Positions 1-59,942 of a stretch of 59,942 nucleotides of DNA are shown in pieces. The stretch comes from a virus. Its lineage: Duplodnaviria > Heunggongvirae > Uroviricota > Caudoviricetes. The DNA lies in IMG/VR virus record IMGVR_UViG_3300045988_167837; one strand, 5' to 3'. How positions within the stretch are numbered: the first letter of the stretch is position 1; the number at the start of each line of letters is the position of its first letter. Both the position numbers and the translations under genes were made by a program. The notes under the pieces are model-generated. The model ran no database searches, was not told where the DNA came from, and saw only the letters and a list, made by a program, of their open reading frames with translations.

Positions 1-108
1 ACCCAGACATCAGCCTGGATGTGCTCCAGCATATGGCCGAGGTGGATTGAGCCGTTAGCGTACGGCAGCGCGCACGTCACCAGAATTTTCTTCGCGACTT
101 GGGTCATA
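1..108 (-). CDS. metG: methionine--tRNA ligase, 5' end only (first 36 codons; gene continues beyond window start)
   Basis: Reverse complement of 1-108 translates to [36 protein letters not shown], the canonical enterobacterial MetG N-terminus; divergent from apbC as in E. coli-type chromosomes. Confidence 0.9.
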
Positions 109-264
109 GTAGGCATTACTTCTTTGTAGTGAAAAGGGGCTTGATAGTAACAAAATGGCCTTATGTCTGCCATGTGATAACAGCATTTCTCATAAATGAT
201 TAAATGTCGTAGCTGGAGTACACTACAAGGCGACAATTGCGCAAATTAAAATAAAGGAGACGGG

Positions 265-1365
265 ATGAGCGAGTCCAAATCGCCGGATGCCCTGAGAGCA
301 ATGGTAGCCGGTACGCTGGCTAATTTTCAGCACCCAACCCTGAAACACAACCTGACTACGCTTAAAGCGTTACACCATGTTGCGTTGATGGATGACACAC
401 TGCATGTCGAACTAATCATGCCTTTCGTGTGGAATAAGCCTTTTGAAGACCTGAAAGAGCAATGTAGTGGTGATCTGCTACGTATCACTGGCGCAAAGGC
501 TATTGACTGGAAGCTGTCGTACAACATTGCCACGCTTAAGCGCGTCAAAAACCAACCAGGCATTAATGGCGTTAAGAACATTATCGCCGTCAGCTCAGGC
601 AAGGGCGGCGTGGGTAAATCCTCCACGGCGGTAAACCTGGCACTGGCGTTGGCTGCTGAAGGTGCGAAAGTTGGTATTTTGGATGCCGATATCTATGGTC
701 CATCAATTCCAACCATGCTGGGCGCGGAAAACCAACGTCCAACCTCACCGGACGGTACTCACATGGCACCTATCATGTCTCATGGCCTGGCAACCAACTC
801 TATTGGTTATCTGGTCACCGACGACAATGCAATGGTGTGGCGTGGACCGATGGCCAGCAAGGCGCTGATGCAGATGTTGCAGGAAACACTGTGGCCTGAT
901 CTGGACTATCTCGTTCTCGATATGCCACCGGGCACTGGTGATATTCAATTGACGCTGGCGCAGAACATTCCTGTAACTGGTGCGGTTGTGGTAACTACGC
1001 CGCAAGACATCGCGCTGATCGATGCGAAGAAAGGCATTGTGATGTTCGAAAAAGTCGAAGTGCCGGTACTGGGTATCGTTGAAAACATGAGTGTGCATAT
1101 TTGCAGTAACTGCGGTCATCACGAGCCAATTTTTGGCACCGGTGGCGCACAGAAACTGGCCGAGAAATACAACACGCAGTTGTTAGGCCAAATGCCACTT
1201 CATATCTCTCTTCGTGAAGATCTGGATAACGGAACACCAACCGTTATTAGTCGTCCAGATAGTGAATTTACGGCTATTTATCGTGACCTCGCAGATCGCG
1301 TTGCTGCCCAAATGTATTGGCAAGGTGAAGTAATACCTGGCGAAATCGCATTCCGCGCAGTGTGA
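265..1365 (+). CDS. apbC: Fe-S cluster carrier ATPase ApbC/Mrp
   Basis: 366-aa ORF, near-identical over its length to remembered E. coli Mrp ([24 protein letters not shown]-loop, CxxC motif ICSNCGHH); SD-like AAGGAG upstream of ATG. Confidence 0.95.
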
Positions 1366-1374
1366 TAAAAAGGT

Positions 1375-1500
1375 GGTGCTTTTGCCGTTACGCACCACCC
1401 CGTCAGTAGCTGAACAGGAGGGACAGCTGATAGAAACAGAAGCCACTGGAGCACCTCAAAAACACCATCATACACTAAATCAGTAAGTTGGCAGCATCAC
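1375..1500 (-). mobile_element. insA: IS1 remnant: left terminal inverted repeat plus first 24 codons of insA (truncated)
   Basis: rc of 1462-1500 is GGTGATGCTGCCAACTTACTGATTTAGTGTATGATGGTG (IS1 terminus); ORF 1183..1446 begins [24 protein letters not shown] (InsA N-terminus) and then runs into antisense apbC sequence, so the IS is truncated about 126 bp in. Confidence 0.65.
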
Positions 1501-1611
1501 CGAGCGCCAGCGGCGAACATATGAGCTTCGGAAATACTAGACATTCTTAACTCCGTTGTTTTCTAGTTGTGGTTATTTTCACAAATAAGAAAAGATAGAA
1601 AACAATTTATT

Positions 1612-1640
1612 TAAGGCCACAACTTATGGCCTTTATTTAT
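1612..1640. terminator. hairpin (AAGGCCA...TGGCCTT) followed by T-rich tract
   Basis: Perfect 7-bp GC-rich inverted repeat with 7-nt loop followed by TATTTATT; no adjacent plus-strand gene to assign it to. Confidence 0.3.
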
Positions 1641-1663
1641 TCATGCCGAAGGATTTGTAGCGT

Positions 1664-2044
1664 CTAATTGCCGGATAAAATGGGGTGAGGTGCTTGCCAG
1701 TAGGCTCCACCGTTCCATGTGAACCCCATGCGAATAAGAGTGTTTATTGCGGCTTTGGTAGACTCCGATTCGACACTGGCTTTACGAAACTCTTGAACCT
1801 CTTTCGCCAACTTGTATGTAATTGTGCAGGGGACGATTGCAGCCCAGCCTTTCTCATGACTGTTAATGACCATCTGGATGTGACCATCCAGAATAGGTTG
1901 ATTAGGCATGTTATTGAAAATGTCTGCCTGTTTTTGAATGTGAAGAAAAAGCCTTGCCAGCGCCATTTGCTCACTACGAGACAAGGGATTATCAAGAGGG
2001 CTTTTTGCAAAAGCTGCTATACGCTGTGCATCAATGCCAAACAT
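1664..2044 (-). CDS. hypothetical protein (126 aa)
   Basis: ORF with start abutting the stop of the upstream ORF 2044..2748 (operon-like arrangement). Confidence 0.4.
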   Translation of the reverse strand: MFGIDAQRIAAFAKSPLDNPLSRSEQMALARLFLHIQKQADIFNNMPNQPILDGHIQMVINSHEKGWAAIVPCTITYKLAKEVQEFRKASVESESTKAAINTLIRMGFTWNGGAYWQAPHPILSGN

Positions 2045-2748
2045 CAGCGCACCTCACCATCTTTATGGCTGGAGTTAACTTCCGTCATTAAATGTCTGAC
2101 GTAATCGACAAGAGAGCCGCCTGGTGGAATCTGGCATTCCTCAACTAACTGGAAGTAGATATCCGCTGCATTACGTGTATTGCTACCCGCGCATATTCTT
2201 TCTTCCCGAAGTGCATGAAGCTCGTTGATCAAACGGTCACACTCTCCGTTACGCTGATCCACAACGGCCTCAAGCTCTGCGACGCGTTCACCTGGCGTCT
2301 TACCTTCTTTGCGTTGGATGGTAACGACGAAATCGCCAATTGCAGGGACGTTGTAATCCAGCTCAAGGTAGTTTTTGGCACCGCTGCGGACGAACTCACC
2401 CGCGAACATGGTGGCGAACATCGCAGAGGCCACTTCTCCGTTGAAAAGTGACTCCAGATCTAACGGAGTCCCGGCAGCAAGAGCCTCTTTTGCTGTATCC
2501 ATTGCATCCATGAACCGATCAAACTCACTAGCGCGCTTTTCCAGGTCTTTCCATTGCTCGCTCCAACGTTTGGCAACGAAGTCTATGAATGTTTTCGCGG
2601 ATTCATCAAAATTCCCCTCAAACTTAACGATGCCTTTATCAATAATGATCTGGCCTACCGCATCCTCTGCATAACCTTTCAATGTAAACTTGAAAGGAAA
2701 ATCGGAATGGCCTGTGACGTTAAAATGCTCTAACTGGAGGTTGCTCAT
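2044..2748 (-). CDS. hypothetical protein (234 aa)
   Basis: Long ORF, no recognisable motif. Confidence 0.5.
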   Translation of the reverse strand: MSNLQLEHFNVTGHSDFPFKFTLKGYAEDAVGQIIIDKGIVKFEGNFDESAKTFIDFVAKRWSEQWKDLEKRASEFDRFMDAMDTAKEALAAGTPLDLESLFNGEVASAMFATMFAGEFVRSGAKNYLELDYNVPAIGDFVVTIQRKEGKTPGERVAELEAVVDQRNGECDRLINELHALREERICAGSNTRNAADIYFQLVEECQIPPGGSLVDYVRHLMTEVNSSHKDGEVR

Positions 2749-2809
2749 GTGTTTTTCTCTTATCGTTTAGTAACTACATTCTTACATAAATTAAGTAAGC
2801 ATTTACCTA

Positions 2810-4495
2810 TCATTTAACGCGTTTGAAAACGTATACGCTGACTGTGATCCCTGTGTCTTCAAACTCGTTGGTAAACGACTTCCCTCTGGCATAAACGTAA
2901 TTATCCATCGTCATCCAGTCCAGTATTGGCGCAGTGCCCGGCAATACTGCTACAAGACGCCCGCCGACTTTCAGATGCCCCAGCGCAGCCAGCGTGTGCT
3001 CTCTATGACGACCAAGCGAGTACGGCGGGTTCATAACGATTTTGTCGAACTGATAACCTGCGTTGTCCTCAGACCACTTTATGAAGTCGCAGCAAATCGT
3101 GTTCGTATACCCTTTTCCACGCAGGATATCAGCGAAGAGAGGTGCGATTTCTATGCAGGTAACATCTTCCAGATCGGCGTCAATATAGGCCAGAAGATCC
3201 CCACGTCCGGCTTGAGGCTCCAACAGCTTCTCACCAGGCTTCAATTCAGTGGCTCTTGCAACGTACTCAGCAATCAAGCGTGGGGTAGGGTAGAACTGGT
3301 GTGATTTTGTATCCGGTATTAAACCGGTAGCCACAATCGTATTTAGCGTATGGCCGATGTCATACGGGAACTGCCAGTGCTTTTTCTCCTGCACGCCGCC
3401 AATGAAGCTCAGTGTGCGCTCAAGCTCTTCCACCTGCGACTTCTGGAGAGCTGAATCAGAGAAGTACCATACACCTTTGTCTTTGCTCAATCGCCCGTCA
3501 CGAAGCGCAGTGCGAACCGGCACGGAGATCGTCTTCTGGATTAAACCGAACTGCTTTGGTGCCCGTGTTTTTGGCGCAGTTCGGCATGGCGCGGGGATTG
3601 CAGCAGGCATACTGTAAGCCAGCACCTCATTCAACTTCCAGGCCACGTCAGGATGTATTTCAAAGTGAACGTTGCCGTTCTTGAACATCTTCACGCGCAT
3701 CAGATTTCCATCGACGTTCATCCAGTCACCGGTCTGGCAGTCGTTTGCCCGATACGCAGCTGATAGCACCTCAGCAGTGCGGTTGATGGTAATAAATTCT
3801 TTGTGCGCGAAGAAATGAAGCAAGACACGCAGATCGTCGATGTAGTCCTCTTTGCGATAGTTCACGCTAACGCTGTCCCGCCAGAAATCAGAAATGCAGT
3901 CAGCGATTATCAGCCGCTCGCTGAAACCATTTGTCTTATTTGTCTTGTGCACAGGACTCAGCGCCTTAAACAAGCCATACACGCGCTCAGAGAGATATTT
4001 GTGCCTGTCATTCAGCAAATTAAGCATCGTGGGTATGACCGTTTCTGCTTTGAACTCCGGTACACCAACGAACTCTTTAACCTTCATCTGGTAGCCGGTT
4101 CTGTCAGTTTTGATGACTTCCTGTTTGCCCTCTATAAACTGCTCGCGCCACTCATCTCGACGGGAAGCTGGCATGATCAGCAAAACGTTAGTCATGTCCG
4201 TGACCTTCCTCCAGTACTCGGCCCAAATATTCTGTTTCACCCATTCCAGATCGACTTTATCCAACCAACCTCGATTTAAACGCGAGCGATCTTCATCTGG
4301 TCGATGGTTTAGTTTCAGCAGGCGATTAATCATGTTGTGGCGTTCGTCGCCATAAACGAAGTTGTGAACCTGATACATGAAGGCGATCTCTTTCTCGCAC
4401 TCGGCCACAATTTCGTGGATAACGTTCATTTCCTGACGATAATCGATAGCAGTGTTTGAGCTGGCATCGTCGATGATGGAAAGGGCTGTATTCAT
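2810..4495 (-). CDS. putative DNA methyltransferase with large N-terminal domain of unknown function (561 aa)
   Basis: C-terminal region has SAM-MTase-like motifs (LEPQAGRGDLL then IVMNPPY motif IV, typical of N6-adenine/N4-cytosine MTases); N-terminal about 380 aa without recognisable motifs. Confidence 0.6.
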   Translation of the reverse strand: MNTALSIIDDASSNTAIDYRQEMNVIHEIVAECEKEIAFMYQVHNFVYGDERHNMINRLLKLNHRPDEDRSRLNRGWLDKVDLEWVKQNIWAEYWRKVTDMTNVLLIMPASRRDEWREQFIEGKQEVIKTDRTGYQMKVKEFVGVPEFKAETVIPTMLNLLNDRHKYLSERVYGLFKALSPVHKTNKTNGFSERLIIADCISDFWRDSVSVNYRKEDYIDDLRVLLHFFAHKEFITINRTAEVLSAAYRANDCQTGDWMNVDGNLMRVKMFKNGNVHFEIHPDVAWKLNEVLAYSMPAAIPAPCRTAPKTRAPKQFGLIQKTISVPVRTALRDGRLSKDKGVWYFSDSALQKSQVEELERTLSFIGGVQEKKHWQFPYDIGHTLNTIVATGLIPDTKSHQFYPTPRLIAEYVARATELKPGEKLLEPQAGRGDLLAYIDADLEDVTCIEIAPLFADILRGKGYTNTICCDFIKWSEDNAGYQFDKIVMNPPYSLGRHREHTLAALGHLKVGGRLVAVLPGTAPILDWMTMDNYVYARGKSFTNEFEDTGITVSVYVFKRVK

Positions 4496-4636
4496 AATTA
4501 CACCATTAAATAATTTGTTTTCTGATTGGTGTAATTATCGCAAACTTGAAAAGGCATAAAAGCTGCATTCATAGGCGTTACAGCAGATTTAAGGCGTAAA
4601 AATGGGGGCTGTCGCCCCCTGTCGACTGGTGCTGTA

Positions 4637-5203
4637 TTAGAGTGCGTATTGCGTTTTGTGCGGCTGCTTATTCAAGTCATGGCGATGCGTGAGCTCCCGC
4701 ATCATGTCTTCAAGGCGACTCTTTGTGTCGTCGAGCTGGTCGGCCATTGCACCTAAAAGCTGGCGAACGGCCATCGGACCGTCGCTGTTTAGTGATGGCA
4801 TTTTAGAACCTGCTTTAGAAGACATAAGGTTGATTGCAGACATCAACATCGTTAGAGAGGATTTAAGCCCGGCAATTTCACGATCTTTGCTGGCAATAAT
4901 CGTCTCACTTTTGTTACCGTCATCAGTTTCTTGAGTCTCGCTCACCATATCCAAAGTCGCTTGCAACTTATCAGCTCTCTCTTTTTCAGCAAGGTAATGA
5001 ACACCGAAATGGTGTGCCAAAGCTACAATCTGAGTTGGCTCTTCAAAGGTGGAATTAAAATTAAGTATTGTAAACAGTCTCTCAAATATGGAAACGTCTT
5101 CTATTCCTCGAAGAATGGCTAACATTTTGACCAGTTCATTAGCATCCATTTCTTCGAATAAGGCGTTTTGTTCATCAGCTATCGCTTTGCATTTCTTGCA
5201 CAT
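4637..5203 (-). CDS. hypothetical protein (188 aa)
   Basis: ORF preceded (on coding strand) by conserved palindromic motif and GGAAAAACAC-ATG start context shared with other genes here. Confidence 0.5.
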   Translation of the reverse strand: MCKKCKAIADEQNALFEEMDANELVKMLAILRGIEDVSIFERLFTILNFNSTFEEPTQIVALAHHFGVHYLAEKERADKLQATLDMVSETQETDDGNKSETIIASKDREIAGLKSSLTMLMSAINLMSSKAGSKMPSLNSDGPMAVRQLLGAMADQLDDTKSRLEDMMRELTHRHDLNKQPHKTQYAL

Positions 5204-5221
5204 GTGTTTTTCCTAATGCTT

Positions 5222-5235
5222 AAACAAGTTGTTTT
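5222..5235 (-). promoter_or_regulatory. conserved palindromic motif AAACAAGTTGTTTT (copy 1), about 30 nt upstream of a start codon
   Basis: Near-perfect palindrome AAACAA-N-TTGTTT recurring upstream of several minus-strand genes. Confidence 0.3.
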
Positions 5236-5500
5236 CTTATTGTCTTTATTGTGATGTGGCATAAAAGGGGAGCAAGCTAAACGTAAAGGTGCAAACTCTC
5301 TATTTCGGTCAACGAAACACAAGGGCCATTTGGCCCTTGTCATTAACACTTTGCTTTACGAACTAACGGATAAGCGAAGTAGATCGCCAAACCAATGAGG
5401 ACGCCATCAGAAATGACAGACATCATCTTTCCCGTAAAATCCACCAACACCGCCATCACCAGAAGAGCAATGACGATCACAAGCCGGAATCTCTCAAGCA

Positions 5501-5926
5501 TTAGAGATAAGCATCCAGTGACAACTGAAGCGCCTGGGCGATCTTTTTCAGTGCCTGCTCTTCTTGTTCACCAATGCCGTCCTGATCGGCAATATCAAGG
5601 CACAGACACAGAACATCGACCGCCTCTGGAGTACCCGCAATATCAGACAGCTCACGAATAGCCTGTGCATTAGCAGAACGAGGGGACGCTTCGTAACGAG
5701 CACGGATATTGGCGCTCATTTGGGCAATTTCACCAGCAAACGGAGAAAACGCAGGCAGAGCTGCAATTGTCTTCTCAAGAATGGCAATTTCTTTTGCGTC
5801 ACATGTGCCGTCGGCATAGGAGATCATGTACGCGCCCCACACGGTGGCCTCAACCGCATCACGGTTCTCCATTTTTTTGACTTCGATAACAGCTTTACGA
5901 GTTTTCTTTTTGAAGAAACCTAACAT
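5501..5926 (-). CDS. hypothetical protein, possibly TerB-like (141 aa)
   Basis: ORF with acidic helical C-terminal region; weak resemblance to TerB/DjlA-N-type domains from memory only. Confidence 0.4.
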   Translation of the reverse strand: MLGFFKKKTRKAVIEVKKMENRDAVEATVWGAYMISYADGTCDAKEIAILEKTIAALPAFSPFAGEIAQMSANIRARYEASPRSANAQAIRELSDIAGTPEAVDVLCLCLDIADQDGIGEQEEQALKKIAQALQLSLDAYL

Positions 5927-5950
5927 GTGCTTTCCTTTTATTATTTGTCA

Positions 5951-5964
5951 AAACAAGTTGTTTT
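5951..5964 (-). promoter_or_regulatory. conserved palindromic motif AAACAAGTTGTTTT (copy 2)
   Basis: Same motif as at 5222, again just upstream of a minus-strand start codon (5926). Confidence 0.3.
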
Positions 5965-6019
5965 CTAATTACATAAATTGCTTACGCAGAGATGGTCAAT
6001 GCATATGCACTAACAGCCG

Positions 6020-6208
6020 TCAGAAATAACCAAGTACCGAACCAACTGGAAAAACAAAAATCCCAACTACACGAGCCAAGGTCATGCCAGCCTGAAACTG
6101 GAGATCGCCAGAGCAAACAAGTTTTATAATGTTCGATACCCAACCGGCGGCCATAAGGGCAAGAATTGCCAGCCAAATTTTTCCAAAGTGATTTGAAAAC
6201 CAGTTCAT
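6020..6208 (-). CDS. small hydrophobic protein (62 aa), putative membrane protein
   Basis: Short ORF rich in hydrophobic residues (WLAILALMAAGWV...VVGIFVFPVGSVLGYF). Confidence 0.3.
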   Translation of the reverse strand: MNWFSNHFGKIWLAILALMAAGWVSNIIKLVCSGDLQFQAGMTLARVVGIFVFPVGSVLGYF

Positions 6209-6217
6209 ACAACCGCC

Positions 6218-6712
6218 TTAGTCACAGCATGATCCTGAGTAACTGGATGAACTTGAGGTATCGCATCCACCGCCATCCCATCCAGAGTGACAGGACGCTC
6301 CACTGGAGTGGTGGTAATTGTCGTCGACGAAGGTGTGGTGATGGATGAATCCGGCATCAAAAGGCTCTGACCGGCTGGAACGGCTACCGTCGCCAGTGAA
6401 ACTATAATGAGAACGTAGGCCATTGGTTTCAGCCTCTTTCTTTGAAAATTTTCCATTCGAACTGTCCTTGTTGTTTTTCTCCTTCACTAAAGGCCGTGCA
6501 TTTTTCGCTTCGCGTGAAGAACCAGAGGCAACAATCGCCCCCACGTTCGCAACAACTGACGCTTGATTATCTAAACGTTCATTCAGCAACCGAACGGTAG
6601 TCTCTAGTTCATCAAGGCGTGACATAACACGACCGCTAAATAATTCGGCCAAAATTTGACGTAAAGAACGAGGACGTTTAGTTACAGAAGTGAAATAGGT
6701 TTGACGTGCCAT
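6218..6712 (-). CDS. hypothetical protein (164 aa; 3' portion overlaps alternative ORF 6205..6456 encoding a putative signal-peptide protein)
   Basis: Longest ORF in region; C-terminal half is low-complexity (Ser/Gly/Cys-rich) so the true gene may end earlier with 6205..6456 a separate small secreted protein. Confidence 0.3.
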   Translation of the reverse strand: MARQTYFTSVTKRPRSLRQILAELFSGRVMSRLDELETTVRLLNERLDNQASVVANVGAIVASGSSREAKNARPLVKEKNNKDSSNGKFSKKEAETNGLRSHYSFTGDGSRSSRSEPFDAGFIHHHTFVDDNYHHSSGASCHSGWDGGGCDTSSSSSYSGSCCD

Positions 6713-6860
6713 GTGGACTCCATCCAGTGTCAGAAAGAGTTGCGGCTGGCGATTGCCAGCCGCCTTTCTCGTTCCATCCTGGAACTGTGTCTTACCGACA
6801 CATTGTCATCCTGACGCCGATAAGATACATGATTTAAAATGATAGGTAAACACTTACTTA

Positions 6861-7451
6861 CTATTTATTATAAACAAAACCAATATCTTTCTTGTGAGGC
6901 ATATCTGCTGCTGAAAAAGCTGCGATCTTCGCGAGTCGATCACATATTTCATTTTCACGATGCCCGGCGTGACCTTTAACCCACTTCCAGCGAACATTAT
7001 GTCGACTTGCGGCCTCATCCAGACGCTTCCACAGATCAACATTCTTTACCGGTTTTTTGTCAGAAGTCATCCATCCATTGCGTTTCCACCATTTCATCCA
7101 CTGTGTCATGCCGTTTTTCAGATACTGGCTATCAGAGTGCAAAATAACGTTGCATGGATATTTCAAACGCTCCAGCCCGATAAGTGCCCCCATCATCTCC
7201 ATGCGGTTATTGGTGGTGCTATGAAAACCATCTGAGAACTCGCGTTCCTCACCACGATACTGGAGAACGATACCGTAACCGCCCGGGCCACCCGGATTTT
7301 TAAGGCAAGAGCCATCACTAAAGATTTTCACGGTTTTAAGCTGGGGATTGAACTCTACGACAGGCGTTGTGGGATTGGTGCGGGGGGAATTTTTGTTTTT
7401 GGCTTTTTTGCGAGTTTTTGCTTGCGATCGGGCTGGTGTCTTCGTCGTCAT
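6861..7451 (-). CDS. rnhA: ribonuclease H (RNase HI-like) with basic N-terminal extension
   Basis: RNase H core motifs IFSDGSC...NPGGPGGYG...ERE...HSDSQY...GHAGHRENE; start set at internal Met (MTTKTPARS) of the 224-aa ORF. Confidence 0.8.
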
Positions 7452-7535
7452 ATAAACTCCTGAATCAAGCGCCGCGCCGATTTTTCCTCGCGCGTGCGCA
7501 CACGCGTGCGTGTTAATAATTATTAAAATAAACAA

Positions 7536-8033
7536 ATTACTTCCCAGAACAGGTTTTTATAAACCTGAACTGAACGAACGAAGTGAGTGAAGTTCACCTC
7601 GAACGAAGTGAGAGGTTGTCTTTTCAGGTAATACTCTCCCAGGGAGGTGAGTATAAAAATCTCTCACCAACCTGGTCGTTTCATAACCTGAAAAGTTATG
7701 GTCTAAGTCTACTGCCAGCTTAGACTTGGGAAGTTATGGATGACAGCACCCCAGAACCGAGATCTTCCCACACTTTATGAAGGGGAGTACTGGATTCAAC
7801 CTCTCGAAACACCCCAGACTCGACAATCATAAAGTGACCCTTGTCTCTGCTCACTTTGGTTCCCCCTTCCCCGACACCTAAACGGCACCAGTTCTACGCT
7901 GGTAGTGAGCTTTTTTAAACCTGACGCCAGTGACGCTTACCCCCACCCATCAGGTCGAGTCTCCAGTCTACGACTGGAAACTATCAGATCTTAGCACTTA
8001 CAATTCACTTTATGAATAGTTTGTACTTATCTA
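7536..8033. other. about 500-bp ORF-free region with internal direct and inverted repeats (candidate structured RNA or cis-acting site)
   Basis: No ORF of 60 aa or more; repeated GAACGAAGTGAG, AAGTTATGG and several short stem-loops. Confidence 0.3.
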
Positions 8034-8288
8034 TCATTGTGATTGATTATTTTCTCTACCATGTAGTTGAACATTCAAGGCAAACACCTCATTGATCAAC
8101 TCACCTAAAAGCTGTTCAACAAGTTCGCGATGCTCGCCAAGATGCAAGCACTTAATTGCCCATTCGTACAAGTTGAAAGCCTGCTCACGATCTTTCATCA
8201 TTTCACGAGCCTGGGCCAGAAAATCGCTCTCTACGAGCGCAACGACATTAGTCGGGTATGACATGTTGGTTTCCTTAAAGTGGTTCAT
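8034..8288 (-). CDS. hypothetical protein (84 aa)
   Basis: Short ORF, no motif. Confidence 0.3.
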   Translation of the reverse strand: MNHFKETNMSYPTNVVALVESDFLAQAREMMKDREQAFNLYEWAIKCLHLGEHRELVEQLLGELINEVFALNVQLHGRENNQSQ

Positions 8289-8449
8289 AAAATCGATTTT
8301 AAAGCGTCTGGGAAGGGGTTCTAGTGGATTCTGTTGTGATGTTCAGGTCTGGAGTCTCTGATACAAAACAGCCTGCTTCCGTATATTAATAATTAATATG
8401 TAGTTATTTATATATACAGAAGCAGGCTAATTACAGACGCCAGAACAAA

Positions 8450-9043
8450 CTAAGCAGCCTTCTTTGATGGTCTTTTTTTCCTGATCACATTCGCAGGATC
8501 ATACCCTCCCAGACTTTTCATGACGTCCAAAGGGATCTTGCTTATAGAGTGCCCAGCGTCCTGACAGAATCCTCGAAAAACAACGAGCATACTGCCACCT
8601 GGGTTGATGTTTACTTCTACCTGACCCAGATTTACGTCAGGCTCGACAAACGCTACGCGGCCACCAGACAGAATAATCGTCTCATTCGCACACTCTGTTG
8701 CACGCTCATACCACTTTGTATCTAGGGATTGAGGAATTAGCATCACTGTTGTAACTCCGCGAGCCTGCTCACGTATAGCCGCATCAATCCAGGGGTAGAT
8801 TTTGGAGTAGGGTGGATTGAGGAAGGCAATTGTACCTGGCTGTCCCCATTCAGATTTCAAAGCATCACGCTCAACGCCTATGAAATTAGGCAGCTTTGCA
8901 TTGTCCTTGTTGCAGGCAACGTCAACATCAAATGTCACTCCAAGATAACGTTGAATGGCAGAAAACAGCCAGTCAGGTGTTCTCCAGAGGTCACGAAGAG
9001 AGTTGTCACGCTTTCGCTGTTTGATTTTTTCGGCTGCAATCAT
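8450..9043 (-). CDS. dam: phage-type DNA N6-adenine methyltransferase (Dam-like)
   Basis: 197 aa with WRTPDWLF N-terminal motif and FLNPPY catalytic motif typical of small phage Dam-family MTases. Confidence 0.75.
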   Translation of the reverse strand: MIAAEKIKQRKRDNSLRDLWRTPDWLFSAIQRYLGVTFDVDVACNKDNAKLPNFIGVERDALKSEWGQPGTIAFLNPPYSKIYPWIDAAIREQARGVTTVMLIPQSLDTKWYERATECANETIILSGGRVAFVEPDVNLGQVEVNINPGGSMLVVFRGFCQDAGHSISKIPLDVMKSLGGYDPANVIRKKRPSKKAA

Positions 9044-9105
9044 CTTCTTTCTCGATAGGTAAGTAAATACCTATTTTTGCATTTGATTTTATGTCTGGCA
9101 ATCAA

Positions 9106-9152
9106 ATAAAACGCGCCAGAAATGCAAACGAGAAGCTCTCTGGCGCGTTTTT
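9106..9152 (-). terminator. hairpin terminator downstream of acidic-protein gene
   Basis: 11-bp inverted repeat AACGCGCCAGA / TCTGGCGCGTT with T-rich flank on the minus strand. Confidence 0.45.
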
Positions 9153-9226
9153 GTGGTGCTGGGTATGTGATTGGCTTACCCAGTACTATAAAGCTCTCTA
9201 TGGGCTTTATTTTAAGTAGGGGAACG

Positions 9227-10036
9227 TCATCCAATAGTGTACTCCGCGACAAACTTCTTAACGATCGGTGATTCTTCGTTCAATGTTAGATTTCCACCGT
9301 CTCTAACGGCAATTCCTGTCGCTGGAAATACAGCCATCATTTGCCCAGCCTGAGTTGACGCAGTGTTAAGCGGATACGGTTTTTCTGGATTGCTCATTAA
9401 AGCAATCTTAATACTATTACTTGTAGCCTTCTTTTCTGTGAGAAGGTGTCTCATGGAAATTACCGTGTAAACACTAATATCTGGACCTCCGCTAAACCAA
9501 TTAAGAAGGTTTAATATCTTATCCTTTGCTTTGACAGGCGCGTTATCGTAAGCGTCTAAGAAAATATCTTTTTCTAAGCCCGCTTTATTGAAAAACGAAT
9601 CATCTTTATCACTTAAAGTAAAACGAGGACCTCTTGCAGTACGAGCTTTTTTATTTGTATTGCTATCATTTGACTGTTGAACTTTTAATTCATCATTAAC
9701 CTCAACACACTCTTCAACCTCAATAAATCCCAATTGTTCTGGCTCGTTTTCGGCAGCTTCAACACTTTCAGCGTTAATTACGTTTATAGGCTCATGCGCT
9801 AACTCCAACTCATTTAAAGCAGAGCTGAAATCACCTGCTTTTTCTTCATTGAAAAGTTCTTCGGCAACATCATCAGAACTCATGGCTACGCCAGCATCTA
9901 GGCCGAGCAGCAGATCGTCAATATCATCAGTATTTTCAACCTGTGCAGCTTTTTTTACTGGTTCATCAAGTGATTGCAACATGGCTGTCAGCTCGTCCAG
10001 ATCATCATTTGTCATTACATTTTCAACCGAACTCAT
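9227..10036 (-). CDS. highly acidic protein of unknown function (269 aa)
   Basis: N-terminal about 110 aa extremely D/E-rich; no catalytic motif. Confidence 0.5.
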   Translation of the reverse strand: MSSVENVMTNDDLDELTAMLQSLDEPVKKAAQVENTDDIDDLLLGLDAGVAMSSDDVAEELFNEEKAGDFSSALNELELAHEPINVINAESVEAAENEPEQLGFIEVEECVEVNDELKVQQSNDSNTNKKARTARGPRFTLSDKDDSFFNKAGLEKDIFLDAYDNAPVKAKDKILNLLNWFSGGPDISVYTVISMRHLLTEKKATSNSIKIALMSNPEKPYPLNTASTQAGQMMAVFPATGIAVRDGGNLTLNEESPIVKKFVAEYTIG

Positions 10037-10194
10037 GTAAGTCTCCTTCTGTTTGGTTACATTTGCGTTTCGATGGCTGCATTTTGACTAAACCTATCAG
10101 GCGGAAAAGTATTAAATACAGGCAGAAAATGATTGAAAGGCGACTGTTCTTTAAAAAAAAGCCTACTTTAAACTTTTTAAAGTAGGCTTTTGTT

Positions 10195-10752
10195 TTACAC
10201 AATTTCAGAGGGTAATTTAAAAAATCCGTACTTATTACGTGCCTTAAAGAAGCATTGCATCATTAAGTTTGTGTCATATAAGGCACTATGTGCTTTGGCA
10301 TGATCGTATATAAAGCCAAGAGAGAAGGCCAACTCTTCAAGGCGGGGACGTTTACCGTCTTCTGTGGCCCACAATCCCGATAACATAGTATCTATAACAG
10401 GAACTTCTGGCAGTCTTACTCCATACCCTGAAAACTCGTGTCGAATAAATGGTATATCAAATGCTTCGCCGTTATGAGCAACCCACACACTACATGCCCC
10501 CATATAAGCGCCAATTTCGCTGGCATGATTTGACAACAAAGGTTCAGCTGCGAGCTGTTCCAATGAAATGCCATGAACGGCTTGAGCTTTCGGATCTATG
10601 TTTCTGCGAGGGTTAAAACGCATCTCCAGACTATCAATATGTCTCTGTGTCTCCAGTTCATAGCGGGTAATTGCGATTTCAATAATTTTATGACCAGCAA
10701 GGAAATCCAGTCCCGTAGACTCGATATCGATGCCTGCAACAATCGTTGTCAT
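10195..10752 (-). CDS. DnaQ-like 3'-5' exonuclease (DEDDh family)
   Basis: Exo motifs GIDIESTGLD (I), HNGEAFDIPF (II), HSALYD (III). Confidence 0.7.
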   Translation of the reverse strand: MTTIVAGIDIESTGLDFLAGHKIIEIAITRYELETQRHIDSLEMRFNPRRNIDPKAQAVHGISLEQLAAEPLLSNHASEIGAYMGACSVWVAHNGEAFDIPFIRHEFSGYGVRLPEVPVIDTMLSGLWATEDGKRPRLEELAFSLGFIYDHAKAHSALYDTNLMMQCFFKARNKYGFFKLPSEIV

Positions 10753-10761
10753 CAGAACTCC

Positions 10762-11181
10762 TTACAACTTCTTAGCGCCCTTAAGTAGTGCGCTACGTAC
10801 AAATTGAGCCGCTTTTTTCAAAGTTTCTTCACTGGTTTCACAGACAATCGGATCTTTCCACTTACCTGACACAGTGTTGAGAATATTGATTTGGTTGCTA
10901 TCCAGACAAACAGAGATATAAAGCACTGTGCCACCAGCCAGCATCAAATGCATAGGAAACAGAGGCTTTTTACTGCCTTCACTGAACTGAGACATGGCGA
11001 TGTTAATGGCTTCACCCACTTGTGTACCAACAAGCCCCTGCGCAGTTTCGAATATGGCACGAATAGCCAGACGAGCCTCTCGATCGCTCATAAGCGACCG
11101 GGAATGTTCGTCCGCTACACGAATCAAAGCCTCTGTTGTTTTCCGATCCAGTTCATCTTCAAGCAACATTTCACTAAACAT
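10762..11181 (-). CDS. hypothetical protein (139 aa)
   Basis: ORF tightly packed between neighbours. Confidence 0.45.
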   Translation of the reverse strand: MFSEMLLEDELDRKTTEALIRVADEHSRSLMSDREARLAIRAIFETAQGLVGTQVGEAINIAMSQFSEGSKKPLFPMHLMLAGGTVLYISVCLDSNQINILNTVSGKWKDPIVCETSEETLKKAAQFVRSALLKGAKKL

Positions 11182-11242
11182 TTTTTATCCTTAACCCATT
11201 TTGAGAGTTTTATTGTCGCAATGTCGAAGAGGCGAACAATTT

Positions 11243-11887
11243 CTAATGAACGGTCACTCGGCCACAGAACCGGTTTTCTATCTTTTCTACAGCGTTATCT
11301 AGCATTCTCATCACTGATCTGGCTCTTGCTTCAACCGTGCGATATCGGTTGGAAACGACGAAGGTTTGCAGATCTCCCCTTTGCGGATGCAGGTGAATTT
11401 TTGTCAGTTCCCCGCACATCAACGCATCAATACGAGCGACATACAGACGGTCTAATGATGCTCGTTGTGATCGCAAGTAATCTCGCTCTGAGAGAGCGAC
11501 TCCCGGGCGTAAGCCAGCAATGGCGTTAAAGTTTGAAATAGCAGTTTTGTGGCAAAACTTTTCGATATCGAGGGCTAACTCAATACACCGATCTTCATTT
11601 GTATGGCCGACCAAATCCAACGTGTAGGCCATAACATCAGCAGGTGTGCGATCGATAACAAAGCCTTCAACACCACGCGTAAGTAGCTCTATATGCTTTG
11701 CTATTTCCATTTGAATCTGAAGCCGCTCATATAGAGGCATAGAATCACCTACTCGAACACCGAGGCGGCTCATCAAACTTCCGACACCAGCATCCACGTA
11801 AGGGATTCCGTAATGTTTGTCGATATATTTAGCCAGGGTTGTTTTCCCACTGCCCTGAGCACCAGTGATCCCAATCCGGTAATCCAT
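11243..11887 (-). CDS. P-loop NTPase, putative (deoxy)nucleotide kinase
   Basis: Walker A GAQGSGKTT at N-terminus; position within the nucleotide-metabolism cluster. Confidence 0.5.
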   Translation of the reverse strand: MDYRIGITGAQGSGKTTLAKYIDKHYGIPYVDAGVGSLMSRLGVRVGDSMPLYERLQIQMEIAKHIELLTRGVEGFVIDRTPADVMAYTLDLVGHTNEDRCIELALDIEKFCHKTAISNFNAIAGLRPGVALSERDYLRSQRASLDRLYVARIDALMCGELTKIHLHPQRGDLQTFVVSNRYRTVEARARSVMRMLDNAVEKIENRFCGRVTVH

Positions 11888-12363
11888 TACGACCTTCTGT
11901 ATACGATCTGCGAAAAGCCAGGCTCTTCCTCGCTGGCTCGTTGGGTATAAGCTGTTTCAACAGGCACAAAGCCTAAGTTACGCATCATGCTTGCCGGGAA
12001 GAATGCATCGGCGTTTGGTACATCAATGCCGATGTGGGAGAGCCAAATCTCTTCAACATGCGGCATGAATAGCGAGTAAATTTGTTCCCCGCCAATCACC
12101 CACACAGGCTCTGGTAATCGCAACACATCATCCACACCAGCAGGGTAGAATCCATTTGGTACAAAGCCATGAGAGCGCGTCAAAACGAGGTTATGACGCT
12201 CTGGAAGAGGGCGTTTGAGACTTTCCATCGTTTTACGCCCCATAACGACAGTGGCGTTTTTGGTGAGTCTCTTAAATAGCTTCAGATCGGTAGAACAACG
12301 CCAGGGGAGTTCATTCGCTATGCCGATCTCATAGTTACGGCCAACAGCAGCGATCATCTTCAT
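11887..12363 (-). CDS. folA: dihydrofolate reductase
   Basis: 158 aa; DHFR signature MIAAVGRNYEIGIANELPW...VVMGRKT...VIGGEQIY. Confidence 0.85.
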   Translation of the reverse strand: MKMIAAVGRNYEIGIANELPWRCSTDLKLFKRLTKNATVVMGRKTMESLKRPLPERHNLVLTRSHGFVPNGFYPAGVDDVLRLPEPVWVIGGEQIYSLFMPHVEEIWLSHIGIDVPNADAFFPASMMRNLGFVPVETAYTQRASEEEPGFSQIVYRRS

Positions 12364-12773
12364 TTGCTCACCTCATAGATGACCGGTCGATGGTGAGAGT
12401 CGGCTAAAGCGGCACGGAGTCGAGGATCGTGCACCAGCGCAGCGATAAGCAGATCGCCTTTATGCTCCGCTAATGTGCGCTTAATATGCTTCTCATAACT
12501 GGTGCCATTCGGTACGAGATGAAGCCAGTCATAATCAACGCCAAAATCTTTCAGCCATCGTTTAGTTGGCGCTTCAAGAGTTTCAGAGCGGCTACTGATA
12601 AGCACCACTTCAGCCCCTGAGCGAGCAAAACCACGCAACATACGGCTGGTGGGGAAAATGAGTTCATCACCGGCAATGAATTGGCCTGCATCCGAGTCAG
12701 ATACAGATTTACGATGGCTGGTATTTGCCAGCACACCTTCAATTTCGCATAAGACATACATACCTCTTGCCAT
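12360..12773 (-). CDS. hypothetical protein (ORF track gives 12360..12869; start placed at internal Met to avoid overlap with thyA)
   Basis: ORF overlapping thyA 3' end in another frame; internal MARGMYV start removes the overlap. Confidence 0.35.
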   Translation of the reverse strand: MARGMYVLCEIEGVLANTSHRKSVSDSDAGQFIAGDELIFPTSRMLRGFARSGAEVVLISSRSETLEAPTKRWLKDFGVDYDWLHLVPNGTSYEKHIKRTLAEHKGDLLIAALVHDPRLRAALADSHHRPVIYEVSK

Positions 12774-12774
12774 A

Positions 12775-13905
12775 TCACACCGCCACTGGAACCTTGATCC
12801 ACGGTAGAGGGGCATAGCCAAGAATAAGAATCTCGTCCCATTTGAAATCATCCAGCTCAGACCATTCATTAGGGAATATAACGACCGGATCTGAATGCTC
12901 TGGAGCCTGTCGTTGCATTAGCTCACACACACCTTCCATGTGGTTGTTGTACAAATGCACGTCAAAGCCAAAATGCACAAATGCACCGGCCATGTGACCC
13001 GTAATCTTCGCGAGAAAATGAGTGAGAATGCCATAGCCAGCAATATTGAATGGCATACCAACAAAAGTGTCTACGCTACGCTGTACGAGGCAGGAGTTGA
13101 GGATGCGTTTGGGGATTCCAAGTTCATCCAGTTCAGTTTCAGTAACACTGCCGTCCATCTCCAGATCGTATAGCATCTTGGTGTAGATAGACTCATAACC
13201 GAGGCGACTGTGTTGAAGACCAATGTCAGTTGCCATCGTTAAACGGGTTTCAAAATCCAGTTCACGACTCCACAAAGAGAAGACAAAGTGGCAAGGTGGC
13301 AGTTTCATATCCTCAAGCTCGCCTACGTTCCATGCGTTAAGCATGATGCGACGATCGGTAGGGTTCGTGCGCAGTGTATCGACAATACGCTGTAGCTGAT
13401 CGATTTCACGGGACAGCACTACGCGATCTTCACTGATACCCAGGTATCCCTCGACTTTGTACCCGCGTTCACGGAAAGTAGCGATCTTGCTCAGATATTC
13501 ACTATGGCTCACGATGCGGGTATCTTCCCATCGACGCCACTGCTTACCGTAAACCGGCCCCAAATCGCCATTCTCATCGGCCCATGCATCCCAAATCTTA
13601 ACGCCGTTATCCTTGAGAAATTGGATGTTGCCCGTGCCTTTCAGATACCACTCAAGTTCGACAAGCAGTGGCTTAAGATTTACCGCCTTTCCAGAAATAA
13701 GCGGCACAGTCCCACCAGTAAGCATGTAGTAAGAGGGAACGTAGCAGGTGCTTAAAGTACCAGTGCCTGTGCGATCATCAGCCTGCACGCCGCTTTTAAG
13801 CACCGTCTCAATAACTTTTGCATACGATGCGTTTGTTACCTGACCGTTCGTATGCTCACGATTCAAAAGGAGTGACACAAAAACCTCACAAAGATAAGTA
13901 ACCAC
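12775..13905 (-). CDS. thyA: thymidylate synthase (ThyA-type) with two internal insertions; start codon uncertain
   Basis: DDRTGTGTLS, WADENGDLGPVYGKQWRRW, catalytic PPCH, QRSVDTFVGMPFNIAGY; about 35 and 50 extra residues relative to E. coli ThyA. Confidence 0.85.
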   Translation of the reverse strand: MVTYLCEVFVSLLLNREHTNGQVTNASYAKVIETVLKSGVQADDRTGTGTLSTCYVPSYYMLTGGTVPLISGKAVNLKPLLVELEWYLKGTGNIQFLKDNGVKIWDAWADENGDLGPVYGKQWRRWEDTRIVSHSEYLSKIATFRERGYKVEGYLGISEDRVVLSREIDQLQRIVDTLRTNPTDRRIMLNAWNVGELEDMKLPPCHFVFSLWSRELDFETRLTMATDIGLQHSRLGYESIYTKMLYDLEMDGSVTETELDELGIPKRILNSCLVQRSVDTFVGMPFNIAGYGILTHFLAKITGHMAGAFVHFGFDVHLYNNHMEGVCELMQRQAPEHSDPVVIFPNEWSELDDFKWDEILILGYAPLPWIKVPVAV

Positions 13906-13944
13906 TTATTCATTAAGTGAGTTTACATTTATTGAGGGAACAAG

Positions 13945-13981
13945 GCCAGATAGATAAAAAAATGGTGGCCATAGGCCACCA
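13945..13981 (-). terminator. rho-independent terminator (bidirectional hairpin)
   Basis: TGGTGGCC-ATA-GGCCACCA hairpin flanked by A/T runs, immediately downstream of the gene ending at 14050. Confidence 0.5.
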
Positions 13982-14049
13982 AAAACGAATAGTTGTTTCA
14001 GAAATTTAACGCGCCAGCGAAATATACACAGATAGATAACTACCTACAA

Positions 14050-14919
14050 TTATTTTTTGATCATTCCGTACATTGCTGAGGCTTTAGCTTGCTCAACAAA
14101 GGAGGATAAATCGACATCACTATAGGTTGGAGACTTCAGAATCTTTCCATCGGAAATTCGAAAACCGATCATCTTATCGGTGCCATCAGCATGGCGAAAT
14201 CCCAGGTCAGAAGAGTCGTATTTGCAGTTGGCCACAGCATGGCGACGCTCTTCGGCATCTGCAGGCCATAATTTTGTCATGTTGGACCGATGAATTTCGC
14301 CAACCAGCTCGACGACATTGATACCGAGAAAATCAGCCAGTCGATAAGTCATCATGCACGCCACATAGATTTTGTTCATTACACGGCGCAGTTCCTGAAT
14401 CAGCTCAGAATCCTTAACAGTCTTCTTCTCAAGTTTATCTGCCAGCTCTTCGAGCATACATGACGCCTCACGAGCTTCCTGAAATGGCATTGCCATATCA
14501 TCGAAAACAGTGTTACCAGGCACAAAAATTGTCTGCATAAAGCGATCAATGCTCTGTTCCTGCGTGTAATAAGTCATGCCGGTAGAAATACCACCTTTGA
14601 TGGCGACCATCGTACCAACACCAACGTATAAAAAGTCGGCCATTGCATCCAGCAGTTGCTCAATATCCCCATTCATTGCGGCTGGAATACCTTCCACTAC
14701 AGCTTCTTCATGAATCAGGCTTGCACGGAGACGAAGCAGCTCTGGTGTCGGCATAACGCGTCTCGGATGCTGGAAGAGTTCATGAAACTGATCGACCATC
14801 TTGTAAATACTTTCAGTGGCTACACCATGGCCTTCATGCAATTCATATGGTTCTGGCTTAAATCCAATGAGTCGATCGGTGGCAAGTTTCAGGTGGTCAG
14901 TCAGTTTGGTAAAGTTCAT
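14050..14919 (-). CDS. hypothetical protein (289 aa)
   Basis: Long ORF within nucleotide-metabolism cluster; no confident motif. Confidence 0.5.
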   Translation of the reverse strand: MNFTKLTDHLKLATDRLIGFKPEPYELHEGHGVATESIYKMVDQFHELFQHPRRVMPTPELLRLRASLIHEEAVVEGIPAAMNGDIEQLLDAMADFLYVGVGTMVAIKGGISTGMTYYTQEQSIDRFMQTIFVPGNTVFDDMAMPFQEAREASCMLEELADKLEKKTVKDSELIQELRRVMNKIYVACMMTYRLADFLGINVVELVGEIHRSNMTKLWPADAEERRHAVANCKYDSSDLGFRHADGTDKMIGFRISDGKILKSPTYSDVDLSSFVEQAKASAMYGMIKK

Positions 14920-14996
14920 GCTAGTTTTGTTCCTTCTTAATTCTTGTGATCCATTGTGGCCCAGCGTTGCCAGGCCACATAATGCTTTGTATCGGT

Positions 14997-16139
14997 TTAC
15001 AGGTCTGCAAACTGGCTTAGAGAAGCCTTATCCACGGTAGAATCGATCTGACCTACCAGATATGTGCTTTGCTCTGCCTCTTGTGGTGCAATTTGCAGTG
15101 TGTCGGTTAACAACCACTTGTTCATCCAGACCAGCGGGTCAGTGGTAACTTCTGGAAATAAAGCCTTCAGGCCAAGACGATTCATAGCCAGATTGGTGCG
15201 GTATTTTACATAGGTTTTGAGAATATCCGCGTTTAAACCAATCATCGAACCGTCTTTGAAGAGATAGTCTGCCCAGTTCATTTCTTGTTCGGCGACTGAT
15301 TTCATGGTGTCGTAAATGACGTTTTCTTCATCAGCAGCAATCTCTTTCCACAATAAACCTTCGCGACCGGTACGCATGAAGCGGATCATGCGTTCAGTTC
15401 CTTCGCAATGCAGAGCTTCATCACGGGCAATAAAGCGCATAATTTTGGTGTTACCCTCAAGCAACTTCCGTTCACCAAAGGCAAACGTACATGCAAAACT
15501 TACGTAGAAACGGATCGCCTCAAGCGCATTAATGGACACCAACGTGCGGAAAAGCTGACGATGCAAAGGGTATGGCTCCCAGCCATATTCATTTACGTAC
15601 AGACGCTCAAATTCCTTCTCACCTAACGACTGGCGCTCGCAGGTCATCCCATAAAGCCTGTCATATTCAGCAGAGATACTGATCGCTCGGTTGATGATTT
15701 CTTCATCCGTAACAATACCGTCAAAAACAATGCTCGGATCGTCCACCATGCCACGAATAATGTGGGTGTAGCTGCGGCTATGGATAGTCTCAGAGAAAGA
15801 CCACGTTTCAACCCACGTTTCCAGTTCAGGAATAGAGATAAGCGGCAGCAGCGTTGCATTTGGGCTACGTCCCTGAACTGAATCGAGTAACGTTTGATAA
15901 CGGAGATTGCTCAGAAAAATGTGACGTTCGTGGTCCCGCAGCTTCGTGTTGAAGTCGATACGATCGCTCGAAATATCAACTTCTTCCGGCCGCCAGAAGA
16001 AAGACAATTGACGTTCAATCAACTTTTCAAAATCACGGTATTTTTGCTGATCGTAACGTGCCACGTTGACAGATTGTCCGAGGAACATAGACTCTTTGGT
16101 TGCATCATTAGCACCCAAACGGAACGTTGAATATGACAT
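14997..16139 (-). CDS. nrdB: ribonucleotide reductase class Ia beta subunit
   Basis: Strong similarity to remembered E. coli NrdB ([35 protein letters not shown]-terminal tail); start set at MSYSTF inside ORF 14997..16175. Confidence 0.9.
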
Positions 16140-16169
16140 GTGTTTTTCCTTTTTCTTTTTTATGTGTTT

Positions 16170-16181
16170 AAACAAGTTGTT
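16170..16181 (-). promoter_or_regulatory. conserved palindromic motif AAACAAGTTGTT (copy 3, second half-copy at about 16191-16202)
   Basis: Same motif family as 5222/5951, upstream of nrdB. Confidence 0.3.
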
Positions 16182-16244
16182 ATCTTATTTGTTTAAACAA
16201 GGCTTACAAATCAAAGAGAAGGTGGGGATACACCCCACCATATG

Positions 16245-18560
16245 TCAGATTTTGCAGGCTCCGTCGCACTCATCTTCTGGCTCGACGGCTACAGCTTGCG
16301 TCAGTGGATTCTGCGGTTCGTCGTCATCACGCTTTCCTGCCCCATCTCTGGTGTTGTGGTAGTAAAGCGTTTTAACTCCCATCTTGTAGGCGAGAAGCAC
16401 ATCTGACAGTAGCGTCATCATTGGGACTTTATCGCCTTCAAAGCGAGAAGGGTCATAGTTGGTATTGGCTGAAATAGCCTGGTCAAAGAACTTCTGGATG
16501 ATCGCCACCTTTGTCAGATAGCCGCGGTTGTCCGGCATATCCCACAGGTATTCATACTGTTCCTTCAGTTTTTCAAACTCAGGCACGACCATCTTGACGA
16601 TGCCGTCCTTAGAAGATTTCACTGACACCGGGCCACGAGGCGGTTCGATGCCGTTGGTGGAATTAGTGATCTGGCTGGAAGTCTCGCATGGCATTTGTGC
16701 CGTCAGTGTGGAGTTGCGAAGGCCGTATTTTGCAATACGTTCACGCAGTTCTTCCCACGGCATCTTTAACTCAAAGTTGGTTTCGCCACTTTCGTCTAAT
16801 GAAGAACGGTAATGGTCGATCGGCAACTGACCAATTGCGTACTTGGTCTGCTCAAACCAGTCACACTCACCTTTTGCTTCAGCAAGTCGGCAGCTGGCAT
16901 CAAGAAGGTAATACTGGATAGCTTCGAACGTTTCATGCACCAGTTTATTGCCAGCGGTATCAGAATAACGAACGCCATTTTTTGCCAGGTAATAAGCAAA
17001 GTTGGTTACACCAATTCCCAAGCTACGACGAGCTTTGGCAGGCACTTCGGCTGCCTCCATCGGATAGTCTTGATAATCCAGTAACGAATCCAGTGCAGCA
17101 ACGGCATAGAACGCCACCTCTTTAAGAGACTCCAGTGAACGGATGGCTCCGAGGTTAAAAGCGGATAAAGTGCATAGCGCGATCTCACCGTTCGGGTCGT
17201 CGGTAAATGCCAGTGGACGGGTGGGTAGGGTGATCTCCATACACAGGTTTGACTGGCGGACAGGTGCAAGAGCAGGAATGAAAGCGCCATGCTCATTAAT
17301 ATGATCGACGTTCGCAATATAAATTCGGCCCGTGGACGCTCGTTCCTGCATCAGAGATGAGAACAGCTCAATGGCAGGTACTGACTTCTTGCGAATTGAA
17401 TCATCGGCTTCGTATTTATGGTACAGCTTTTCAAACAGATCCTGGTCTGTGAAGAAGGCTTCGTACATATCAGGCACATCATGCGGGCTGAACAGAGTGA
17501 TGTTCTCGCTTCTGACGAGTCGACGGTACATCAGACGGTTACTCATGACACCGTAATCAAGATGGCGAACGCGGTTTTCATCGATACCACGGTTATTTTT
17601 CACCACCAGCAGACTTTCAACTTCAAGATGCCAAATCGGGTAAAACGCTGTTGCTGCGCCACCACGGACACCACCTTGCGAGCAAGATTTAACAGCAGTC
17701 TGGAAATGCTTCAGGAATGGAATAACTCCGGTATGGGTGGCTTCACCATTGCGGATCTCGCTGCCCAGCGCACGGATACGGCCAAAACCAATACCAATTC
17801 CAGCACGACGTGAAACGTAGTCGATAATTGCGGCTGAAGCTGCACTAATCCCTTTCAGACTATCGCCAGACTCAATCAGCACACAACTGGAGAACTGACG
17901 GGTTGGAGTACGGACGCCGGCCATGATTGGTGTGGGCAGAGACAGTTTGAACGTACTTGTAACGTCATAGAAACCTTTGACCATCTCCATACGTGTTTTG
18001 CCAGCGCAGTCGTCTTCCCAATTCTGGAACAGACACATGCCCACCAGCATATAGATATGTTGCGGCCCCTCATGAATCTCACCAGTAACACGGTTTTGAA
18101 CGAGGTATTTGCTTTGCAATTGCACCGTAGCCGCATAGCCAAAAAGATCGTCACGTTTAGGCTTAATGTAATTGCCGAGTTCTTCGATCTCTTCAAATGA
18201 ATAATGTGTCAGCAAATCCTTGTCATAAACGCCCTTGCTAACGTTCTTGATAATGTGTTGGTAGAAGTTCGGATAGTCGTAACGACCGAAGGCATCTTTG
18301 CGGATTTTAAAAATGTTCAGGCGGGCAGCCACCTGCGAGTAATTTGGTGCATCTGGTGAGATCAAATCAGCGGCAGATTTAACCAAAGCCTCATGCAACT
18401 GGCTGGTGGTAATCCCATCAAAAATGCTGGCCGCAGCTCCCATTGCTACAGCGGATGCGCTTACACCACGAATGCCTTCTACGCCATACATTACGACGCG
18501 GTTGTATTTTTCTTCGGATAACGGCTCTGTTTGGCCGTTACGTTTTACGATGCTTATCAT
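16245..18560 (-). CDS. nrdA: ribonucleotide reductase class Ia alpha subunit
   Basis: 771 aa; ATP-cone N-terminus (VKRNGQTEPL), radical/active-site region (NLCMEI), C-terminal redox-active cysteine pair; no intein. Confidence 0.9.
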   Translation of the reverse strand: MISIVKRNGQTEPLSEEKYNRVVMYGVEGIRGVSASAVAMGAAASIFDGITTSQLHEALVKSAADLISPDAPNYSQVAARLNIFKIRKDAFGRYDYPNFYQHIIKNVSKGVYDKDLLTHYSFEEIEELGNYIKPKRDDLFGYAATVQLQSKYLVQNRVTGEIHEGPQHIYMLVGMCLFQNWEDDCAGKTRMEMVKGFYDVTSTFKLSLPTPIMAGVRTPTRQFSSCVLIESGDSLKGISAASAAIIDYVSRRAGIGIGFGRIRALGSEIRNGEATHTGVIPFLKHFQTAVKSCSQGGVRGGAATAFYPIWHLEVESLLVVKNNRGIDENRVRHLDYGVMSNRLMYRRLVRSENITLFSPHDVPDMYEAFFTDQDLFEKLYHKYEADDSIRKKSVPAIELFSSLMQERASTGRIYIANVDHINEHGAFIPALAPVRQSNLCMEITLPTRPLAFTDDPNGEIALCTLSAFNLGAIRSLESLKEVAFYAVAALDSLLDYQDYPMEAAEVPAKARRSLGIGVTNFAYYLAKNGVRYSDTAGNKLVHETFEAIQYYLLDASCRLAEAKGECDWFEQTKYAIGQLPIDHYRSSLDESGETNFELKMPWEELRERIAKYGLRNSTLTAQMPCETSSQITNSTNGIEPPRGPVSVKSSKDGIVKMVVPEFEKLKEQYEYLWDMPDNRGYLTKVAIIQKFFDQAISANTNYDPSRFEGDKVPMMTLLSDVLLAYKMGVKTLYYHNTRDGAGKRDDDEPQNPLTQAVAVEPEDECDGACKI

Positions 18561-18577
18561 GTATCACCAAATAAAGA

Positions 18578-18599
18578 GGGCCACTATATTTAGTGGCCC
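18578..18599 (-). terminator. hairpin between RuvC-like gene and nrdA
   Basis: GGGCCACT-ATATTT-AGTGGCCC followed on minus strand by TCTTTATTT. Confidence 0.4.
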
Positions 18600-18633
18600 A
18601 TGTTAATAGATAAGCACTTACCTATCAATGAGA

Positions 18634-19203
18634 TCAAATGAGAGACTTGAGAACATCGCGCACCTGGCGAAACTGATCTGTTTGCATACCGGTATGGATG
18701 GCAGCCACCGCATCAGCCAAATGTTCGTTTTTGTTCACGAGAACATCCTGTCCAGATTGCTTACGACGCAGCCACGGTGCTTTAGGGTGTTTTTTCGTAG
18801 CCCACTGGATAATCTCTTCTTTCGATGTAGTAAGTTTATTGCCAACAAAATGCTTGATTTCGTTTGGAGTGACCTGGATCAATGGCTTATCCACACACGC
18901 AAGTACACCGATACAAATACCGTAAGACGTCTGCGAACGAGAGTTTTGGCTCCCAACCGGTAGTTCACAAAAAACCATATTCGCCTTATCAATGATTGGC
19001 TTCGCAACACGCCATATTTCACTGGCACGGCGCAGATCGTCACTGTTCACACGAACGGTCTTTTTGTTACTCCCCGCTTTAGTCTCAACAAGAGTAAGGC
19101 CGTGAATCTCAAGTTCGTCCGTTTCAAGGTCTAAAGTGCCCACAGCAAGCCCAAAGTTGCTCATAGAGGGATCAACACCAACTACGCTGATTTTTTTACT
19201 CAT
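18634..19203 (-). CDS. RuvC-like Holliday junction resolvase
   Basis: VVGVDPSMSNFGLAV N-terminal motif and EHLADAVAAIHTG C-terminal motif parallel RuvC ILGIDPGSRVTGYGV / ADAADALAIAITH. Confidence 0.55.
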   Translation of the reverse strand: MSKKISVVGVDPSMSNFGLAVGTLDLETDELEIHGLTLVETKAGSNKKTVRVNSDDLRRASEIWRVAKPIIDKANMVFCELPVGSQNSRSQTSYGICIGVLACVDKPLIQVTPNEIKHFVGNKLTTSKEEIIQWATKKHPKAPWLRRKQSGQDVLVNKNEHLADAVAAIHTGMQTDQFRQVRDVLKSLI

Positions 19204-19212
19204 ATAGTCTCC

Positions 19213-19956
19213 TTACCATGTTCCCCATAGAGGGTTTTCCAATAATCTCGCCTCCAACGAATTGGCTACTATTGCCGTTTGCAACGTTGGTTGGGGATAG
19301 TTTGCAAAGTCTGAATACTCATTTTCCTGCGTGACACGTTTATCTACGGCATGTTTAACGCCACTTGCTATGAAATGACGCATGATGCCCAACAGCCTCC
19401 GACTGTCTGCACTATCGTTTGCTAAAACATGAGGGAGCTGAAGTTCGATTTCTACCATTTCTCCATACTTACCAACAAACTGTAGTTTGTCCGCACTGTA
19501 CTTTTTATCCCTCCTTTGGATAAGGAAACCAGTAAAAGCATCACCTGGCGATGCCAAACTATCCACCCGCTTATTGGCAAGTCGAATAAGGTTCGTGAAA
19601 GCCATACAGTGATGCGCACCCATTCCCCCAAAGAACCCTTCGCTATTAATGTTAAGATCTTCAGTTTCATGGGATGCAATAAACCCAGGCCCGACGTTGG
19701 GAAGATATCCCCCCTCAACAAAAGGATTAATCAGGATCGGCGCAATACATCCAGGTGGTAGTGATTTCAAACTTTGCATCAATGGTGTCTCGGATATTAG
19801 ACCAAGCAACGCGGCGAATTGTACTCCGTCAATATTGTTGCTGCCCCATAGAATACGTGGAGCCGCACCATTGGAAGTATGCCCATTGATCAGTTTTATC
19901 GACTGCATCACTGCAAATACCTGCAAAAACTGCGAGCGGCTTAATTTAAACGACAT
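19213..19956 (-). CDS. hypothetical protein (247 aa)
   Basis: ORF overlapping sbcC-like stop region. Confidence 0.5.
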   Translation of the reverse strand: MSFKLSRSQFLQVFAVMQSIKLINGHTSNGAAPRILWGSNNIDGVQFAALLGLISETPLMQSLKSLPPGCIAPILINPFVEGGYLPNVGPGFIASHETEDLNINSEGFFGGMGAHHCMAFTNLIRLANKRVDSLASPGDAFTGFLIQRRDKKYSADKLQFVGKYGEMVEIELQLPHVLANDSADSRRLLGIMRHFIASGVKHAVDKRVTQENEYSDFANYPQPTLQTAIVANSLEARLLENPLWGTW

Positions 19957-21862
19957 AGCTGCGCCCCTCTTTAACTTCCAGCGTAATAGTTTCCCGGAAC
20001 CATGACTTCATCTCTTTATGGGAGATAATCAGCACAGTACCTCGCTCGCGAGCTTTGGACTCCAGAATACCCATGAGGCGTTCAAGACCGGCTGTATCGA
20101 GTGCATCGTCAATTTCGTCGCCGATAAACAAATCGATGTTTTTACTCGCCCGGTTACTAACCAGATCCTGCAATGCCAAAGAACACGCAATGCGAACCTT
20201 CCGCTTCTCACCACCAGAGAGGGTTTGAAACGACTTACTTGAACCTTTCTTCTGCACACTAATGTTGAATTTGTCGCGATACTCACCTTTTTTAGTGACA
20301 TCCATCGTCGACCACTCAGCAGTAATATTCCCGTCAGACAACGTATTGAGATACTCGGCAGTGCGTGTATTCAGGAAAGGCGTAACAGACGTCAAAATAT
20401 GAGAACGCACCCCGGCAGGAGAGTAGACCTGACGAGCTTTTTCCAATAGCAACGTTTGTTCCTGAATAGCCTTCAACTCATCTTTTAAGGACTTGAAGGT
20501 AGACTTACTGGATACCAGGTTATCTTCGTGTCTGGCGATAAGAGCAATAAACGGATTAATCTCTTTTGATATACGATCGACCTCAGTACGAGCACGAGTC
20601 ACAAGAGACTCAATAGCAACAACCTCCTTCTCACGATGACGCAAAGATGAGAGTTGTTTCGTAAGCTCTTCAATCCGGGCAATGATAGCCGTTACATCAG
20701 GTGTCGTTTTAACAAGGGCAGACTCAATGCTTAACGCTTTCTCAAGATTCGTTTTGTGTTTAGCCATTGCCTCTGCAAGTGTCTTCGCCTGACCAATTTC
20801 CTGACGTGCTTGTTCAATGAAATTCTCCTTCACCGTTGATAGATCTTCTTCGCAGTAGGCTTTGCCACAAGTAGGGCATGGTGATCCCACTTTAGTACCA
20901 ACCTCTTCTGCTTTGGTCTTAAAATTACGCGCGCGGCTCATTGCATCAGCCTGACTATTTTCTGTAGCTTTGATGCTTGCCCGAATATCAGTTATCGCAC
21001 CACGAACTTTGAGCAACTTGGCGTCATGTTCTTCTTTTGAGGCTAACTTTTTGCGCTCACTTTCGATTGCCTTCTCGGTATCACGGATCTGTTCGGGAAG
21101 AGTGCGGATCTCAAGTTCAACTTCCGTTAACTCAACTTCGGCACTGGCCAGCCCAGCCAGGGCATCGTCATAACGTTTAGAACGCTCTTGCTCCCATGAT
21201 TCAGAGGAGGCTTTCGCTGACTCAATTTCTGACTGTGTTGCCTCAATGGTCGAGATTGTCGACTCCAATTTGGTTTTAACCACATCCATACGTGCGGCAG
21301 CTGCATTAGCTCGCTCACGAGCAATAGCGTAGGCGCGTGTCAGTCTGTCAACGCCAGCGGCTTCTTCTACGATGGTTTTGAGGTTTTTGTCGGACATTCC
21401 AGGTAAATCTGGCATAGCTTCTTGGCTCGCATAGATGGAAGCCATGAAAACCTCTTTAGATGCACCGATCAGACGCTCGACGAACTCTTGCGTCAGCGCA
21501 TCTTTGCCTTTCGTCATATCGCCGTCTTCACCACGAACGATAAGCCGATTTTTGAACTCTTTGTGTTTACGGTGACGAATGATCGCATATCTCTTGCCTT
21601 CATCCTCGATGGTTACTGCAACACGACAGTTCTTTTCATGGTCGGTAGACAACACATCGTCCCCCTTCACACCATGAGCTGTTTCGCCATAAAGACACCA
21701 CATCAGGCTATTCATTAGCGTTGACTTTCCAGAGCCATTACTTGATGCGGAACTATCATCACTATTAACACCCTGAATGAGCACTAAACCACGCTGATCT
21801 AACTCGACCTCCGCGCTGGCGATAGCCATAAAATTCTCAACCTGGAGCTTTAAAAACTTCAT
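19946..21862 (-). CDS. sbcC: SbcC/Rad50-like recombination ATPase
   Basis: N-terminal Walker A SSNGSGKST, long coiled-coil middle with CPTCG zinc hook, C-terminal signature LSGGEKRKV and Walker B FIGDEIDDALD. Confidence 0.8.
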   Translation of the reverse strand: MKFLKLQVENFMAIASAEVELDQRGLVLIQGVNSDDSSASSNGSGKSTLMNSLMWCLYGETAHGVKGDDVLSTDHEKNCRVAVTIEDEGKRYAIIRHRKHKEFKNRLIVRGEDGDMTKGKDALTQEFVERLIGASKEVFMASIYASQEAMPDLPGMSDKNLKTIVEEAAGVDRLTRAYAIARERANAAAARMDVVKTKLESTISTIEATQSEIESAKASSESWEQERSKRYDDALAGLASAEVELTEVELEIRTLPEQIRDTEKAIESERKKLASKEEHDAKLLKVRGAITDIRASIKATENSQADAMSRARNFKTKAEEVGTKVGSPCPTCGKAYCEEDLSTVKENFIEQARQEIGQAKTLAEAMAKHKTNLEKALSIESALVKTTPDVTAIIARIEELTKQLSSLRHREKEVVAIESLVTRARTEVDRISKEINPFIALIARHEDNLVSSKSTFKSLKDELKAIQEQTLLLEKARQVYSPAGVRSHILTSVTPFLNTRTAEYLNTLSDGNITAEWSTMDVTKKGEYRDKFNISVQKKGSSKSFQTLSGGEKRKVRIACSLALQDLVSNRASKNIDLFIGDEIDDALDTAGLERLMGILESKARERGTVLIISHKEMKSWFRETITLEVKEGRSYVV

Positions 21863-22137
21863 ATAACACCTTTGATACCGTGTGTTAGCTTTTGACCTTC
21901 TTTCAATCTGAACTCCGTATGCGCCGGGAAGGATCTGCGCCTCAATACGCCTTTTCTGGTTAACCTTCCAAGATAAAACGCTACGGGATTTCCTTGTGGC
22001 GGGTAGGGCTTGTGAAACATCACCGTCTGGCCTCGTTCAAGTCTTTTCATCGTGATGGCAAAGTCTCGAAAGCTCCCATAACGACTTTGCCTCACACAGC
22101 CTCCGAACTCTCCGCTTCGGTGAGGATTTCCTGACAC
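21859..22137 (-). CDS. small basic protein (92 aa), hypothetical
   Basis: Fills the sbcD-sbcC gap exactly, with overlapping start/stop on both sides. Confidence 0.3.
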   Translation of the reverse strand: MSGNPHRSGEFGGCVRQSRYGSFRDFAITMKRLERGQTVMFHKPYPPQGNPVAFYLGRLTRKGVLRRRSFPAHTEFRLKEGQKLTHGIKGVI

Positions 22138-23177
22138 AAAATATCCAACTTGCTCAGATCAAATCCGCCGTCAGTATCGTGGACAATCTTGCAATAAGCA
22201 GATACCGACTCTCCCAGGCTATCGATTTTGCTGGTTTCCGTTGTGCTTGCTGTCCCTTCCATCATTGATGACTTACGGATGAAGTTGCACACGACACCTT
22301 TTGCACCCATTGTTTTGAGGATGTTCTGGTACTTAATGCCTTCTTCATCGTTCTCAATTACGGCGCGGAAACGCACGTAGTTGCCGCGAATTTGGTCATC
22401 GGCAACATAATCTTCCAGGTTAATGAATTTAGGCGCACTGGTTTCGTAGTGACTGAAACTGCCGTCCGGGTTTACGATCATGTAACCAGCCAGAGATCCA
22501 ACATCTCCCCAATTTTGATGGGTCAGCGCACCGACACTGATAACTCCAGGAATGACCTCTTTGTGGTTGTGGTAATGCCCACTAAGCACGAGACGAAAGC
22601 CGATATCCTTTAACTCCTGCGCATCGATACCGACGTCAGGCATTGTTGGAATGGCTTTGTTAATGGATGTATGGATAACAACGTCATGGTTATCACCTTC
22701 TACGCTCTTACGTAATGCTTTCAGATCGCTGATAAGCTCCGCATGATTGTTACGCCAGCTAATCAGGTGGACAGTCACATCACCAATTTTTATTGAGTGT
22801 GGGCGCTTGCCACATACGATTACCACGCCGATAGAACTCAGCGATGCTGCTGCGTTGGCGCTATATACTGAATCGTTGGTTTCAAGATCGTGATTACCGG
22901 CCAGCATTACTACTGTCAGATCAAGCTCGTTGATAATCCACTTGTACGTTTCAGTTACGTAATGCAAAACAGAAGGGGACACAGTTCCTCGGACGTGAAA
23001 TGTATCACCGGCAACCAACATGTACTTACAACCGGCCTTCTTCATGGCGATGGCTGCTTCTTTCGTTGCTTCCAACTGTATTTCAAGTCTGGAGTTAAGC
23101 CCCTCTGCGTTCGTCGTGGAGAACGCATCCCATTTGTGGTAGTGGCAGTCAGAAATGACGCCGTATGGCAAAGTCAT
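22092..23177 (-). CDS. sbcD: SbcD/Mre11-like nuclease
   Basis: Calcineurin-like phosphoesterase motifs ISDCHYH, VAGDTFH, GNHD, SGHYHNH. Confidence 0.8.
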   Translation of the reverse strand: MTLPYGVISDCHYHKWDAFSTTNAEGLNSRLEIQLEATKEAAIAMKKAGCKYMLVAGDTFHVRGTVSPSVLHYVTETYKWIINELDLTVVMLAGNHDLETNDSVYSANAAASLSSIGVVIVCGKRPHSIKIGDVTVHLISWRNNHAELISDLKALRKSVEGDNHDVVIHTSINKAIPTMPDVGIDAQELKDIGFRLVLSGHYHNHKEVIPGVISVGALTHQNWGDVGSLAGYMIVNPDGSFSHYETSAPKFINLEDYVADDQIRGNYVRFRAVIENDEEGIKYQNILKTMGAKGVVCNFIRKSSMMEGTASTTETSKIDSLGESVSAYCKIVHDTDGGFDLSKLDILCQEILTEAESSEAV

Positions 23178-23431
23178 GTGTTTTTCCTTTGTGGTTATTT
23201 TGATACAAATTTTAAGAGCAATGAGAAGGTAAACAACTATGCATAACGGTATGTTAGGAATGAAACGAGCGTCTTAATATACAAAACTTATAAGTAAGTA
23301 TATACCTATTTATTGTGGCGCAACTTTGCTTGTCTGTATGACTAAAAATAAGACAGGATCACTGTAGAACGCTATGAGAGCTATTTTGAGGAGGCGTAGA
23401 TTCTATCTACGCCAATATACGATCTGGAGGG

Positions 23432-24076
23432 TTACAGCGCGTCAGTGGGCTTTTTACGCGCTGCGTTTATGCTTATGACGCCAGCTTTTGGACGTGGGTC
23501 AACAAGGTTAAGCTCTTCTTCGCTGTGGTATTCGAGGTCGAACTCACGTTTTACATGTCTGATGTAGATTGCGGTGAGCAGGCTATCTTTGGTCAGAAAG
23601 TGTCCGTAGGATTTGCGGATCACTTCTTCTACCTTCTCGATTTTCTCACCACCCATACAGAGATGATTAAACCGGCTGTGTTTCCGCAACATTTCGTCTA
23701 CTGGGCCTGAGTAAACCTTGTCTACTTTCCCAAAACGGATGATTTTCCCTGTGTCTGCGGATACGAGGCAAATCAGCTTGTCTGGTGATAAACGATCTCG
23801 CCACGTCACACCTGAACGGAGTGTGTTGAAGTAGGGAGCATCCAATCCGATGATCGGTTTACGAAATGCGAGTAATGGAACGTACCTGATGCAACTGTTT
23901 AAATGAAAATTCACACCAGCCTTATCAAGTTTAATTCTGGTTTCGTAGATCGGGCACTTCGCCGCTATACCGCAGATGTCACAAAGCAACTTCTGCTTAT
24001 TCAGGTTGGAATTTGATTCGATAGTGTAGGAGCCGTCTTCAAGACGACGAACCCAGCGCGTGCGTTTTAGATCCAT
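23432..24076 (-). CDS. hypothetical protein (214 aa), divergent from repA
   Basis: Long ORF, no motif. Confidence 0.5.
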   Translation of the reverse strand: MDLKRTRWVRRLEDGSYTIESNSNLNKQKLLCDICGIAAKCPIYETRIKLDKAGVNFHLNSCIRYVPLLAFRKPIIGLDAPYFNTLRSGVTWRDRLSPDKLICLVSADTGKIIRFGKVDKVYSGPVDEMLRKHSRFNHLCMGGEKIEKVEEVIRKSYGHFLTKDSLLTAIYIRHVKREFDLEYHSEEELNLVDPRPKAGVISINAARKKPTDAL

Positions 24077-24159
24077 ATGTCATTTTTCTGTGATTGTTAG
24101 CCGAGGCAACGATAACCCACCAGGTGCGCCGAAGGTAGTAAATGCCTGTTTTAATTATT

Positions 24160-24240
24160 CACATATCCACAGGATAGATCCTAATAAAGAGATCCATAGA
24201 TAGATCCTTATATAGATCAAATAAGATCCCCGATCGCTGT
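24160..24240 (+). other. origin-type region: DnaA-box-like site followed by cluster of 5-6 GATC sites
   Basis: ATATCCACA (DnaA box-like) then repeated (T)AGATCC units, an arrangement recalled for P1 oriR. Confidence 0.5.
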
Positions 24241-24275
24241 AAGCCGCGCCACGACTGGTCTGAAGTCATGTTCAT

Positions 24276-24377
24276 GTATGCTGTCAGCGGTAATTGATAG
24301 TCTGTCAGCGGTTCACCGTATGCTGCCAACTGTTTTTGGTATTCTGTCAGCGGCAAATCAAGTATGCTGTCAGCGGT
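24276..24377 (+). repeat. iterons upstream of repA (4-5 copies of TATGCTGTCAGCGGT-like unit)
   Basis: Directly repeated 15-bp units at about 24277, 24299, 24318 (degenerate), 24342, 24362. Confidence 0.7.
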
Positions 24378-24397
24378 TGAATGACAAAGGTGTCCAC

Positions 24398-25492
24398 ATG
24401 TCCACAAAAAATAAAAAAGGTAAAAATAACAAAGAAGTAGAAGATAACATCGACAACTTTGAAGAAGGTTCCCTTGAATTGTACACAGGGGAACTTGTCC
24501 CTAATAGCAACAATACAGTCCAACCAATTGCGTTGATGCGACTGGGGTTGTTCGTCCCCACGCTTAAGGGAACAAAATACAGTAAACGTAACAAGCCAAA
24601 TGAGATCGATGCTTCAAAGGAGCTTGTCCAGCTCGAAGTAGCCCGTTCTGAAGGCTATTCCGATATCAAGATAACCGGTCCTCGTCTCGACATGGATCAT
24701 GATTTCAAAACGTGGGTGGGCGTTGTGCGTTCGCTGGCAGAATACGGCGAACCTAACGGTCGTGTCGAGTTAAGCATCACGAAATTTGCGAAGTTTTGTG
24801 GCTATCCATCGTCACAGATCCGCAAAACACTCCGCGACCGGCTTACAAACAGTCTTTTGAAGATCATGCGTACAACTCTGTCTTTCCAGAGAACGTATGA
24901 AGAAAAGAACGTCGACGGCTCTAACAAGATCTCGCTTCTGATGGTGCACCTCATCAATAGCGTGGACTACAACGAGCAGAAAGATACGGTGGTGTTCTAT
25001 GCAGAACCGAAGCTGGCCGAACTATATCGCTTTGACCATAAGGTTCTTTTGCAGTTAAAGGTTATCAATAAGCTACCACGCAAAGAAACAGCACAGGCTC
25101 TGTACACCTTCATCGAAAGTCTTCCAACCAAGCCTGCGCCGGTATCGCTTGCTCGATTGCGTGCGCGACTCAATTTGAGTAGCAGGAATGTCAGCTCGCA
25201 GAATCAGACTATACGTAACGGCTTAAAAGCTCTCCAAGATTTGGGCTATCTCGAATACAGCGAGATTAAGCGTGGGCGGTCGATCTATATCCAGATTCAC
25301 AGCCGCAATCCAAAACTCAAAGTCGCACCGCCAAAACCTGAAGACATCGAACCCAAAAAACCAGATGAGAAAGCCGGGGAAATTGATGCCAAACAGAACA
25401 TTATCAATAAGATAACCGAACTTTCGCAGAATTTGACGCCTGAAAATATCAAGATGATTGAGATCCTTTCCAATAGTCTCAAACTGCTTTGA
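24398..25492 (+). CDS. repA: P1-type plasmid replication initiator RepA
   Basis: Matches remembered P1 RepA blocks (NSNNTVQPIALMRLG, KITGPRLDMD-DFKTW, ALYTFIESLP, HSRNPKLK); start set at MSTKNKK inside ORF 24278..25492 because the upstream part is occupied by iterons. Confidence 0.85.
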   Translation: MSTKNKKGKNNKEVEDNIDNFEEGSLELYTGELVPNSNNTVQPIALMRLGLFVPTLKGTKYSKRNKPNEIDASKELVQLEVARSEGYSDIKITGPRLDMDHDFKTWVGVVRSLAEYGEPNGRVELSITKFAKFCGYPSSQIRKTLRDRLTNSLLKIMRTTLSFQRTYEEKNVDGSNKISLLMVHLINSVDYNEQKDTVVFYAEPKLAELYRFDHKVLLQLKVINKLPRKETAQALYTFIESLPTKPAPVSLARLRARLNLSSRNVSSQNQTIRNGLKALQDLGYLEYSEIKRGRSIYIQIHSRNPKLKVAPPKPEDIEPKKPDEKAGEIDAKQNIINKITELSQNLTPENIKMIEILSNSLKLL

Positions 25493-25493
25493 T

Positions 25494-26023
25494 ATGCTGT
25501 CAGCGGTGAAATGTATGCTATCAGCGGCTATTTTTCTGAAAAGTATGCTGTGAACGGTTAAAGATATGCTACCAGCGGTATAGTGAGATGAACGTATGCT
25601 GTGAGCGGTAAATCATCTATCACCACTCAATGCTCTGCCATACCTCCCCAGTGGTTACTAACCTCGAAGAGTGCATTCCATATAGGTTTGCGCTCACTAA
25701 CATTCTATTGCTATTGCGCTGATTGCTTGTAGTGAAAGGCATTTATTGCCTGCTACTCCCTGATAGAATGTATGCTGTCAGCGGTGTTTTATTGAGGAAT
25801 TTTTGTTTGGATATGCTATCAGCGGTAATTAATGGTATATGTCAGACCTTCGTATGCTGCCAGCGGTAATTTTGTTCTGGTTATACCCATACCGGGACAC
25901 ATTATTCATGCAATGTCTTAAGTATGCTGTCAGCGGTAAAAAATCGAGTAAAGTATGCTGTGAGCGGTGAGATAGACTCTCGATATGCTATCAGCGGTAG
26001 TTGATTGTGTATGCTGTCAGCGG
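25494..26023 (+). repeat. downstream iteron array (about 12 copies of TATGCT(G/A)(T/C)(C/G)AGCGGT, in two blocks)
   Basis: Copies at about 25494, 25514, 25545, 25565, 25595, then 25771, 25812, 25853, 25923, 25953, 25984, 26009; irregular spacing, all direct. Confidence 0.75.
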
Positions 26024-26071
26024 TGACGACTATGAAATATGACTGCGGAACGTGCCGCAGTCAGTTTGCAT

Positions 26072-26284
26072 TTAGTGTATTTTCTTTAACAGACCCCAAA
26101 GTGTTCCGGCTTTTGTAGTCAGTTTTCCTGTTTCTGGATCGTACATACGCCATTCACGCCGCTGGTGGACGATATACCCATCTTCACGTTCCAGACGCTC
26201 AAGAATGCCAGGCTGCTTGAAACCCTTAGCACGCCAGTAGCCGCTTGTTTTCTCGATTTCCAGACCTGCCAGTGTTAATGCCAT
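26072..26284 (-). CDS. hypothetical protein (70 aa)
   Basis: Start overlaps stop of upstream ORF 26284..26619. Confidence 0.4.
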   Translation of the reverse strand: MALTLAGLEIEKTSGYWRAKGFKQPGILERLEREDGYIVHQRREWRMYDPETGKLTTKAGTLWGLLKKIH

Positions 26285-26619
26285 TACCCAACCTCCTTGC
26301 AGTCATCGAAAAGGTAGCTGTCGTTCTTCGCGTGAACGCCGTATACATCACCCGATTTGTTGTAAACGAACCTATCTTTACCTACGCCAGATAGTTCGCC
26401 GTTACGTTTAGTGAGAAACGGGGAAGACAGGACGCGATCATCGCGTACCACATAAAACTGTTCGCCACGGTCCACAACCATCGCGCCGTAATTAGCTTTA
26501 ACGGCGTTGCGGATCAGGCCGTTTTTCGCTTCGACCACAAACATTTCGCACTCATAGACATGTGTGTCCGCAAAGACGGGGAGAGTGAGCAGCGCCAGTA
26601 CCAGGGCTGTTTTCTTCAT
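26284..26619 (-). CDS. secreted protein of unknown function (111 aa)
   Basis: N-terminal Sec-type signal peptide MKKTALVLALLTLPVFA. Confidence 0.5.
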   Translation of the reverse strand: MKKTALVLALLTLPVFADTHVYECEMFVVEAKNGLIRNAVKANYGAMVVDRGEQFYVVRDDRVLSSPFLTKRNGELSGVGKDRFVYNKSGDVYGVHAKNDSYLFDDCKEVG

Positions 26620-26834
26620 GCCACGACTCCTTTGAAAACGCCTAATGCTGAGTCGAAGACCAGTACTACGGCCAGCGCATTGATCATCACATCATTAACA
26701 GGCGCCAGCGCTTTACGGATTGCCCCTGTGAAGATGCAGTCGAGCACAAAGGCTATCGAGATAATAAGTAACGTGATATCTAATAAAATTTTCACGATAG
26801 GTAAATGCTAACTTATATATTTTTGCTGTAAATA

Positions 26835-27110
26835 TCACTCAAAAGTGCTGATACCCAAAATGCGCTCAAGATGGGCCGCGTCTTCATCGCTTACCAGCAT
26901 TGTGTCGTCTACGTACCAGCAGCTACCGTTGTGCCAACAAACACCGTCATCATCGATATAAATAGAATCCGCATCCATTCCTGTGTATTCAACTAGATTG
27001 CGTTCAATTGCCGCTTGAATTTCTTCATCGTTCAGCCCGTCGCACTTGATCATGAACAACGGGTAAACGTCATAGTCGGTACTAGATGAAATGCGAACCA
27101 AAGTCTTCAT
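26835..27110 (-). CDS. hypothetical protein (start set at internal Met with AAGGAG RBS)
   Basis: ORF 26835..27173; internal MKTLVRI start preceded by AAGGAGAAAACAC-ATG context. Confidence 0.4.
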   Translation of the reverse strand: MKTLVRISSSTDYDVYPLFMIKCDGLNDEEIQAAIERNLVEYTGMDADSIYIDDDGVCWHNGSCWYVDDTMLVSDEDAAHLERILGISTFE

Positions 27111-27289
27111 GTGTTTTCTCCTTGTTGGTAAGTACTTATCTATCTTAATGGGCGCTATAAGGCGCACAATCATTGTGTTCAGGCTGGTGGAAAGAACTTC
27201 TCCAGCGTGTGGTTGATAGCCTTATCAATGTGCATCAGGTGCCAGACGATCATATCTTTGCTTCCAATGCCGCGAGTGTAGATGAAGTG

Positions 27290-31008
<3,719 letters not shown>

Positions 31009-31022
31009 AATTGTAAGTTCCC

Positions 31023-32186
31023 TTAATCAAAATTCTTCTGTTTCATTGCCTCAGCCGCTTTTTGCAGCGGTCCTTTTAAGGCTTTTTCTAACTTTGTCAT
31101 CTGCTCTAAGTGCCACGCAACCGCTTGGGGCCAAGTCTCTTTGTTAAACCCGTCAGCTTTGGTCGAAAACTGGATACGGCAAGATTTCTTCTCATCCAGC
31201 CTCATCCACTCAAGTTCTGCACCAAAAGTATGCTCAATGTCTTGTTTGGACTGACTCAACAAATCAAAAAGGTATTTATTCTCTTCGGTAACCCCACGGC
31301 TGATCCAAAGCTCTACTCGAAGCTCTTTTTGCAGAAATATCAGGTTATACGGACATCCACTTAGCCCTGAGCCTGCTGATAACCAATGATCTTTGCTTGG
31401 GCTAATGTTGTTATAGAGTTGGCAAGAGCTTTTCTGAAACGCCTCTAAGGCACGCTCCCAGTACTCGCGACGCACGGTATGGCGGTTTTTTAGTACCACT
31501 TCGGTGGTTTTTTCTTCCGCTTCCTTGGCATTAATGCCGATCATCAACTCTTTCGCTTCTGGCGTTGGAATGATCTGGTCAATATTAATCAGTAGCTGTT
31601 CACCCAGTGAATAAGGCGTGATTTTGAAGCAGGCAATGCTAATGCCTTGACCCAATAACCACAGCGCGGTGCTGGTCACTTCTTTGCGAAAGTTTGCCGC
31701 AACTAACATAATGCGCTGGCTGTTACCCAGGTTGAGCTTTAACTCATCGAGATCGGGCGCATCCAAAAACTCACATATTCTAGCAGAGGCACTTGCAGGG
31801 GTATTAAACAAGTCAACCTCTCCTGTTACAGGCTCATAGCGGTCTAAGTACTGCTGGTAAATTTCAACGATTTGCGCTTTGGTTAAACTTGCGCAGTAGG
31901 AGGCATATTTAAGCGCCTGCCACACCACATCGCGGCCACTGTCGTCCAGCTTGTTTTCAATAATGACCAAGTTGCCATCTTTATCCAGTGCCAGTAAATC
32001 TAAGCGTTCACGGGTGTCATCAAAGCCATCGAACTCTTTTTGAATAATCAGCAGCTCTTCACCCAGTGCGGAAGGCTCGTGTGCCAACCATTCCTGAAGA
32101 TTTTTGCGCTCAGTAAAGCCCAACTCACTGAATCTCTTCGTCTTAACCGGACTAATCCTGTTGGTCTGATGATTTACCGTGAACAT
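31023..32186 (-). CDS. PD-(D/E)xK nuclease-fold protein embedded between hsdS and hsdR (387 aa)
   Basis: N-terminal LDLLALDKDGNLVIIENK matches the D...(D/E)xK restriction-endonuclease-like motif; no Walker A (so unlike PrrC). Confidence 0.55.
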   Translation of the reverse strand: MFTVNHQTNRISPVKTKRFSELGFTERKNLQEWLAHEPSALGEELLIIQKEFDGFDDTRERLDLLALDKDGNLVIIENKLDDSGRDVVWQALKYASYCASLTKAQIVEIYQQYLDRYEPVTGEVDLFNTPASASARICEFLDAPDLDELKLNLGNSQRIMLVAANFRKEVTSTALWLLGQGISIACFKITPYSLGEQLLINIDQIIPTPEAKELMIGINAKEAEEKTTEVVLKNRHTVRREYWERALEAFQKSSCQLYNNISPSKDHWLSAGSGLSGCPYNLIFLQKELRVELWISRGVTEENKYLFDLLSQSKQDIEHTFGAELEWMRLDEKKSCRIQFSTKADGFNKETWPQAVAWHLEQMTKLEKALKGPLQKAAEAMKQKNFD

Positions 32187-32195
32187 ATTCGCTTC

Positions 32196-33527
32196 CTATT
32201 GCTCAACCATTTCTGGGGTGATCTTGATTTTTCCTGTCACGGCGCTGTTGATCAGGGTGGTTTTATATTCTTTAAGCTTTTCGATTTGTATTTTTTGATA
32301 CTCTATAGCTCGCTCAACATCACCATTTAATCTGTTAATGTACGTAATAATTCCATCTCGTTCATTTTTAGAAGGGGGGAAAGGCACAAAAATGCTATTA
32401 AGATTCCCCACTGTAAGCTGATTAATTGTTGATGTAAGAAATGTCCCTGATAACATTTTGAAAACATCACTATTTAGAATGCAAAATAAATACTCATTGT
32501 GTTTAGATCTGAATACCGTAGTAAAGGCCCCGAAGCTGTTTCCCTCATCAGCGTCAGATACAAATGCACACTTGCCAATTAGGTCTCGACTTCCATTCCT
32601 GGAGCATATCAAAATATCACCTTTTTTAAGCTTTAAGTGCTCAGGAATAAAGCAATTGACATAAACATTTTCCTTTTCACCATACTTAAACTTCCCTTCG
32701 TATAAGTTTGATGATCGCGCAACTAGAGTTCCGCCTTTTTCATCACTTAAATCATTTGGCGAATAAGTTAACCCAATGATCGATTTACCAAGATATTTTA
32801 ACCTCTTAACGTCCCAATGCGCTGGAATCTTACCAATCCAATCCACACCGGAGTCTTTCATTGGCACATTGGGATCAAGCCCTTGGGTCACCGCCTGTTG
32901 GATGATGATCTGCTTACGCTCTTTCAGCAGGCTAATTTGCTGCTCTTTGATCGAAATCGCTTCGTCGATTAGAGCGGTTTTCTTGTCGAGAAAATTTGCA
33001 ATTAGGGACTGCTCTTCTTCTGAAGGCAGGACAAAAGGAATCACCTTCATCCGTGCTTTTGAAAGGTCCCACTGACCAATCCTTACACCATCTGATGCAC
33101 TACCAAAAAACGATACATATAACTTACTGCGTATCGCCCAATTGAAAAACTCAGGATTTATTGCCTTTGTAAAATCAAAAATAAAATACGCAGGACTTAC
33201 AATTCCAGTGAACTTTGATACACCGTAAGAACCCTGCCACGCTTTCATTTTATTCATTCCAAATTGACCTTTCTCAAGCTTTTTATAGCCGCTAAGATCA
33301 TCTGGTATAAAATTGTGATTTGACTCTTGATTATCCACGTCTCTCTCGATAACACCTTGTTCGCGTGTTATCGAAAGTAGTGGCAATTCAGGGCAGTTTT
33401 TGACCGACACCGGAGATAGGCACGAGCCTAACTTAACCAAGTCCCAATGCTCTGGAATCTCGCCAATCCACTCATAACCAGAGTCACTATATTGATCATA
33501 CTTTAGCGTTGAGGTAATGCTTTCCAT
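32196..33527 (-). CDS. hsdS: type I restriction-modification specificity subunit
   Basis: 443 aa with two target-recognition-domain-like halves separated by conserved helical spacer; overlaps hsdM stop. Confidence 0.8.
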   Translation of the reverse strand: MESITSTLKYDQYSDSGYEWIGEIPEHWDLVKLGSCLSPVSVKNCPELPLLSITREQGVIERDVDNQESNHNFIPDDLSGYKKLEKGQFGMNKMKAWQGSYGVSKFTGIVSPAYFIFDFTKAINPEFFNWAIRSKLYVSFFGSASDGVRIGQWDLSKARMKVIPFVLPSEEEQSLIANFLDKKTALIDEAISIKEQQISLLKERKQIIIQQAVTQGLDPNVPMKDSGVDWIGKIPAHWDVKRLKYLGKSIIGLTYSPNDLSDEKGGTLVARSSNLYEGKFKYGEKENVYVNCFIPEHLKLKKGDILICSRNGSRDLIGKCAFVSDADEGNSFGAFTTVFRSKHNEYLFCILNSDVFKMLSGTFLTSTINQLTVGNLNSIFVPFPPSKNERDGIITYINRLNGDVERAIEYQKIQIEKLKEYKTTLINSAVTGKIKITPEMVEQ

Positions 33528-35956
33528 TAGGCTTCTCCCTGAACTTCCGCCACTTTCACGCCTAATATTTGTGCAATCAAACCATCAGCCTTCTGCTCTA
33601 GATTGATAATGTCAGTTGCTACTTCTTCAAGACTACGTAATGGCTTATGCAGATAGAAATACTTATTGAAGCTGATTTCATAGCCAATTTTTACCGTATC
33701 TAGGTTTATCCATGCTTCATCGACATGAGGCTTCACTTCATCTAGGAAGTACTGGTAAATGCTTTGCTTTAATGGAACAGATTCTGTATCTCGCAGGTCT
33801 GAATTGGTCTCGTAAGTGATATACTCGCCTTTTTTACCGCCTTCTGCTGAAGGAACGGGGTAATAACCAAAATCTGGCAAGTCAGCGACTTCACACTCAT
33901 AGCGCTCCAGCAGGTCGTTTAATTTATCACCCGTTAATTTAACTACCTTTTTAACCACTTTCTTGGCGGTTTCGTCATACCAGCTCACCGCGTGAAGAAT
34001 GGCATTTTTCTCAGGTGCTGAAAGCTTAATAGCATGGGCTTTTAGCGATTTATCAACTTGGGTTTTAAAGCTATTGAAGTCATCAAATTCAATGCTACCG
34101 ATGTCAGCCATCAGCGTTTGTGCAGTTTCAAGCAATGCTTTTAGCGCCAGCCAGTGTTTCACATCAAGCAGTTTGGCCTTAGCCTTAGCATTGAGACTGA
34201 TGTCGTTATCTTCACACCAAGAAAGAATGTCTTTCTCGATGGATTTTAAGAAGCTCTTTTTCTGATCTGACCCGTAGCCAGTTTTTTCGTAAACACGTTC
34301 GCCGTGCTCTGCGTACACGTACTCCATCACTTCACTAAGTTGCTTATCAAAACGCAGTGGGGCTATGGCATCTTGAGTAAACTTGGCTTTGCGGCGATCT
34401 GGGCGCTCGATAGTGACTTTGTAGTAGCCAAAATCGTCATTGCTGAATACCTTACTGGCGATGCCAACAGGATCATTGTTTGCATCCAGTGCTCTTTCAA
34501 CATCCTTACACGCGAGGTAAGTATCGGTAATTTCCGTGATGTGCTCAGGCGCAAATTCGCAGTTTTTGTTACCTAAGTTCTTGCGCAACTTACGGTAGAG
34601 CAAGCTGGCATCAATTAATTGCACCTTACCTTTACGCGCCTCAGGTTTATTGTTGCTCAACACCCAAATGTAAGTGGTAATGCCAGTGTTATAGAACAGG
34701 TTATTAGGTAACTGAACGATGGCATCTAGCATGTCGTTTTCAATGATGAAGCGACGAATATTACTTTCACCACCGCCCGCATCTCCGGTAAAGAGCGATG
34801 AGCCGTTATGAACAGAGGCAATCCGGCTGCCTAATGGACTTACGCTCGGATCTTTCATCTTGTTGACCATCTCCATTAAGAAAAGCAGCTGGCCATCACT
34901 CGAACGTGGCGTGGCATCCACCACTTCGAGATTTCCCCAATAGTCTTTCAGGCTAACCTTAAAACGCGGGTCAATCACATCACTGCCGTCTTTAATGTAC
35001 TTCTGTTCAGACGCCCAACTCTTACCGTATGGCGGGTTAGACAACATAAAGTCAAAGCGTGAAGCCGCAAACTCGTCGGTAGACAAGGTTGAGCCTACCT
35101 TGATGTTCTCAGGGTTGTTACCTTTGATCATCATGTCCGATTTACAAATCGCGTAGGTCTCGTCATTGATCTCTTTGCCGTAAAGGTAAATATCTCGGCT
35201 GTCGTTCGGGTATTTCTCTTCAATGAAGTTTTGAGATTCAGTGAGCATACCACCGCTACCACACGCAGGGTCGTAAACGGTCATGGTCAATGGTAGCTGC
35301 TCTTTCACTGGGTCAAAAACCAAGTGTGTCATCAGCTCAATCACTTCCCTAGGTGTAAAGTGCTCACCGGCTTCTTCGTTATTCTCCTCGTTGAACTTAC
35401 GGATCAACTCTTCGAACACGTACCCCATACCCAGGTTAGTAAGGGCTGGCATCTTGTTGCCATCTGGGTCTTCGATCGTTTCATGAGTTAAGTTGATGTA
35501 AGGGGAAACAAACTTTTCGACGACATCAAGAAGGACTTGCTTTGAGGCCATGTGACGAATTTGCAACTTGAGGTTAAAGCATTCAATGATTTCTTTAACA
35601 TTATCGCTAAAGCCAAGCAGGTACTCTTCAAAGTTGGCGAGTAATATCTGTTGGTTATTCGTTGCGGTGTTGAACAGGGATTTCAGGGTCCATTTAGATG
35701 TATTGTAAAAAACATAACCACTAGCCGCCTTCAATGGTTCATCATCAAGCTCCGTGGCTTGCATCTCTTCTTTTTGGAACTTGACCTCTTCAAGCACGGC
35801 TTCTTTGGTGGGTTCAAGTAACGTATCTAAACGTCGTAATACCACCATAGGTAAAATCACATCGCGGTACTTACCGCGAACGTACACATCACGTAAACAG
35901 TCGTCGGCAATGTTCCATATAAATGAGATGAGCTTGTTATGTACACTATGATCCAT
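33527..35956 (-). CDS. hsdM: type I restriction-modification methyltransferase subunit (unusually long, about 810 aa)
   Basis: N6-adenine MTase motifs DPACGSGGML (motif I) and LSNPPYG (motif IV); start set at MDHSV with AGGAAAAG RBS (ORF track 33527..35992). Confidence 0.85.
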   Translation of the reverse strand: MDHSVHNKLISFIWNIADDCLRDVYVRGKYRDVILPMVVLRRLDTLLEPTKEAVLEEVKFQKEEMQATELDDEPLKAASGYVFYNTSKWTLKSLFNTATNNQQILLANFEEYLLGFSDNVKEIIECFNLKLQIRHMASKQVLLDVVEKFVSPYINLTHETIEDPDGNKMPALTNLGMGYVFEELIRKFNEENNEEAGEHFTPREVIELMTHLVFDPVKEQLPLTMTVYDPACGSGGMLTESQNFIEEKYPNDSRDIYLYGKEINDETYAICKSDMMIKGNNPENIKVGSTLSTDEFAASRFDFMLSNPPYGKSWASEQKYIKDGSDVIDPRFKVSLKDYWGNLEVVDATPRSSDGQLLFLMEMVNKMKDPSVSPLGSRIASVHNGSSLFTGDAGGGESNIRRFIIENDMLDAIVQLPNNLFYNTGITTYIWVLSNNKPEARKGKVQLIDASLLYRKLRKNLGNKNCEFAPEHITEITDTYLACKDVERALDANNDPVGIASKVFSNDDFGYYKVTIERPDRRKAKFTQDAIAPLRFDKQLSEVMEYVYAEHGERVYEKTGYGSDQKKSFLKSIEKDILSWCEDNDISLNAKAKAKLLDVKHWLALKALLETAQTLMADIGSIEFDDFNSFKTQVDKSLKAHAIKLSAPEKNAILHAVSWYDETAKKVVKKVVKLTGDKLNDLLERYECEVADLPDFGYYPVPSAEGGKKGEYITYETNSDLRDTESVPLKQSIYQYFLDEVKPHVDEAWINLDTVKIGYEISFNKYFYLHKPLRSLEEVATDIINLEQKADGLIAQILGVKVAEVQGEA

Positions 35957-36114
35957 TTTCTTTTCCTGTTCAGTGTTGGTTGCACCCCACAAAGTTGCTG
36001 CAACGGCTTCACTATAAATTTAAAATTCTGTTCTTTCTGTAACGCCTAAATGGCCTCTACATCGTTCGATTAACTTGTTCTACCCGGCGCTAGATTTAAG
36101 TTTATGACACCATA

Positions 36115-36163
36115 AAGTGAATCGCCACAGGTTTAATAGACTGAATCGCCACAGGTTTAACAG
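36115..36163. repeat. tandem direct repeat (2 copies, about 24 bp) in hsdM upstream region
   Basis: GTGAATCGCCACAGGTTTAATAGAC / TGAATCGCCACAGGTTTAACAGAC. Confidence 0.4.
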
Positions 36164-36188
36164 ACACCTCAGAGTCATTTAAGATGAC

Positions 36189-36380
36189 TTAAAGAGAGGT
36201 GTACAGCTCGGTATTCAGACCAGTCCACTGACGGCCAACGCCGACAACTTCACCGATACCTTTGTCTTCACCCAATTTGTTTACTTTGATGCCAACGTAC
36301 CCAGGCTCAACACGATCGCAGCCTGTAAGACCCATTGTGCAAACAGCAGCCACGATCACTGCCAGTAAACCTTTCTTCAT
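36189..36380 (-). CDS. small lipoprotein (63 aa)
   Basis: Signal peptide with lipobox LTGC. Confidence 0.5.
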   Translation of the reverse strand: MKKGLLAVIVAAVCTMGLTGCDRVEPGYVGIKVNKLGEDKGIGEVVGVGRQWTGLNTELYTSL

Positions 36381-36383
36381 TAC

Positions 36384-36584
36384 TTACTTCCCCTTCGAAT
36401 TAATTAGTGACTTCAGAAAGTTACGACCAACATTAAAGCCGATAACAGGAGCGCCAAAAGCAACAATGATTCCAAGCATTACGGCAATATCGCTTTTAGC
36501 CGAGATCAGCGACGGAACCAGCAAACAGTAGATGAAAACTACAGATATACCTGTAGCCACTGCCATCAGATAGAGTTTGATCAT
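36384..36584 (-). CDS. small hydrophobic membrane protein (66 aa)
   Basis: Two predicted hydrophobic helices; CATGTGTTTTCC start context shared with other genes. Confidence 0.4.
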   Translation of the reverse strand: MIKLYLMAVATGISVVFIYCLLVPSLISAKSDIAVMLGIIVAFGAPVIGFNVGRNFLKSLINSKGK

Positions 36585-36650
36585 GTGTTTTCCTATGTGG
36601 CTATTGTGTGTAGATGGTGAGTAAGTGTTTATATATTTTCAAGGTATAAA

Positions 36651-36668
36651 GGCGTCCATTCGGACGCC
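36651..36668 (-). terminator. hairpin downstream of recA-like gene
   Basis: GGCGTCC-ATTC-GGACGCC immediately after recA stop. Confidence 0.4.
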
Positions 36669-36674
36669 TGAAAA

Positions 36675-39014
36675 TTAATCTTCTAATTCATCTGTCGGTG
36701 ATGTCTTCTCGCGCCTGTCATCTATTGCCTGTAACGCAGCAATGATTTCAGCTAATGGCTTCTCCCGGTACATCTCGACGATCTGTGATTTGGTGTATTT
36801 CTTCTCGCCAATTTCCACACGCCCGCTGGCGCTCTTGGGCAGGTATCCTTCCTCCAGCATGTATTCAACCAGAGACTCGACGACGTCCAGCCCGCGAGTC
36901 GGGTCGAAGTAGAATTTCCATGAGCATTTGCCAAACGGAGGCGCGACTTTGTTTTTAATGCACTCGGCGCCAACGTCCTGTCCGATCTTCTCTTTGCCAT
37001 CCTTCATGACGGATGCACCCAGACGGATGCGCACCGACGCGTAGAACTTCGGAGAGTCGCCACCCGGAGACGTAGTCGGATCGCCAAACATCACACCAAT
37101 TTTGGTACGCACCTGGTTCAAGAAGATGATGCACGCGTTGTACTTACGCGCCCAAAGCGCCAGAGTAGGGAAGTTCGCACTTGTCGCGCGCGCCAGCGCC
37201 GTGTTGTCGTTCATGTTCAGCTGATCTTTGTCTTTCGCAGTGCCTTCTGCCATCTTGTCGAACTTCTCAGCCTTCGAGTTCGGAACCATCGACGCCAGAG
37301 AGTCGGCTACGATGCAGATAGGGGCTGTTTCCGGAATAAGCTCTTCGTCGCGCACCAGCTTGAGGATTGTGCCGATCAGCTCTACGGAGTCTTCGAAGGT
37401 ATCCGGCTGTTTGTAGACCCACTGACCGTCATCCTCATCTGCGTTCAGGCCATTGGCTACAGCCAGGCCAACGTCAAAACTGTTTTCATGATCGAGGAAT
37501 ACCGCCAGACCATCTTGTTTTTGAGCGGAGATCATCGCTGCTGTTGCAAGGAATGTGTTGTGGCTGATAATCCCGTTAGACCAGAAAGAGTGTGTTTCCG
37601 GCATCGCTACGTCGAACGTTGGTGCTTCACCTTCCTCAATAGCCACGACTTCGTCGTAGAACAAGTTAGAGCCAATTACCGCTGCCAGTTGTGCAAACAG
37701 ATGCTCGTTAAAACGATTCTTTCTGCCAATGAAGGAGACATAGATTTCTCGCAGTTTGTCTATTCCGACACGATCGCCGCGGCCAATAACGTGGTCTACC
37801 AGAGCGTAGTCTTCACGGGTGGTCTTGGTGAGCGACTCGTAGAGTGATTTCACTAAGCCGCTGATGTGCGGAACATAGCCTGAGTAAGTGCGGTCAAAAC
37901 CAATGTCCCGTTTGGTTGCCACTGATAAACGTGCCGGAGATTCGAAACCAATCGTTGACAGAAAAAGGTCGTAATTAGAGCCACTGAATGACAGCCGGTA
38001 ATATGTATTTTCATAACCCGCGACGTGTTTTTCAGAGATAGTTGACGTAATCCCCAGATTCAGGAGCATGAGGCGAATTTGCTGTAGCAGCAGCCCACTC
38101 GCGCTCACAACCTCAATGCAGCGACCATCATTGACGTGGCATTCCAGCTCAAAGTAGCCGCGAAGGAATGCAATTTGAGCCTCGCTATTGGCGCGACGCA
38201 CACTCAACGGAACCTGCTTGCCAGCAGCTTTCTCATACTCCAGACCATATTCTTTAAAAAGCAGCGAACGCACCTCTTTGCTAAACAGCACATGGTCTTC
38301 CGAGCCGTTATGTTTTCTCGTAACTGGCATCTTGTCTGATACCAGCGAAATGAGGCGGTAGTACTCATCCTTGATGAAAGGATCTGTGTTAGAAAAATTC
38401 ACTGAATTTTCAGAGGCGACGTATCCGTCAGCAATTAAATAGCCCATCAGTTTTGCGATATTGGCATCCAGGTGCTGATCGCCGAATTGATGTGTGCCAA
38501 CCATTGAAGGAATCGTGTCGCCTACACTGATTTTTTCAGCATGTCGCCAGACGACATTACCTAAGTCGTCAACCACACGGATTGGGTGACGGAACGTAGC
38601 CTCGATATAACCGCCTGATGCCAGCTTAATACGCTTGAATTTGCGACGGTTGTTCCATGTCAGGTGTGAGGTCTTCTCTATCACGCCATTTTCATTGATG
38701 AGTCCAACGTTATGCTCTACATCGCGAGTAGTGCATGTCGCTTTGTACCCTTCAATCTCAAACAACTCTTTCACTGTTACCATTCCACGCTCCGTCAGCA
38801 GCATGGTGTCTGCGGTAACACATTTCCCTGCACTTGGAGGACCGAATACTTCGACGATACGACCACATGGGAAGCCGCCATCGTAACGACCAGAAATAGC
38901 TTTGTTTAACGGTGGAAAGCCTGTATCAATCCAATGAGTTACTTTCTGAATTTCGTCGTTGCTACCGATTTTCTTTTTCAGAGCAAGTGCCAGTGCGGAT
39001 TTTCCTTTTGCCAT
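36675..39014 (-). CDS. recA: RecA-family recombinase containing an in-frame intein
   Basis: Exteins align with remembered RecA (GRIVEVFGPPSAGK / TFLATAAM..., IIFLNQVRTKIGVMFGDPTTSPGGDSPKFYASVR, KNKVAPPF); 422-aa insertion between Lys64 and Thr of the Walker A motif. Confidence 0.85.
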   Translation of the reverse strand: MAKGKSALALALKKKIGSNDEIQKVTHWIDTGFPPLNKAISGRYDGGFPCGRIVEVFGPPSAGKCVTADTMLLTERGMVTVKELFEIEGYKATCTTRDVEHNVGLINENGVIEKTSHLTWNNRRKFKRIKLASGGYIEATFRHPIRVVDDLGNVVWRHAEKISVGDTIPSMVGTHQFGDQHLDANIAKLMGYLIADGYVASENSVNFSNTDPFIKDEYYRLISLVSDKMPVTRKHNGSEDHVLFSKEVRSLLFKEYGLEYEKAAGKQVPLSVRRANSEAQIAFLRGYFELECHVNDGRCIEVVSASGLLLQQIRLMLLNLGITSTISEKHVAGYENTYYRLSFSGSNYDLFLSTIGFESPARLSVATKRDIGFDRTYSGYVPHISGLVKSLYESLTKTTREDYALVDHVIGRGDRVGIDKLREIYVSFIGRKNRFNEHLFAQLAAVIGSNLFYDEVVAIEEGEAPTFDVAMPETHSFWSNGIISHNTFLATAAMISAQKQDGLAVFLDHENSFDVGLAVANGLNADEDDGQWVYKQPDTFEDSVELIGTILKLVRDEELIPETAPICIVADSLASMVPNSKAEKFDKMAEGTAKDKDQLNMNDNTALARATSANFPTLALWARKYNACIIFLNQVRTKIGVMFGDPTTSPGGDSPKFYASVRIRLGASVMKDGKEKIGQDVGAECIKNKVAPPFGKCSWKFYFDPTRGLDVVESLVEYMLEEGYLPKSASGRVEIGEKKYTKSQIVEMYREKPLAEIIAALQAIDDRREKTSPTDELED
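37557..38822 (-). other. intein (422 aa) with LAGLIDADG homing-endonuclease domain, inserted in RecA P-loop
   Basis: Starts with Cys (codon 38820-38822; CVTADTMLL), has TFRHP block-B-like motif, LMGYLIADGYV and FLRGYFELECHV motifs, ends ...SNGIISHN (Asn codon 37557-37559) followed by Thr. Confidence 0.8.
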
Positions 39015-39016
39015 GA

Positions 39017-39289
39017 TCAGGCTCCTTTTGTTTCGTTGATTCGTTTTAAAGCGGCGGATTCATCGAATACAATCGCATCGTGGTTAAGGAGTCTGGATAC
39101 ACGAGCGAGGATTTTTACGACCTGCTCGCTGACTAATCCAAACTCGCGATCTGTCGCTTTCATTCCGGCAGCGCCTAGAATTGACGGCAGTGCGATGACA
39201 GCGTACTCACCGTGATAAAAGACAATCTCTTTTGCCAGTTGGGCAGGGGTGGTTGTAGCGCCATTAATAATTGATTTAAGCATTAGCAA
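39017..39289 (-). CDS. hypothetical protein (90 aa)
   Basis: ORF between flap-endonuclease and recA genes. Confidence 0.35.
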   Translation of the reverse strand: MLMLKSIINGATTTPAQLAKEIVFYHGEYAVIALPSILGAAGMKATDREFGLVSEQVVKILARVSRLLNHDAIVFDESAALKRINETKGA

Positions 39290-40278
39290 TACCTTTCGAA
39301 TGGAAGAACATACACTTCAAGGTCTTCAAGGAACGAACGGAAATTCAGCTCGTAGCACAGTTGCTCGAATGCTTTCACGTCACGATTGCCTTTGATTGTT
39401 TCGATTTCGGTAGGCGGAAACTTCGTCTCAATCAGGTTCATTAGCGTGATGTTTCTCTTGAACGCTTCGAGCATTCGACAGCCTGTTTTCTCGTTGAAGG
39501 CATTCTTCGCTAGTTTGTTGAAGGCGGTCTTATGGCGTCCTTTGTCAACCACGATTGAGCCGTCGTTGATGCCGCGTACCATCGTTGCGACACTTCCCCA
39601 TTCATGCAGCAGCTCTTTCGCACCGCCAGCACCAATGCCACCAACACCGCTAATGTTGTCCGATTTATCGCCTTGTAATGCTTTTGCTTCCAAAAATGCG
39701 CGAGGAGTAGCGAATCCTGTCAGCTCCGCAAATTGCTCAAAATTAACCTGCTTGTTTTTGGCGTCTTCACGCAGGCTTACCCAGCTTACGTTTTCACGAA
39801 CTAACTGAAGCCAGTCGCTATCGCCTGTTAACAGATAGATGTGTTCAACGGTTGGCTGCGGTGCCATGCGGGATACCAGCAGCCCGGCCAGATCATCCGC
39901 TTCTGCATCTTTTGCAATGAGTTGGGTAACTCCAAGCGCGGTCATCATTTTGAGGATGTATGGCTTCTGGATAGCAAAGCCTTCCTTCATCTTTTTCATA
40001 TCAGGATCGTCGTCGCGATTTGCTTTGTAGTCCGGGTAAAAGTCGCGACGCTTGTCACTAAATCCATCCCAAAGAATCATAGGTCGGGCATGGAGGATGG
40101 AGGCATAACGACGGACGTTCTTAACAAAGCCGAAAGCAGCCTGTACTTCCATTTCGCCGTTGTGCAATTTGTCAGATTGTTGGTGGTAATAACCCAGGCT
40201 ATTGCCATCTACGAAGAGATAATTCACCGGTACATTCCTTCCAAAAAGTAAGGCGTCCGTAGACGCCTTACTGGTCAC
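39283..40278 (-). CDS. 5'-3' exonuclease / flap endonuclease
   Basis: N-terminal LFVDGNSLGYY and ADDL...TGDSDWLQL motifs typical of the 5' nuclease family, C-terminal GIGAGGAKELL helix-hairpin-helix-like region. Confidence 0.75.
   Translation of the reverse strand: MTSKASTDALLFGRNVPVNYLFVDGNSLGYYHQQSDKLHNGEMEVQAAFGFVKNVRRYASILHARPMILWDGFSDKRRDFYPDYKANRDDDPDMKKMKEGFAIQKPYILKMMTALGVTQLIAKDAEADDLAGLLVSRMAPQPTVEHIYLLTGDSDWLQLVRENVSWVSLREDAKNKQVNFEQFAELTGFATPRAFLEAKALQGDKSDNISGVGGIGAGGAKELLHEWGSVATMVRGINDGSIVVDKGRHKTAFNKLAKNAFNEKTGCRMLEAFKRNITLMNLIETKFPPTEIETIKGNRDVKAFEQLCYELNFRSFLEDLEVYVLPFERYC
40250..40270 (-). terminator. rho-independent terminator after SSB-like gene
   Basis: AAGGCGTC-CGTAG-ACGCCTT followed on minus strand by ACTTTTTGG. 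Confidence 0.5.
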
Positions 40279-40287
40279 GTAATGGGA

Positions 40288-41316
40288 TTACAGAGAGTCC
40301 AGCTCTCTCAGTAGGTCATCCAGACCTTCATCTTCCGTCGCAGATGCGGCTGCTACAGATGTCGTTGCGACTGCTTCAGACTCTTTGACTGATACTGCAA
40401 CGGCAGCGGGACTTGCTTCTGGTTTAAATTCAGTTTCAACGGCACGGAGGATTTCTTCATCAACCAGACTGGTTGGTTCAGAAGCTGGGGTATGAGCGGT
40501 AGCTACAGCAGTCGCACCCTCCGTATGACCAGTGACAGAGCCAAATCCAGGTAGTGCCGCAGCCGATGTTTTCGCGGTTGAGGAAATTGCTGGTGCAGAT
40601 GCTGCGGCAGTTGGTGCAGCGATGCCAATCAGACGACCCATAGTGCGAACTGTCGACAGAAGACGAGTTTCATCAGCCTGATTTGCGTATGCGATCAGAT
40701 CATGCTGGGTATTCCAGAATTTATCTTCGATATCGCCTTTGTAGACTTTACGCTTAGGCGAGACGTCATATTTGGTATCGCGACCAGAGCCAGTACGTTT
40801 AATCAGGAATGCGTAGCCTTCCTCTTTGCTCAGTGGATTGCCGATATCATCAGCGATGTCTTCGGTGATTGCTTTGCAGATATCATCGAATACAGTAGAC
40901 GGCAGCTCGATTAACTGGCATTTCTCAGCATCTGCGAAATCCTCACGAGCAGAAAGAATGCCGTTGACCAGGTAGCGAGGAGTGGCACGCATTTGACCGA
41001 TGCGTTCTTCCATTGCTTTGTTACCCTTGTGACGAGCGCGACCTTCCATCACCATTTCGCATAGCTGACAAGCGCGACCGTGAGTATGTTGCTCACAAAT
41101 ATAAGCGTTGGTTGCTTCTTTACCTTCCTCGTTCTGATACTTAACGTAGTGCATACCGAAAGTCTGGAAGAACTTACCGTTTGGGTCGTCTTTATTCGGG
41201 AAGATGCGGATATAGTTGACGCCGTCTTTTAAGCGAGTCAGATCAACGTTGTTACCACGTTTGGCGGCAATGTCTTCACGAGTTTTGTTAAGCAAATCAA
41301 GTAATGTCTTAGACAT
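40288..41316 (-). CDS. putative single-stranded DNA-binding protein (gp32-like) with acidic C-terminal tail
   Basis: Cys/His cluster (CEQHTHGRACQLC), Ala/Ser/Thr-rich linker and acidic C-terminus EDEGLDDLLRELDSL typical of SSB interaction tails. Confidence 0.45.
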   Translation of the reverse strand: MSKTLLDLLNKTREDIAAKRGNNVDLTRLKDGVNYIRIFPNKDDPNGKFFQTFGMHYVKYQNEEGKEATNAYICEQHTHGRACQLCEMVMEGRARHKGNKAMEERIGQMRATPRYLVNGILSAREDFADAEKCQLIELPSTVFDDICKAITEDIADDIGNPLSKEEGYAFLIKRTGSGRDTKYDVSPKRKVYKGDIEDKFWNTQHDLIAYANQADETRLLSTVRTMGRLIGIAAPTAAASAPAISSTAKTSAAALPGFGSVTGHTEGATAVATAHTPASEPTSLVDEEILRAVETEFKPEASPAAVAVSVKESEAVATTSVAAASATEDEGLDDLLRELDSL

Positions 41317-41433
41317 GTGTTTCTCCTTGTTGTGATTTGGCCGATGGCGCTATGCGCGTTGGGCTTTCGTTCATTCGTGGCTCTTTCGAGCTGTTAAATG
41401 ATAGATCAGTACTTACTTATTATCTATCAAAAA

Positions 41434-41889
41434 TCAACGGGGAGTAATAAAGCGTTCAGAGCCTAATCGCTCTAATTCAACGATGGCCATCTTTGACGCC
41501 TGAACGATCATGTCTCGGCGATGCGAAAAGGCGGCGACAGCATGTTTGTATATGTCTGCGATGTGCCGTGCTTCATCCAACTTCTGCCTTTTAGACAGAT
41601 ACTGTGGGTTTGTTTTAACCTTAGCGTCCAGTACAGATTCGTTGAACTTAATGCCGTTCATACTCAAGTTCTTACGCTCTGTGTCGTATAGCTTTGCTTC
41701 AACAGCTTCAAGGTTAAGTTTTGCCTCTGCGACACTTCTTTCTGCATGAGCGAGTTTTGAGCCATACTCCATTAAAAGGCGGGGTTGTCTACGCCAGACT
41801 TCCTCCAGATTGTCTCGGTCAAACTCGAGATCAGACATTATTTTCTCGTAAATATCGGCGATCATGCACATTTCCTTATCACTTATCAT
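41434..41889 (-). CDS. hypothetical protein (151 aa)
   Basis: ORF with coiled-coil-like composition. Confidence 0.45.
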   Translation of the reverse strand: MISDKEMCMIADIYEKIMSDLEFDRDNLEEVWRRQPRLLMEYGSKLAHAERSVAEAKLNLEAVEAKLYDTERKNLSMNGIKFNESVLDAKVKTNPQYLSKRQKLDEARHIADIYKHAVAAFSHRRDMIVQASKMAIVELERLGSERFITPR

Positions 41890-41962
41890 TTTGTATTGAT
41901 TATATCATTGTAATGATGAGGCAATGAGCTTGAAGATAGGGGGGGTGAGGGGATAAGGGAAA

Positions 41963-41983
41963 ACATGGCCTTTATGGCCATGT
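41963..41983 (-). terminator. hairpin after dnaE C-terminal gene
   Basis: ACATGGCC-TTTA-TGGCCATGT with T-rich flank on the minus strand. Confidence 0.45.
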
Positions 41984-41991
41984 TTATTGGA

Positions 41992-43161
41992 TCACGTCTT
42001 AATAGTTTCTGCTACGTCGGCTAATATCGCTTCTAGTCGTTCTCCCTCTTCAGGTCTGAAGTAAAGAATGTTGGGGTTAAACCCGTAAAAGACAGTAACG
42101 TCAAGGTCTGGAAGATACTCCTTCCTGCCGACCAAATCGGATGGCTTGTTTTTGTTGTTAAACAATGAAGTTGCCCGGCTGCCACACGTCAGCACATAGG
42201 TCGGACGCACCAGATTGATCTCTTCACGCATAAAGTCGGTGAACTGGCCGATCTCGTCTTTGGTGTAGTCTTTTTCTTTGTCTTTAACCTTCTTGCAAAC
42301 ACCTGTGACATAGAGATCGCCCATGCGTAAATCTCCAGCCGTCAATAGCTTGGCCTTAAAGTCGTCGTATCCGTTCTCCATAAAGTAACCGGTTCGAGCA
42401 TCATTGCCGTTCGCATTGTCCAGAATGATCATGATTTTCGGCTTAATACCAATGCTGGGGCGGATTAGTTCATCACCTAAGCCCATTTCAGCCGCCATCC
42501 GCGTCATGAGTACGTTAATTTCAGCCGAACGTTTGGGGTTCATCTCAAACGGACGTGAGGCTTTAACTGCGTCTATGACAAGGTTTCCCATCAATTCAGC
42601 CTGGTCGCGTAGGCGCTCTGGATCAGTTGCTGGCAGACTGCCTGGCTCGATGGATGCAAACGCCCCTACTTTTTGCAGCGATTCGCGCACTCGACTATTA
42701 CAGGCACGTTTCTCGACAGCTTCTTCGAATTGCGCCAGTGACTCGAATTTGCCGCCAACTTTTTCTCGCGCTCTCATGATGGCTTGGCAGCCATTCTCAG
42801 AACACCCCTTCACAGCAGAGAAGGGCGCATACAGCACCTGGCTGCCATCTTCAAGCGTGCGGATCTCGATTCGGTTAGATGACACGTTAACGTCTGGTGG
42901 CAATACGCGAATGCCATAGGTCAGCGCATCTTTAACCAGCCCCTGGTGTTTATCTTCGCCAAGAATAGTGAGAGCAGCAGCGAAAAACTCTGCGGGATAA
43001 TGAGTTTTCAACCACATAGATTGATAACTGATTAAGGAGTAAGCAACAGAGTGTGATTTGTTGAAGGCATACGCGCCGGATTTCTCAAACATATTCCAGA
43101 TTTCTTCGGCTCGTTCGTGCGTCAGGCCATTGCTCTCTTCGACAACACCGGTAATTTTCAT
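41992..43161 (-). CDS. dnaE: DNA polymerase III alpha (DnaE-type), C-terminal fragment with own start codon
   Basis: Begins MKITGVVEESNGLTHERAEEIWNMFEKSGAYAFNKSHSVAYSLISYQSMWLKTHYPAEFF, the conserved DnaE finger motif; ATG overlaps stop of HNH gene. Confidence 0.8.
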   Translation of the reverse strand: MKITGVVEESNGLTHERAEEIWNMFEKSGAYAFNKSHSVAYSLISYQSMWLKTHYPAEFFAAALTILGEDKHQGLVKDALTYGIRVLPPDVNVSSNRIEIRTLEDGSQVLYAPFSAVKGCSENGCQAIMRAREKVGGKFESLAQFEEAVEKRACNSRVRESLQKVGAFASIEPGSLPATDPERLRDQAELMGNLVIDAVKASRPFEMNPKRSAEINVLMTRMAAEMGLGDELIRPSIGIKPKIMIILDNANGNDARTGYFMENGYDDFKAKLLTAGDLRMGDLYVTGVCKKVKDKEKDYTKDEIGQFTDFMREEINLVRPTYVLTCGSRATSLFNNKNKPSDLVGRKEYLPDLDVTVFYGFNPNILYFRPEEGERLEAILADVAETIKT

Positions 43162-43892
43162 GCAGTCACCTCATCAATCTTCACGAACTCATACCCATTG
43201 GAGGCCAGCCAGTTCCGTTGGCGCTCCCAGCTCCATATCTCTTCACGCATTTCACTATGCAGGCGAATGTGGGCGTCTTCTGGAAGTGCTACAAGATTCC
43301 CAGGGGCGTTATCTATCGTATCGCGGTTAATATGGTGGACATGTTCATCGTCACGTAGCTCCCGACCGAGACGTTCTTTCGCTATCAATCGATGAACGTA
43401 TTCGTATTGCGAAACGCCATTGTTACCAACCAGCTGCATCATGTAGCCGTTGGTTTTTACGATGATGCCACCTTTGTAGTTGTTCGCTTCTTCTCCGATC
43501 TTTCCGCGTTTGGCAGCCGCCAGCTTTTCCTTCGTCTCCGCGCGGATTGTTCTGCCGGTTAGCTTTTTCGAAACGGTGGCCACTCGCTCATCGATATCAG
43601 CACGCAGACCGGCATTCCACGAGGTTTTCCCATACATAGGGTTGCCAGTGCCAGTCCGGGCTTCGGAGAGACGCTTCATACGTTCGTCATTATTTTTGTT
43701 TTTGCCACGATTCCAGGCTGGGGTAGCGGAGATCCGCGCGCTTCCGCGCCTGATCCCCCATTTGGCTAATAAGCGGTCAATATTTGCCTTGCTGCAACCA
43801 GCTTCGGCGGCAATGTCTTCTTTTCTCATCAGGTCAACCATGTAACGCTGACGTAACCATTCTTCTGTGATTTTGTACTTCGTACTCGGCAT
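43158..43892 (-). CDS. HNH homing endonuclease (with NUMOD-like motifs) located between the two dnaE fragments
   Basis: C-terminal HNH motif EYVHRLIAKERLG...EHVHHINRDTIDNAPGNLVALPEDAHIRLH; GNPMYGKT-type motifs. Confidence 0.8.
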   Translation of the reverse strand: MPSTKYKITEEWLRQRYMVDLMRKEDIAAEAGCSKANIDRLLAKWGIRRGSARISATPAWNRGKNKNNDERMKRLSEARTGTGNPMYGKTSWNAGLRADIDERVATVSKKLTGRTIRAETKEKLAAAKRGKIGEEANNYKGGIIVKTNGYMMQLVGNNGVSQYEYVHRLIAKERLGRELRDDEHVHHINRDTIDNAPGNLVALPEDAHIRLHSEMREEIWSWERQRNWLASNGYEFVKIDEVTA

Positions 43893-43907
43893 TTCTAAGA
43901 CTCACTA

Positions 43908-43920
43908 AACAAATTGTTTT
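43908..43920 (-). promoter_or_regulatory. conserved palindromic motif AAACAAATTGTTT (copy 4), upstream of HNH gene
   Basis: Variant of the AAACAA-N-TTGTTT palindrome between the dnaE N-fragment stop and the HNH start. Confidence 0.3.
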
Positions 43921-43940
43921 CTTATCTTATAAATTAATTC

Positions 43941-46304
43941 TCAAATATCGAAGCTCGTTATGTCGGCATTTATTGCCATTGCTTCGGCATAAGTGCGACG
44001 CTCACCATCAGCACAAAGTAGGCGTGCTGCTTTATGGATTTTTCTCGTAGAACCATCATCCAGTGACACTGTCACCCAGCCTTCCTCCGCTCGCTTAATG
44101 AAGTCGCCGCCAATGGATTTCATTTTCTCCATATCTTTTTTCCCGATCGCTTTCCTGACCGAGTCTGCTTCCGCCATTGAGAACCCCGCCAAGATTCGCG
44201 TAGCAGCCATGATCTGTTCCTGATAAATCAGAACTCCGTTTGTGTCGCGAGAGATGTCGTCCAGCATTGGGTGTAAGGAATGTGGGGCCATGAAGCCTTT
44301 GGCCACGGACACATAATCGTCCAACATGCCGGATTGAATCGGGCCAGGTCGGAAGAGCGCAGTTGTAGCGACGACCGTTTTAAAGCTCATTGGCTCAATT
44401 CCACCACCTAAATCTTTAAGCAGCTTGCGCATTGGGCCTGATTCAAGCTGGAATACGCCCTGTGTATACCCTGCAGCAAAACCATCCAGCACCTTGCGAT
44501 CTTCAAGAGAAATGGCATCAAGATTGATATCTTCACCTGTGTTCTCTTTTATGTAGCGTTTTGCACTATCGAGCAAATCGAGAGTTGCCAGGCCAAGCAC
44601 GTCCAGCTTAATTAGGCCCATAGCCTCGCAGTAACGCTTGTCAAATGCGATACAACGCGCGTCACCACGGCGTTCAACCGGTGTACGTTCTGTCAGAGGA
44701 ACACCTGCTACGATCATCCCTGCCGCATGTCTACCAAAGCCACGCATAAGGCTTTGTAACTTGCAGGCTGCATTGAATGCATCAGGATATTTTGTTGCGT
44801 ATTTGTCGAGACTTGCCAGTTGTTCGCGCAGCTCTTCCAATGGAAGGCTATCATCCTCGACGTTCTTCAGTTCTTTTGATACCGCCATATCTGCGGACTC
44901 CACACCATAAATACGAGCGGTGTCACGTAGTGCAGAGGCTGCGCCCAGGTAGGTGAAGTTCGGAATGCCTGCAACGTAATCTTCGCCGTAGCGTTCATTC
45001 AGATACTCGATCACCTCATGGCGACGTGCCTGGCTGAAGTCCAAGTCCGCATCCGGCAAGTCGAGACGCTCAGGGTTGATGAAACGCTCAAACAGAAGAC
45101 CGTGACGGATTGGGTCGACGTTGGTTATGCCTATGCACCACGCCACCAGAGAACCGGCAGAGGAACCACGACCAGGCCCGACAGGAATGCCAGTTTCACG
45201 GCTGTGATTCATCAGATCGCGTACCATCAGGAAGTAACCACAAAATCCCAGGCGAGTAAGCGTGTCCATTTCGTACTTAAGTCGCTCAACATAAACCCTG
45301 TTCTCAGAAGCAGGTGGTGTGTATCCAAACTCTTTTGTGGTAAGACGTTTACGCAGCCCTGCAACAGCCAGTTTCATCAGCGTTGCAGGTTCGTCGTCTG
45401 CCATCTTGGGCAGTGCTGGTGGCAATTCATGCCAGCGCCATGTGCAGGCATCGATAATGGAGTCCTGCGTTGTTGAGGCCATTGCAGCTGTTACCGGCAC
45501 ATCCATGCGAACGGAGAAGGCTTTAAGCGCCTCAAGGAGATGGCGACGACCATTGATGGCGTTATCTCGCTGGTGGGGGATACGCAGACGATGCGGCTGG
45601 TCGATTTTTATGTTGTTCGTAACCATGTGCGCAATGTCTTTAATGTCTGCATCGTCGATCGATTCGTAATAAGCGGGATAGAACGCTACTGGCTCTATTT
45701 TCAGTGCGCTGGCGACTTTCATCGCCCGGACGTTAATCTGGTCGTAGAATGGGGTAGGGTGCGGATAAACCACACTATAGAAGTTGTCTTTTCCACCCGC
45801 TGTAATCAGTGTGCTTATGATTTTTGCAAAATCGTTGCGTTGGAACACGCTACCGATGTCGGAAGTAAGCAGGATGATGTTGCCTTTGGCATATGTAGAA
45901 ACCAACTGTTCGAGCGAGAGACGCGGTACAAAGTAGAACTGTTCTCGTGTGTTGGCCGCCGTCATTAGTTCGCAGATGTCGCGATATCCTTTCTCATTTT
46001 TAATTAGAGCGGTAAACGAGTAGTTACGTCCTCGCTCTAATGATTCCATACATCTCATAGATTCTTTAGCAAGTTTAGCCCGGTGCTCGTATGTGGGATC
46101 ATCAACAATGTTTAGTTTCACACCACAAATAACCGCCATGTCGTCACCAGCGGCACGTTGTAGTGGAATAACGCTCGCAATATTCATGCTATCTGCTGAA
46201 ATTACAGCGGTGTAGCCAGCTTCTCTGGCAATCTTCACCGCGTTTTCTGCTTTTAGAGCCGACTCCCCAAGTGAGAAGTCAGTTCGAACCATCAGTGCCT
46301 TCAT
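43941..46304 (-). CDS. dnaE: DNA polymerase III alpha (DnaE-type), N-terminal fragment (PHP domain and polymerase core)
   Basis: GPGRGSSAGSLVAWCIGITNVDP, LDLPDADLDF, IYQEQIM motifs; homology ends near ...KRAEEG, followed by a 45-aa non-homologous tail. Confidence 0.85.
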   Translation of the reverse strand: MKALMVRTDFSLGESALKAENAVKIAREAGYTAVISADSMNIASVIPLQRAAGDDMAVICGVKLNIVDDPTYEHRAKLAKESMRCMESLERGRNYSFTALIKNEKGYRDICELMTAANTREQFYFVPRLSLEQLVSTYAKGNIILLTSDIGSVFQRNDFAKIISTLITAGGKDNFYSVVYPHPTPFYDQINVRAMKVASALKIEPVAFYPAYYESIDDADIKDIAHMVTNNIKIDQPHRLRIPHQRDNAINGRRHLLEALKAFSVRMDVPVTAAMASTTQDSIIDACTWRWHELPPALPKMADDEPATLMKLAVAGLRKRLTTKEFGYTPPASENRVYVERLKYEMDTLTRLGFCGYFLMVRDLMNHSRETGIPVGPGRGSSAGSLVAWCIGITNVDPIRHGLLFERFINPERLDLPDADLDFSQARRHEVIEYLNERYGEDYVAGIPNFTYLGAASALRDTARIYGVESADMAVSKELKNVEDDSLPLEELREQLASLDKYATKYPDAFNAACKLQSLMRGFGRHAAGMIVAGVPLTERTPVERRGDARCIAFDKRYCEAMGLIKLDVLGLATLDLLDSAKRYIKENTGEDINLDAISLEDRKVLDGFAAGYTQGVFQLESGPMRKLLKDLGGGIEPMSFKTVVATTALFRPGPIQSGMLDDYVSVAKGFMAPHSLHPMLDDISRDTNGVLIYQEQIMAATRILAGFSMAEADSVRKAIGKKDMEKMKSIGGDFIKRAEEGWVTVSLDDGSTRKIHKAARLLCADGERRTYAEAMAINADITSFDI

Positions 46305-46482
46305 GTGTTTTTACCTTTCTGGTTTTTTTGATTTTGTCATTGGGGAAGCCTACGAACTTCCCATGCATCGAAATCGCAACTTCTTTTGCTGATTGGTGAC
46401 AATCGGGCTTGTCTGGACACACCAGACAAGCCTTACCTGTTTCAGAAGCAGCGATAAGAGAGCCGAAACATCCTTTACGCAC
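46279..46482 (-). CDS. small Cys-rich protein (67 aa), hypothetical
   Basis: ORF in cobS-dnaE gap, overlaps dnaE start by 26 nt. Confidence 0.25.
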   Translation of the reverse strand: MRKGCFGSLIAASETGKACLVCPDKPDCHQSAKEVAISMHGKFVGFPNDKIKKTRKVKTHEGTDGSN

Positions 46483-46484
46483 GA

Positions 46485-47720
46485 TTAACCAAATATTTTT
46501 TGAACAACTTCACGAGCCGCTTGTGCAGAAGCTGAAGGGAGTTTGTTAATGAAAGAACGCTCAATACCTGTCACAAAGTCGCCTCGCATCATTCCAATCT
46601 TGGCTGACAACAAAAGTTCACGAGGGCCAATTGGCTGACTAATAAGGTGTTCTTCGTATCCATCGCGAACGATACCGGCAAACTTAACCATCTTTTCAGC
46701 GTATTCATCCACGATGCCTGCATTTGTCAACATGTTGATCTCTGCGTCTTTGCTCATGTATTTCACATTCGAAACGATGCCAAAACGCGAAAAGTTCGCG
46801 GCGTTCTGGATGTTTGTACCCTGGTACAAGCCGGTTTCATCACCAGATCCGTTCGTGTTGCCAGTGCCAATGAAAGCAAACCGTTCATGCGGAGTAATGC
46901 GACGCCATTCTGGAGTTGCCTCTTTGATGACCAACGCTTCACCTTCCAGCACTGGCTGATACACGCCAAGAATTTGTGGAAACGCAAAGTCGTATTCATC
47001 CGCGAGGTAAACCCAGCCATGCTTCATTGCGAGCGCAAGCAAGCCAGGTTCGAAATACGTAGAGCCATCACGCGCCAGAATTTGCCCCGTAACATGTGCC
47101 TCTTCCATTGATGCTGTATGTTGGGCACGGATCAACGGACGATTGAGCAAAGCACATAGCTGTGTAGGCAATGACGATTTGCCTGTTCCTGCATGACCCC
47201 ACAAATAGCCAGGTATGCCAAGTTCAAGCATCATGAAAATATCTTTGATCAGTTCGAAGTCGCCATATACGTAGCCCTTCTTCACTTCTGGAACGAACTC
47301 TGGATACGGCGTATTGACGTTGACGCTAACCATGAGCGGCGTCCCACGTTTTGTTCCGAGTTCTTCCACCGTTACGTTTAGCAGTTCGTGAGCTGCGACC
47401 AGATCTGTCTTGTACTCAACTGTGCCTGTGTAGCCAGGGCTACTGGTCAAGACAGAAGATTTGGCCATTTCGCTTTTTTGCTCGGCACGTTTAGCTTGAA
47501 TTGCATCAAGTGCCTTTTTCGATAGCGTTGGTTCATCTGGAAACTGCGTTGTGTACATTTTCAGTACGGTGTCAGGATCGGCATCTTTTACTGACTCAGG
47601 AATGCCCTCGCAATTACCATTGGCTACATGGGACTTAAAATAGTGAAATGATTTGCCGCACCACTTGCAAACAAGGTAATCAGAAGGATTTTTTTCATTT
47701 TGCAGTGCAGTAGTCGTCAT
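46485..47720 (-). CDS. cobS: AAA+ ATPase, CobS/MoxR-like
   Basis: Walker A GHAGTGKSS, Walker B YLADEYDF; paired with vWA-domain gene. Confidence 0.7.
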   Translation of the reverse strand: MTTTALQNEKNPSDYLVCKWCGKSFHYFKSHVANGNCEGIPESVKDADPDTVLKMYTTQFPDEPTLSKKALDAIQAKRAEQKSEMAKSSVLTSSPGYTGTVEYKTDLVAAHELLNVTVEELGTKRGTPLMVSVNVNTPYPEFVPEVKKGYVYGDFELIKDIFMMLELGIPGYLWGHAGTGKSSLPTQLCALLNRPLIRAQHTASMEEAHVTGQILARDGSTYFEPGLLALAMKHGWVYLADEYDFAFPQILGVYQPVLEGEALVIKEATPEWRRITPHERFAFIGTGNTNGSGDETGLYQGTNIQNAANFSRFGIVSNVKYMSKDAEINMLTNAGIVDEYAEKMVKFAGIVRDGYEEHLISQPIGPRELLLSAKIGMMRGDFVTGIERSFINKLPSASAQAAREVVQKIFG

Positions 47721-47815
47721 GCGTTTTTCCTTTGTTCTCTAATGAGCGTTCAACTTCTTATATAAATATATCATTATATATCGTAAGTGGTTACTTATCG
47801 TTAAGGCTGTTTTGT

Positions 47816-49924
47816 TCACTTTAAAATGATACGAGATAGTTCAGTAACTACAGATGAACCAAGACTATCAACGCTCGTTACCAGGGCATGATTTGAGTAA
47901 AATCTCTCCGGTGCGTCAGTCATGATGCCAATTGCCATCAAATCAATATCAGTCTGCGTTTCAATTTGCTTCGCAACTGAACGCAAATGAGCGTCAAAAC
48001 CTCTCCCAACAGCCCACGGCGCGCCATCACTCAGAACAAGCATGATCTTCCTGTCCTCCATGCGACCGGAAAATAACGATGCAAGGCTGGCTATGCTTTC
48101 ACCATCCACGTTATTAAGAAGTGGGAATGTGTAGCCTACGCACCCCATACGTGAGCGAACTTCGCGAGAATTTACCTTTTCATTCCAATTTTTGATGATA
48201 GGTAGCATTAAAGATTCAAAGCGAGAGAACTCATACTTGACAGCCTTAAGTTCTCCTGCCGCCATATGACTACCAAATGTAGTGAAGCCGGTGATAATGT
48301 TGGGAACATTTATTCGATCAAGGGCATCGGCGATGGTATATGCACTTGCAAGAGCCAGTTTAATCGTTATACCACTCATTGAACCTGATAAATCAATCAC
48401 TTGTTGAACACAGGCGTTAACGGCTTTAGATTCTTCTTTTTTACGAAACACGCGAGCATCATTCATTGCTAATCTGTAGATACTAGAACCATGAATGCGC
48501 CCCCGACGCTGGCCCGGTATAAACTGAACTCTGTTTCTGCTTGCTATTGCTCGCTCCAGGTCTTTTGCCAGCGTCGACGAAACACCTGACGAAAGATGCT
48601 TTTCAATATATTTGTCGAAGAGCTGGTTGCCTTCAGGAACGATGCGATAGCGGCTGATTGGATATCCTCCCAAATCAATATCGGAGAATGTTTTAATAAG
48701 CCGTTTGATATGGGCTTCTGCCTGATCAATCGAGCCGATGAAGTCGTATGAGCGATTGTATGGCCTGTATTCGCTTTTCGAGCTTTCTGTTAACTCGCTT
48801 TTAATCGTTTCGGATAGAGCATCTTCTGTCATGCCTCCGACTTCATCTTCTATGCTATCCAGCTCCTCTAAAGCCTCTTCCAGACTCATTTTTGACGGAG
48901 TTGGGATATCTGAAGAGCCATCTTCTGTCGTTTTTCTTTTTTCGTGGTCAGCGGTTAATGATTCTGACGCCGCGTTATCAGAAGCATCAGAATCTGATAC
49001 CTCTTTATCATTTTCTGTATCATCGAATATTGTTTCTGATGATTCAGAATTATCTGAATCATCACTGTCGCTATTATCATGTTTGTACTTACTATGTGAT
49101 TCTGATTTGATAGATTTGTGATTATCTAACACTGAGGGTGTCTCATGATCTTCGTTGTCTTCATTGTTTTCTCCAGAGGCATCCGTCTGGTCAGCGTCTG
49201 AAGGATCGGAAGTTTTTCCCGGAGCTGACTCCTTACCTTTGCTTTCACTTTCAGTGTCTTTGAGGATCTTAGCTATGGTCGCAGCCACCTTTACACAATC
49301 CTCGGTGCAAGACATGTTACGCACGGCCACATCGATACCATGTTCTTTTAATAATGAAATTGGTTTCTCAATGACAGGCCAATGTTCATCCATGAAATCT
49401 ACGAACGGTGCTTGGCCATCCCAGGCTCTTACAACCGGACAGAGAAAGAAGTTTAGAAAAAGCGCGCGCTGATCTTTGCCACAATAAGCAATAGCCTCTG
49501 AAGCCTTTGGTTTAAAGACTTTTTCGATTATAAGGCGCTGAGTTGCCATCAGATTACGTCTTGTTCCGTTAAAGACCTGACCCATTTTTCGCTCGATGAA
49601 CACGTCTTCTAAGGCATTCCATAGCGACCAGGAAGGAACGCGTCCTTTTTCTCTCATTTTGTTGGACACACGAATATCGGTAAACAAAATGTGAGCAACC
49701 TCATGATCGAGAAATCCGCGCACAGCATTCATCAATGCCGGTGTTGCGTTATCCGGGATTGATGGGATGTTTACGAAAATTGGCTCTCCATCATCGTTAT
49801 AGCGTACATAAGCGTCGTCCCCTCGTTCTGCAACAGGGATGTTTTTACCTGAAAGGAGAGCGACTACTCGTTTTACACTGTCACGGAAGTCCTGAACCTC
49901 TTTGATGGAACGTTTTTTAGACAT
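47816..49924 (-). CDS. cobT: CobT-like protein with C-terminal von Willebrand factor A domain and acidic Ser/Asp-rich central region
   Basis: MIDAS-like VIDLSGSMSG motif; long D/E/S low-complexity linker; partner of cobS-like ATPase. Confidence 0.65.
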   Translation of the reverse strand: MSKKRSIKEVQDFRDSVKRVVALLSGKNIPVAERGDDAYVRYNDDGEPIFVNIPSIPDNATPALMNAVRGFLDHEVAHILFTDIRVSNKMREKGRVPSWSLWNALEDVFIERKMGQVFNGTRRNLMATQRLIIEKVFKPKASEAIAYCGKDQRALFLNFFLCPVVRAWDGQAPFVDFMDEHWPVIEKPISLLKEHGIDVAVRNMSCTEDCVKVAATIAKILKDTESESKGKESAPGKTSDPSDADQTDASGENNEDNEDHETPSVLDNHKSIKSESHSKYKHDNSDSDDSDNSESSETIFDDTENDKEVSDSDASDNAASESLTADHEKRKTTEDGSSDIPTPSKMSLEEALEELDSIEDEVGGMTEDALSETIKSELTESSKSEYRPYNRSYDFIGSIDQAEAHIKRLIKTFSDIDLGGYPISRYRIVPEGNQLFDKYIEKHLSSGVSSTLAKDLERAIASRNRVQFIPGQRRGRIHGSSIYRLAMNDARVFRKKEESKAVNACVQQVIDLSGSMSGITIKLALASAYTIADALDRINVPNIITGFTTFGSHMAAGELKAVKYEFSRFESLMLPIIKNWNEKVNSREVRSRMGCVGYTFPLLNNVDGESIASLASLFSGRMEDRKIMLVLSDGAPWAVGRGFDAHLRSVAKQIETQTDIDLMAIGIMTDAPERFYSNHALVTSVDSLGSSVVTELSRIILK

Positions 49925-50022
49925 GGCTAATCCTTTGTTATGAAAACAAATTATTTACTAGTGTGTTTAATGTAGCACTGCGCGAACAGGGAACTAAGCC
50001 ATTCGCGCAGGGAGAAGAGGGG

Positions 50023-50235
50023 TTAACAGATTCTGACGGCTAAAGACCCGGAGCCGATATTGAGAAGCGTGAAGCGTTTGTTGTTAAGTTCGAATATAAA
50101 GCCAGTTGTGTCATTCACACCAACCTGAATCTGCTCATTCGGTAGATCGGTGAGGATGTCAGCTACACACTCATCAGCTAATTTCTGTACGTGTCCGATC
50201 TCAAGAGCGATTAGGCTGGAAATAGTGGTGTTCAT
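50023..50235 (-). CDS. hypothetical protein (70 aa)
   Basis: Short ORF, no motif. Confidence 0.3.
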   Translation of the reverse strand: MNTTISSLIALEIGHVQKLADECVADILTDLPNEQIQVGVNDTTGFIFELNNKRFTLLNIGSGSLAVRIC

Positions 50236-50412
50236 TCAATCAATCCATTCTAACTTATACTATGGTAAGGAATACTACTAAAATTTATATCAATACTGAA
50301 TACATTCATATCATATGCAAGTTAATTTTCTTACCTGTTTTGGGCTAATTTTTCTCCGTGCAATGGCCTTTAACCGGTCTTTTAAGTGCCTATCGAAAAA
50401 AATGATAATAGC

Positions 50413-50455
50413 TTTACAACCCTAACCTTTGATGTAATATCGGTAAGCACTTACC
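50413..50455 (+). promoter_or_regulatory. sigma70-like promoter (TTTACA-16-TAATAT) with adjacent palindrome GGTAAGCACTTACC
   Basis: Consensus-like -35/-10 hexamers about 45 nt upstream of the HTH gene ATG; inverted repeat over predicted start region suggests an operator. Confidence 0.4.
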
Positions 50456-50486
50456 AGAGAGAATTGAACGCGCAAAGGTTGTAACA

Positions 50487-50873
50487 ATGTCTGACAACAA
50501 GATTGAATTTATAGAAAGTCGCTATGCTGCTTTTATCGCAGGGCTGATTGAATCCTCACCTATGAGTCAGGCCCAAATAGCCAGACTTATTGGTTATAAA
50601 AATGCCAACAACCTTTCTTTAATTAAAAGTGGCAAAATTCCTTTGCCTATCGATAAGGTTCGTCCGTTGGCGCTGGCGCTGGGTATTGAGCCAAGTCGTC
50701 TTATGATGATGGTGCTGGAAGAACGCCAACCTGAACTCGCAGCATTTTTATACAAAGAAGGCACCGCTCCTCTTAACGAGGACGAAAAACAGGTTCTTGC
50801 TGCATATAACGAGCGATTCGGTAAAGAGAAAGGCGCATCACAAAAGGTTGTTGAGGCCATAAAGTCTCTATGA
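50487..50873 (+). CDS. putative helix-turn-helix transcriptional regulator
   Basis: 128 aa; SQAQIARLIGYKNANNLSLIKSGK resembles an XRE/Cro-type HTH. Confidence 0.5.
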   Translation: MSDNKIEFIESRYAAFIAGLIESSPMSQAQIARLIGYKNANNLSLIKSGKIPLPIDKVRPLALALGIEPSRLMMMVLEERQPELAAFLYKEGTAPLNEDEKQVLAAYNERFGKEKGASQKVVEAIKSL

Positions 50874-51971
50874 AAAATTTACACGAATAAGCTCTGTTGA
50901 TAGACGATCTCCCTTGAATTTGTGGTCAATTTCGTCTAAATCCGGTTGCTCTACGATTGATGCGATGTACGTCGAGAAACTTTCTAAGGCGTCTCGCATC
51001 TCGTCCATATAATCGTGCCGGTCGTAGACTCGATCTATCCCCTCAAGACTGTGGTTCATGATTTTGCGTGATACCTCCTGGCTTATGCCTAATGCTGGGA
51101 AGTAACTACGCGCAGTGCGGCGCAAGTCTCGGGGTGTAAATGGCTCAAGCTCCATCAGTTCTGGTCGTTCCAGAATACGACGTAATGCCTGGGCTATTGC
51201 CACTTTAGACATAGGAAGGTCTTTCCCGATTTTTTTATTCGAAGGCACGAGCCACTGGCTGCCTTTACCGTATTCGAACAACTCTTCAATGCATGTGCGC
51301 ATTAATGAGCTTAAAGGCAGAGAATGCTCACGGGCAGATTTGTTCCTCTTGCCTTGATTCCAAACCCCACGCTTAAGATTGAACTCACTTTTTTTAGCCC
51401 GCAGTACTTCGTCAGGTCGTCTTGCGGATACAAGACATAGCCTGGCCGCCCATTTTGTACCAGCACACACATTGAAGTAGTCCCATATATTCCAGAACAC
51501 CCATACCTCTGCGTCGGTTAGCTTCCGCTCGCGAGGTGTGGGCTTTGCGCCACCGGCAACTTTGTTAAGTGACATATCGTTTAACGGTGACACGTCGATC
51601 ATCCCCTGGAAGGCGCACCAGCTGAGGAACTGCTTCATCAGAGAGAAAACGCGGCGACCCATAACAATTTTGCCATCCAGTATTAGTGGGTTGACCAGTT
51701 GGTTCACCATGAACCTATTAATATCACTTACTTTTACATCGGCAATGTGCGGCAAAACATGTATCAAAATACAATGAACAGCGATCTCTGGCCGACGTCT
51801 TGTTATCAGCAGAGATAAGCGAGTGAATAACATGAATGCGTCCGAGAATCTCATGTCATTGCTGACCTGGGAGATCATAACGGCCTGCATTTGAGATGCT
51901 CTTTCGAGATACTCAATCGCCTCTTTTGAGGTGTTCTCCGCAGCGCGTGCTCTGTCAAAGCTATTTTTCAT
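50868..51971 (-). CDS. tyrosine recombinase / integrase
   Basis: C-terminal catalytic region with R...HDLRRT...RVYDRHDY-type R-H-R-Y residues. Confidence 0.75.
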   Translation of the reverse strand: MKNSFDRARAAENTSKEAIEYLERASQMQAVMISQVSNDMRFSDAFMLFTRLSLLITRRRPEIAVHCILIHVLPHIADVKVSDINRFMVNQLVNPLILDGKIVMGRRVFSLMKQFLSWCAFQGMIDVSPLNDMSLNKVAGGAKPTPRERKLTDAEVWVFWNIWDYFNVCAGTKWAARLCLVSARRPDEVLRAKKSEFNLKRGVWNQGKRNKSAREHSLPLSSLMRTCIEELFEYGKGSQWLVPSNKKIGKDLPMSKVAIAQALRRILERPELMELEPFTPRDLRRTARSYFPALGISQEVSRKIMNHSLEGIDRVYDRHDYMDEMRDALESFSTYIASIVEQPDLDEIDHKFKGDRLSTELIRVNFS

Positions 51972-52221
51972 ATGACAATCACCGAGTTACGCCGATGCAC
52001 TGTATAAGTAAACAGTATATTAGGCATAGATTCTTATAGGATCAAGAGTAAAAGTAACTCATTTTCAGTAATGATTCCATACATAGTAGGTATGGAATCA
52101 TTGTAGGCCTTTTTTATAAAATCTGTGATTCTTCTCAGGATAAATTATCTAAACTAAAAATTGTGTTTTGTGTTGGCATCTGCTTGAATAGACGCATGTT
52201 TATTCAGATATGGAATAATCA

Positions 52222-52758
52222 GTGAACAACCAAATTCATTGGGACTACCCATTCTCAGAAGAATTCGGCAGTGGGATGGTACACAGACAATTCACTGTGG
52301 GAAGCACTATTTATGCCGTTGGGTTTGAACAAATATTGACGATGGATGATTTCACACGTAAGGGAGTTGATATCCTAAATGTACATCCAACATTCCGGTT
52401 TCCTCTGAGTGGTGTATGGGGAGTGATTTTTGACGAAATTGACCCTGTAGAAATGGATTTCAAAGGATTTCGGCATATCCAACATCAAGGCTTGGCAGGT
52501 GGTCAAGTGCTTTTGAATGTTGCAAGTATAATCTTTGACCATTATACTGTTTGTAACGCAGGAGCTTATGTCTTCTCCGCCGCAGACGACCATCAGCATT
52601 TACGCAGAACTGACTTGGTAGACATTTACTGTAAGATACTAGGTCTAAATGGAAAACGTAAAAGTAGATTGTTCGCCAATGGTTTTCCTGGATGGGAGGC
52701 ATACTGTGATGTACCAACAGGAGGAAGAGGCTATGTCGTCACGACTGAAAGTTATTAA
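52222..52758 (+). CDS. hypothetical protein (178 aa)
   Basis: Plus-strand ORF amid minus-strand genes. Confidence 0.45.
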   Translation: MNNQIHWDYPFSEEFGSGMVHRQFTVGSTIYAVGFEQILTMDDFTRKGVDILNVHPTFRFPLSGVWGVIFDEIDPVEMDFKGFRHIQHQGLAGGQVLLNVASIIFDHYTVCNAGAYVFSAADDHQHLRRTDLVDIYCKILGLNGKRKSRLFANGFPGWEAYCDVPTGGRGYVVTTESY

Positions 52759-52960
52759 TTATTACCCCACCTCTGCAGAACGTTTGAGCCTTGAAATGGG
52801 CGAAAGACTACAGAAAGCTGCTGGTCAGGATTTAAAGAACAAGTTGGGTTCAGGGGAAATTAAACTGATTAACGGTAAATATGTAGGTGAAAGCCTGAAA
52901 GTTAATAGCACCTCTATGCTAAAAGCGCGGTTGCGTAAAGCGTATATCTCCGCTAAATGA
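52733..52960 (+). CDS. hypothetical small basic protein (75 aa)
   Basis: ATG at 52733 preceded by AGGAGGAAGAGG RBS; overlaps upstream ORF end; followed by bidirectional terminator. Confidence 0.4.
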   Translation: MSSRLKVINYYPTSAERLSLEMGERLQKAAGQDLKNKLGSGEIKLINGKYVGESLKVNSTSMLKARLRKAYISAK

Positions 52961-52992
52961 AAAGGCCTATATGGGCCTTTTCATTTTTATAG
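52961..52992. terminator. bidirectional rho-independent terminator
   Basis: AAAGGCC-TATATG-GGCCTTT hairpin with T-runs on both sides, between convergent genes. Confidence 0.6.
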
Positions 52993-53232
52993 TGTACTCA
53001 CCAGCGCCGCAAATTCCGTATACCCCCCAATATGCTCTCCATGTATGAATATCTGAGGTATGGTATCCACTGGTTTACCAACCTGGTTGCTCAACGTTTC
53101 TTTGTTGATCCCCGCAGATGTAATATCTATATACTCATAATCACCGTAGCCATGTCCCTTTAGTTGCTTCGCCAACTCGACCGCACGTTTGCAGTATGAG
53201 CAGTTATCTCGTCCGTAGATAGTGATCGTCAT
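52987..53232 (-). CDS. glutaredoxin (NrdH/Grx-like)
   Basis: 81 aa; MTITIYGRDNCSYCKRA with CxxC active site and GG motif. Confidence 0.75.
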   Translation of the reverse strand: MTITIYGRDNCSYCKRAVELAKQLKGHGYGDYEYIDITSAGINKETLSNQVGKPVDTIPQIFIHGEHIGGYTEFAALVSTL

Positions 53233-53405
53233 AACTTAACAAATACCTTTATAAATATTGATTCGAACATATCAGACTATACTACAAACAGATTTTTTTG
53301 ATAAGTATGTAGTAACTTATTGATTGACTAGTAAACAATTGAAGTGATTACGACAATAGATTACAGTAAGGATTGCCTTGAAATGTACATTTTATAGAGG
53401 TTTTA

Positions 53406-54314
53406 ATGATTGGTAAGTTGTCTGATTCTTTGATTGAAAATAAATACAACGAATTTAGAGAAGAAATATCTTTACTTTTTGACTATTTAAATCAGATAAA
53501 TGATACAACAAAGAAAAATATAAAACGTCTTCTTAAAGAAGTGGAGTATGCACAAAATCCAGATACTATTATTAATATTAATGAAACTATTAAGATTAAG
53601 TGTGGCACAACGTTAGCTCGCCATTTATGTTCAAACCCATATACAGGTTCAACATTAGAGATAGGTAACAGCGCCATTGATTTAGAAGAAAAGATAAGAT
53701 TGTGTAATACTTTGAAAAATAAACAATATCAGTGGGTTATTACTGAAGCCTATGAGTTACTGGAAGACTATATTGAGGCAATATATGTCTATACTGTATG
53801 TGTTCGAAATGATTTATGGTCCTCAAGTGATTTTGGTAAGGTTGAAGATGATGAAATTGGGAAAAGGGAAGTTTATTACAGATTATTAAAAGCAAAAAGT
53901 AACCCATCGAAAAAAATAACTAAAATTTTCAGAAATAAAATACCTGGCTTCAAAGAGATAGAAACAAACAACAAGATTGGCAAAAACTATCGCTTTAACA
54001 TCAAGCTAATTGAACTACTAAGACATACAATAGTACACAATAGTGGACGATTCAATGATACAGAAAAATTTATAAATAAGGTTTTAGATGAATCTGAAAT
54101 AAACGGTAAGAAAAGAGTTATTGGAGAAAGAGCTGTTAGAAGTTACATTACTAAAGTGCAAGAAGATGATATTGTGATGCTCTTAGAAAGACCATCTGAA
54201 ATTTTAGGTTCTTTTGGTGGGTATTTTAACAGAGCAAAATTTTTACTAAGTGATATTTTAGAATACTCACTAATCATTAAAGAAGAACTAAAATCATATC
54301 TAGGCAATCATTAA
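53406..54314 (+). CDS. hypothetical protein with Rx4H (HEPN-like) motif; candidate abortive-infection/defense protein (302 aa)
   Basis: Markedly AT-rich ORF, own AT-rich upstream region, bidirectional terminators on both sides; motif LLRHTIVHNSGR fits the HEPN Rx4-6H signature. Confidence 0.6.
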   Translation: MIGKLSDSLIENKYNEFREEISLLFDYLNQINDTTKKNIKRLLKEVEYAQNPDTIININETIKIKCGTTLARHLCSNPYTGSTLEIGNSAIDLEEKIRLCNTLKNKQYQWVITEAYELLEDYIEAIYVYTVCVRNDLWSSSDFGKVEDDEIGKREVYYRLLKAKSNPSKKITKIFRNKIPGFKEIETNNKIGKNYRFNIKLIELLRHTIVHNSGRFNDTEKFINKVLDESEINGKKRVIGERAVRSYITKVQEDDIVMLLERPSEILGSFGGYFNRAKFLLSDILEYSLIIKEELKSYLGNH

Positions 54315-54315
54315 C

Positions 54316-54346
54316 AAAAAAGGGGCCGAAGCCCCTTTGGATTTTG
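54316..54346 (+). terminator. rho-independent terminator after HEPN-like gene
   Basis: AAAAAGGGGC-CGAA-GCCCCTTT hairpin followed by TGGATTTTG. Confidence 0.6.
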
Positions 54347-54492
54347 CGCTTAAAAAAGTGTTGCTAGGATGTTAGCAAGCTATGGTTAAGAACGTCTGCC
54401 GTAATTGTCTATCACAGCGTTGAGCGGTCTGGTTTATGTTAGCGGAGTCTTAATCGAGTTGATTAAAAGGCCAAACCGCTCAACGCTGTGTC

Positions 54493-54579
54493 TGGCGGAG
54501 AGTAATGGAATCGAACCATCATCGCTTGCGCAATGGGACGGTTTTCAAGACCGCTTGAGCACCATGCTCCCTACTCTCC
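54493..54579 (-). tRNA. tRNA-Ser (anticodon TGA), class II with long variable arm
   Basis: rc folds as acceptor GGAGAGT/ACTCTCC, anticodon stem GCGGT/ACCGT with loop CTTGAAA, 14-nt variable arm, T-loop TTCGATT, encoded CCA. Confidence 0.6.
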
Positions 54580-54679
54580 AGCTATTGTGATGGTCGGTGC
54601 TGAACTCCGACACAGGGTTGTAGCAAGCCCCGCAAAGCGCGCACTACTGTAGTTGCGGCACATCAGCCTGTGCATTCAT

Positions 54680-54758
54680 CACAACGGTAAGATCACTACC
54701 TTTCGACCAGTCATTGTGCACATGAACGACGATTAACCGTAATGATCTTATCGTTGTG
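54680..54758. ncRNA. long hairpin element A (15-bp stem CACAACGGTAAGATC / GATCTTATCGTTGTG, about 49-nt interior) within tRNA cluster
   Basis: Perfect 15-bp inverted repeat with one G-T wobble position. Confidence 0.35.
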
Positions 54759-54809
54759 TTGTGAAGCCAGATGCTTATCTTCTGGTTGCTTCAAAGAGCT
54801 GCACTTCCT

Positions 54810-54898
54810 CACAACGGTAAGAGCACTGGTCTGACTCTATCGATTTACGGCCTTGTGGGTCAGTATCGCCGATTCGCCCAATGCTCTTACCTGTTGTG
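54810..54898. ncRNA. long hairpin element B (16/17-bp stem CACAACGGTAAGAGCA / TGCTCTTACCTGTTGTG) abutting tRNA-Thr
   Basis: Stem sequence shares CACAACGGTAAGA with element A. Confidence 0.35.
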
Positions 54899-54899
54899 T

Positions 54900-54975
54900 T
54901 GGTGCCGGTTAACGGACTTGAACCGCTGGCCATTCGCTTACAAAGCGACTGCTCTACCAACTGAGCTAAACCGGC
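54900..54975 (-). tRNA. tRNA-Thr (anticodon TGT)
   Basis: rc: acceptor GCCGGTT/AACCGGC, D-arm GCTC-AGTTGGTA-GAGC, anticodon loop TTTGTAA, T-loop TTCAAGT, encoded CCA; 76 nt. Confidence 0.65.
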
Positions 54976-54979
54976 AATT

Positions 54980-55066
54980 TGGTGGGGAGTGATGGAGTCG
55001 AACCACCCGAGTCGCCATGACAGTAGATTTACAGTCTACACCGCTACCTCTACGGACTAACTCCCC
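54980..55066 (-). tRNA. tRNA-Tyr (anticodon GTA), class II with long variable arm
   Basis: rc: acceptor GGGGAGT/ACTCCCC, anticodon stem GTAGA/TCTAC with loop CTGTAAA, long variable arm, T-loop TTCGACT, encoded CCA; 87 nt. Confidence 0.7.
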
Positions 55067-55071
55067 TAAAT

Positions 55072-55146
55072 TGGCGATGGTGGGTGGATTCGAACCACCG
55101 ACCAGTTGGTTAACAGCCAACTGCTCTACCGCTGAGCTACACCATC
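55072..55146 (-). tRNA. tRNA-Asn (anticodon GTT)
   Basis: rc: acceptor GATGGTG/CACCATC, D-arm GCTC-AGCGGTA-GAGC, anticodon stem GTTGG/CCAAC with loop CTGTTAA, T-arm GGTGG-TTCGAAT-CCACC, encoded CCA; 75 nt. Confidence 0.75.
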
Positions 55147-55327
55147 AATTCAGCACTGCCAGTATTTATTACTCAACAGTGCCAATCGCGACGGTTTAGT
55201 TTCTGCCAGGAAACGCACCGCTACTTGCACTTTTCGTTAGTGCCAGACGCTTTCGACTTCGCTCAATAGTAGAAGGCAAAATCTTTAAGTAGATGATGTT
55301 TCTGAGGACAGCACCTACTTTGTAATT

Positions 55328-55365
55328 GGGGAGCCCGCAGAATTCGGAAAAAATCGTACGCTAAG
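55328..55365. repeat. 38-bp terminal inverted repeat of Tn21-family (Tn3 superfamily) transposon, tnpA-proximal end
   Basis: GGGGAGCCCGCAGAATTCGGAAAAAATCGTACGCTAAG, matching the GGGG...ACGCTAAG pattern of Tn21/Tn501-group IRs; tnpA stop codon lies inside it; GC content rises sharply from here. Confidence 0.8.
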
Positions 55366-58327
55366 GTTTTCCGGGCATCCGTAAGGGCCGAAACTTCCCG
55401 TCTTCCAGTCTGCGGCTCTGCCGCCAGACGTAATCGCCGGTTAGGTTGATGTGCTCCCAGCCCAGCGGCGACAGGAATTGCAGCAGCTCGCCGTCCACCG
55501 GCTTGCCGGCCTCGACCAACCCCTGGGTGGCGCGTTCCAGGTACACCGTGTTCCACAGCACGATAGCCGCCGTCACCAGGTTGAGGCCGCTGGCCCGGTA
55601 GCGCTGCTGCTCGAAGCTCCGATCCCTGATTTCCCCAAGGCGGTTGAAGAACACCGCCCTGGCCAGCGAGTTGCGCGCCTCACCTTTGTTCAGGCCGGCA
55701 TGCACGCGGCGGCGCAGTTCAACACTTTGCAGCCAGTCCAGGATGAACAGCGTGCGCTCGATCCGGCCCAGCTCGCGCAGGGCCACGGCCAGTCCGTTCT
55801 GGCGCGGGTAGCTGCCGAGCTTGCGCAGCATCAGCGAGGCGGTGACGGTGCCCTGCTTGATCGAGCTGGCCAGGCGCAGGATGTCGTCCCAGTGGGCACG
55901 CACGTGCTTGATGTTCAGGGTGCCGCCGATCAGCGGGCGCAACGTCGGGTAGGCTTGCACGCCCTGCGGCACGTACAGCTTGGTTTCGCCGAGGTCGCGG
56001 ATGCGCGGCGCGAAGCGGAAGCCTAGCAGGTGCATCAGGGCAAAGACGTGATCGGTGAAGCCGGCCGTGTCGGTGTAGTGCTCCTCGATCCGCAGGTCGG
56101 ACTCGTGGTACAGCAGGCCGTCGAGCACATAGGTGGAATCGCGGACGCCGACATTCACCACGCGGGTGCTGAACGGCGCGTACTGGTCGGAGATATGGGT
56201 ATAGAACAGCCGTCCCGGCTCGCTACCGTACTTCGGGTTGACGTGCCCGGTGCTCTCGCCCCGGCCACCCGCGCGGAAGCGCTGGCCATCGGAGGATGAG
56301 GTCGTGCCGTCGCCCCAGTGGGCGGCAAAGGCGTGGCGATACTGGTGGTTGACCAGCTCGGCCAAGGCCGCCGAATAGGTTTCGTCGCGGATGTGCCAGG
56401 CTTGCAGCCAGGACAGCTTGGCGTAGGTCAGGCCGGGGCTCGACTCGGCCATCTTGGTCAGCCCGAGGTTGATCGCATCACCGAGGATTGCGGACAGCAG
56501 CAACGTCCTGTCTTTGGCCTCGGCCCCGTCCTTCAAGTGGGTGAAGTGGCGGCTGAAGCCCGTCCAGTCGTCCACGTCCATCAGCAGTTCGGTGATCTTG
56601 ATGCGCGGCAGTAACTGGCTGGTTTGGTCGATCAGCGCCTGCGCCCGATCCGGCACCGCCGCATCCAGCGGGGTGATTTTCAGCCCTGACTCGGTGAGGA
56701 TGGCATCGGGCAGCTCGTTGTCCTTGGCCAGGCGGGTGACGGTGGCCAACTGCTCGTCCAGCAGCTGCAAACGCTCTTCCAGGTACTGGTCGCTGTTCGG
56801 GTTGATCGCCAGGGGCAGGGCCTGCTCGCGCTTGAGTGCGGCGAACTTCTCGGCCGGCAGCAGGTAGTCGTCGAAGTCGCGGAACTGCCGCGAGCCCTTG
56901 ACCCAGATGTCGCCGGAGCGCAGGGCGTTCTTCAGCTCGGACAGGGCGCAGATTTCGTAGAATTTCCGGTCGAGGCCTTCCGGGGTGATCACCAGCGGCT
57001 TCCAGCGCGGCTTGATGAAGGCCGTGGGTGCATCGGCCGGCACCTTGCGCAGGTTGTCGGCGTTCATCTCACGCAGGGTCTGCACGGCTGCCAGCACGCC
57101 TTGCGCGGCCGGCGCGGCGCGCAGTTCCAGCACCTCCAGCAAGGCCGGCGTGTAACGGCGCAGGGTGGCGAAGTTCTCGCCGACCAGGTGCAGGTGGTCG
57201 AAGCCTTCCGGCCGGGCCAGCAGCTCGGCCTCGCTGACGCTCTCGGTGAACTCGTCCCAGGGAATCACCGCCTCGATGGCGGCATAGGGGTCGCTGCCGC
57301 TTTCCTTCGCTTCCAGCAGCGCCTGGCCGATCCTGGAGTACAGGCGCACCTTGTCGTTGATCGCCTTGCCCTGCTTCTGGAACTGCTGCTGATGCTTGTG
57401 CTTCGCGCCGCTGAACAGCTTGACCAGGATGCGGTCATGCAGATCGACCAGCTCATCGATCACGGTCGCGGTGCTCTCCAGCACCACGGCGGCCAGGGTC
57501 GCGTAGCGGCGCTGCGGCTCGAACTTACCGAGGTCTTTGGGCGTCATCTGCCCACCCTCGCGGGCCAGCTTGAGCAGGCGGTTCTGGTGGATGTGCCGGC
57601 CCAGGCCTTCGGGCAAGTCCACCAACTGAAATGTCTTCAGCCGCTCGATGTGTTCCAGCATGTGCCGAGAGTTGGGTTTCAGCGGTGCCTGGCGCAGCCA
57701 GGTCAACCAGGTGATGCTGCTGCCGGCCTTGAGCTTCAACAGCTCGTCCAGCTTGGCCCGATGCGAGTCCGTGAGTGGTTCGACCAGGGCGCGGTAGACC
57801 CGCCGATTGGCTCGCGCAATGGCTTCCGAGCAGGCCCGGTCAATCACGCTCAGCGCCGGCAGGATGCGTCGTTTCTGCCGTAGGCTCTCCAGGGCCTGAC
57901 CGGCCAGCAGCAAGCCTTTGTCGGTCTGCTGGGCCAGCTCGGTTAGCTCGCGCACCAGGGCGCGGAAGTCGGACAGGCCGAACGGGGCCAGTTGCAGGTA
58001 GGTGCGCAGTTCCTGGGCATGCTCGCGACGGGTCACGTCGCGCTCGCCGTACTTTGCCCAGCTCGCCGGCTCGGCCTGGACTTGCTTCGCCACCCACAGG
58101 ATGACCGGCTCGGGCAGCTCGCTGTCGGTTCCCAGCGCGTAACCGGGGTAGCGCAGCAGGCAGAGCTGCACGGCGAAGCCGAGGCGGTTGGCGTCGCCGC
58201 GTCGCTGGCGGATCAGCGACAGGTCGGAGTCGTTGAAGGTGTAGTAGCGGATCAGGTCATCCTGGCTTTCCGGCAGCGCAAGCAGGGTGTCCCGCTCCGT
58301 GGCCGAGAGGATCAAGCGACGCGGCAT
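55361..58327 (-). CDS. tnpA: Tn3-family (Tn21 subgroup) transposase
   Basis: 988-aa ORF with recalled Tn21-group TnpA blocks (MPRR.ILSA.ER..LLALP N-terminus, DDE region [32 protein letters not shown]-terminal [20 protein letters not shown]). Confidence 0.9.
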
Positions 58328-58330
58328 GTG

Positions 58331-58891
58331 TCAGTCGTCCGTGCGGAGGTACTGGTAGAGGGTTTCCCGGCTGATGTTGAACTCGCGGGCAAGCTGCGCC
58401 TTGGGCTCGCCGGCCGTCGCTCGCTGCCGCAGGGTAGCAGCCTGCTCATCGGACAGGGCTTTCTTGCGGCCCCGGTACGCGCCACGCTGCTTGGCCAAGG
58501 CGATGCCCTCACGCTGCCGCTCGCGGATCAGGGCGCGCTCGAACTCAGCGAAGGCCCCCATCACCGACAGCATCAGGTTGGCCATCGGCGAGTCCTCGCC
58601 AGTGAACACCAGGCCCTCCTTCAGGAACTCGATGCGCACGCCGCGCTGAGTCAGCTTCTGTACCAAGCGACGCAGGTCATCGAGGTTGCGGGCCAGCCGA
58701 TCCATGCTGTGCACCACCACTGTATCGCCTTCGCGGACGAAGCTCAGCAGCGCTTCGAGCTGGGGGCGCTGGGTGTCCTTGCCCGATGCCTTGTCGGTGA
58801 ACACCTTGCTCACCTGGGTTTGTTCCAGCTGGCGTTCCGGGTTCTGGTCAAAGCTGCTGACCCGGACGTAGCCGATGCGGTGCCCCTGCAC
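58331..58891 (-). CDS. tnpR: serine recombinase resolvase
   Basis: 186 aa; catalytic Ser region GYVRVSSFDQNPERQ, C-terminal HTH; sequence as I recall it for Tn21 TnpR. Confidence 0.9.
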   Translation of the reverse strand: MQGHRIGYVRVSSFDQNPERQLEQTQVSKVFTDKASGKDTQRPQLEALLSFVREGDTVVVHSMDRLARNLDDLRRLVQKLTQRGVRIEFLKEGLVFTGEDSPMANLMLSVMGAFAEFERALIRERQREGIALAKQRGAYRGRKKALSDEQAATLRQRATAGEPKAQLAREFNISRETLYQYLRTDD

Positions 58892-59066
58892 GATGTCTCC
58901 TTGGTTGAAGGCGGCTTAAGTGCACTTTCTGTTCCGTTGTGCCTCAAAGCCCATTTCTGTCAGGCTGAAATCTATAACCTTCGCGGGCATGTGTCAAAAA
59001 ATGGGAAAGCAGACTCTATTCTGACGAAGCGGCGCGGCCCTGCCTGACATCAAGTTAGGGTATGCC
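58892..59066. other. res (resolution) site region between tnpR and tnpM
   Basis: Position by analogy with Tn21 organisation; subsites not individually delineated. Confidence 0.45.
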
Positions 59067-59417
59067 TCAACCTGACGGCGGCGAATCACAAGCGTCCGGT
59101 TTGACGCTGGTTTCGGTCGCAGTGCTGGCCCGCGCCTGGAAGCGCTGATAGCACTCCAGCCCGCAGAAATGCTCCACGTACTCGGCCCCTTCCGGCGTGA
59201 AGGCGGCATCGAGCGGGATTTCCTTGCAGCACACGCAGCAACTGGTGCTCGGTTCATTGGCGTTCATGGTGGTGTTCCTCCATTGGTTGACGAAGCCGAC
59301 GAAGGCCGCCGCCGGCATCGGCCTGGCGAACAGGAAACCCTGCACCGTGTCGCAACCCGCCTGCCGCAACCACGCAAGGCAGTCGGGTGTTTCCACACCC
59401 TCGGCTACCACCTCCAT
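59067..59417 (-). CDS. tnpM: TnpM (5' remnant of the EAL-domain urf2 gene interrupted by integron insertion)
   Basis: 116-aa reading frame starting [33 protein letters not shown] (EAL C-terminal motif); the 204-aa track ORF 59067..59681 reads through IRi and is chimeric. Confidence 0.7.
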
Positions 59418-59442
59418 TGTCGTTTTCAGAAGACGGCTGCAC
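59418..59442. repeat. IRi, 25-bp inverted repeat at the intI1 end of a class 1 integron
   Basis: TGTCGTTTTCAGAAGACGGCTGCAC, the class 1 integron IRi sequence as I recall it. Confidence 0.8.
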
Positions 59443-59619
59443 TGAACGTCAGAAGCCGACTGCACTATAGCAGCGGAGGGGTTGGATCCATCAGGCAACG
59501 ACGGGCTGCTGCCGGCCATCAGCGGACGCAGGGAGGACTTTCCGCAACCGGCCGTTCGATGCGGCACCGATGGCCTTCGCGCAGGGGTAGTGAATCCGCC
59601 AGGATTGACTTGCGCTGCC

Positions 59620-59942
59620 CTACCTCTCACTAGTGAGGGGCGGCAGCGCATCAAGCGGTGAGCGCACTCCGGCACCGCCAACTTTCAGCACATGCGTGTA
59701 AATCATCGTCGTAGAGACGTCGGAATGGCCGAGCAGATCCTGCACGGTTCGAATGTCGTAACCGCTGCGGAGCAAGGCCGTCGCGAACGAGTGGCGGAGG
59801 GTGTGCGGTGTGGCGGGCTTCGTGATGCCTGCTTGTTCTACGGCACGTTTGAAGGCGCGCTGAAAGGTCTGGTCATACATGTGATGGCGACGCACGACAC
59901 CGCTCCGTGGATCGGTCGAATGCGTGTGCTGCGCAAAAACCC
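59620..59942 (-). CDS. intI1: class 1 integron integrase, 3' portion (gene continues beyond window end)
   Basis: Translation ends ...[61 protein letters not shown], the IntI1 C-terminus; frame open to window edge. Confidence 0.9.

Follow-up and report, generated by a model that had tools for sequence, protein, structure and literature searches.

A family of long hairpins, unannotated in the records examined, accompanies a cluster of four phage-type tRNA genes in the 60-kb window (the whole stretch of viral DNA that was analysed, 59,942 nt). Its members share a conserved 19-bp stem beneath a very variable top, and sequence comparison leads us to favour, with moderate confidence, the view that these hairpins are RNase III processing sites of a phage tRNA and small-RNA operon. 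The tRNA cluster itself is routine. Rfam, searched at curated and at permissive thresholds, holds no family for the hairpins and returned only miRNA and snoRNA matches at noise level.

The tRNA genes and the parts of the array

ARAGORN finds exactly four tRNA genes in the window, all on the minus strand: tRNA-Asn (GUU) at 55072–55146, tRNA-Tyr (GUA), with a long variable arm, at 54980–55066, tRNA-Thr (UGU) at 54900–54975 and tRNA-Ser (UGA) at 54493–54579. A sequence-only reading had placed the same four genes in exactly this interval (54493–55146) and on this strand, and had seen an encoded CCA in each, which is present in all four. Each has a cloverleaf, an anticodon and a 3' CCA, for tRNA-Ser by ARAGORN alone. 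The Rfam tRNA model (RF00005) scores tRNA-Asn, tRNA-Tyr and tRNA-Thr above threshold (75.5, 41.6 and 69.0 bits, respectively); tRNA-Ser has an atypical D-arm and scores best on the tRNA-Sec model of Rfam, where its 44.6 bits fall slightly short of the 47-bit cut-off. In the record of phage D6, the amino acid of the corresponding tRNA-Ser was left uncalled by tRNAscan-SE.

The same reading had described the tRNAs as element-encoded and unlike those of the host, and this is borne out. Identity to the K-12 isoacceptor genes is 65% for tRNA-Asn (asnT), 68% for tRNA-Tyr (tyrU), 74% for tRNA-Thr (thrU) and 64% for tRNA-Ser (serT), and the genes lie in a mobile-element locus that is 97–100% identical to E. 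coli plasmids of about 110 kb and to the phages CMS-2020a and Cyrano, and that matches P1, P7 and D6 over part of its length. None of the four tRNAs is new: they are annotated in RefSeq on the ~110-kb E. coli plasmids and have homologues in P1, P7 and D6. tRNA-Tyr is missing in three relatives (Cyrano, L083 and L120). A codon-usage comparison, which had been proposed as a check, gave a concordant result, with ACA making up 25% of the Thr codons and UCA 20% of the Ser codons of the element, about twice the host's usage according to standard K-12 codon tables.

Two tandem hairpins had also been claimed between tRNA-Thr and tRNA-Ser, one of them abutting tRNA-Thr, and both are real. HP1 (54810–54898, minus strand) starts 1 nt past the CCA of tRNA-Thr and consists of a 20-bp stem with a bulged A under a variable top of 47 nt; HP2 (54680–54758, minus strand) has a stem of about 20 bp with one A.C mismatch and an apical loop GUGCAC. 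The stems exist as described, but their proposed length of 15–17 bp was too short, the actual length being 19–21 bp with the bulged A or the A.C mismatch. Both hairpins are of type A and score 66.5 bits (E = 2e-16) and 57.5 bits (E = 6e-14), respectively, on the covariance model R1 introduced below; none of 200 shuffled sequences folds equally well (z = -6.5 for HP1 and -4.7 for HP2). On the plus strand they have CACAACGGTAAGA in common (repeat family D2), and the exact 3' arm CTTACCGTTGTG occurs within the window at HP1 and HP2 only.

Further parts of the array had gone unlisted in the earlier reading. HP3 (54413–54490, minus strand), which belongs to the CACAGCGUUGAG subtype of type A, begins 2 nt past the CCA of tRNA-Ser and forms a 20-bp stem (inverted repeat I2, 95% complementary; R1 29.2 bits, E = 5e-6; z = -9.8); it is kept in Cyrano and CMS-2020a. 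A second kind of structure, the type B element (about 54585–54684, minus strand), emerged from RNAalifold with seven homologues from P1, D6, HK629, CMS-2020a and K-12. It has an 8-bp closing stem (UUGUGAUG/CAUCACAA), internal hairpins and a variable middle; the closing stem overlaps the final bases of HP2 and the element ends 5 nt before tRNA-Ser. Folded as a single sequence, this element is not significant (z = -0.75). Finally, a small spacer hairpin (UGAAGC-AA-CCAGA...UCUGG-GCUUCA; 54762–54793, minus strand) can be read from the sequence between HP1 and HP2; the spacer around it is near-identical in P1, Sasha and many viral contigs, and recurs after hairpins in P1, in Sasha and at the loci L006, L026 and L065.

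The tRNA/hairpin array ends at an intrinsic terminator (54319–54338, minus strand), identified by a terminator scan as an 8-bp G+C-rich stem followed by a T run, and the intact relative L001 has the same terminator site. At the other side, identity to the intact plasmids ends at 55327, where the terminal inverted repeat of a Tn3-family (Tn21-like) transposon follows (55328–55365), with tnpA, a resolvase and a Urf2-like gene adjoining. The array is thereby separated from its upstream part, whose hairpins are seen in L001 only; the annotation of L001, and of no other record, also has a tyrosine recombinase 2.5 kb from the array. A scan for sigma-70 promoters upstream of tRNA-Asn, in the window and in the intact relative, found none that was convincing. 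Because the transposon is inserted 188 bp upstream of tRNA-Asn, transcription from the native promoter is in doubt, and the array may not be expressed from it in the window.

A conserved stem and its spread

The members of the hairpin family share a 19-bp stem (CACAAC-A-GGUAAGAGCAUUG / CAGUGCUCUUAYCGUUGUG), whereas the tops differ widely, with 38 different interiors among 53 distinct hairpins. A loose pattern that allowed four substitutions per arm brought in mainly spurious matches; the searches used here are stricter patterns and the covariance model R1, which was built from 29 relatives in tRNA-sense orientation with the K-12 sequence left out. In the window, R1 detects HP1, HP2 and HP3 only; the other strand scores 37, 41 and 17 bits at the three hairpins, respectively. 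Among the 29 diverse copies, 97.1% of the stem cells are paired, as against 33–62% when the 3' partners are slid by one to three columns, and 10 of the 19 stem pairs display compensatory change on both sides; not one of 500 shuffles reached the observed values. The wobble cells of the stem comprise 40 G.U and 3 A.C. Since G.U exceeds A.C to this degree, the tRNA-sense strand is the strand that folds; and because R1 was itself built in tRNA-sense orientation, it is the G.U count that provides independent evidence of the strand. Hairpins and tRNAs that lie within 600 nt of each other in related loci are co-oriented in 96 of 96 pairs, and in 22 loci a hairpin abuts the 3' end of tRNA-Thr.

The family is present in P1, lambdoid prophages, Sashavirus and large lytic phages, and near-identical arms occur in the unrelated P1, SSU5-like plasmids, lambdoid phages, Sashavirus and rV5-like phages. 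The 3' arm alone matches at least 120 viral contigs, and one hairpin variant was found in 340 of 5,426 complete E. coli genomes; a scan of the genome collection with the strict two-arm pattern matched 3 species, too few to define a host range. Among conserved RNA structures of enterobacterial phages and prophages, the hairpins rank with the more widespread. The C1-controlled ban operon of P1 contains the same block, and CRISPRi knock-down of trnT, plp and upl in this phage was scored non-essential (PMC10695390). The annotated ORFs plp and upl cover the three P1 hairpins on the opposite strand, and they are probably spurious.

Close relatives differ by entire modules. Between tRNA-Thr and tRNA-Ser, the window contains HP1, the spacer hairpin, HP2 and the type B element; of these modules, CMS-2020a has only HP2 and a variant type B element, and Cyrano has none, its two tRNAs being only 8 nt apart. 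The junctions of the modules coincide with short CACAA repeats, and the hairpin of Sasha has carried along a remnant of the 3' end of tRNA-Thr. In view of these patterns, the modules probably move by recombination, for which either the conserved arms or the flanking CACAA repeats would be used.

Proposed processing by RNase III and its alternatives

The link to RNase III stems from the dicBF operon of the Qin prophage in K-12, in which an RNase III processing site upstream of DicF was reportedly described by Faubladier et al. in 1990. R1 detects one family member in this prophage, located between ydfC and dicF (L130, 4172–4259; 30 bits, E = 4e-7; 11 bits on the other strand). An rnc mutant loses a 190-nt DicF species, whose 5' end lies between +813 and +814 of the dicBp transcript, and also loses the ydfABC transcripts (preprint 10.1101/2023.04.14.536235). 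A distance of 190 nt upstream from the 3' end of DicF leads to L130 4246–4251, and position +814 from the predicted transcription start corresponds to about 4250–4252; both estimates, which depend on a gel-derived RNA length and on that predicted start, fall within the 3' arm of the K-12 hairpin (4239–4258). We infer that the published RNase III cut that generates the 190-nt DicF precursor probably lies in this arm; the loss of ydfABC in the rnc mutant fits a protective 3' hairpin that remains after cleavage. Downstream of dicF, K-12 also has a type B element, and the RNase III-dependent 3' end of the 72-nt DicF (PMC5069750) as well as an RNase III site determined by RNA-seq (1649470; PMC5371410 supplement) map to its 5' base. 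The list of RNase III targets in that supplement contains the dicF-dicB site only, and not the upstream one. A stem of about 20 bp suits RNase III because the enzyme accommodates about 22 bp (PMC6212723), and HP1, HP2 and HP3 each provide roughly 20 bp of nearly uninterrupted double-stranded RNA.

On this basis, the window would represent the downstream portion of a phage-plasmid's array of non-coding RNAs, about 1.6 kb long and read as a single minus-strand transcript in the order tRNA-Asn, tRNA-Tyr, tRNA-Thr, HP1, spacer hairpin, HP2, type B element, tRNA-Ser, HP3 and terminator. The tRNAs would supplement host decoding, chiefly of the ACA (Thr) and UCA (Ser) codons that are frequent in the element. 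The long hairpins, with their conserved base of about 20 bp, would act as entry sites for the host RNase III; cutting of the stems would free the tRNAs from one another and from the spacers, leave tRNA-Thr and tRNA-Ser with short 3' trailers to be trimmed by exonucleases, and release the variable tops as small hairpin RNAs. That the window hairpins are cut like their K-12 homologue, and what this would entail for tRNA maturation, we infer by analogy. If the 3' arm alone were cut, as at phage T7 sites, the hairpin would stay on the 3' end of tRNA-Thr and another nuclease would be needed.

The sequence-only reading had also suggested that the hairpins are co-transcribed and processed with the tRNAs as small stable RNAs. 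Co-transcription and processing gain indirect support from comparative features: a shared strand, one terminator, the strict co-orientation noted above, the position of the P1 block in the ban operon, a wobble pattern that fits the tRNA-sense strand, and a K-12 homologue that coincides with a mapped RNase III site, with the proviso that the upstream region of the window is interrupted by the transposon. As to the nature of the hairpins, the evidence favours a processing signal at least as much as a stable product. The 8-nt gap in Cyrano speaks against a need for them: because tRNA-Thr and tRNA-Ser mature there across this short distance, tRNA processing in itself would not require hairpins. 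Because RNase III is only weakly specific for sequence, cutting by this enzyme alone leaves the strong conservation of the stem sequence across unrelated phages unexplained; such conservation could reflect recent horizontal spread or a sequence-specific binding partner.

The conserved interior of HP2 suggests that the tops are more than inert spacer, which bears on a rather unlikely alternative, namely that the hairpins are precursors of stable small RNAs, the base being a scaffold that protects or releases the RNA and the variable top its active part (a base-pairing regulator, sponge, decoy, dimerising kissing-loop RNA or ribozyme). This is compatible with excision by RNase III and differs in where the function is located. 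The HP2 top (AUCGUCGU...GUGCAC...UCGAAAG) is common to the window plasmid, a 146-kb Shigella phage and lambdoid prophages, and the lambdoid copies hold it within a different basal stem, with compensatory changes in the inner helix. Its apical hexamer is either GUGCAC or GCGCGC, both self-complementary, and non-palindromic variants, which the search pattern allowed, were never found, although this observation comes from three independent lineages only. A 209-nt family member matches a hammerhead type I core (24.7 bits, E = 5e-4), but at another locus and under the Rfam threshold of 34 bits. Many tops contain T-arm-like mini-hairpins, and small RNAs from tRNA spacers and prophages (DicF, STnc100, Pas RNAs) are an established class; on the other hand, most tops are very variable, that of HP1 is confined to close relatives, the hairpins match no Rfam family, and the P1 region is dispensable for plaque formation. 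Somewhat more doubtful still is a broader proposal, drawn from the same comparisons, in which the hairpins would be widespread phage 'cargo' RNAs: the RNase III-cut base of about 20 bp would serve as a universal excision cassette, and the tops, swapped via the conserved arms, would have functions of their own as small RNAs, for example as kissing-loop RNAs, hammerhead ribozymes, tRNA-like decoys or small-RNA sponges. If true, this would constitute a bacterial counterpart to viral tRNA-linked microRNA precursors.

A different proposition places the hairpins among selfish palindromic DNA elements such as MITEs or REPs, or among recombination 'linkers', which would spread from one phage genome to another as DNA and whose RNA structure would be a by-product. 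It would accommodate the presence or absence of entire modules among the near-identical Cyrano, CMS-2020a and window, the CACAA repeats at the junctions, the near-identical arms across unrelated phages and the tRNA-Thr remnant that accompanies the Sasha hairpin, yet we consider it improbable. Not a single hairpin is opposed to its tRNA, and the G.U excess together with the compensatory changes that keep the helix argues for selection on one folded strand and not on duplex DNA ends. Neither a target-site duplication nor an associated transposase was seen, the interiors do not derive from one master element, and the family member of K-12 falls at an RNase III site that is functional. With a single orientation, such diverse interiors and only the CACAA repeat at the junctions, the family does not correspond to a mobile MITE/REP palindrome. 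A YrlA-like Y RNA or tRNA mimic that recruits Ro60/Rsr or a tRNA-modifying or -repair enzyme is very improbable. The layout, in which the 5' and 3' ends pair into a long stem, is superficially similar, and T-arm-like GGUUCGAAUCC hairpins are found in some tops (P1 HP1, L008, L043, L048), but the three hairpins of the window lack a clear T-arm, and the Rfam YrlA model, at E up to 10, matched no hairpin and gave weak matches on the tRNAs themselves. The signature GNCGAAN0-1G found near the 5' end of YrlA (PMC4201824) is not in the conserved 5' arm, and no Ro60/TROVE gene is annotated within 6 kb on either side in the identical plasmid. These comparisons largely refute a YrlA or Y RNA identity.

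Other identities were considered and rejected. Integron attC core sites read RYYYAAC ... GTTRRRY; the arms CACAAC ... GTTGTG depart from this consensus, and no integrase gene adjoins the array. A retron would need a reverse transcriptase, which is missing. A stalk that encloses a tRNA was sought by matching 5' arms with 3' arms over distances of up to 500 nt, which yielded adjacent hairpins only, plus one degenerate tRNA between two hairpins (L048), and no stem around an intact tRNA. For the type B element, STnc100/PasD was dismissed, as RF02076 has no match in 54350–55300 at E up to 10 and the element is not followed by a U tract. The Pas small RNAs are defined by a terminator that has such a tract, a feature likewise missing here.

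Significance and comparison with known systems

With RNase III processing as the preferred reading, the family would tie the 1990 observation on DicF processing to the arrays of tRNAs and small RNAs in P1-like, SSU5-like, lambdoid and large lytic phages, and it offers a simple model in which phages cut long non-coding transcripts by means of a host enzyme. The covariance model could help to clean up phage annotation and, should the variable tops turn out to be functional, phage small RNAs would have a new source in this family.

The closest parallel is the site upstream of dicF in K-12. It has a homologous hairpin, detected on the sense strand only, with the same stem register and compensatory differences (AAGCGCA/UGCGCUU), and it too lies in a polycistronic phage transcript, adjoins a small RNA and is accompanied by a downstream type B element. 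In contrast to the window, the K-12 hairpin flanks a regulatory small RNA and not tRNAs, and the literature consulted treats it as a lone cleavage site and not as a member of a family. The tRNA clusters of P1, P7 and D6 (trnA-trnT, in the ban operon of P1) share homologous tRNA-Asn and tRNA-Thr genes and the same hairpins and spacers after trnT, and D6 has the tRNA-Ser as well; P1 differs in lacking tRNA-Tyr and tRNA-Ser and in having three hairpins with other tops, and the element of the window is an unrelated plasmid of about 110 kb.

More distant systems resemble the array in layout. The RNase III sites of phage T7 and the stalks of rRNA precursors are likewise sequence-related hairpins or stems cut by RNase III between the functional units of a long transcript. 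At the T7 sites (R0.3, R1.1 and others), bulges or internal loops close to the cut direct cleavage of a single strand, which leaves a protective 3' hairpin. Neither system is related in sequence to the window hairpins, whose tops are far more variable; moreover, the T7 sites separate mRNAs and not tRNAs, and the rRNA stalks enclose their product, whereas no hairpin of the window encloses an intact tRNA. Species 1 and 2 of phage T4 are small structured RNAs within a phage tRNA cluster, a likeness of genomic context only. They mature from the precursor that also yields the tRNAs, by tRNA-type processing (RNase P), and they are not known to depend on RNase III or to form a multi-copy family with conserved stems.

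The type B element has its own counterpart in STnc100/PasD (Rfam RF02076; Zhu, Shabalina and Storz, preprint 2026), with which it shares a start with GGUGAAUGC and an end with a CACC closing strand; those are Hfq-binding small RNAs that carry a terminator with a U tract, unlike the type B element of the window. The P1 copy of the element scores 33 bits on the STnc100 model, which has a 47-bit cut-off. Outside bacteria, murine gammaherpesvirus 68 differs in its eukaryotic processing (tRNase Z, Dicer), its unrelated sequence and its microRNA products, but it displays the same layout as the array described here: a viral tRNA-like gene with one or two hairpins immediately behind it, all of which host enzymes release from one transcript.

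The tRNA genes and their setting

The four minus-strand tRNAs that the sequence-only reading had proposed at 54493-55146 are precisely those returned by ARAGORN on the whole 59,942-base window, with identical coordinates: tRNA-Ser (tga; 54493-54579), tRNA-Thr (tgt; 54900-54975), tRNA-Tyr (gta; 54980-55066) and tRNA-Asn (gtt; 55072-55146). All four genes encode CCA, as had been claimed, and their description as non-host-like is correct given that identity to the K-12 isoacceptors is 64-74% (serT 64%, thrU 74%, tyrU 68%, asnT 65%). Scored with the Rfam tRNA model at its curated threshold, Asn, Thr and Tyr pass; tRNA-Ser does not reach the general tRNA threshold and scores highest with the tRNA-Sec model (44.6 bits, below its cut-off of 47). 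The structure of tRNA-Ser(UGA) is unusual, with a long D-stem and a 4-nt loop, and tRNAscan-SE left the amino acid of the homologous gene uncalled in the D6 record. Genes about 80-90% identical to it are spread over many unrelated phages, among them rV5-like coliphages and phages of Klebsiella and Streptomyces.

In the element's 41 long ORFs (14.6 thousand codons, 45.7% G+C), 25% of Thr codons are ACA and 20% of Ser codons are UCA; host usage in standard K-12 codon tables is about half as high. For tRNA-Thr(UGU) and tRNA-Ser(UGA) the proposed codon comparison agrees with the usual supplementation argument; Asn and Tyr are not singled out.

The locus is 97-100% identical to E. coli plasmids of about 110 kb (79 full-length matches), and the phage records CMS-2020a and Cyrano match it as well. 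Its neighbouring genes, which include a primase, a DNA ligase, a glutaredoxin and a CobT-like gene, suggest a phage-plasmid, presumably one resembling the SSU5/pHCM2-like group. The tRNA cluster is already known: RefSeq annotates the four tRNAs on the plasmids, and the trnA-trnT region of P1, P7 and D6 shares about 85% identity with parts of the locus.

Identity to the intact plasmids ends at 55327, 188 bp upstream of tRNA-Asn, where the terminal inverted repeat of a Tn3-family, Tn21-like transposon is inserted (55328-59942, with tnpA at 55361-58327 on the minus strand, a resolvase gene at 58331-58891 and an Urf2-like DUF3330+EAL gene at 59067-59681). Intact relatives, such as plasmid NZ_CP022167.1 (L001, 5404-6181), have about 780 more upstream non-coding nucleotides with at least two further long hairpins, at 5631-5727 (GUAACAGAAUGGGCGG.../...CCGCCCAUCCUGUUAC) and at 5792-5917 (a family member, 39.5 bits), and a full array of about 1.6 kb. 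The insertion thus splits the array, so that the copy in the window is truncated and may be separated from its native promoter; a promoter scan found no convincing sigma-70 promoter upstream of tRNA-Asn in either the window or L001.

A widespread hairpin family folded on the tRNA-sense strand

Two tandem hairpins had been noticed between tRNA-Thr and tRNA-Ser, one abutting tRNA-Thr. Both exist and fold far more stably than shuffled sequence: HP1 (54810-54898, z = -6.5), which begins one base past the Thr CCA, and HP2 (54680-54758, z = -4.7), with a small spacer hairpin (54762-54793) between them. A branched type B element (about 54585-54684) lies between HP2 and tRNA-Ser, and a third, previously overlooked 20-bp hairpin, HP3 (54413-54490, z = -9.8), begins two bases past the Ser CCA. 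All lie on the minus strand, as does the strong intrinsic terminator at 54319-54338 that a terminator scan places at the end of the array. The covariance model R1, built from 29 diverse copies without K-12 sequence, scores HP1, HP2 and HP3 at 66.5, 57.5 and 29.2 bits and finds no further member in the window.

The 53 distinct copies share a strongly conserved stem, in which CACAAC-A-GGUAAGAGCAUUG pairs with CAGUGCUCUUAYCGUUGUG, around interiors of 25-94 nt with 38 different sequences. Across the stem alignment of 29 diverse copies, standard pairs fill 97.1% of stem cells, a share that drops to 33-62% once the 3' partners are shifted by 1-3 columns; both sides vary in 10 of the 19 stem pairs, and none of 500 shuffles attains the observed values. 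One pair cycles through U.G, C-G and U-A, another between G-C and G.U. Since a G.U on one strand is an A.C on the other, the 40 G.U and three A.C cells show that the tRNA-sense strand is the folded strand under selection. Bulged-A hairpins within 600 nt of a tRNA are co-oriented with it in all 96 pairs, and 22 loci have the hairpin directly against the tRNA-Thr 3' end. The loci are interrelated, so that these counts do not represent independent events, yet it is still informative that no pair deviates. Strand asymmetry of pairing and strict orientation relative to the tRNAs both make it unlikely that the hairpins are purely a selfish element acting at the DNA level.

The same elements lie downstream of trnT in phage P1, and the 146-kb Shigella phage SF1-1 carries HP1 and HP2 homologues directly after tRNA-Thr, as in the window. 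The lambdoid phage HK629 has a copy between an HNH gene and the holin gene; in Salmonella phage Sasha (L004, 1425-1521) one follows a head gene in a structural-gene intergenic region that holds no tRNA. The Sasha hairpin is preceded by GUAACCGGCAC, a leftover of the tRNA-Thr 3' end, which suggests that a tRNA-linked locus supplied the copy. At least 120 viral contigs match the 16-base 3' arm by itself, and 340 of the 5,426 complete E. coli genomes carry one variant, with no annotated feature beneath it. Such near-unaltered recurrence in unrelated phages points to horizontal spread, for which recombination within the conserved arms is the probable route. Exact two-arm matches outside Escherichia were seen in Pantoea eucrina (L135) and in a 9.7-kb metagenome-assembled contig binned as Cellvibrionaceae (L134), which may be a mis-binned enterobacterial phage fragment.

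In Cyrano (L126, 1460-1630), a close relative, tRNA-Thr and tRNA-Ser are only 8 nt apart without hairpins, and CMS-2020a (L127) has just HP2 and a variant type B element; the hairpins are thus dispensable modules, gained and lost at short CACAA repeats. Relatives also differ in tRNA content: tRNA-Tyr is missing from Cyrano, L083 and L120, tRNA-Thr from a Klebsiella phage-plasmid (L128), and the related locus L008 has Arg(UCU) where Asn stands elsewhere. The tRNA genes behave like exchangeable modules, as the hairpins do. A lambdoid array (L048, IMGVR_UViG_3300011836_000027, 1017-1651) begins with a hairpin and a degenerate tRNA whose anticodon region is interrupted by a 68-nt insert (Rfam 39.9 bits, missed by ARAGORN). 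Next come a hairpin of 135 nt bearing a pair of T-arm-like motifs, the start of a type B element and a DicF-like RNA (33 bits vs a cut-off of 48), followed by a further hairpin.

The P1 ORFs plp ("putative lipoprotein") and upl (L002, NC_005856, 2575-3144) lie wholly opposite the conserved hairpins, plp overlapping the trnT 3' end; their counterparts on the plus strand of the window are spurious ORFs at 54405-54590 and 54771-54992, and related records carry "hypothetical protein" calls across the same DNA. Both plp and upl are probably annotation artefacts.

The dicF region of K-12 as a probable link to RNase III

Because a DicF-like RNA occurs in the same array in P1 and L048, the K-12 Qin prophage was searched with R1. 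The model finds one member, between ydfC and dicF (L130 4172-4259, genome 1649171-1649258; 30 bits, E = 4e-7, vs 11 bits on the opposite strand), whose stem departs from the consensus by compensatory changes. The dicBF transcript is cut by RNase III, as a 190-nt DicF species is lost in an rnc mutant (10.1101/2023.04.14.536235), and the 5' end of this species has been mapped to the +813/+814 junction of the dicBp transcript (Faubladier et al. 1990, cited in 10.1101/2023.04.14.536235). Measured 190 nt upstream of the DicF 3' end, this 5' end falls at L130 4246-4251; taken as +814 of a transcript whose start is predicted from the -10 box at 3426-3431, it falls at about 4250-4252. We infer that the K-12 cut falls in the 3' arm of the hairpin (4239-4258), near the conserved bulge; the dicF literature examined does not describe a hairpin there. 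Transcripts of ydfABC vanish in the rnc mutant (10.1101/2023.04.14.536235), which would fit a protective 3' hairpin remaining after cleavage.

K-12 also has a type B element downstream of dicF. At its 5' base lie the RNase III-dependent 3' end of a 72-nt DicF (PMC5069750, PMC9438474) and position 1649470, identified as an RNase III site by RNA-seq (PMC5371410 supplement). An 8-bp closing stem that shows some compensatory change is common to seven type B elements, that of the window among them; the single-sequence fold of the window's element is non-significant (z = -0.75), and support for the structure is modest.

Processing and the variable tops

Most likely, the array would be transcribed as a single RNA that host RNase III enters at the ~20-bp stems, its cuts parting tRNAs from spacers; short trailers would be left for exonuclease trimming, and RNase P would make the tRNA 5' ends. 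In P1 the block lies inside the C1-repressed ban operon, so that expression is expected on induction; CRISPRi across trnT, plp and upl scored as non-essential (PMC10695390). Readings of the elements as YrlA/Y RNA, STnc100/Pas, attC, retrons or MITEs each fail on defining features.

RNase III alone leaves the strong conservation of the stem sequence unexplained. A live alternative, compatible with RNase III excision, is that the tops are excised small RNAs with their own role, since several look functional. SF1-1 shares the conserved HP2 top, and lambdoid prophages carry it within a different basal stem. The apical loop of this top (window 54711-54720; other copies in related loci L005 1545-1555, L057 and L144) is a self-complementary hexamer in both of its forms, GUGCAC (SSU5-like plasmids and an rV5-like phage) and GCGCGC (lambdoid prophages), which suggests loop-loop dimerisation; the search pattern permitted non-palindromic variants and found none, among three independent lineages only. 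One 209-nt member (L070, IMGVR_UViG_2923302340_000002, 7779-7987, minus strand) holds within its stem a hammerhead type I match with an intact catalytic core (CUGACGAG...CGAAAC...GUC), below the Rfam threshold (24.7 bits vs a 34-bit cut-off, E = 5e-4), and many tops contain T-arm-like hairpins. Functional cargo in the tops, if true, would be of high interest; otherwise interest is moderate. The conserved family has apparently not been described as such before, and its members would belong to a known kind, the RNase III-type processing hairpins of phage polycistronic RNAs.
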